From a plasmid, in sequence record NZ_CP096967.1: a stretch of DNA of 39,376 nt. One strand, 5' to 3'. The translations under genes were made by a program, and so were the position numbers. Of this stretch, positions 1 to 39,376 are shown one piece after another. The stretch's first letter is position 1. The number at the start of each line of letters is the position of its first letter. The notes below the pieces were generated by a model, which ran no database searches, was not told the DNA's origin, and saw only the letters and a list, made by a program, of their open reading frames with translations.

Positions 1-2217
1 ATGAAAAAGAAAAGTGAATTTGAAGCTCCTTATATTGGTATTGAAACAATAGACAATACTCCTATATTCTATAACCGAAGGGGCGACTATTCTGTTATCA
101 TTAAATGTGAAAATCCTATAATACAGTATTCAGCAGATATGGATGCTTACTATGATTTTCACCACTTATTTACTAATATCCTCAAAGTATTAGGAACTGG
201 ATATACAATACAAAAACAGGATATTCTATGTAAAAAATCATTTTTACCACCCCAGAATAGGAAGAACGACTATTTATCAAATCGTTATTTTGAACATTTT
301 AAAGGACGAATATATACTGATATTTCTACTTATCTTGTTATTACAGGAGAAGTAGAAAGGTCTAAATTCTTTTCTTTTGACCCTCGAAGGTTTGATACTT
401 TTATTAGAAACATCACAAAAGTATTAGGACTATTCGCTAACAGAGGAATAAGAGCTAAACTATTAAATGAAAATGAAATAGAAATATATATAAAAAGATT
501 TCTATCTATCAATTTCAATCAGCAAACAGTAAGCCTAAAAAATATCAAAGCAAGAGAAGAAAATCTTATAATTGGAGAAAAAAACGTACAGTGCATTTCT
601 CTTGTAGATATTGACGAAGTTAATTTTCCTTCTGTTATAAAACCATATAAAGAGGTCAATATTGGGCTAAGGTTTCCTGTTGACTTACTCTCTTTTTTGC
701 ATGATACACCAGGTATAGACACAATTATCTATAATCAAGTAATAAATATTCCAGACCAACGAAACGAAGCAAACAAATTAGAAGGCAAAAAGAAAAAACA
801 TAAAGGAATGCCTGACCCTGCAAATGATTTATGTGTAGAAGACATAGAACGAGTGCAGTCGGATATTGCCAGAGAAGGGCAAATGCTTGTATATGCACAT
901 TATAATATAATTCTTGCTGGTCTTGATGATATTAGTAAGGCTATCAACTATGTTGAAACATCTCTTTTTGATTGTGGCATTATTATTAATAAACAATGTT
1001 TCAACCAATTAGAATTATTCGAATGTGCACTGCCAGGAAACGCAATCAACCTAAACAGTTATGACAAATTTCTAACAACTTCCGATGCTGCAATTTGTCT
1101 TTTGTTCAAGGAAAAATTACAAGTAACAGAAAACAGCCCTTTTCTTACTTATTTTACAGACAGACAAGGATTGCCTGTTGGAATAGATATGTCCGGGAAA
1201 GAAGGTGAGAAAAAATATACAAATAACTCCAACTTCTTTGTTTTAGGTCCAAGTGGTTCTGGTAAGTCTTTCTATGTCAACTCCAAAGTAAGACAATGGG
1301 TTTTAGATAACACTGATATTGTATTGGTAGATACAGGGCATAGTTATTCAGGAATGTGCGAATACTATCATGGCAAATACATTACTTATTCTGAAAGCAA
1401 GCCTATATCTATGAATCCTTTCCGAATTACTGAAGAAGAGTATAATGTAGAAAAGAAAAACTTTCTTAAATCATTAATTTTCCTGATATGGAAAGGTGCA
1501 AATGGTGAGGTCAAAAAGCAAGAAGAAGAAATTATGGATATTACCATAGAAAAATACTATTCTTTCTACTTTCATCCCTTTAATGGTTATTCAGATGCGG
1601 AAAAAGAAGCCATACGTGAAAATTTACTACTCGAATTTCAAGTCAATGAAGAAGAATTTGAAAACGAAAGGGAAAAAGAAGAACGCAAGATACTTTCCGA
1701 AAAAATAGAGAAATTACAGCAACTAGTAGAAAAAGGAGAAGGCGGAGAAAAAACCAACGCAGAAAAAGCGATACAAAACATTCTCATCGAAAAAGGCTTT
1801 ACACGCCAAGAGCTTGATAATCCTGAAACTAGATTACTTTCTATAATAGAAAGACGAATCCAGAAGAAGGAAGATATATTGAAAGAAATAAAAGTTGAAA
1901 GCTTATCTTTTAACTCTTTCTACGAATTTTCCCTACGCATTATACCTATCATTTGCAAAGAGAACAAAATTGATTTTGATATTACTAACTATAAGTTTCT
2001 ATTAAAAAAATTCTATAAAGGAGGACAGTTAGAAAAAACTCTTAATGAGGATTTTGACACTTCCCTTTTTGAAGAACCCTTTATAGTTTTTGAAATTGAT
2101 GCAATTAAAGATGACCCTGAATTATTTCCAATAGTAACCTTAATTATTATGGACGTTTTTATTCAAAAAATGAGATTAAAAAAGAACAGAAAGGCATTAA
2201 TAATTGAAGAAGCATGG
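1..2217 (+). CDS. traG: Conjugative transfer ATPase TraG (VirB4-like), exon 1; the open frame runs on into the intron to a stop at 2277
   Basis: Walker A VLGPSGSGKSF. Length and position after traF fit the CTnDOT tra order. The frame ends ...LIIEEAW (Walker-B-like DEAW) just before the intron. Confidence 0.8.
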
Positions 2218-2847
2218 CTGCGACATGTAAGTCTTGTATATGATTGTTTAACATTCCATTCCACGCGCTGGAAATAGAACGATTAAACCTGTTGTTTCGT
2301 CAACAGTAGCCTATGGGAACGTGCGATAGTAAGCAATGAGGTCGTGCGATAGCAGAACCAACAATGAAGCCCTTCCGAAAGGAGAAGTCAGAACCGCGAG
2401 GGAACGACAACTGCCGTTAGTATCGAGTGGCAGGGGAGCTAGGCTGAATGGTATGAATAACGTAATGTGAACCGTTGATAAACGTCGTAACTTCGAATGA
2501 GCTGTTAATGATACTGGGCTCTAACCCAAAAGGGACGCAGTCGGATAACCTTCTTCATGCTAAGGTTACACGAACATGATGACTGCCGGCGGATAGACGG
2601 ATTCTAACCCATTCGTTTGTCATATACAAGAAACATGGTAAACCCGTATTTCTCCTGTATAACAGCAGGTAAGCAAACCGTAAGGAAAGCCGAATGAAAT
2701 GCGGGCAGAGGAATGTGGAAAAAGCGAATGCCATTCTGTAATGGAGCGGATAGAGGTTGAAACATCACCTCACACGAAAGTGGGCTGACTTCCGCAAGGT
2801 GACTTTTTACAAGAAACTTTTAGAACTTATTTAAAGGAGAAAAGCAA

Positions 2848-4494
2848 ATGAACGAAAGTAAGACATCGTGTGCATCTACTGACCAAAAGTGGAGCACTTG
2901 GGAAAGCATAGACTGGAACAAGTGCGAAATAGCGGTTAATAAGCTACAAGCACGTATTGTAAAAGCTCAGAAAGCAGGCAAACACGGCAGGGTGAAAGCT
3001 TTGCAGTGGATGCTGACGCATTCGTTTTACGCTAAAGCTTTAGCGGTAAAACGTGTTACATCGAACAGAGGCAGTAAAACTGCGGGTGTTGATAAAGCTG
3101 TGTGGGCAACTTCCAACAGTAAATTCAAGGCCATCAGCGAGCTAAGAAGAAGAGGCTATACCCCTCAACCTCTAAGAAGGATACATATTAAAAAGAGTAA
3201 CGGGAAGTTGCGTCCATTAGGGATTCCGACGATGAAAGACAGGGCAATGCAGGCATTGTATCTGCTCGCATTGGAACCTGTGTCAGAAACAACTGCTGAC
3301 AGCAACTCCTACGGATTCCGTAAAGAGAGAAGTGCTGGCGATGCAAGAGAACAATGTTTTTGCGTCCTTGCCAAGACAGCTTCTCCCGAATGGATTTTAG
3401 AAGGAGACATCAAAGGTTGTTTTGACCATATCAGTCATGACTGGCTGTTGGAAAATATTCCAATGGATAAAGTCATGCTGAAAAAATGGCTCAAATGCGG
3501 TTTCGTTTTCAACAAGGAATTATTCCCTACGGAAGAAGGAACTCCACAGGGTGGAATTATCTCGCCAACTCTTGCCAATATGACATTGGACGGTCTGCAA
3601 GCAATGCTCGCAGAAAAGTATTATAGGAAATCCGTTAAGGGACAAGTATATTATCCAAAGGTTCACATGGTTCGATACGCGGATGATTTTATCATTACGG
3701 GAAGGACTAGGGAAGCATTGGAGGAAATAAAGCCGTTAGTGGAGAACTTCCTTGAAAGTCGGGGACTTACTCTATCAGAAGAAAAGACAAAGATAACCCA
3801 TATTGAAGAGGGCTTTGATTTTCTCGGGTACAATATCCGTAAATACAATGGAATACTTCTAATAAAGCCGTCCAAAAAGAGTCTGAAGGGATTCATGGAG
3901 AAAATCAGAGGAATCATTGATTCCAATAAAGGTAGTAAACAGGAATCTCTTATAAGACTTTTGAATCCGGTAATAGTCGGTTGGGTGAATTACTACAAGA
4001 ATTGCGTGGCTTCGGACACATTCAGAAAAGCTGATTACTTGATATTTGAAAAGCTATGGCAATGGGCCAAGAGACGACATCCCAAGAAAGGTAAATATTG
4101 GATTGCCAGCAGATACTTTACACGAATAAAGAATCGTAACTGGTGCTTTGTGGCGAACTTCAAAAGGGGTAAAGCGGATGATAAGATTGCCCTCAAAAGA
4201 CTGTACGACACGAAAATCACCCGATACGTAAAAGTGAAAGGTGAAGCCAATCCTCTCGACCCTGAATGGAAAGAATATTTTGAAAAGCGCAAGACTTACA
4301 AGATGCTCAAGTCGCTTAATGGTAGAAAATCATTGCTGTATATGTGGGAAAAACAAAATCATTTATGCCCCATATGCGGAGAACCCATAGACAAAGAACA
4401 CTCGTGGGGAACTAATGAAAGAATTGTCAATGGAAAGAAAGTTAATTTCTTGGTACATGACAGTTGCAGAAGAAAAGTCATTCAACTTAAATAG
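2848..4494 (+). CDS. Group II intron reverse transcriptase/maturase (intron-encoded protein)
   Basis: RT domains 0-7 with YADDFII; maturase-like region (LIRLLNPVIVGWVNYY); Cys/His-rich C-terminus. Located in the intron's domain IV region. Confidence 0.9.
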   Translation: MNESKTSCASTDQKWSTWESIDWNKCEIAVNKLQARIVKAQKAGKHGRVKALQWMLTHSFYAKALAVKRVTSNRGSKTAGVDKAVWATSNSKFKAISELRRRGYTPQPLRRIHIKKSNGKLRPLGIPTMKDRAMQALYLLALEPVSETTADSNSYGFRKERSAGDAREQCFCVLAKTASPEWILEGDIKGCFDHISHDWLLENIPMDKVMLKKWLKCGFVFNKELFPTEEGTPQGGIISPTLANMTLDGLQAMLAEKYYRKSVKGQVYYPKVHMVRYADDFIITGRTREALEEIKPLVENFLESRGLTLSEEKTKITHIEEGFDFLGYNIRKYNGILLIKPSKKSLKGFMEKIRGIIDSNKGSKQESLIRLLNPVIVGWVNYYKNCVASDTFRKADYLIFEKLWQWAKRRHPKKGKYWIASRYFTRIKNRNWCFVANFKRGKADDKIALKRLYDTKITRYVKVKGEANPLDPEWKEYFEKRKTYKMLKSLNGRKSLLYMWEKQNHLCPICGEPIDKEHSWGTNERIVNGKKVNFLVHDSCRRKVIQLK

Positions 4495-4541
4495 ATGTAA
4501 CAATGAGCTGGTTTCTATTAGATAGAAATTTAAAGTTGCTT

Positions 4542-4575
4542 GAGCCGTATGATTGGAAACTTTCACGTACGGTTC
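4542..4575 (+). ncRNA. Group II intron domain V (catalytic hairpin)
   Basis: 34-nt match to the D5 consensus GAGCCGUAUG...CGUACGGUUC, including the AGC triad. Confidence 0.75.
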
Positions 4576-4616
4576 TTAGGGGGGAAAGGGGCAGTAATGC
4601 CCCCGACCTACCCGGC

Positions 4617-5240
4617 AAAGCCATAGCTAGCCCTATGATGGCTGGCTATATACTCTATTTGTATAAAACAGTTCGTAAATTTTGGGGTATGGCAATGGTT
4701 GTTACTCAAGAACTGGAGGACATAATTAGTAATCCTGTAGTCAAAAACTCTATAATCAGCAACTCCGATATTATATGCCTATTAGACCAAAGTAAATTTA
4801 TAGACAAATATCAAGAAATAGCAAATCTTTTATCCCTAACGGAAGTAAATCAAAAGCAAATATTTACCATAAATCAACTTCCCAATAAAGAAAACCGTAA
4901 TCGGTTTAATGAAGTATTTATAAAAAGAGGAAATTATGGAAATGTATTTGGAGTAGAGGTTTCTCTACACGAATATTTCACATTTACTACAGAACGAATT
5001 GAAAAAGATGCTGTTGGATATTATCATATCATTTATGGTAGTTTCCAAACAGGATTGGATAATTTTATAATAGACCTAAAATCTTCCAAATTAAAAAATA
5101 TGGATTGGGTTTTACAAGTCAATAAGGTACTAGGGTATCACTCCGATGATGGAAGCCTAAAAGATATACTTAACATCATAGGGGAACAACCATTATATAA
5201 GTATATCCTAGATAAATACAAATGGATTACAAACCGTTAA
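4617..5240 (+). CDS. traG: TraG (VirB4-like) exon 2, C-terminal part
   Basis: KAIASPMMAGYILYLYKTVRKFWGMAMVVTQELEDIIS... is the typical VirB4/TraG C-terminal region. In frame with exon 1 if the splice joins W|K. Confidence 0.7.
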   Translation, partial: KAIASPMMAGYILYLYKTVRKFWGMAMVVTQELEDIISNPVVKNSIISNSDIICLLDQSKFIDKYQEIANLLSLTEVNQKQIFTINQLPNKENRNRFNEVFIKRGNYGNVFGVEVSLHEYFTFTTERIEKDAVGYYHIIYGSFQTGLDNFIIDLKSSKLKNMDWVLQVNKVLGYHSDDGSLKDILNIIGEQPLYKYILDKYKWITNR

Positions 5241-5250
5241 AGATAATATC

Positions 5251-5925
5251 ATGAAGAAAATCCTATTTATTTTAGTGGTAGCATCTACTTTAACCCAAGT
5301 TGCATATTCGCAAAAGGCAGTCTTGGATATAACCTGTATGGAAACACTTATAGCTAATCATAAGGTGCAACATACTTCTTTCTCTAAAGTGAAAGAGAAT
5401 GAAGCTCAAATAAGCCTTATACAAAAACAAATCAGTGAAAAAATGGTTCAGATTGAATTTTTCCAAAGCAAATTTTATAATAGCCTAAAATCTGTAGAAG
5501 CCATCATAAAAACAGGAAAAGATATTATCTACTGCACTGATATTGCAGCAGATATTGGTAAATATCAAAAACAAATGGTTGAACTTGCTGTAGGTGACCC
5601 GGCTTTATTATTGGTGTCAGCAAAAACAGAGCTAGAATTAGTAAATCGCACTGCGGATTTGACACAATACATTTATCAGGTCGCTATTGTCGGGACAGAT
5701 GTAAACCTTATGGATAATAAGCAAAGAATAGACTTGCTTAAGTATGTTATTAATGAACTAAGAAACATGAGAGGTATAGCATACGCTGTATGCCGACAGA
5801 TGAAAACAGCAAAAAGAAATGGAGTATTACAAACATTAGCTCCGGGGGTATTTAAATACAAAGATAATCGTTCAAAATTAGTTGATGATTTATTACAGAA
5901 TTATAAAGTAAAACCTAAAAGATAA
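5251..5925 (+). CDS. Conjugative transfer protein, TraH-position; signal peptide
   Basis: Signal peptide, position after traG. Paralog of 21694..22377 (shared NLMDNKQRIDL...AYAVCRQMK...). Confidence 0.5.
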   Translation: MKKILFILVVASTLTQVAYSQKAVLDITCMETLIANHKVQHTSFSKVKENEAQISLIQKQISEKMVQIEFFQSKFYNSLKSVEAIIKTGKDIIYCTDIAADIGKYQKQMVELAVGDPALLLVSAKTELELVNRTADLTQYIYQVAIVGTDVNLMDNKQRIDLLKYVINELRNMRGIAYAVCRQMKTAKRNGVLQTLAPGVFKYKDNRSKLVDDLLQNYKVKPKR

Positions 5926-5926
5926 T

Positions 5927-6583
5927 ATGAAAAGAGTGCTTTTATTTTTTTCCCTAATGTTGATTATTGGTACTTCTAATACCTATTCCCAAATGCCTGT
6001 AAAGGATAAAGGGAAATGGAGCGTGCTTAATAATATGGAATTTATGGATAGAGTACGACTACAACCAGAATGGTATCATTACTGGATATGGTATAAAAAG
6101 GTTTTGGGTATTAAAATTCCTTTGCCGGGCTTAGGGTTACACGACAAATACGGGAAGGAAGATAGACGTAATTTCCAGTTACAAGAAATTCCCATGATGG
6201 CAGCCGTAGAGTACAATAAATCAGAAACAGAAAAAGAAGGGTATAATGTTGATACCATATATAGACAGGAACTCTTCAAATTTGGAGATAAAGAAATTGA
6301 TTATCAATATACTTTAACTAAAAATCGTAGAAATGATATTCTTAATGATATAAATAAAAAACTTGTCGAATATTCTTCTAATGGCGGTAATAAAGAACAT
6401 GTTGAAGTTATAACTGATGAAGTTACTAGAATAAAAAAGAACATAGATATAATCCATGATTCACATATGAGTAACTCTAAAAAAAGGGAAGCCTATTTAG
6501 ATTTTGATAAAGAACTAATAGAGGTTCTTTCATTAATAACAAGATTGAATAATATAAATAAAACAATAATGAGCCATGAATGA
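5927..6583 (+). CDS. traI: Conjugative transfer protein TraI-like (secreted)
   Basis: Signal peptide MKRVLLFFSLMLIIG; size and position in the operon. Confidence 0.5.
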   Translation: MKRVLLFFSLMLIIGTSNTYSQMPVKDKGKWSVLNNMEFMDRVRLQPEWYHYWIWYKKVLGIKIPLPGLGLHDKYGKEDRRNFQLQEIPMMAAVEYNKSETEKEGYNVDTIYRQELFKFGDKEIDYQYTLTKNRRNDILNDINKKLVEYSSNGGNKEHVEVITDEVTRIKKNIDIIHDSHMSNSKKREAYLDFDKELIEVLSLITRLNNINKTIMSHE

Positions 6584-7598
6584 GTTAATAGATAAATTCT
6601 TATTTGAATTATTTGATGGACTAAGAGATAAAACAACTGTTCTATTCGGAGAATTTATTGCGGATGCACAAGCATTGGCAGCAATCTTTATGTTGTTATA
6701 TTTTGGAGTAGAAAGCTTCAAAATGATGAGTGGAGATAAAAAATTAGAGATTATCCCGTTATTGCGTCCATTCGCACTGGGATTGGTTCTTATGTTCTGG
6801 ATTCCCTTTATTAATCTAATCAGTTATCCCGGAGAGTTATTAACAGCACGAAGCAAGGCTATGTTTACGAACCAGATAGAAGAAGTAGAATTACTTTCTC
6901 GTAATAGATATGCACTCATTGATAGCGTAGCAGTAGAGTTATTACATACTTCATTAGAAGTTGAAAGAGCCGAAAATGAAGTTAAGGATAAGAAATGGTA
7001 TGATTTTAGTATAGACTTCTCAGCTATTGGAGACAAGATAGCTGGATTATATGTATATGTAGTCGCTAAGGTTAAAATGATAATGTTTAATATCATTGAA
7101 TTTATTGTCGTTACTTTTTGGCAAGTATGTACCTATTTTGTCTTTTTCCTACAAATCATATTCACAGGAATATTAGTTATTCTTGGTCCACTAGCTTTTG
7201 CATTCTCTGTTTTACCTGCATTTCGGGATGCTTATATACAATGGATAGCTCGTTTTGTCAGTGTTAGTTTATATTCATGTATTGCATATATAGTATTATC
7301 AATTTCTTTAGTAGTAATGCAATATGGGATAGAAAGAGAAATTGAAATTTTAGAATATGCGCTTAGAAATGAAGCTGCATTTGTCATGTATGTCGGAATG
7401 ACCTCTGGAGGTGTCAATAGCTTCCTTCTTACAGCATTACTTGGAGCATTTGCCATGCTTACAATACCTTTTGTTTCTACATGGATTGTAAGTACAACTG
7501 GAGTAGGGCAAGCAGTAGGAGGCATGGTTGGAGGAGCAGCCATCGCAACCAAAGCTGTAGCAGCTCCGGCTACAGGTGGAGCCAGTGCAGCTATGTAA
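6576..7598 (+). CDS. traJ: TraJ (VirB6-like polytopic membrane protein)
   Basis: 340 aa with multiple TM helices and a Gly/Ala-rich C-terminus; position in the operon. Confidence 0.7.
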   Translation: MNELIDKFLFELFDGLRDKTTVLFGEFIADAQALAAIFMLLYFGVESFKMMSGDKKLEIIPLLRPFALGLVLMFWIPFINLISYPGELLTARSKAMFTNQIEEVELLSRNRYALIDSVAVELLHTSLEVERAENEVKDKKWYDFSIDFSAIGDKIAGLYVYVVAKVKMIMFNIIEFIVVTFWQVCTYFVFFLQIIFTGILVILGPLAFAFSVLPAFRDAYIQWIARFVSVSLYSCIAYIVLSISLVVMQYGIEREIEILEYALRNEAAFVMYVGMTSGGVNSFLLTALLGAFAMLTIPFVSTWIVSTTGVGQAVGGMVGGAAIATKAVAAPATGGASAAM

Positions 7599-7630
7599 AA
7601 AGATTCATTAAATTTTAAATTCACATAATC

Positions 7631-8245
7631 ATGATTATTAAAAACTTAGAAAATAAAATCAAATTAGCCGGAATTTTATCCATTGGCTGTTTTGCAACTA
7701 GTATAGTTATTTCAGGTATGGTACTAGCCTTTTGTTTCTCTTTAGTAAAAGCTGAAAGAAAAAAAATATATGTTTTGGATAATGATGTCCCTGTACTAGT
7801 AAAACAAACTGGTACAGAAGTCAACTTGGAAGTCGAATGTAAGAGCCACATAAATCTATTCCACACTTTATTTTTCACATTACCACCAGACGATGAATTT
7901 ATAAAATACAACATGGAAAAAGCCATGTATCTAATTGATGATAGCGGATTAAAACAATATAATAATTTAAAAGAAAAAGGATATTTCAACACCATATTAG
8001 CGAGTTCTGCAACAGTAACAATTATGACAGATAGTATCAAGGTGGACATGAACAACCTATCTTTTGAGTACTATGGCATCCAACGTATAGAGCGAGAAAC
8101 CTCTATTCTAAAAAGGCAACTTGTAACTACAGGGAAATTAAGACAAATTCCACGCACTGAAAATAATCCTCATGGACTTATTATCACAGATTGGAAAACG
8201 ATACTAAACAAAGACCTAGATTATAAAGTAAAAAAGAATTTCTAA
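7631..8245 (+). CDS. traK: TraK-like
   Basis: 204 aa with an N-terminal TM segment; operon position. Confidence 0.55.
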   Translation: MIIKNLENKIKLAGILSIGCFATSIVISGMVLAFCFSLVKAERKKIYVLDNDVPVLVKQTGTEVNLEVECKSHINLFHTLFFTLPPDDEFIKYNMEKAMYLIDDSGLKQYNNLKEKGYFNTILASSATVTIMTDSIKVDMNNLSFEYYGIQRIERETSILKRQLVTTGKLRQIPRTENNPHGLIITDWKTILNKDLDYKVKKNF

Positions 8246-8676
8246 TGAAACTGTTTAAACATAAAAAGAATGATAGAAAAGAAAGTATCAAGACTAAAGC
8301 CGAGCAAGCTACAGCTGTTCTTCTTACTAAAATATTTCAAAAGTTCGGAGTTAATAACGCTTGTGAACGCTTATTGGCGTGGGCTGATATACACCGTAAA
8401 GCTATGTTTGGAATTACGATTTCATTCCTTTCTTTCGTCACAATTCTATCATTAGTAATGCGTCCAGAAAGAAAGCCAATGCAAGTTTTCAACGAAGAAA
8501 AAAGCAAAGTACAAATTAACATTGATAGTACCCTACAAAAAAAACAAGTAGGAGTTCACGACTTGTTAGAAGTGATTAAAATGCAAAATGAAATTAATGA
8601 GCTAAGAAAAAATGGGAAATTAACTCCAGAAGACACTATACGAATAAAAAATTTATACAATAAATTAAATAAATAG
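8245..8676 (+). CDS. TraL-like small membrane protein
   Basis: 143 aa, one TM segment; start overlaps the upstream stop (ATGA); operon position. Confidence 0.4.
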   Translation: MKLFKHKKNDRKESIKTKAEQATAVLLTKIFQKFGVNNACERLLAWADIHRKAMFGITISFLSFVTILSLVMRPERKPMQVFNEEKSKVQINIDSTLQKKQVGVHDLLEVIKMQNEINELRKNGKLTPEDTIRIKNLYNKLNK

Positions 8677-8679
8677 CGT

Positions 8680-9786
8680 ATGAAACAGATTGATATTAAA
8701 AAGCCTAAGTACATCATTCCGATACTCATCCTACCTTTTATTCTAGGGATAGGATGGCTAGTTAAGGATATGATAAACTCTGCCCCAGCAGAAGAAACTA
8801 CATTAGTAGAAACGGAAGAATTAAATCTTGATATTCCTGATGCTAATTTAGAAAAAAGAGAGATAAAAAGTAAATTTGAATCACTCAAAGGAGCTTTCAA
8901 TAAATCTTCTGATTATTCATCAATACAAACCATAGATAAAGAAGAAGTTAGCGAAATTGAAAGTTCTGGTTCTCTTTACTCCAATGATGAAATAAGGCAA
9001 ATTGACAGTTTAAATCAAGCTTCTAGAATCCGAGAAAAGGAATTGGAACAACAAATAAAAGGATTTCCTACTATAGATGAATCAAGTCAAACAGAAACTA
9101 GGAAAGCTCCTGAAAAATCCAAGATGCAAGAAGAAATGGAGCTTTTTAAAATGCAAATGGCTTATATAGATTCATTACAAAATCCACGTCCTAGAACACC
9201 TCAAAAAAAACAAGATGAAAAGCCAAAAGAAAAGGCTATAGAAGTTGTAAAAGCGAAAAATCCCGCAGAAGTATATTTTAATACTGTAGGGAAAGAACAA
9301 AAAACTTCACTAATCACAGCTATATTAGATGAAACTTTAAAAGTAACAGATGGTAGCCGAGTACGCATACGGCTTCTAGATGATATAATGATTAATGACG
9401 CTCTTTTAACTAAAGGCACTTACCTATATGGGAATGTATCTGGCTTTAAAGCTCAAAGAGTACACATTAATATTTCCTCTATAATGGTTGATGGCAGACA
9501 AATGAAAGTAGATTTATCTGTATATGATAATGACGGACAAGAAGGTTTCTTTGTTCCTTCATCAGCTTTTAGAGATTTGAGTAAAGATGTTGGAGCGCAA
9601 ATAGGAAGCCAAACTATACAAATGAACAGCCAATCAGAAGGAGTAGAACAATTCGCTTTAGGTGCTTTACAAGATGCCTACCGTAGTACAACCCAAGCTC
9701 TTTCCAAAAACATCAAAAAAAACAAAGCCAAATTAAAATATAACACACAAGTTTTTTTAGTAAACAACAAAGATAAAGAACAATAA
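8680..9786 (+). CDS. traM: TraM-like (VirB10-position)
   Basis: 368 aa with N-terminal TM and a charged linker; operon position. Confidence 0.6.
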   Translation: MKQIDIKKPKYIIPILILPFILGIGWLVKDMINSAPAEETTLVETEELNLDIPDANLEKREIKSKFESLKGAFNKSSDYSSIQTIDKEEVSEIESSGSLYSNDEIRQIDSLNQASRIREKELEQQIKGFPTIDESSQTETRKAPEKSKMQEEMELFKMQMAYIDSLQNPRPRTPQKKQDEKPKEKAIEVVKAKNPAEVYFNTVGKEQKTSLITAILDETLKVTDGSRVRIRLLDDIMINDALLTKGTYLYGNVSGFKAQRVHINISSIMVDGRQMKVDLSVYDNDGQEGFFVPSSAFRDLSKDVGAQIGSQTIQMNSQSEGVEQFALGALQDAYRSTTQALSKNIKKNKAKLKYNTQVFLVNNKDKEQ

Positions 9787-9787
9787 T

Positions 9788-10627
9788 ATGAGAAAGATTT
9801 TTATTGCATTATGCACAATGGTTTCTGTTATTACAGGAAATGCACAGAACACCCCTATTGGAGAAAACATCGAGCTTGCAGGTGAAAACCCAGAAGAACT
9901 AAAGGTTATATACGTCAACAAAGATGTTTCAACGCATTTTATAGCTATGGAAGATATAAAATATGTTGATATATCAGTCAATGATATTGTTGGCGATATT
10001 CCTACTGGTAACTCTCTTAGAATAAAGCCCACAAAAGAAGGAGCTAGTGGAGTTATCACCATTGTTACAGAAAGATTTTTCGTACAATATATGCTAGTAT
10101 ATAGTAGCGATTTAGCAAAAGCATACACTCGCTTTAATATCCCTTATGCTGATTTACGTAGCTATATGAATCCAGAAGTGAACTTAACCAAAGCACAAAT
10201 GTATGATTACGCACATAGAATGTTTATTTCAAAAAATAAATTCTATGATGTTTCCAGTAAAAGTAACCTAATGAAAATTGTACTAAACAATATCTACACA
10301 TTAGATAAGTATTTCTTTATTGATATTTCTATGATTAATAAAACAAAAATACGATATGATATAGACCAAATACGCTTCAAAATAGAAGATAAAAAACAAA
10401 CAAAGGCTACTAATTTTCAATCTATAGAAATACTTCCATTGATGCAAGTTAATAAGAATCTTGTTTTCAAGAAGAACTATCGAAATATTTTTGTCTTTGA
10501 AAAATTTACTTTCCCAGACGAAAAAGTTCTTACCATAGAAATATCTGAAAAACAGATTTCAGGACGTACTATAACATTAAGAATTGATTATGCAGACATT
10601 CTTCATGCAGATGCTTTTACTGAATAA
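9788..10627 (+). CDS. traN: TraN-like (secreted)
   Basis: Signal peptide, 279 aa; operon position. Confidence 0.6.
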   Translation: MRKIFIALCTMVSVITGNAQNTPIGENIELAGENPEELKVIYVNKDVSTHFIAMEDIKYVDISVNDIVGDIPTGNSLRIKPTKEGASGVITIVTERFFVQYMLVYSSDLAKAYTRFNIPYADLRSYMNPEVNLTKAQMYDYAHRMFISKNKFYDVSSKSNLMKIVLNNIYTLDKYFFIDISMINKTKIRYDIDQIRFKIEDKKQTKATNFQSIEILPLMQVNKNLVFKKNYRNIFVFEKFTFPDEKVLTIEISEKQISGRTITLRIDYADILHADAFTE

Positions 10628-10639
10628 AATTTTACGATT

Positions 10640-11143
10640 ATGAAAAGAATAGCATTTCTTGTTATCACCTTATTTTTTTCCCTAAAGTCAATGGCTGGTG
10701 ATGGTGATAAGTTTTTTAATATTTCAGGAGGTTGGCAATGGAAAAATACCGTCAATGCAGTTGTAGGGCTGGAGTTTGAAGGTAAATATCACAATGCTTA
10801 TGAACTATATATTGATTTAGCTACAGCATATGATAAATGCCCGGTATGTAATAAGGTATGCTCTGATAGTTTCTGGAGCTATAAAACATTCGGCATAGGT
10901 GCAGCATATAAACCTACAATCTCACGAGGCAAAAACAGTAATTTAAGATGGCGGTTTGGAGCAGATTTAGGAGCTAACAGAAAAGGGTTTCAGGCTTCCA
11001 TTGATATAGGTTTAGAATATAGCTATTCATTTAGAAATGGAATGCAAGTCTTTGTAATGCAAAAAAATGATTTTGTCTTTTGGACACGTGACCATTTCCG
11101 AAATGGATTATTAGTAGGTGTCAAATTTCCAATAAATAATTAA
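10640..11143 (+). CDS. traO: TraO-like
   Basis: Signal peptide, 167 aa; operon position. Confidence 0.5.
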   Translation: MKRIAFLVITLFFSLKSMAGDGDKFFNISGGWQWKNTVNAVVGLEFEGKYHNAYELYIDLATAYDKCPVCNKVCSDSFWSYKTFGIGAAYKPTISRGKNSNLRWRFGADLGANRKGFQASIDIGLEYSYSFRNGMQVFVMQKNDFVFWTRDHFRNGLLVGVKFPINN

Positions 11144-11145
11144 GT

Positions 11146-20079: not shown

Positions 20080-21189
20080 ATGCTAACATTTGACGATTAT
20101 AAGGCTAAAATATCCATCATTCAAATACTTGAAGATTTAGGATATAAACAAGACATTAGCAAAGGAAAGGTTTCGCCTGTTTTTAAACTGACAGACGGAG
20201 CAGGTAACAAGTTGGATGAAATCATCATCAAGAATCCTCATAGTGTACAAGAACACTACTATGATAGGAATTATAAAGGTGGAGATTTAATTCAGTTCAT
20301 CAAAAATCATATTAACGACTTCCCACAATTCCAACATCAAAATACATTTGTGCGAATCAATATGATTTTAGGACATTACGCAAATGAGCCTTATAGTCCT
20401 AAATATGAAGCATTCAAAGTTGTAAAAGCAGAAAACAAATCTTTTGACAGAGATAGATATAAAGAATTTCCTACTACACTCGCTGATTTAAGATTTCTCA
20501 CAAATGAAAGAAATATAAATCATCAAGTCGTAGAAAAGTTTCTACCATTTATCACAAGGGTTAAAGACTTACAAGGAAACGGCAATTATTATAATATAGG
20601 TTTTCCCTATATTAATCCAAAAGATAAAGACAACAAAGTAACAAATTACGAATTAAGAAACTATGGATTCAAAGGAATGGCTGCCGGAGGTGATAAAAGT
20701 AACTCGCTTTGGATTGCTGATTTTTGCCCACACCCCCAAATGGCAAAACATATATACTTTGCAGAATCCGCTTTAGATGCTATGAGCTTCTATCAGCTCA
20801 ATGCTAACAAAATCAAATTAGAAGAAAGTGTTTTTTGTAGTGTAGGAGGGTACATTTCAGTTAATCAAATAAAAAACACTTTATTGCGATACCCACAAGC
20901 TAAAGTACATACCTGTTTTGATAATGATTTAAACGGTAATTTGTATGACATTAAAGTGTCTGGAATCATTAGTAATACAGAAATGACAATAAAAGAAAAT
21001 AAAGATGATGTGCTGTTTAAAACTAAGGGTAGAGAATTCACTATTAACAAAAATGACGTTTCACTAGAAAGTTTTAGGGAAAAAAGCAAAATAATAGCTC
21101 CTATGATTTCTCATAAAGCAGAAAAAGCAAAAGATTTCAATGAAATTCTAATGAAACAACATGAACAAAAAAAAAGTATTAAGTTATGA
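20080..21189 (+). CDS. Toprim-domain protein (putative primase, TraP-like)
   Basis: Toprim acidic motifs FAESALDAMS and CFDNDLNGN. Confidence 0.55.
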   Translation: MLTFDDYKAKISIIQILEDLGYKQDISKGKVSPVFKLTDGAGNKLDEIIIKNPHSVQEHYYDRNYKGGDLIQFIKNHINDFPQFQHQNTFVRINMILGHYANEPYSPKYEAFKVVKAENKSFDRDRYKEFPTTLADLRFLTNERNINHQVVEKFLPFITRVKDLQGNGNYYNIGFPYINPKDKDNKVTNYELRNYGFKGMAAGGDKSNSLWIADFCPHPQMAKHIYFAESALDAMSFYQLNANKIKLEESVFCSVGGYISVNQIKNTLLRYPQAKVHTCFDNDLNGNLYDIKVSGIISNTEMTIKENKDDVLFKTKGREFTINKNDVSLESFREKSKIIAPMISHKAEKAKDFNEILMKQHEQKKSIKL

Positions 21190-21689
21190 ATGATGGAACA
21201 AACATAGCTTCTGATGATATTATATTAAAGCCTAAATTCCGATATTGGTTAATGAAGAATTTCCTTTTAATCACATTAGCGATTTTCGTATTCATTTTTA
21301 GTAAATATATAAGAGAACATGAATTATTAAAATTTATCAGTGGAACGATATTAGTATTGTTGATATTTATAATTTTCTACAGATATATTTCAATGTTACT
21401 TTGTACAAAATGGATTATAACTAGAGAGCAAATAAAAATATATCAAGGAGTGCTTTCAAAAAGGATTAACTACATAGAATTATATCGGGTATATGATTAT
21501 GAAGAAAAGCAAAGTTTTATCCAGTCTTTAATAAACAACACCAATATCTACATTTATTCTGGCGATAAATCAACACCAGAACTACTGATGAATGGTCTTA
21601 AAGCTAATAGTGATATAATTCAAACCATCAGAAATAGAGTAGAAGAACAAAAAAAGAAAAAAGGAATATATGAATTTACAAACAGATAA
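21186..21689 (+). CDS. Membrane protein with bacterial PH-like domain
   Basis: Two N-terminal TM helices followed by a bPH-like segment. Confidence 0.4.
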   Translation: MNDGTNIASDDIILKPKFRYWLMKNFLLITLAIFVFIFSKYIREHELLKFISGTILVLLIFIIFYRYISMLLCTKWIITREQIKIYQGVLSKRINYIELYRVYDYEEKQSFIQSLINNTNIYIYSGDKSTPELLMNGLKANSDIIQTIRNRVEEQKKKKGIYEFTNR

Positions 21690-21693
21690 TGAT

Positions 21694-22377
21694 ATGAAAA
21701 GAGTGCTTTTATTTTTTTCCCTAATGTTACTGTTAGGCAACATAAAAGGACTAGCACAATCTATTGTCATTGACCCGGTAATGATTGGAACATTGGTTTA
21801 TTCCCATCAGGAGCAACAAGGTGTATTGAAAGACATACAAAGTGAGGAAACAAAAATCCGCAACTTTCAAATTTTAATCCAACAAAAAATGAATCAAATT
21901 CAATCCTTACAGGAGAAGACATACAACTATCTTTCTACAGTTAATGCAGTTGTGAAAAATGGAAAAGATATTATTTATGCTTCAACCTTAGCTAGAGACA
22001 TAGCTAAATACCAATCCGAAGCAGCTAAATATGCAGTTGGAGACCCTAAATTATTAACCATAATTGCAAAAACAGAGTATGAGCTTATCAGTCGAAGTGT
22101 AGATTTAATGATATACATAAACAATATAGCATTGCAAGGCGGTGAAAAAAATCTTATGGATAATAAGCAAAGGATAGATTTATGTATTCATGTGGTCAAT
22201 GAACTTAGACGAATGCGAGGACTTGCATACGCTGTATGCCGACAAATGAAATCCGCTAAAAGGGCTGGAGTACTAAAAACACTTGTACCCGGACAATTTA
22301 AATATGTAAATAGTGGGAAACAAAAAGTAGATAATATTTTAAACGGTATTAAATGGATTAGTAAAGGAGGATATTAA
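21694..22377 (+). CDS. TraH-like paralog with a traI-type signal peptide (mosaic)
   Basis: First 35 nt identical to 5927-5961; the body is homologous to 5251..5925. Confidence 0.5.
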   Translation: MKRVLLFFSLMLLLGNIKGLAQSIVIDPVMIGTLVYSHQEQQGVLKDIQSEETKIRNFQILIQQKMNQIQSLQEKTYNYLSTVNAVVKNGKDIIYASTLARDIAKYQSEAAKYAVGDPKLLTIIAKTEYELISRSVDLMIYINNIALQGGEKNLMDNKQRIDLCIHVVNELRRMRGLAYAVCRQMKSAKRAGVLKTLVPGQFKYVNSGKQKVDNILNGIKWISKGGY

Positions 22378-23214
22378 ATGGATAATGATACAATCAAAGA
22401 TTTAGGCTTATGCCCTATTTGCCAGAAAGGACACATAATGAAAGGCAGTTTAGGATATTCCTGTAATTACTTCAAAAACATGAATGACAAATGTACATTT
22501 AATATTTATCATTCATATTGGGGAAAAGAGATTACAGAAGAAATAGCCAGGCAATTAATAACAACAGGGAAAACAGATATATTTCATGACTTCCATAATA
22601 AAAAAGGAGTTCCTTTTTCTGCATATCTGACTATCGAAAATGGAATCGTTATTCCTTCTTTCGTAAATGAAGTATTAGAAACTCCGTGTCCTGTGTGTGG
22701 TAGAGAAATTGAAATTTTACTAAATGGATATGCTTGTAAAGGGTATTCACAAAAGGACAAGGACAACAACAGAGTTTGTAACCTCTATATACCCAAAACT
22801 ATTGCACAAAGAGAAATACCATTGGAAGCAGCAGAAATACTTGCCAGAGGAAAAAAAACACCGTTTATGACTGGATTTAAATCAAGAGAAGGAAATGATT
22901 TTTCTTCACGGCTGGTTCTAACAGAGAACTTAGATATTTCTTTTGACAATACATTGTGTAAGTGTCCTAAGTGTGGAGGAAACTTATATATAAACAAAAA
23001 AGCCTATAATTGTTCCAACTATAGAAATGAAGCCATAAAATGTGATTTTGTCATTTGGCGTGAAATGTCAGGACGTTCTATAACTCCCGAAGAAGCAATA
23101 GAACTTTGCGAGAAAAAAGAAACACCTGTGTTAACTGGATTTCATGATAAAAACGGGCAACCGATGGAAAGAAAGCTTGTACTGAACGATGATTTTAAAA
23201 TAAAACTAATATGA
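22378..23214 (+). CDS. Zinc-ribbon repeat protein (topoisomerase-type C4 zinc fingers plus DUF3945-like modules)
   Basis: Three CPxC...C..C units alternating with ...TGF(H/K)...G..F...L modules. Confidence 0.45.
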   Translation: MDNDTIKDLGLCPICQKGHIMKGSLGYSCNYFKNMNDKCTFNIYHSYWGKEITEEIARQLITTGKTDIFHDFHNKKGVPFSAYLTIENGIVIPSFVNEVLETPCPVCGREIEILLNGYACKGYSQKDKDNNRVCNLYIPKTIAQREIPLEAAEILARGKKTPFMTGFKSREGNDFSSRLVLTENLDISFDNTLCKCPKCGGNLYINKKAYNCSNYRNEAIKCDFVIWREMSGRSITPEEAIELCEKKETPVLTGFHDKNGQPMERKLVLNDDFKIKLI

Positions 23215-23564
23215 AAATAGAATTTATAATTTATAGCCATTTTTTTAAAGAGAGAGGAATGAAGGTAAAGGGTGATTGGAATTTTCCGCATCTTCCAAGG
23301 ATAGGCGAAGAAATTTCACCTCACATTATAATGTTTCAGAATGAATTTACCTATCAAAATTTATTAGAATATCTAACAGATGAAGCTAAAAGTGATTTTA
23401 ATAAATTCAATGATGGTGAGGATGATTTAGAAGGAAATTTTAAAGCATGGGTATATGATGTTATCTGTGAGGTCAATATAGTTGAATCAATACATTATAG
23501 ACCAGATACAGAAGACTATACCCAAATTATTCCTGAAATTTGTTTAAGTGATTTAAGTAATTAA
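23211..23564 (+). CDS. Acidic hypothetical protein
   Basis: ORF with an ATGA overlap to the upstream gene. Confidence 0.3.
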   Translation: MKIEFIIYSHFFKERGMKVKGDWNFPHLPRIGEEISPHIIMFQNEFTYQNLLEYLTDEAKSDFNKFNDGEDDLEGNFKAWVYDVICEVNIVESIHYRPDTEDYTQIIPEICLSDLSN

Positions 23565-23575
23565 ATATTATTGAT

Positions 23576-23854
23576 ATGCAAATGAATAAGACTGATTTAA
23601 TCAAAATGGTTGCTGAAAAGGCAAATAAACCAACAAAAGAAGTAGCAGAAATAATTGATAGTTTTTTCAAAGAATTATCTCAAAATCTAAGAGAAAAAGA
23701 TGTTTCTATAAAAGATTTTGGTACTTTCAAAAAGATTATTCAGCCAGCTCGGATAGCTAGAAATCCGGCAACTGGAGAACCTGTAGAAGTTCCAGAAAAG
23801 GAAGTTGTTAAATTTAAGCCGTCCAAAAATATACTAAACATGAAATGGCTATGA
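23576..23854 (+). CDS. HU-family DNA-binding protein
   Basis: MNKTDLIKMVAEK...ARIARNPATGEP. Confidence 0.8.
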   Translation: MQMNKTDLIKMVAEKANKPTKEVAEIIDSFFKELSQNLREKDVSIKDFGTFKKIIQPARIARNPATGEPVEVPEKEVVKFKPSKNILNMKWL

Positions 23855-24117
23855 TAGAAATAAACATCCATATTCCTATAGATGGTGTGAACAATATTTC
23901 TATACCAATCCAATTACCTGTAGTTCCAAGGGTTGGAGAAAAGATTTATCTATCTGACAAACAAATAAATAATTTGATAAGTCTATTAGAAGAAGAATAT
24001 TACCACAATCCACAAACAGAAGAATGGAAAGAATCAATAAGACGGTTCACCAATATTGAGGAAGTAGCATATAATGCTGCAAATGGAACGATACACATTG
24101 AATTATCAACTATTTAA
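23845..24117 (+). CDS. Hypothetical protein
   Basis: ORF overlapping the end of the HU gene. Confidence 0.3.
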   Translation: MAMIEINIHIPIDGVNNISIPIQLPVVPRVGEKIYLSDKQINNLISLLEEEYYHNPQTEEWKESIRRFTNIEEVAYNAANGTIHIELSTI

Positions 24118-24127
24118 AAGAAACAAT

Positions 24128-24571
24128 ATGAAAAAGTATTTATCATTAGTAATGATTGGTTTAAGCCTTATGTTGTCTGGATGCAATAAAGACGATAACA
24201 ACGACCCTAATACTCCACCTACAGGAGATACAGGAAAAGTACGTTATGAAGCTACCGTAAGCGACCCAGAAAATTTCAAACTTCTAATACATTATACAGT
24301 AGGAGTAGATATTTCTTCCGAAGCTCCCGAAGAAGCTGCCAAAGAAATTATTGTAGAAAGTCCATTCACATTTGAGCAAGAAGCCAAACAAGGAACATAT
24401 TTATGGCTATCTGCCTACCCTATACCTAAAGATGAAGAAAACCTTGAAAATTTACAGCTACCTAAGACAGTCGAAGTAAAAATTTTTATTGATGATAAGC
24501 TGCATAAGTCTAACAGTGGTGAAAATTATGCAATGGTTCAACATATATTCGGACAAGAAAATTACCAGTAG
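24128..24571 (+). CDS. Lipoprotein, hypothetical
   Basis: Lipobox LSLMLSGC; start placed at the internal Met. Confidence 0.45.
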   Translation: MKKYLSLVMIGLSLMLSGCNKDDNNDPNTPPTGDTGKVRYEATVSDPENFKLLIHYTVGVDISSEAPEEAAKEIIVESPFTFEQEAKQGTYLWLSAYPIPKDEENLENLQLPKTVEVKIFIDDKLHKSNSGENYAMVQHIFGQENYQ

Positions 24572-24572
24572 A

Positions 24573-24685
24573 ATTGATACCTTTTCTGCCTGCACTGGAG
24601 AGAAACCGAGAAGGTATTTGATACCGTACTTTTCCGGGTTCTGCCCGGCATGGACGATAAGAGAACATTATTATGATACCAAAAA
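24573..24685 (+). repeat. Partial repeat copy B1 (right half of module M, lacking the 14-mer)
   Basis: Matches 12949-13060 of copy A, with the 14-mer deleted. Confidence 0.85.
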
Positions 24686-24694
24686 ATAAAAACC

Positions 24695-24731
24695 AATACC
24701 ACTCTCACTGCATAAAAGAGTGGTATTTTCA
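24695..24731 (+). terminator. Hairpin terminator
   Basis: AATACCACTCT-cactgcataaa-AGAGTGGTATT followed by TTT. Confidence 0.5.
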
Positions 24732-24745
24732 TTTGAATTAATAAA

Positions 24746-24970
24746 ATGAAAGACCAAAAAAGATTATTACACAAGTGCCTATTAGAAGACATTCCAGCTT
24801 TTGTAATATGCGGAACAGATATTTGTTCCGTCCAAGCAATGGAAGCATATTACCAGATAGCAGTAGAAAAAGGTTGCAATAGCAATTTTTTAGAAGACTT
24901 GAAATTAGCTATAGAAGATTTCAAGGCTTTTCAATGTGAGGAACCTGAAAAAGTTAAAATACCCGATTAA
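24746..24970 (+). CDS. Small hypothetical protein
   Basis: ORF immediately upstream of the coupling protein gene. Confidence 0.3.
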   Translation: MKDQKRLLHKCLLEDIPAFVICGTDICSVQAMEAYYQIAVEKGCNSNFLEDLKLAIEDFKAFQCEEPEKVKIPD

Positions 24971-24973
24971 ATC

Positions 24974-26929
24974 ATGGAAGAAAGCAAAGAATTACAAAAA
25001 CTATATGGATTCATGCAAGCATTCATTTATATAACTGTTTGCATAGAGATTCTACTATTTGTTCATTTTCCCTTTAGTGAACAAATTATGCCCTTATTAT
25101 CAAAAATGGCAAAAATTCCTATCTATTCTAATATTCTTTATAGTAAACTATTTACATTCTTTATTATAATGGTTACTTGCATTGGAACACGTTCAAAAAA
25201 GGATTTAGAATTAGACCCGACTAAACAAATCATTTTTCCTTTAATCTTCGGATTCATAATGTTCTTTGGAAGTATATGCTTTCTTTTCTTTAAAGAAAAA
25301 GGAGAAACTAGTTTAGAATGGTATAATATAGCTTACATTATACTATCAATAATTGGAGCGACATTAATAAATTCAGCTCTAGATAACATTTCCAAACGTA
25401 TTAAATCAAACTTTATGAAAGATAGATTTAATATAGAGAATGAAAGCTTTGAACAATCTAAAGACAAGGTAGAAACAGAATTCTCTGTCAATATTCCGAT
25501 GAAGTTTTTCTACAATAGAAAGTGGCATAATGGGTGGCTGAATATATGCAACTGTTTTCGTGGAACTTTCGTAATAGGAACGCCTGGAAGTGGTAAATCT
25601 TTTTCTGTTATAAATTCTTTTATAAGACAACATTCAGCTAAAGGATTTGCAGAAGTTGTTTACGACTTCAAATTTCCTGAACTTGCCAAAATTGCATATT
25701 ATAATTATCAAAAGAACAAACAATTAGGAAAAATACCAAGTAATTTCAAGTTCAATGTCATTAATTTTTCTGATATTGAATATAGTAGAAGAATAAACCC
25801 ATTGAAACGAGAATATATAGAAATCCTAGCAGATGCAACAGAAACGGCAGAAGCATTATATGAGAGTTTACAAAAAGGCGACAAAGGAAGTGGAGGTAAT
25901 AGCGATTTTTTTAAAACATCAGCAGTAAACTTGTTAGCAGCTTCTATTTATTTTTGGTCTAGATACGAGAATGGCAAATATTCAGATTTACCGCATGTAC
26001 TGGCTTTCCTTAATCAAGAATATGACGTACTTTTTAAAGTCCTCTTTTCCGAACCTGAATTAAAATCACTAGTTTCCCCATTTGAAGCTGCATATAAATC
26101 AGGAGCAGTGGACCAATTAGAAGGACAGATGGCAAGTCTAAAAGTACAGTTATCAAGACTAGCAACTAAAGAATCTTTTTGGGTATTTAGTGGCAATGAT
26201 TTCAATTTAAAAGTATCAGATAAAAAAGACCCTAGTTATCTTATCATTGCAAATAACCCTAAAACACAAAGCATGAATAGTGCTTTAAATGCACTTATCA
26301 TTAACCGATTAACTAGACTTGTCAATACAAAAGGTAACTACCCTACTTCAATCATAGTAGATGAATGTCCCACATTATATTTTTATCAACTTGCAACACT
26401 ACTTTCTACTGCACGTAGCAATAAGGTTTCAATTTGTTTGGGATTACAGGAACTACCGCAATTAGAAGAACAATACGGCAAAGCTACCGCAAAAACTATA
26501 ACTTCTATTATAGGTAACACTTTATCCGGGCAAGCTAAAGCTCCTGAAACTTTAGATTGGCTACAAAAACTATTTGGAAAAGTTAAGCAAGTAAAAGAAG
26601 GCGTTACTATCAGAAGAAACGAAACAACAATTAATATGAATGAACAAATGGATTTTGTTATCCCGGCATCCAAAATATCTTCATTACAAGCTGGTACATT
26701 AGTAGGGCAAGTTGCATTAGATTTTGGACAAGAAGATAATTTTCCAACAGCGATGTACCATTGCAAAACCAATTTAGATTTAAAAAAAATTAAGAAAGAA
26801 GAAGAAGCCTACAAAGAACTGCCAAAAGTATATAACTTTGGGACAGCAGATAATAGAGAGAAATTACTGCAAAAAAACTTTAAGAGAATATACGACGAAG
26901 TAGAAACAGTAATAGAACAATATGTATAA
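24974..26929 (+). CDS. Type IV coupling protein (VirD4/TraD-like; MobC in Bacteroides nomenclature)
   Basis: N-terminal TM helices; Walker A FRGTFVIGTPGSGKSF; 651 aa. Confidence 0.8.
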   Translation: MEESKELQKLYGFMQAFIYITVCIEILLFVHFPFSEQIMPLLSKMAKIPIYSNILYSKLFTFFIIMVTCIGTRSKKDLELDPTKQIIFPLIFGFIMFFGSICFLFFKEKGETSLEWYNIAYIILSIIGATLINSALDNISKRIKSNFMKDRFNIENESFEQSKDKVETEFSVNIPMKFFYNRKWHNGWLNICNCFRGTFVIGTPGSGKSFSVINSFIRQHSAKGFAEVVYDFKFPELAKIAYYNYQKNKQLGKIPSNFKFNVINFSDIEYSRRINPLKREYIEILADATETAEALYESLQKGDKGSGGNSDFFKTSAVNLLAASIYFWSRYENGKYSDLPHVLAFLNQEYDVLFKVLFSEPELKSLVSPFEAAYKSGAVDQLEGQMASLKVQLSRLATKESFWVFSGNDFNLKVSDKKDPSYLIIANNPKTQSMNSALNALIINRLTRLVNTKGNYPTSIIVDECPTLYFYQLATLLSTARSNKVSICLGLQELPQLEEQYGKATAKTITSIIGNTLSGQAKAPETLDWLQKLFGKVKQVKEGVTIRRNETTINMNEQMDFVIPASKISSLQAGTLVGQVALDFGQEDNFPTAMYHCKTNLDLKKIKKEEEAYKELPKVYNFGTADNREKLLQKNFKRIYDEVETVIEQYV

Positions 26930-27308
26930 CATTACATTACCAATTTTAGGCACAAGGTTAAAGCAAATCCGAGAGCATATAGGATATTCCCAAGCTCAAT
27001 TAGCAGAACAGCTAAACTGTAAACAAAATGCGATTTCAAATCTTGAACTAGGAAAAGGGGGCAGCCTAAAACTTTTATTTCAAGTGCTGAATTTTTATTC
27101 TAACTATGTTTTTATAGATTTAATATTTAGTGAAAAGTTTTATCTGATTTCTAATACAGAAGAAGATGAAGCACAAAAAGCCAATTATAATTCTGTTATA
27201 ATAGAAATTATAAGACAATCAGAAAAAAACTATGAGGATGCTATGTCAAACGCTAAAAAAGAGCTAGAAGCTAATCTTCAAAAAGCCATCAATTTATTAC
27301 AGCCTTAA
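26922..27308 (+). CDS. XRE-family HTH regulator
   Basis: LKQIREHIGYSQAQLAEQLNCKQNAISNLE. Confidence 0.55.
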   Translation: MYNITLPILGTRLKQIREHIGYSQAQLAEQLNCKQNAISNLELGKGGSLKLLFQVLNFYSNYVFIDLIFSEKFYLISNTEEDEAQKANYNSVIIEIIRQSEKNYEDAMSNAKKELEANLQKAINLLQP

Positions 27309-27314
27309 TAAAAT

Positions 27315-27342
27315 AAAAGAGAGTACAAAATACTCTCTTTTA
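27315..27342 (+). terminator. Rho-independent terminator
   Basis: AAAAGAGAGTA-caaaa-TACTCTCTTTT followed by a T-run. Confidence 0.6.
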
Positions 27343-27368
27343 TTTTCAATATTACTTTAAAGAATTTG

Positions 27369-27527
27369 TGATACCGTACTTTTCGGAGTTCCGGCACTGA
27401 TGGGCAAACATGGCATGATGAAATGATACCGAATTATCATTCCTGGCACACCCTGCAGAACAACCTTTTGATACCAAATACAAAAAGCTGCCGGAAGCCG
27501 GACGCAAAGAATTGATACCATAAAACC
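27369..27527 (+). repeat. Partial repeat copy B2 (module G only, four TGATACC boxes)
   Basis: Matches 12521-12680 of copy A. Confidence 0.85.
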
Positions 27528-27598
27528 AAAAAAGAAAAGTGTTTTCTAAACTAGCCTAACCAAAATCTTTTGTTTCACAAAACGACCCTTTTTCTGTA

Positions 27599-28039
27599 CT
27601 AAAGAAAACGGTTCTTTTTTTGCTTAATCAAAGAACTTATGTCGCTACGGTGTTTAGTTAACCAATCTTCCAAAATAAACGAAACTAAAGATGAAATAGG
27701 TATTTTGGCTTTAGCTTTGAGCAACCCAAACACCTCTTTTACATCTGTATCAACATATAGAACTTCCTTGCAATTATAATTTTTTCCTTTAATGTACTCT
27801 AATAAGTCCGTCAAATCCATTTCACTAGAGCCATTAAAATTAAAAACTTCCGAAGAAGTTGTTTCCATTTCTACATGAAGTGGTTCTTTCTCCTCTTCAA
27901 CTTCATATTTAGCTTCTTGAATAGGAGCTTCATTTATACTACTCCCATGCAATTCTTCACCTCTTATCATTTTAGCTATTTCCAGAACACTAGAAATACC
28001 TTCATTTTGCTTTTTCCTTAATTTATCAGCCATGTGCAA
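27599..28039 (-). CDS. Hypothetical protein downstream of ParA (possible partition adaptor)
   Basis: 146 aa, acidic; in an operon with the ParA-like gene. Confidence 0.3.
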   Translation of the reverse strand: MHMADKLRKKQNEGISSVLEIAKMIRGEELHGSSINEAPIQEAKYEVEEEKEPLHVEMETTSSEVFNFNGSSEMDLTDLLEYIKGKNYNCKEVLYVDTDVKEVFGLLKAKAKIPISSLVSFILEDWLTKHRSDISSLIKQKKNRFL

Positions 28040-28091
28040 ATATATACAATAAATGAATAACTTTATAACAAATATCTATTAAAAGAATATT

Positions 28092-28715
28092 TTATTTTAT
28101 TGCTCCTTCTTGAATGATATAATCATAAGCATTCTTCACCTTATCAATACACTCATTACTAATTGCTAATGTATTTATACGTTCCATAGCAACAGAAGCT
28201 GGTATTTCATCTGTAACAAAACCAACTTGCTTAAGAATATCAACTACCTGTTCTTTTGTTTCATATCTTACCGCAGTTCTCATATTGTTAGGTAAAAAGA
28301 ATATTTTGGCTTTTACATTTAAATACTGTAACACTTGGATAAAAAAACCTGTACTATCCATTGTAAATTTATCGTATTTAAATGGGCATATTATTATATC
28401 CGCAGCTTTAAGAATAGTTCCCAGAGCATCATCATCAATCTTACCAGGCAAATCTATTAATAGATTTCCTTGCTCAACCTTAGTAAAATCACTAATAATT
28501 TTAGCAACATTAGATATATCGGTTTGTATAACCTCATATTTAGGTTCATTATCATAGGTCGCAATATCTTCTTTTCTTCTATCCGATAATGAACGCTGAA
28601 AATCTAAATCCAATACTAGAACTTCTTTTCCTTTTTCTACTAGATAGTTGGCAAATTGTATGCAATTAGTCGTTTTACCACAACCGCCTTTCTGATTCCC
28701 AAATAATATTATCAT
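28092..28715 (-). CDS. ParA/MinD-like ATPase (TraA-like)
   Basis: Deviant Walker A LFGNQKGGCGKTT. Confidence 0.85.
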   Translation of the reverse strand: MIILFGNQKGGCGKTTNCIQFANYLVEKGKEVLVLDLDFQRSLSDRRKEDIATYDNEPKYEVIQTDISNVAKIISDFTKVEQGNLLIDLPGKIDDDALGTILKAADIIICPFKYDKFTMDSTGFFIQVLQYLNVKAKIFFLPNNMRTAVRYETKEQVVDILKQVGFVTDEIPASVAMERINTLAISNECIDKVKNAYDYIIQEGAIK

Positions 28716-28730
28716 ATCTTATTATATTTA

Positions 28731-30293
28731 TTAATTTTGTTGCTGTCCTCTTTTCTTTTTCCTATTAGGAGATTTATCTTGCTGTACATTTATATGCTGG
28801 CTAAGAATATCACAAATAGCATCAATCAGATTAAATCCCCTTGCCAGTTCTGAATCTTGTTCAACATTTATTCTTTCCATCTTATCAAGAGTAACTAGAG
28901 TAATCCTATCTTTACTATAGCCATCTTTTATAATATTGATTCCTAAATCATCAGTACTTACGATTACTTTATTCTTTTTATCTATTAGATAAACTAAATT
29001 ATCATCTTCAACAAAAAGAATTCCTTTTTCTCTTAATGTAGAATGTAAATCTGAACTATGAGCCAAATAACTATTTATCATATCAGAATAGACAGTATTT
29101 TTTTTATCCATATGCTCTTGAATCAAAATATCATCTTTTTTCACATGATAAATTCTACTTAACAACTCGGCTTCTTTAAGTGTAGCAACATTAAATTTAT
29201 TTGCTTCATACACTCTGCTATTATATCTAAGTTCTTTCAACAGTTTTTTATCAAGAACCAATAAAGCCTTATCATCACCATTTATAAATATTATGCCATT
29301 CATTGAAAACCTATAACCGTAATCTAACATTAATTTCTTGAAACTATCCATTGTATATTTTGTTCCATCTTTCAAAAGAAGATTAATTATACTATTACAG
29401 TGTTCAACTTTTGCTTGTTTATTAGGCTCTACTAAAAGTTCCTTCAAATCCATAACTTCCCCACCTTTCAAAACTCTCTTATTTCTATAATCAATTAATG
29501 TATATCCATAAGGTTTAGTATGTCCTTTTCCTGTATGAAAGACTAAATTTATACCAAACTTATCTTTCATCAAAGTTTGAAGTTCTGTATAGGAAAGTCC
29601 TTGCTTATATTTAAATAAAAGAGCTGTTATCTGTTTTCTTCTTTCTTCATCAGGTGTATATTGTTTAGCTTTATCTTTTATCTGCTCTAATTGAATTGAA
29701 GCGTGCTTTTCACCACCCTTATACAAAATTAATAATCCATCCTTTTCTCTTAATTTCCATCCTGATTGTTCAAGTAACAACTTATATTGCTGCACTGTAG
29801 AAAAAGAAAACTCCATGTATTTTGAAATGTCATCTTTAGTCTTCAAAGCTAAATCAACATTCATTATTTGATTTATGACTTTCTGTGAGCGCACAGCTTC
29901 CATATTATCTTTTACCTTCTGTCCGTTCTTCTGTACTCGTGTAGAAACAATATGTACATGATTATTTTCTGTATCAGAATGAAAATATATCATATAAGGA
30001 TTATTTCCATAACCCATTTTATTTATATATTGCAAAGCTACATTTTTCAAATCCTCTGCCGAATATTCACGCCCCTTACATGAAATCACTGCATGAAATT
30101 GTTTTGCCTTGACCGCTGGATTAGTCCTACAGACAGATTCCATATAAGCTATATAATCCGACTTCTTCAAATTATCTGGATTCATAGCAAAATTTTCTGC
30201 AACAAGAAGTTCACTCTTGCCTTCCTCATTCTTTCGCTCATTATAATCAATACCAGCGAAAGAAGTTGCCGCTTTTAAAACTACTACTACCAT
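28731..30293 (-). CDS. MOBP-family relaxase (MobB-like)
   Basis: N-terminal relaxase motifs including HSDTENNHVHIV. The start was chosen at the internal Met, MVVVVLKAATSF. Confidence 0.85.
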   Translation of the reverse strand: MVVVVLKAATSFAGIDYNERKNEEGKSELLVAENFAMNPDNLKKSDYIAYMESVCRTNPAVKAKQFHAVISCKGREYSAEDLKNVALQYINKMGYGNNPYMIYFHSDTENNHVHIVSTRVQKNGQKVKDNMEAVRSQKVINQIMNVDLALKTKDDISKYMEFSFSTVQQYKLLLEQSGWKLREKDGLLILYKGGEKHASIQLEQIKDKAKQYTPDEERRKQITALLFKYKQGLSYTELQTLMKDKFGINLVFHTGKGHTKPYGYTLIDYRNKRVLKGGEVMDLKELLVEPNKQAKVEHCNSIINLLLKDGTKYTMDSFKKLMLDYGYRFSMNGIIFINGDDKALLVLDKKLLKELRYNSRVYEANKFNVATLKEAELLSRIYHVKKDDILIQEHMDKKNTVYSDMINSYLAHSSDLHSTLREKGILFVEDDNLVYLIDKKNKVIVSTDDLGINIIKDGYSKDRITLVTLDKMERINVEQDSELARGFNLIDAICDILSQHINVQQDKSPNRKKKRGQQQN

Positions 30294-30416
30294 ATTTATA
30301 ACTTCACACCGCAAATATACAAACAAATATTCAATAAAAGAATATTTCAATATAATTTATTCATATAATAAATATACAAATATTATATATTCATATATTA
30401 TTTATATATATAATAT

Positions 30417-30670
30417 TTTTCCCTAAAGTTTTTTGGTATCATAATAATGTTCTCTTATCGTCCATGCCGGGCAGAACCCGGAAAAGTACGGTATCAAATA
30501 CCTTCCCGGTTTCTCTCCAGTGCAGGCAGAAAAGGTATCAATTAGATGCAATCCTTTTGCCGATGGGCGGTAGTTCTTGAATGGTGTCGGTGTCTTTTCT
30601 TTTATGATGCAGCCGTTTTCCTGTATTCAAGTATAGAGAGAAACGACACAAAGAACTTTAGGGAAAAGAA
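30417..30670 (-). repeat. Solo copy D of the ~250-bp module M, bounded by inverted 14-mers
   Basis: TTTTCCCTAAAGTT at 30417, its reverse complement at 30653-30666. The interior is identical to module M of the full copies. AT microsatellite on both sides. Confidence 0.85.
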
Positions 30671-30727
30671 ATAGTAACGCTGTCTTTATCACTAAAATTA
30701 TATATATCAATATTATATATACATATA

Positions 30728-31084
30728 TTATTTGATTGACATCAACTTACGCCAAGTAACATTCAATTTATCTTGCATAATTACATAGTCTGCCATTTTC
30801 TTTTCTACCTCATTAAGAACCTCTTGATTAACTTCTTCCTTATGAATATTTACATACCTAGCCAACTGATTTATATTATTTCCTATACGTTTCATTTCCA
30901 AACAAATTTCATCCATCGAACGAATAAATTCTTTAGGGTCAATAAGACCAACTCCTTTCCTAAAGACTCTCTGTCTAAAATAATCTGACATACATTTGCT
31001 AGATTTAGAAGCTTTAGTTAGTTCTTCATATTCTAAATTCGTTAAGCGAACTTTCACTATTCTATCTCTTTTATTTGCTTTCAT
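30728..31084 (-). CDS. MobC-family relaxosome accessory protein (MobA-like)
   Basis: MKANKRDRIVKVRLTNLEYEEL..., a ribbon-helix-helix-type mobilisation protein located upstream of the relaxase. Confidence 0.7.
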   Translation of the reverse strand: MKANKRDRIVKVRLTNLEYEELTKASKSSKCMSDYFRQRVFRKGVGLIDPKEFIRSMDEICLEMKRIGNNINQLARYVNIHKEEVNQEVLNEVEKKMADYVIMQDKLNVTWRKLMSIK

Positions 31085-31089
31085 ACTAT

Positions 31090-31200
31090 GATACTAAATA
31101 ATATATGCCCCCAAGTTGCGAGGGGGCTAAACTCCTGATTTATCAGGCAAGATTTGGTTTTTGTGGACACAAAAACACATCTTGCTATTAATTTCTACAA
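31090..31200 (-). promoter_or_regulatory. Candidate oriT / mob promoter region
   Basis: GCCCCC-aagttgcga-GGGGGC hairpin plus an imperfect 18-bp inverted repeat CAAGATTTGGTTTTTGTG / CACAAAAACACATCTTG, immediately upstream of the mobA-like gene. Confidence 0.4.
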
Positions 31201-31265
31201 ACGCAAATATATAAATTACTAAACACCCTCCCAAACAAAAGGGAAAAAAATACAATTAGATAAGT

Positions 31266-31770
31266 TTTTTTGGTATCATAATAATGTTCTCTTATCGTCC
31301 ATGCCGGGCAGAACCCGGAAAAGTACGGTATCAAATACCTTCCCGGTTTCTCTCCAGTGCAGGCAGAAAAGGTATCAATTAGATGCAATCCTTTTGCTGA
31401 TGGGCGATAGTTCCTGAATGGTGTCGGTATCGTTTCTTTTATGATGCAGCCGTTTTTCTGTATTCAGATATAGAGAGAAACGACACAAAGAACTTTAGGG
31501 AAAAGAAGATTCTTCGTGTTGCTCTTTCTGGAAGTGGAGTATATTAATCATATATTATATGTTTATAGGTTCATATATTATATATTCATATATTATTTAT
31601 ATATATAATATGGTATTTTGTTCCTGTTCTTTTTCCCTAATGTTTTATGGTATCAATTTTTTGCGTCCGGCTTCCGACTGCTTTTTGTATTTGGTATCAA
31701 AAAGGCGTTCTGCAGGGTGTACCAGGAATGATAATTCGGTATCAATTTCTTTCCCTACAGTATATCAAAA
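31266..31770 (-). repeat. Composite repeat copy C (M - microsatellite - G; lacks module P and has a 56-bp deletion between two GGTATCA repeats)
   Basis: Reverse-complement match to copy A at 12512-13060. Confidence 0.9.
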
Positions 31771-31775
31771 AAGCA

Positions 31776-32190
31776 TAGGGACAAAAACCCAACTTTTTAA
31801 AATATGGTTTTTTTAGATAGGGACAAAAACCCAACTTTTGATTGATTAGTTGTATCATATAGCGTCTTTTTTTGTTAATAGATGTTCTTTTCCCTAAAGT
31901 TCGTGTTAAGATTATGAGAAAAGTTCCTTTTTTATGGGTTTATGTAATAAGAAAAGTTCCTTTTTTGTATTTGGTATGATTATCAGGTTTTTTTTTATCA
32001 GCTAGTGATGGTAGTACCCTTAAAAATGGAAGGGTAACTATTTGAAAAACAACAGATAATGGTAAAAAATCAGGGACAAAAACCCAACTTCTTAGGGACA
32101 AAAACCCAACTTCTTAGGGACAAAAACCCAACTTCTTAGGGACAAAAACCCAACTTTTAGACCCCTCCTAGGGACAAAAACCCAACTTTT
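31776..32190. promoter_or_regulatory. Iteron-type origin region (oriV candidate)
   Basis: Seven copies of the 22-bp TAGGGACAAAAACCCAACTTYT at 31776, 31818, 32071, 32093, 32115, 32137 and 32169. An AT-rich stretch and a 2x AGAAAAGTTCCTTTTTT direct repeat lie between them. The last iteron overlaps the rep stop codon. Confidence 0.65.
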
Positions 32191-33346
32191 ATTCATCTTC
32201 TTTTTCTTCTCCAATCATTCCGGGGAGTATTTCTACTTCTTTTAATAATACGGATAAACAATATTCTGCTTTATTTGAAATTTTATTCCAGTTATCTCTA
32301 ACATATTCGCCTAGATAAAGCATCTTAGTTACTACTGCTTTATAGTTGCTTAATGTAATCTGTGGAATAAACTGCTGCAAATGTTCGTCCTTCATTGCAA
32401 AGTGCAAAGAACAAAAATTCGTTATCATCTTCTTTTGTCCTTTTAATAGTTCTTCTTCCTTCTTTGATAATGCAGACTTAATAACTTTGAAATTAAGTTT
32501 ATAAGGCTGTGTATCGCCTGAATTACGATAAACTTCTGCCATTTCAAACCAGCAATCAGCCTGTTCAAACAAATCATCGTAAACAGGGCGTATTACACGT
32601 TTATACAAATCTTTAAATTCGGGGTATTTATCTTCTAATTTTAAGAATTTCCGAAATCTATCCACATAAATAGAAAAACCACCTTTTTCTTTCCATGAGC
32701 TAATCAGCATATACATTCTTATTGTATATCTACTTTGCGCTCTTAAAGCTATCTCTTTTATATAGCGTGTAAAACCTCTATCAACATTAATGAAAACTTT
32801 AGCAACCTCTCTATCCATTTCTAAAGAAAAACCTCTTGAATAAGGAGTTTTAGGTATATTTGCCTTAGTGAATAAACCAGTAATAGACCAACTATCCTCA
32901 CCTGTTATTGGGTCTTTAACATCAAGCTCTACAGGAATACTGATTAATTTACGAACCATGCTTTTTACTTCCTTGTATTGGTCTGGATTAACGCCCAAAT
33001 CCCGATATGCGATATCTACTCTTATACGGTCTGAATATTCTTGAAATAAAGATAATTGCTCGCATGGAATAGATGTACCATATTTATCTAGATGCTGAAT
33101 ACTTAATTCTATGACATCCTGTAATTTCTCTATAACAGCAATTAAGATTCTAATCTGTACTGTCTTAAAATCACCAGCCATTAATGTAACTACATTAGGT
33201 TGTTTCAGCCATGTGGGATTTTCTGGGAGTTTCACAGGAAGATTTGTACGAGGATGCCCTTTCCTAATTCTAACAATCTCACCGTCTATTTCTTCTTTTT
33301 CTTCTTTCACCGCACGTTTTCGGGCTTTTATTTCTCTATTTACCAT
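32189..33346 (-). CDS. Plasmid replication initiator protein (iteron-binding Rep)
   Basis: 385 aa with a basic N-terminus; its gene abuts the iteron array. Confidence 0.65.
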   Translation of the reverse strand: MVNREIKARKRAVKEEKEEIDGEIVRIRKGHPRTNLPVKLPENPTWLKQPNVVTLMAGDFKTVQIRILIAVIEKLQDVIELSIQHLDKYGTSIPCEQLSLFQEYSDRIRVDIAYRDLGVNPDQYKEVKSMVRKLISIPVELDVKDPITGEDSWSITGLFTKANIPKTPYSRGFSLEMDREVAKVFINVDRGFTRYIKEIALRAQSRYTIRMYMLISSWKEKGGFSIYVDRFRKFLKLEDKYPEFKDLYKRVIRPVYDDLFEQADCWFEMAEVYRNSGDTQPYKLNFKVIKSALSKKEEELLKGQKKMITNFCSLHFAMKDEHLQQFIPQITLSNYKAVVTKMLYLGEYVRDNWNKISNKAEYCLSVLLKEVEILPGMIGEEKEDE

Positions 33347-33508
33347 CGTTTATTATTTTGACTGATTAATACTCCAAAAAAAAGTAGAATAAAGAACACA
33401 AACATAAACTTGGCTATATAAAATAGCCCTATGAAAATCATTCTAAAAATAGCAATGATAATTTCTAATAGATTTCTTATTATGTTCCTCCAGTCCATTT
33501 TCTTTGTT

Positions 33509-33721
33509 TTATAATTCCTGTCGCCAAAGCTCCGGCTGCACTATTGTATAACCAGCACTTTGCAAATATACTCTTTTAAATTCATCGGGCAACGTTCCTT
33601 CAAGGAATTGCTTTTTATGCCTTGATGCAGTTCGGCGGTCATATGGACTATTTTTAGACCAACCTCTTTTAAGAATTAGTTCCTTAAAGCATTCATCTAA
33701 TGTTTTTGCTTTATCTATCAT
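33509..33721 (-). CDS. Hypothetical protein
   Basis: ORF in the rep-upstream operon. Confidence 0.3.
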   Translation of the reverse strand: MIDKAKTLDECFKELILKRGWSKNSPYDRRTASRHKKQFLEGTLPDEFKRVYLQSAGYTIVQPELWRQEL

Positions 33722-34193
33722 AATCTTTTCGTAAAGAAATTATAGGGTTTTTCATCCCTTTATACGTTTCACAAGGATTTCCTAACAGTTCGCACATAAC
33801 AAAATGTACAATTTTTCCTTCATCCAATGATAAATTCGATTTATTTGCTAATTCTACAACTAATGTATATTGATAACTATAGTTCTCAACAACAATTTCT
33901 TTTTCATTGGAAACTTCATTGTAAATCTTTCTATACTTATGCCATAAAGACGTATTAAAAAGTTCTACCGTAAGAAAATTGTTTACCTGCTCTGTTGTAT
34001 AGTCTTCTGGCAAACGTTTCCCTGTAAGTCTATAAACAGCCTCCATTTTTGCTTTTTTTCCTACAAACTTTTTTTTCCCAATCATCTGACAAGAAGGAAG
34101 TTCAACCCTAGATATAAAAGGCTTCAAATCTGACACCCTACGATATACCTTATATTCAATAAACATTCTATCTATATTTTGATTATATGACAT
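33711..34193 (-). CDS. Hypothetical protein
   Basis: ORF in the rep-upstream operon. Confidence 0.3.
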   Translation of the reverse strand: MSYNQNIDRMFIEYKVYRRVSDLKPFISRVELPSCQMIGKKKFVGKKAKMEAVYRLTGKRLPEDYTTEQVNNFLTVELFNTSLWHKYRKIYNEVSNEKEIVVENYSYQYTLVVELANKSNLSLDEGKIVHFVMCELLGNPCETYKGMKNPIISLRKDYDR

Positions 34194-34226
34194 CTATTCC
34201 CTTTCACACTATTCGAAAAATTATGG

Positions 34227-34544
34227 TCATTTATCCCAATCATAATTATCGTAATCTATTTCCTTTCCTGTAGCATGGCATTCAGCCACATAATCAGCCC
34301 ATTTTTTTCGCTTCGTCACATCAAAAGGCATACGTAGAAACTCATCCTTCCAAGGCTGTATAAAGTAATCAAAATCGTGTTTGTTCGTTACATACTGAAC
34401 AGCATCTCTAATGGCGTTATACTCATATCCTTCTTTCAACAATGGTTCGTCACCCAGTTTAGAGTATATGTTTGCCACTTCCCGAAGCATCTTTGCAAAT
34501 TCTTTGTATGTGGCAAAATTCTTTTCTTTTTTATCCATAATCAT
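34227..34544 (-). CDS. Hypothetical protein
   Basis: ORF in the rep-upstream operon. Confidence 0.3.
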   Translation of the reverse strand: MIMDKKEKNFATYKEFAKMLREVANIYSKLGDEPLLKEGYEYNAIRDAVQYVTNKHDFDYFIQPWKDEFLRMPFDVTKRKKWADYVAECHATGKEIDYDNYDWDK

Positions 34545-34562
34545 TCTTTTTTGTTTTGAGTA

Positions 34563-34781
34563 TTAATTTTTTTCGATGAAAGTATTGGTTGTATTCAACA
34601 CCCCGGCTGAATCTCGACTTTTGCCATCTCTTATGAAGATTCCTTCTTCTTTCAACCGTTCATAATCAAATTCATTCATCATGATAATGACAATATTTTC
34701 ATTTGTATATAGCTTACACTTCATAAATTGAGTACCTTCTATTTTTCCAATTACGTCTATTTGGATTGTTCTTTCATTCAT
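34563..34781 (-). CDS. Hypothetical protein
   Basis: ORF in the rep-upstream operon. Confidence 0.3.
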   Translation of the reverse strand: MNERTIQIDVIGKIEGTQFMKCKLYTNENIVIIMMNEFDYERLKEEGIFIRDGKSRDSAGVLNTTNTFIEKN

Positions 34782-34960
34782 AATTCGTTTATTTATATAC
34801 AGTTATACGTTAATTTCTAATTTACCCCTATATTTGTTAATCCTTTCACATTTCTAATAATTAACTATCAATCTGTAGTTTTCTTCAATGCTTCAAAAGA
34901 AGACAAGTAATCATCAACAGCTTTATTTAACGCTGCATATTTATCTTTCCACGTTCTTAT

Positions 34961-35119
34961 TTACCGTTGTGTTTCAATATACCTATCATTCAAAGTTGCA
35001 TAATTCTGAATAGCAAATCTAATAGCTTTAGCATCTGTTTTTTCACCAGATAATTTTTTTAGATTTTCTAACTCCGCACAGGCTGCATCGTCTAAGCGTA
35101 ATGTAAACTCTTTTTTCAT
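34961..35119 (-). CDS. Ribbon-helix-helix protein (CopG/ParG/antitoxin-like), 52 aa; below the 60-aa ORF-track cutoff
   Basis: MKKEFTLRLDDAACAELENLKKLSGEKTDAKAIRFAIQNY... is a classic RHH N-terminus. First gene downstream of repeat copy E. Confidence 0.5.
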   Translation of the reverse strand: MKKEFTLRLDDAACAELENLKKLSGEKTDAKAIRFAIQNYATLNDRYIETQR

Positions 35120-35199
35120 AAAAAAATGATTAATGAATTAATACTGAAAAATAGCCCTAACAGTTGGCTACGAAATGGATTTAAGAAGCAATGTTTCAT

Positions 35200-35925
35200 G
35201 ATTTTGTTTGCTGTTCTTTATACTGGCAGCCAAACCAGCTTTAAAGGTTTGTTTATCTCTTTATTTTCAATACTCAAAGATAGTGATTTTCTATAAATGT
35301 CGCAAATAATAGGACAATTATTTTTGTTAAAAATAGTTTTAGGCTTATAGAGTGCCGAAGTTTTATTTTTCCCTAAAGTTTTTTGGTATCATAATAATGT
35401 TCTCTTATCGTCCATGCCGGGCAGAACCCGGAAAAGTACGGTATCAAATACCTTCCCGGTTTCTCTCCAGTGCTGATAGAAAAGGTATCAATTAGGTACA
35501 ATCCTTTTGCCGATGGGCGGCAGTTCCTGAATGGTGTCGGTGTCTTTTCTTTTATGATGCAGCCGTTTTCCTGTATTCAGGTATAGAGAGAAACGACACA
35601 AGGAACTTTAGGGAAAAGAAGATTCTTCGTGTTGCTCTTTCTGGAAGTGGAGTATATTAATCACATATTATATATTGTTTATTTATATATTATATATTCA
35701 TATATTATTTATATATATAATATGGTATTCTGTTCCTGTTCTTTTCCCCTAATGTTTTATGGTATCAATTCTTTGCGTCCGGCTTCCGGCAGCTTTTTGT
35801 ATTTGGTATCAAAAGGTTGTTCTGTAGGGTGTGCCAGGAATGATAATTCGGTATCATTTCATCATGCCATGTTTGCCCATCAGTGCCGGAACTCCGAAAA
35901 GTACGGTATCAATTTCTTTCCCTAT
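35200..35925 (-). repeat. Composite repeat, full copy E (P - M - microsatellite - G), inverted relative to copy A
   Basis: Reverse-complement match to copy A at 12512-13241. Confidence 0.9.
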
Positions 35926-36192
35926 AGTTCTTATTGGGTTAGACAACAAGACGCATTAAAATGTATTCTCAAAGTGAGAATGTATTTTAATTTGCGTCAT
36001 GTTTCCGCTTCTGCAATGCTTACTAAAGTGGAGTTACCTAAAAGGTAGTGGAACTTTACTAAGGATTGCAGAAGGGATAAAGAAACATACCTTAGAAGGG
36101 TGGGTGGGTTTACCGATAGCAAAACTATTGGAGCGTAACAAAGTGAAGCGATTAAGCCTTTTTGGTTCTTTTTTGGCGTTTGAAAAAAGAAC

Positions 36193-36216
36193 TCCCCCCC
36201 CAATAAGGGGGGAAGG
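36193..36216 (-). terminator. Terminator of the ardC-like gene
   Basis: CCCCCCC-aataa-GGGGGG hairpin followed by a T-run on the minus strand. Confidence 0.5.
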
Positions 36217-36221
36217 AACCT

Positions 36222-37232
36222 TTAAGCAACCTTTGTATTTTTCTCTTCTTCAACTTCTTCCACATCTAGCCTTATATTTAGATGCTGGGCTATGAATTTA
36301 CTACCTTTAATAGCATCTGCCAATACAGTAAATAAAAATTTAGGTTCTTCTTTTATTGCTTTGCACCATGATTTTAAATAAGCCGCATTTTCTTCTCTGA
36401 CGGTTACAGAAATACCCAAATATACACCAGACAAAGCCGATATTAATTCTGCTACAAGTTCTTCACGCCCATAATTGAATTTATCATTTTCATAAAATCC
36501 TTTTCGATTTAGTCTATTTTTAACACCTGTACTATGTCCCATTTCATGTAATTCTGTACCATAAAAACTTTCTCCGTCCTTAAATTGGCTCTTTAAAGGT
36601 AAAGTAATGCTATCATTTGATATTGAATAAAACGCACTATCACTAGAAACCGTTTGAATAGGACATACCCAATTTTGATTCTTATTCATTTCATCAAGTA
36701 TTGGATTTACATACATTTCTTTCTCTTCTTGTGGCTGTTCCTCTCCTGAAAATTTAGCCTTTAATATATCCCATCTATTGGGATATTTTTCCGCAAAGTT
36801 TGTTTGGTCTAAATTAAAAACTTGGAAATATTTTGTATAAGCTGCTAAACGGTATTCTTTTTGTTCTTCTTCCGATAATTTGTTATATTCATCATATGAA
36901 ATTTTTTCATTTGTCTGACGATGATAAGCACAAAATAATGTATAATAAACAGGAAAAGCAACAGCACCTTTTAGAACATTAATACCTTCGTTTCGTGCTT
37001 GATTGAATGTCAAAAAAACAGGAGTTTGATAATTATATTTTTCACACAAAAAATAAAGTAAAAAAGCGTTTCCACCACTATAAGTACGACCTGTTAAATT
37101 TTGTGGTAAAAAGTTCTGTTTAGAGTTGACTTTAGAGAACCAAGGTTTTTGCCAATTCATAGACAAACTTTCAATTTTTTCAACCATAAGGTTTACAAAC
37201 TTCTCTGCATTTTTATCAAAAGTAGATTTCAT
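36222..37232 (-). CDS. ardC: ArdC-like antirestriction protein (N-terminal ssDNA-binding domain plus C-terminal zincin)
   Basis: C-terminal metalloprotease motif GTELHEMGHSTG; size and architecture match ArdC. Confidence 0.65.
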   Translation of the reverse strand: MKSTFDKNAEKFVNLMVEKIESLSMNWQKPWFSKVNSKQNFLPQNLTGRTYSGGNAFLLYFLCEKYNYQTPVFLTFNQARNEGINVLKGAVAFPVYYTLFCAYHRQTNEKISYDEYNKLSEEEQKEYRLAAYTKYFQVFNLDQTNFAEKYPNRWDILKAKFSGEEQPQEEKEMYVNPILDEMNKNQNWVCPIQTVSSDSAFYSISNDSITLPLKSQFKDGESFYGTELHEMGHSTGVKNRLNRKGFYENDKFNYGREELVAELISALSGVYLGISVTVREENAAYLKSWCKAIKEEPKFLFTVLADAIKGSKFIAQHLNIRLDVEEVEEEKNTKVA

Positions 37233-37233
37233 A

Positions 37234-37372
37234 ATTTTGTTTGCTGTTCTTTATACTGGCAGCCAAACCAGCTTTAAAGTTTATTTATCTCTTTATTTTC
37301 AATACTCAAAGATAGTAATTTTCTATAAATGTCGCAAATAATAAGACAATTATTTTTGTTAAAAATAGTTTA
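37234..37372 (-). repeat. Solo copy F of promoter/leader module P, immediately upstream of ardC
   Basis: Matches 13086-13241 (reverse complement) and 35200-35360. Followed by the 14-mer at 37401. Confidence 0.85.
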
Positions 37373-37655
37373 TAACTGGCTGATTTTTAACGTATTATCT
37401 TTTCCCTAAAGTTTTATATATTTTGGGTGAGAGATAAGGTTTTATAAACGGAATATTCCCTTTAGGGAACATGAAGTCTATAAAACCGAATATCCAATGC
37501 CTTGCTTTTGTAGGTGCTTCATAGAAGCGGTGAAAAAAGCAAAGCATTGGATATACCTTAGAAGGGTGGGTGGGAAAATGCGTTAGGGATTGCAGCGGAA
37601 AGCCCACAGCGTAGCGAGGACTTGCAGCGAAAAGCCCGACCTGAAAGGTAACGCC

Positions 37656-38264
37656 CTATTTATTTCTTCTATTCATCAATCTTACTTTTTCATAACGTAA
37701 ATACCTATACAAAGTAGCCTTACTTCCAATGTGTAAAATTCTACATATTTCATCTATAGAATAATCCCGATTTTCATATAAACGCTTTGCTGCTATAGCT
37801 TTTCTCTTTGCATCTTCCGATAACCCTATAGGTCGTCCCGTAAGTTTCCCTCGTTCTTTTGCAGCTTGTAATCCAGCCCTAGTTCGTTCTACTATTATTT
37901 CACGTTCATATTCAGCCAATGAAGCAAAAATTCCAAATTGACATCTTCCTAGAGCACTATTAGTATCAATACCATCAACTATGCTTTTGAATGCAACTTT
38001 TCTTTTCTGCAAACAATCAACTATATAAACTAAATCTTTCAAAGAACGTCCTAATCTATCTAGCTTCCAGATAACAAAAGTATCACCTTCTCGCAAATAT
38101 GCAAGGGCTTTATCTAATTCGGGTCTATCCTTTACTCCTGATACTTTTTCCTCAAATATAAGTTTGCATCCGGCTTCTTTTAAAGCATCTAGCTGCAAAT
38201 CTAAATTCTGTTCCCTCGTTGAAACACGAGCGTAGCCTATTATCTCCATTTTATTTAAATCCAA
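37656..38264 (-). CDS. Small serine recombinase (resolvase/invertase family)
   Basis: N-terminal catalytic YARVSTREQ; C-terminal HTH; 202 aa. Confidence 0.85.
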   Translation of the reverse strand: MDLNKMEIIGYARVSTREQNLDLQLDALKEAGCKLIFEEKVSGVKDRPELDKALAYLREGDTFVIWKLDRLGRSLKDLVYIVDCLQKRKVAFKSIVDGIDTNSALGRCQFGIFASLAEYEREIIVERTRAGLQAAKERGKLTGRPIGLSEDAKRKAIAAKRLYENRDYSIDEICRILHIGSKATLYRYLRYEKVRLMNRRNK

Positions 38265-38394
38265 GTTTCATAAATTCAACTATTCGCGAAACTATTTTAA
38301 ACTAGGGCTTTTTCCCCTGTTATTACCTCTAGTACTATTATAAATCAAAAGTACAGAAAAAGGGTCGATTAATGAAACTTTTAAATTTAAGAAT

Positions 38395-38736
38395 ATGAGT
38401 TATTCACAATTTATCATGGCTGTATTTGCCATTTATGTAGTTTACTACGCTGCAAACATCCTGTATGATGCTTTCCTAAAGCAAAGCAAAACCAATACAG
38501 GTGAAGAAGAAGAGATTATTTCAATAGGAGAGGAAGAAGAAATACCTCACAAAGTTGTAGATGAAGATTTTGAAACAGGCTCATACGAAAAAGAGGATGA
38601 AAAAAAAGAATCTGAACAGAATTATGTATCTGTAAATGAATCTATTGAAATGGAAGTTGAAACACAAGGTATTCCAATGGAACAACTTCTTGCTAAAGGG
38701 AAAAGCATGTTTTCACACGTAAATTTTAACAAATAA
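38395..38736 (+). CDS. Small membrane protein (TraD-position), hypothetical
   Basis: N-terminal TM segment and an acidic tail; precedes traE. Confidence 0.35.
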   Translation: MSYSQFIMAVFAIYVVYYAANILYDAFLKQSKTNTGEEEEIISIGEEEEIPHKVVDEDFETGSYEKEDEKKESEQNYVSVNESIEMEVETQGIPMEQLLAKGKSMFSHVNFNK

Positions 38737-38755
38737 ACAACTAATTTTTATTCAA

Positions 38756-39070
38756 ATGAAAAAGTTTTTTTCAAAAATTGCTCAAAGAGCATTCGCTTTA
38801 GCCATTAGCATAATGGTAGTAACTAACACTTTTGCACAAGGTGCTGCGGGAATTGATGCAGCTAGTTCTGAACTTGCAACCTACATGGACCCCCTAGGAA
38901 ACATGATGATGATACTAGGAGGTCTAGTAGGATTAGTTGGAGCAGTGCGAGTTTATTTAAAATGGAACTCTGGTGACCAAGATGTACAAAAGGCTGTTAT
39001 GGGCTGGATGGGGTCATGTATCTTTCTGGTTGTATCAGGTGTTGTCGTAAAAGCATTCTTCGGAATCTAA
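38756..39070 (+). CDS. traE: TraE (VirB2-like pilin-type protein)
   Basis: Signal peptide plus two hydrophobic segments, 104 aa; position before traF-traG. Confidence 0.6.
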   Translation: MKKFFSKIAQRAFALAISIMVVTNTFAQGAAGIDAASSELATYMDPLGNMMMILGGLVGLVGAVRVYLKWNSGDQDVQKAVMGWMGSCIFLVVSGVVVKAFFGI

Positions 39071-39071
39071 T

Positions 39072-39371
39072 ATGTCGAAAGAGTATCCAAGTTACAATGT
39101 ATATAAGGGGCTACAAAAGCCCCTTATTTTCAAAGGATTTAAAGGCAAGTTCATATATATCGGTGGAGCTTGTATTATTAGTGCTTTACTTTTATGTGCT
39201 ATTGTTTCTACTCTGGCTTCTTTTATGTGGGGAGGTATAACTCTTGTAATAGTTATGTTTGGAGGGTTAGGAATAACATCGCAATTACAAAGAAAAGGGC
39301 TTCACAGGAAAGATAAACGAAAAGGCATATATATAGTATCACGCACTTTTATAAGAGATAGAAAAAAATAA
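39072..39371 (+). CDS. traF: TraF (VirB3-like)
   Basis: 99 aa with two TM helices. Directly followed, across the window ends, by traG. Confidence 0.55.
   Translation: MSKEYPSYNVYKGLQKPLIFKGFKGKFIYIGGACIISALLLCAIVSTLASFMWGGITLVIVMFGGLGITSQLQRKGLHRKDKRKGIYIVSRTFIRDRKK

Positions 39372-39376: not shown

Follow-up and report, generated by a model that had tools for sequence, protein, structure and literature searches.

A group II intron with C1 and penultimate-G ends, common to a whole lineage, interrupts traG of a Bacteroidales conjugative plasmid

The traG gene of the plasmid recorded as NZ_CP096967.1 is split by a group II intron that starts with C and has G as its penultimate nucleotide. Comparative analysis of the window (the whole stretch of 39,376 nucleotides) indicates that this is very probably an intact, recently mobile IIB-like intron with lineage-wide C1/G ends, in which the G1/A contact would have given way to a C-G (or U.G) pair and on whose splicing traG would depend. 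Judged from sequence comparisons, the C1/penultimate-G combination is a paired change of a whole active lineage and not damage. The preliminary description had proposed a group II intron in a VirB4-like traG gene at EEAW|K, extending from about 2218 to 4616, with domain 5 (D5) at 4542 to 4575. Rfam and the empty sites of other plasmids bore out the intron and its position, an exact empty site showed the extent to be correct to the nucleotide, and Rfam model RF00029 confirmed D5. The gene and its insert comprise the following features.

1 to 2217, plus strand: traG exon 1, 739 codons ending in ...LIIEEAW, with TGG at 2215 to 2217 (ORF list, Pfam).
2218 to 4616, plus strand: IIB-like group II intron, 2,399 nt, 5'-CUGCG...GC-3' (Rfam, empty sites, six-domain consensus fold).
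2848 to 4494, plus strand: intron-encoded protein (IEP), 548 aa, in domain 4, with RVT_N, RVT_1 and GIIM maturase domains (Pfam).
4503 to 5240, plus strand: read-through ORF, 245 aa, from an ATG at 4503 within the intron via D5/D6 into exon 2 (ORF list).
4617 to 5240, plus strand: traG exon 2, 207 codons plus stop, starting KAIASPMMAGY (Pfam, empty-site plasmids).

The intron separates Trp739 (TGG) from Lys. As had been described, the exon 1 frame runs on for 19 codons past TGG to a TAG at 2275 to 2277, making an ORF of 758 aa (1 to 2277), and traG resumes as KAIASPMMAGY where the frame reopens at 4617. The Pfam profile P-loop_TraG covers both halves (E=2e-67 for exon 1; profile positions 261 to 409 for exon 2), and aligned intron-less TraG proteins read unbroken ...RKALIIEEAWKAIASPMMAGY across EEAWK. 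Exons 1 and 2 are uninterrupted in empty-site plasmids. In the PLSDB plasmid NZ_CP032820.1 the empty site reads GAAGAAGCATGG|AAAGCCATAGCT, and the traG gene, of 2,841 nt, has 12 differences from exon 1 plus exon 2. Whole-plasmid alignment showed that NZ_CP081911.1 is 100% identical to window positions 1 to 2217, over its own traG positions 1 to 2217, and then continues at 4617. Judged against this empty site, there was no target duplication at the insertion. The empty-site DNA is GCATGG|AAAGCC, and because this site is exact and TGG is the sole Trp codon, the boundaries do not slide by even one nucleotide. The first nucleotides of the intron are CUGCGAC and the last are CCCGGC; these ends, noted earlier as odd, are genuine and common to the whole clade described below. 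The window consists of the 35.6-kb pBF9343-type conjugative plasmid NZ_CP081911.1 plus the intron and an IS256-family element, and the traG exons and the remaining tra operon are intact, with 99.96 to 100% identity to the intron-less plasmid. The host belongs to the pBF9343 family of Bacteroidales conjugative plasmids.

Covariance-model searches (cmscan) matched a D1 segment at 2288 to 2438 (RF02012, 87 bits) and D5-D6 at 4540 to 4616 (RF00029, 61.7 bits), and a six-domain consensus fold was obtained with RNAalifold on 46 family members. The RNA features are as follows.

2206 to 2217, plus strand: IBS2 (GAAG, 2206 to 2209) and IBS1 (GCAUGG, 2212 to 2217) in the 5' exon, complementary to EBS2 and EBS1.
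2218 to 2222, plus strand: CUGCG at the 5' end, where canonical introns have GUGYG; intron numbering starts at C2218 (position 1).
2224 to 2637, plus strand: domain 1, closed by CAUG 2224 to 2227 and CAUG 2634 to 2637, holding the RF02012 match (RNAalifold, cmscan).
2352 to 2353, plus strand: epsilon' (G2352, C2353), partners of intron positions 4 and 3 (C2221, G2220).
2489 to 2494, plus strand: EBS2 loop AACUUC; CUUC 2491 to 2494 pairs with GAAG 2206 to 2209.
2554 to 2560, plus strand: EBS1 loop UUCAUGC; EBS1 is UCAUGC, 2555 to 2560.
2643 to 2705, plus strand: domain 2 (RNAalifold consensus).
2706 to 2714, plus strand: J2/3, CAGAGGAAU; gamma is G2710, partner of the last nucleotide, C4616.
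2715 to 2795, plus strand: domain 3 (RNAalifold consensus).
4542 to 4575, plus strand: domain 5, AGC triad at 4543 to 4545 (RF00029 and two plastid D5 models).
4579 to 4613, plus strand: domain 6, bulged branch-point A4610, seventh nucleotide from the 3' end (RF00029, RNAalifold).
4615 to 4616, plus strand: GC at the 3' end in place of canonical AY, with G4615 in the penultimate position.

The EBS1-IBS1, EBS2-IBS2, epsilon-epsilon' and gamma-gamma' pairings all hold, in register with these ends. EBS1 and IBS1 covary over no fewer than 10 distinct target sites, and in relatives inserted elsewhere the EBS2 loop changes together with exon positions -12 to -7 (e.g., AACAUC with GAUGUU). U2555 forms a wobble with G at exon -1; most clade members have C at that place. 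Within the clade, epsilon-epsilon' shows a compensatory change, C4:G2352 in the window's subtype versus U4:A2352 in the CUGUG subtype, and G3:C2353 is invariant in 79/79 sequences. Covariation of gamma-gamma' is perfect among the distinct sequences (G:C in 60/79, A:U in 19/79). The upper helix of D5 contains a tandem U.U, 4553:4562 and 4554:4561 in the pair tables. A GTGCG at 2321, which the preliminary description had rightly discounted as the 5' end, and a second one at 2344 were both rejected as splice sites, being the two strands of one conserved D1 hairpin within the RF02012 match. Of the checks proposed there, the alignment with intron-less traG homologs shows the same joint, EEAW|K, and fixes the boundaries.

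The unusual ends are shared by a non-canonical clade of 49 copies, with C or U at position 1; the 41 of these with flanks long enough to classify represent 33 distinct traG exon contexts. Among 79 distinct sequences, position 1 and the penultimate nucleotide are G/A in 47, C/G in 28 and U/G in 4, with no mixed states, and neither G nor A occurs at position 1 of the distinct clade members (28 C, 4 U). All 48 non-chimeric copies have the penultimate G; the sole exception, L127, is a probable chimera that ends in ...GAC next to a non-traG 3' flank. The 47 distinct canonical relatives carry G1 and penultimate A, and their GUGCG or GUGUG aligns column for column with CUGCG. The tree recovers the clade as monophyletic and places it among these relatives. 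Four canonical relatives occupy the identical traG site (L011, L046, L072 and L017, the last represented by its 3' junction only and left out of the tree).

On sequence evidence, the lineage is old and functional. The IEP shows dN/dS of 0.05 to 0.07 with dS of 1.2 to 2.9 within the clade, and a dN/dS of about 0.06 indicates an intact protein under purifying selection. Fourteen copies of the window's subtype differ at 0 to 8 of 2,399 nt, and the traG alleles that carry them mostly share about 60 to 97% identity with each other. The exact intron sequence of the window is found in seven other contigs, one with a non-traG 3' flank, and the traG alleles are mostly far apart; such identity in divergent alleles points to an intron that was recently mobile and is not splicing-dead. 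Some copies of the window's traG allele hold the other intron subtype instead (L081, L082, L084), and the allele exists with no intron as well.

In canonical introns the first and penultimate nucleotides touch in a non-Watson-Crick fashion, and the second splicing step needs this contact. They interact after lariat formation, and in RmInt1 a penultimate G beside G1 is among the worst substitutions (PMC4238363; PMC3669008). We propose that the intron entered traG by retrohoming, leaving no target duplication, within the codons of the Walker B block (LIIEEAW|K), a site that it would recognize by EBS1 UCAUGC with IBS1 GCAUGG and by EBS2 CUUC with IBS2 GAAG. Its D5, branch-point A, and epsilon and gamma contacts are normal. 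In its sub-lineage, the conserved first G has become C (sometimes U) and the conserved penultimate A has become G, which would swap the G.A contact for a C-G (or U.G) pair. From their co-occurrence, such a pair is the most likely replacement for the G1/penultimate-A contact. Full-length TraG would come only from spliced mRNA, the unspliced message ending 19 codons into the intron. As that message would give a TraG cut off after the Walker B motif, plasmid transfer is expected to be gated by splicing, as the preliminary description had reasonably supposed.

It may be, with a lower but appreciable probability, that C1 and the penultimate G do not compensate for each other directly; they would be tolerated, perhaps slightly harmful, changes that hitch-hiked in a single successful lineage, with splicing rescued by the maturase or by other core changes (J2/3, D5). 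G1-to-C and A-to-G arose once, on one branch, so the covariation is a single event and could be hitch-hiking. On that branch J2/3 changed from UAUAGG to CAGAGG (2706 and 2708 being clade-specific), and positions 2352, 2505 and 2706, invariant in relatives, and the upper helix of D5 were altered too; compensation, if any, may thus exceed a simple two-base pair. The changes are separable, as L009 keeps the ancestral J2/3 with C1 and G(n-1), and RmInt1 is functional with C in the penultimate position beside G1 (PMC4238363), so the contact tolerates deviation. However, the change at 2352 is accounted for by epsilon-epsilon', position 1 of the 48 non-chimeric copies is only ever C or U, either of which can pair with the unvarying penultimate G, a penultimate G beside G1 ranks with the most harmful changes (PMC4238363), and an independent intron combines U1 with a penultimate G (PMC7923331). 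The 3 to 4 C-to-U events at position 1, with no A or G among them, are weak evidence for pairing; C-to-U is a transition, the commonest mutation type.

The other readings fare less well. A splicing-impaired or dead intron, the second fallback of the preliminary description, would make traG here effectively a pseudogene. The termini do depart from consensus at two positions that rank among the most conserved in such introns, D5 has its two U.U mismatches, and EBS1 places U opposite exon -1. Moreover, the last exon codon is TGT or TGA, not TGG, in about 40% of the exon contexts with the window's own subtype, implying that some host traG genes are mutant even given accurate splicing. This reading is nevertheless improbable, being contradicted by the same termini fixed in an old clade with a selected IEP, by the seven further identical copies, retromobility requiring excised intron RNA, and by the intact traG exons and tra operon. 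Very unlikely, too, is a TraG reassembled without splicing from two polypeptides, residues 1 to 739 with a 19-residue tail and the 245-aa product of the ORF from 4503. Its in-frame ATG lies nine bases past the IEP stop, and the frame stays open across D5/D6 as far as exon 2; the equivalent frame is open in the CUGUG subtype, where it is a called protein (cluster P0002, 247 member sequences). Yet by our estimate chance alone would give 38 stop-free codons in roughly one case in six, the split would fall inside the Walker B block, the stretch is constrained as D5/D6 RNA, not as protein, and no further evidence favours this reading; the ORF at 4503 to 5240 is an artefact. The first fallback, splice sites shifted by one or a few nucleotides (e.g., G2217 as first nucleotide and the 3' site after G4615, giving EEAC-K), is extremely unlikely. 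Moving both ends upstream by one nucleotide would preserve the frame, provide a G start and render the G/T/A polymorphism at 2217-equivalent positions silent. Against it stand the empty-site DNA, the Trp kept in every aligned intron-less homolog, the gamma-gamma' covariation marking C4616 as the last nucleotide, epsilon-epsilon' placing positions 3 and 4 at 2220 and 2221, the EBS1-IBS1 register, and the canonical relatives at this site, which read TGG|GUGCG.

A close parallel in setting is Ll.LtrB, a mobile group II intron that lies in ltrB, the relaxase gene of conjugative elements of Lactococcus lactis (pRS01, sex factor), and whose splicing controls transfer (PMC1874635, PMC7293003, PMC6003770). 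In both cases a conjugative element has a gene essential for conjugation split by a mobile intron bearing a reverse transcriptase/maturase. Ll.LtrB belongs to class IIA, its termini are canonical and its IEP contains an En domain; the traG intron, in contrast, is IIB-like, lies in a VirB4-type ATPase gene of a Bacteroidales plasmid and has C1...GC ends, and no En/HNH domain was detected in its IEP with Pfam. The best solved relative of the IEP is 6ME0 chain C (E=2e-188, residues 5 to 517), which we take to be the T.el4h group IIB intron RNP of Thermosynechococcus. T.el4h shares the IIB-type organisation, EBS1, EBS2 and gamma in J2/3, but its ends are canonical (GUGYG...AY) and its host and target differ. 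The canonical sisters from Maribellus (L011), Flavobacterium (L046), Pedobacter (L072) and Sphingobacterium (L017) have IEPs 60 to 75% identical, the same site and the same EBS1/EBS2 logic. Unlike the traG intron, they begin with GUGCG (seen in the first three), end in AC or AU, and have UAUAGG in J2/3 and a fully paired D5 upper helix. U12-type AT-AC spliceosomal introns, a minority class that departs jointly from the consensus at both terminal nucleotides, offer an analogy only: their partners are the first and last nucleotides, not first and penultimate, and the traG intron is not placed among them. RmInt1, a natural and efficient mobile IIB3 intron of Sinorhizobium meliloti, ends in CC, off the AY rule at the penultimate position (PMC4238363); it retains G1, whereas both partners of the contact are altered in the traG intron. 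The integron-associated IIB intron UHB.I2, a single intron in an unrelated setting (a hypersaline metagenome), has boundaries 5'-UUGCG..GU-3', reported only as a consensus deviation (PMC7923331), and thereby combines U1 with a penultimate G, as do the U1 variants of the traG intron clade.

The traG reading frame, which encodes a VirB4-like ATPase, runs from window position 1 to ...LIIEEAW (TGG at 2215-2217), goes on for 19 unrelated codons until a TAG at 2275-2277, and picks up at 4617 as KAIASPMMAGY before stopping at 5240. The Pfam profile P-loop_TraG matches both halves, exon 2 beginning at profile position 261 of 413. Intron-less TraG homologs are uninterrupted across the joint (...RKALIIEEAWKAIASPMMAGY...), and the 100 nt on either side of the intron form one contiguous 200-nt stretch in at least 23 PLSDB plasmids, with ≥99% identity. 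In the intron-less plasmid NZ_CP032820.1, the empty site reads GAAGAAGCATGG|AAAGCCATAGCT, and its 2841-nt traG differs from the joined exons of the window at 12 positions. Whole-plasmid alignment with a second intron-less plasmid, NZ_CP081911.1 of Phocaeicola vulgatus (35,580 bp), showed 100% identity over window positions 1-2217, and the next plasmid base aligns at 4617. The exact empty junction is GCATGG|AAAGCC.

The inserted unit is 2218-4616, 2399 nt long, without a target-site duplication. The proposal of the preliminary description that a group II intron splits traG at EEAW|K was thus confirmed, the alignment to intron-less traG homologs giving the identical joint. Its reservation that the true boundaries might lie a few nucleotides away was lifted by the empty site and the single Trp codon. 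The same evidence rules out shifts of minus or plus 1 nt, as no other register restores the TraG protein because Trp has only one codon. The C at position 1 and the penultimate G that had been flagged as oddities (start CUGCG, end GC) are real, and the deviation is found throughout a clade of related introns. An intron with a 5′-terminal extension was suspected at first, since the match to Rfam model RF02012 does not begin until 2288 and copies of GUGCG lie at 2321 and 2344. This model was rejected, as relatives start with GUGCG or GUGUG at the C2218 column, the closing stem of domain 1 (D1) begins at 2224, and intron positions 3 and 4 pair with epsilon′. The GTGCG at 2321, rightly discounted earlier as a 5′ end, and the one at 2344 together make up a conserved hairpin of D1, each supplying one strand.

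Rfam group II models matched the window at a D1 segment and at D5-D6, and the six domains were delineated by covariance models and by an RNAalifold consensus of 46 family members. The features of the intron are as follows.

2224-2637, D1 (RNAalifold consensus of 46 family members)
2288-2438, D1 segment (RF02012, 87 bits; Rfam, curated thresholds)
2643-2705, D2 (same RNAalifold consensus)
2715-2795, D3 (same RNAalifold consensus)
D4, holding the open reading frame of the intron-encoded protein (same RNAalifold consensus)
2848-4494, intron-encoded protein (IEP), 548 aa, with Pfam domains RVT_N (1e-31), RVT_1 (6e-45) and GIIM maturase (9e-27)
4540-4616, D5-D6 (RF00029, 61.7 bits; Rfam, curated thresholds)
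4542-4575, D5 (RF00029 and two plastid D5 models; same RNAalifold consensus)
4579-4613, D6 (same RNAalifold consensus)

D5, whose coordinates in the RF00029 match are those first proposed by eye, is ~34 nt long and has the AGC catalytic triad and a 2-nt bulge. A4610 is bulged in D6 at the 7th position counted back from the 3′ end, the norm for a branch point being 7-8 nt. The IEP located in D4 has reverse transcriptase (RT) and maturase (X) domains; a Pfam search at E≤0.01 revealed no endonuclease domain in it. Gene callers also predict a 245-aa "protein" at 4503-5240, which joins the 3′ part of the intron to exon 2 and whose first 38 residues are translated D5/D6. A counterpart of this artefactual ORF from introns of the CUGUG subtype forms a cluster, P0002, of 247 member sequences in public collections.

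The tertiary and exon pairings were also identified. EBS1 (UCAUGC, 2555-2560) pairs with IBS1 (GCAUGG, 2212-2217) and EBS2 (CUUC, 2491-2494) with IBS2 (GAAG, 2206-2209). The EBS1 loop (2554-2560) covaries with the last six exon bases across more than 10 target sites (GAAUUU with AAGUUC, UUUGAU with AUCAAA, GUAUUG with CAGUAC), and the EBS2 loop (2489-2494) with exon positions -12 to -7 in relatives inserted at other sites. The epsilon-epsilon′ contact joins intron positions 3 and 4 to C2353 and G2352, and clade members differ here by a compensatory change, C4:G2352 in the subtype of the window (CUGCG) versus U4:A2352 in the CUGUG subtype. For gamma-gamma′, G2710 in J2/3, the joiner between D2 and D3, covaries perfectly with the last intron base, C4616 (G:C in at least 60 and A:U in at least 19 sequences). 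Subgroup IIB introns are marked by EBS2, by recognition of the 3′ exon through EBS3 in the D1 coordination loop, and by an IEP of the IIB/chloroplast-like lineage. A column-by-column search for complementarity to the first 3′-exon base gave U2594, opposite A4617, as the best EBS3 candidate, with a match in only 69% of sequences. The nearest solved relative of the IEP is the T.el4h protein (6ME0, E=2e-188). The presence of EBS2 and the closest resemblance of the IEP to the IIB T.el4h protein suggest that the intron is IIB-like.

This is a bona fide group II intron. Its termini read 5′-CUGCG...GC-3′ instead of the consensus 5′-GUGYG...AY-3′; positions 2-5 and the last nucleotide conform, and position 1 and the penultimate nucleotide deviate. 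Judging from the sequence, the terminal consensus appears to be the only group II hallmark from which the intron departs, at these two positions.

We searched for relatives by scanning one genome per species for the IEP, which yielded 80 loci with proteins 60-100% identical, and added six further loci from contigs carrying the intron-derived ORF P0002. Sixteen copies from 15 of these loci, together with the window, start with CUGYGAC (one with UUGUGAC) and end with ...CCUACCCGGC; one locus lacks its 5′ end, and a second, inverted partial copy in locus L003 was left out. All 16 copies are in traG, in Phocaeicola, Bacteroides, Parabacteroides, Prevotella, Dysgonomonas and one uncultured Porphyromonadaceae bacterium. 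The remaining relatives with resolved ends start with GUGCGA or GUGUGA and finish with ...GAC or ...GAU. Four of these canonical relatives are inserted at EEAW|K as well (L011, L046, L072 and L017, the last by its 3′ junction only).

Metagenomes were searched with a pattern that began at intron position 2 and was therefore blind to position 1. The matches listed comprise 120 stretches, 38 of them real introns, and these counts are samples rather than totals. Among them, position 1 is C or T in 38 of 38 introns and never G or A, and the 3′ end is ...GGC wherever present, bar one probable chimera. After de-duplication, the ribozyme alignment has G at position 1 with a penultimate A (G/A) in at least 47 sequences, C/G in at least 28 and U/G in at least 4, and mixed states number 0. 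In the tree, the C/U-G introns group as one monophyletic clade within the canonical ones, and C1 and G(n-1) represent a single evolutionary event because both arose on one branch. The C-to-U change at position 1 occurred in at least three places in the tree; such changes are transitions, however. The branch on which C1 and G(n-1) arose also carries changes in J2/3 (2706-2711), UAUAGG to CAGAGG, and in the upper helix of D5 (4553-4554/4561-4562), where 31 of the 32 distinct clade members among the matches listed have a tandem U.U in place of one G-C and one G.U pair. One locus, L009, has C1 and G(n-1) yet retains the ancestral J2/3 and D5 upper helix.

Few bases are nearly universal in group II introns, and the first and penultimate nucleotides are two of them; most of what is known of their contact comes from mutagenesis of a single yeast intron. 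G1 mutants of yeast aI5gamma still splice accurately, at a reduced rate. According to two papers (PMC4238363 and PMC3669008, citing Chanfreau and Jacquier 1993), the penultimate nucleotide contacts the first in a non-Watson-Crick manner once the lariat has formed, and this contact matters in the second splicing step. In RmInt1, which has G1, a penultimate G was among the most damaging substitutions (PMC4238363). Deviations from the terminal consensus are nevertheless on record in accepted group II introns, namely RmInt1 (PMC4238363) and UHB.I2 (PMC7923331), the latter an unrelated IIB intron with reported boundaries 5′-UUGCG..GU-3′ (PMC7923331). Our literature search for CUGCG or CUGUG 5′ ends returned UUGCG cases only and no C start, and no description of a C1/G(n-1) lineage was found.

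Wherever the penultimate nucleotide is G in the clade, position 1 is C or U, either of which can pair with G. We infer that a C-G or U.G pair would have replaced the G.A contact. The clade might then be a natural class with alternative termini, its non-Watson-Crick contact, required for exon ligation, rebuilt as a Watson-Crick C-G or wobble U.G pair and J2/3 and the D5 upper helix remodelled alongside, that is still highly mobile and whose CUGCG subtype may also alter the last base of the 5′ exon (G to A/T) on invasion. We rate this composite reading slightly short of an even chance.

The preliminary description had also considered that the intron might be splicing impaired. The CUGCG subtype is represented by at least 14 copies with 0-8 differences per 2399 positions, seven of them identical to the window, and these mostly reside in traG alleles only ~60-97% identical to one another; the traG allele of the window also occurs without an intron. 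With identical copies in differing alleles, impairment is unlikely, since retromobility needs excised intron RNA. Such recent mobility also supports, indirectly, that the intron leaves the RNA by two transesterifications with exon ligation. Among at least 49 clade copies, 41 have flanks of sufficient length for classification and fall into 33 exon contexts differing by more than 5%. The IEP ORF is full length in 47 of 49 clade copies among the matches listed, and the traG exons flanking these copies are mostly open. Comparison of the IEP between clade members gave dN/dS of 0.05-0.07 with dS of 1.2-2.9, indicating that the unusual ends were kept while the clade diverged over a long time and the protein stayed under selection to function. 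These sequence comparisons indicate that the clade and the window copy are active.

Several loci show further rearrangements. In L081, L082 and L084, the traG exons are 99.3% identical to those of the window, but the intron is of the CUGUG subtype (~92% identical). As one traG allele carries both subtypes, the same plasmid gene was invaded, or its intron replaced, at least twice. In the metagenome contigs L127 and L102, a window-type intron is joined to a non-traG 3′ flank, and the 3′ end of L127 (...CUCGAC) is that of a different, canonical intron; both are probably assembly chimeras or recombinants. In L070, a 2589-nt contig, an intron 3′ end (...CCCGAU) is followed directly, at ~2481, by an intron 5′ end (GUGUGACCUG...), head to tail; this is either a tandem copy or an error made by the assembler at a repeat.

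In the subtype of the window, EBS1 has U2555 rather than C opposite the last exon base. Among the matches listed, the last exon base is polymorphic next to this subtype only. The window and eight other copies have TGG as the last exon codon; elsewhere it is TGT (Cys in traG) in L001, L102, L140, L174 and L181, and TGA (a stop in traG) in L127, L182 and L199. Non-G bases at exon position -1 occur in at least five exon contexts, versus none in ~20 contexts of other subtypes among the matches listed, and L092 and L100, CUGCG copies with C at 2555, have TGG. TGA complements EBS1 perfectly, yet it is a stop codon. The polymorphism possibly arose from RT errors on crossing the RNA/DNA junction in retrohoming, or possibly from selection on the intron rather than on the host gene.

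Canonical relatives are also found after a Trp TGG or another conserved codon in other conserved genes, with EBS1 and EBS2 retuned at each site. Those in L021, L029-L034, L036-L044, L048-L054, L059, L060 and L064 follow a Trp TGG codon in the motif …PW|[RK]PS[DE]LEQR…, those in L067-L079 are at …LNLNKTW|…QKQGDFF…, and those in L045 and L073 at …VYNKF|…. These host genes may belong to conjugative elements, and the intron family may specialize on conserved motifs of mobile-element genes.

Unspliced mRNA would yield a TraG truncated right after the Walker B block LIIEE(AW), ending at 2275-2277, and only the ligated exons would encode the 946-aa ATPase. Splicing would in that case gate TraG production and hence plasmid transfer, which parallels Ll.LtrB, located in a lactococcal relaxase gene, whose splicing controls conjugation (PMC1874635, PMC7293003, PMC6003770). 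The intron-in-traG arrangement as such is not new, since gene lists of B. thetaiotaomicron show the group II intron RT gene ltrA beside traG (PMC10434189). Group II intron insertions are also said to interrupt synteny in one Bacteroides mobile-element family. When we searched the literature for group II introns within traG of Bacteroides, such mentions in gene lists were all that turned up. Plasmids of the family that hosts the intron here are common in human gut Bacteroidales, and as the interrupted gene encodes their secretion ATPase, splicing efficiency may set the transfer rate. A widespread and successful bacterial lineage with both contact partners swapped shows the tolerance of the catalytic core and offers a ready-made system for probing the second splicing step, whose mechanism is related to the way the spliceosome chooses 3′ splice sites. 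Intron finders anchored on GUGYG...AY will miss or misplace such introns, and the split traG is annotated as two or three separate proteins in public assemblies.

In NZ_CP032820.1, the 383 nt that precede traG match the last 383 nt of the window (38994-39376) exactly, which shows that the window is a complete circle opened at the start codon of traG. The window corresponds to the pBF9343-type conjugative plasmid NZ_CP081911.1 (99.96-100% identity, collinear) with two insertions, the intron and an IS256-family element. Secondary matches in the plasmid-to-plasmid alignment also revealed dispersed backbone repeats of 115-740 nt, 90-99% identical and in both orientations.

15622-17012, IS256-family element, 1.39 kb, at the 3′ end of a zeta-toxin family gene, with an 8-nt duplicated target
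15727-16941, minus strand, Mutator/IS256-family transposase, 404 aa
12512-13251, 24572-24686, 27359-27526, 30414-30670, 31262-31749, 35194-35921 and 37224-37371, dispersed repeats
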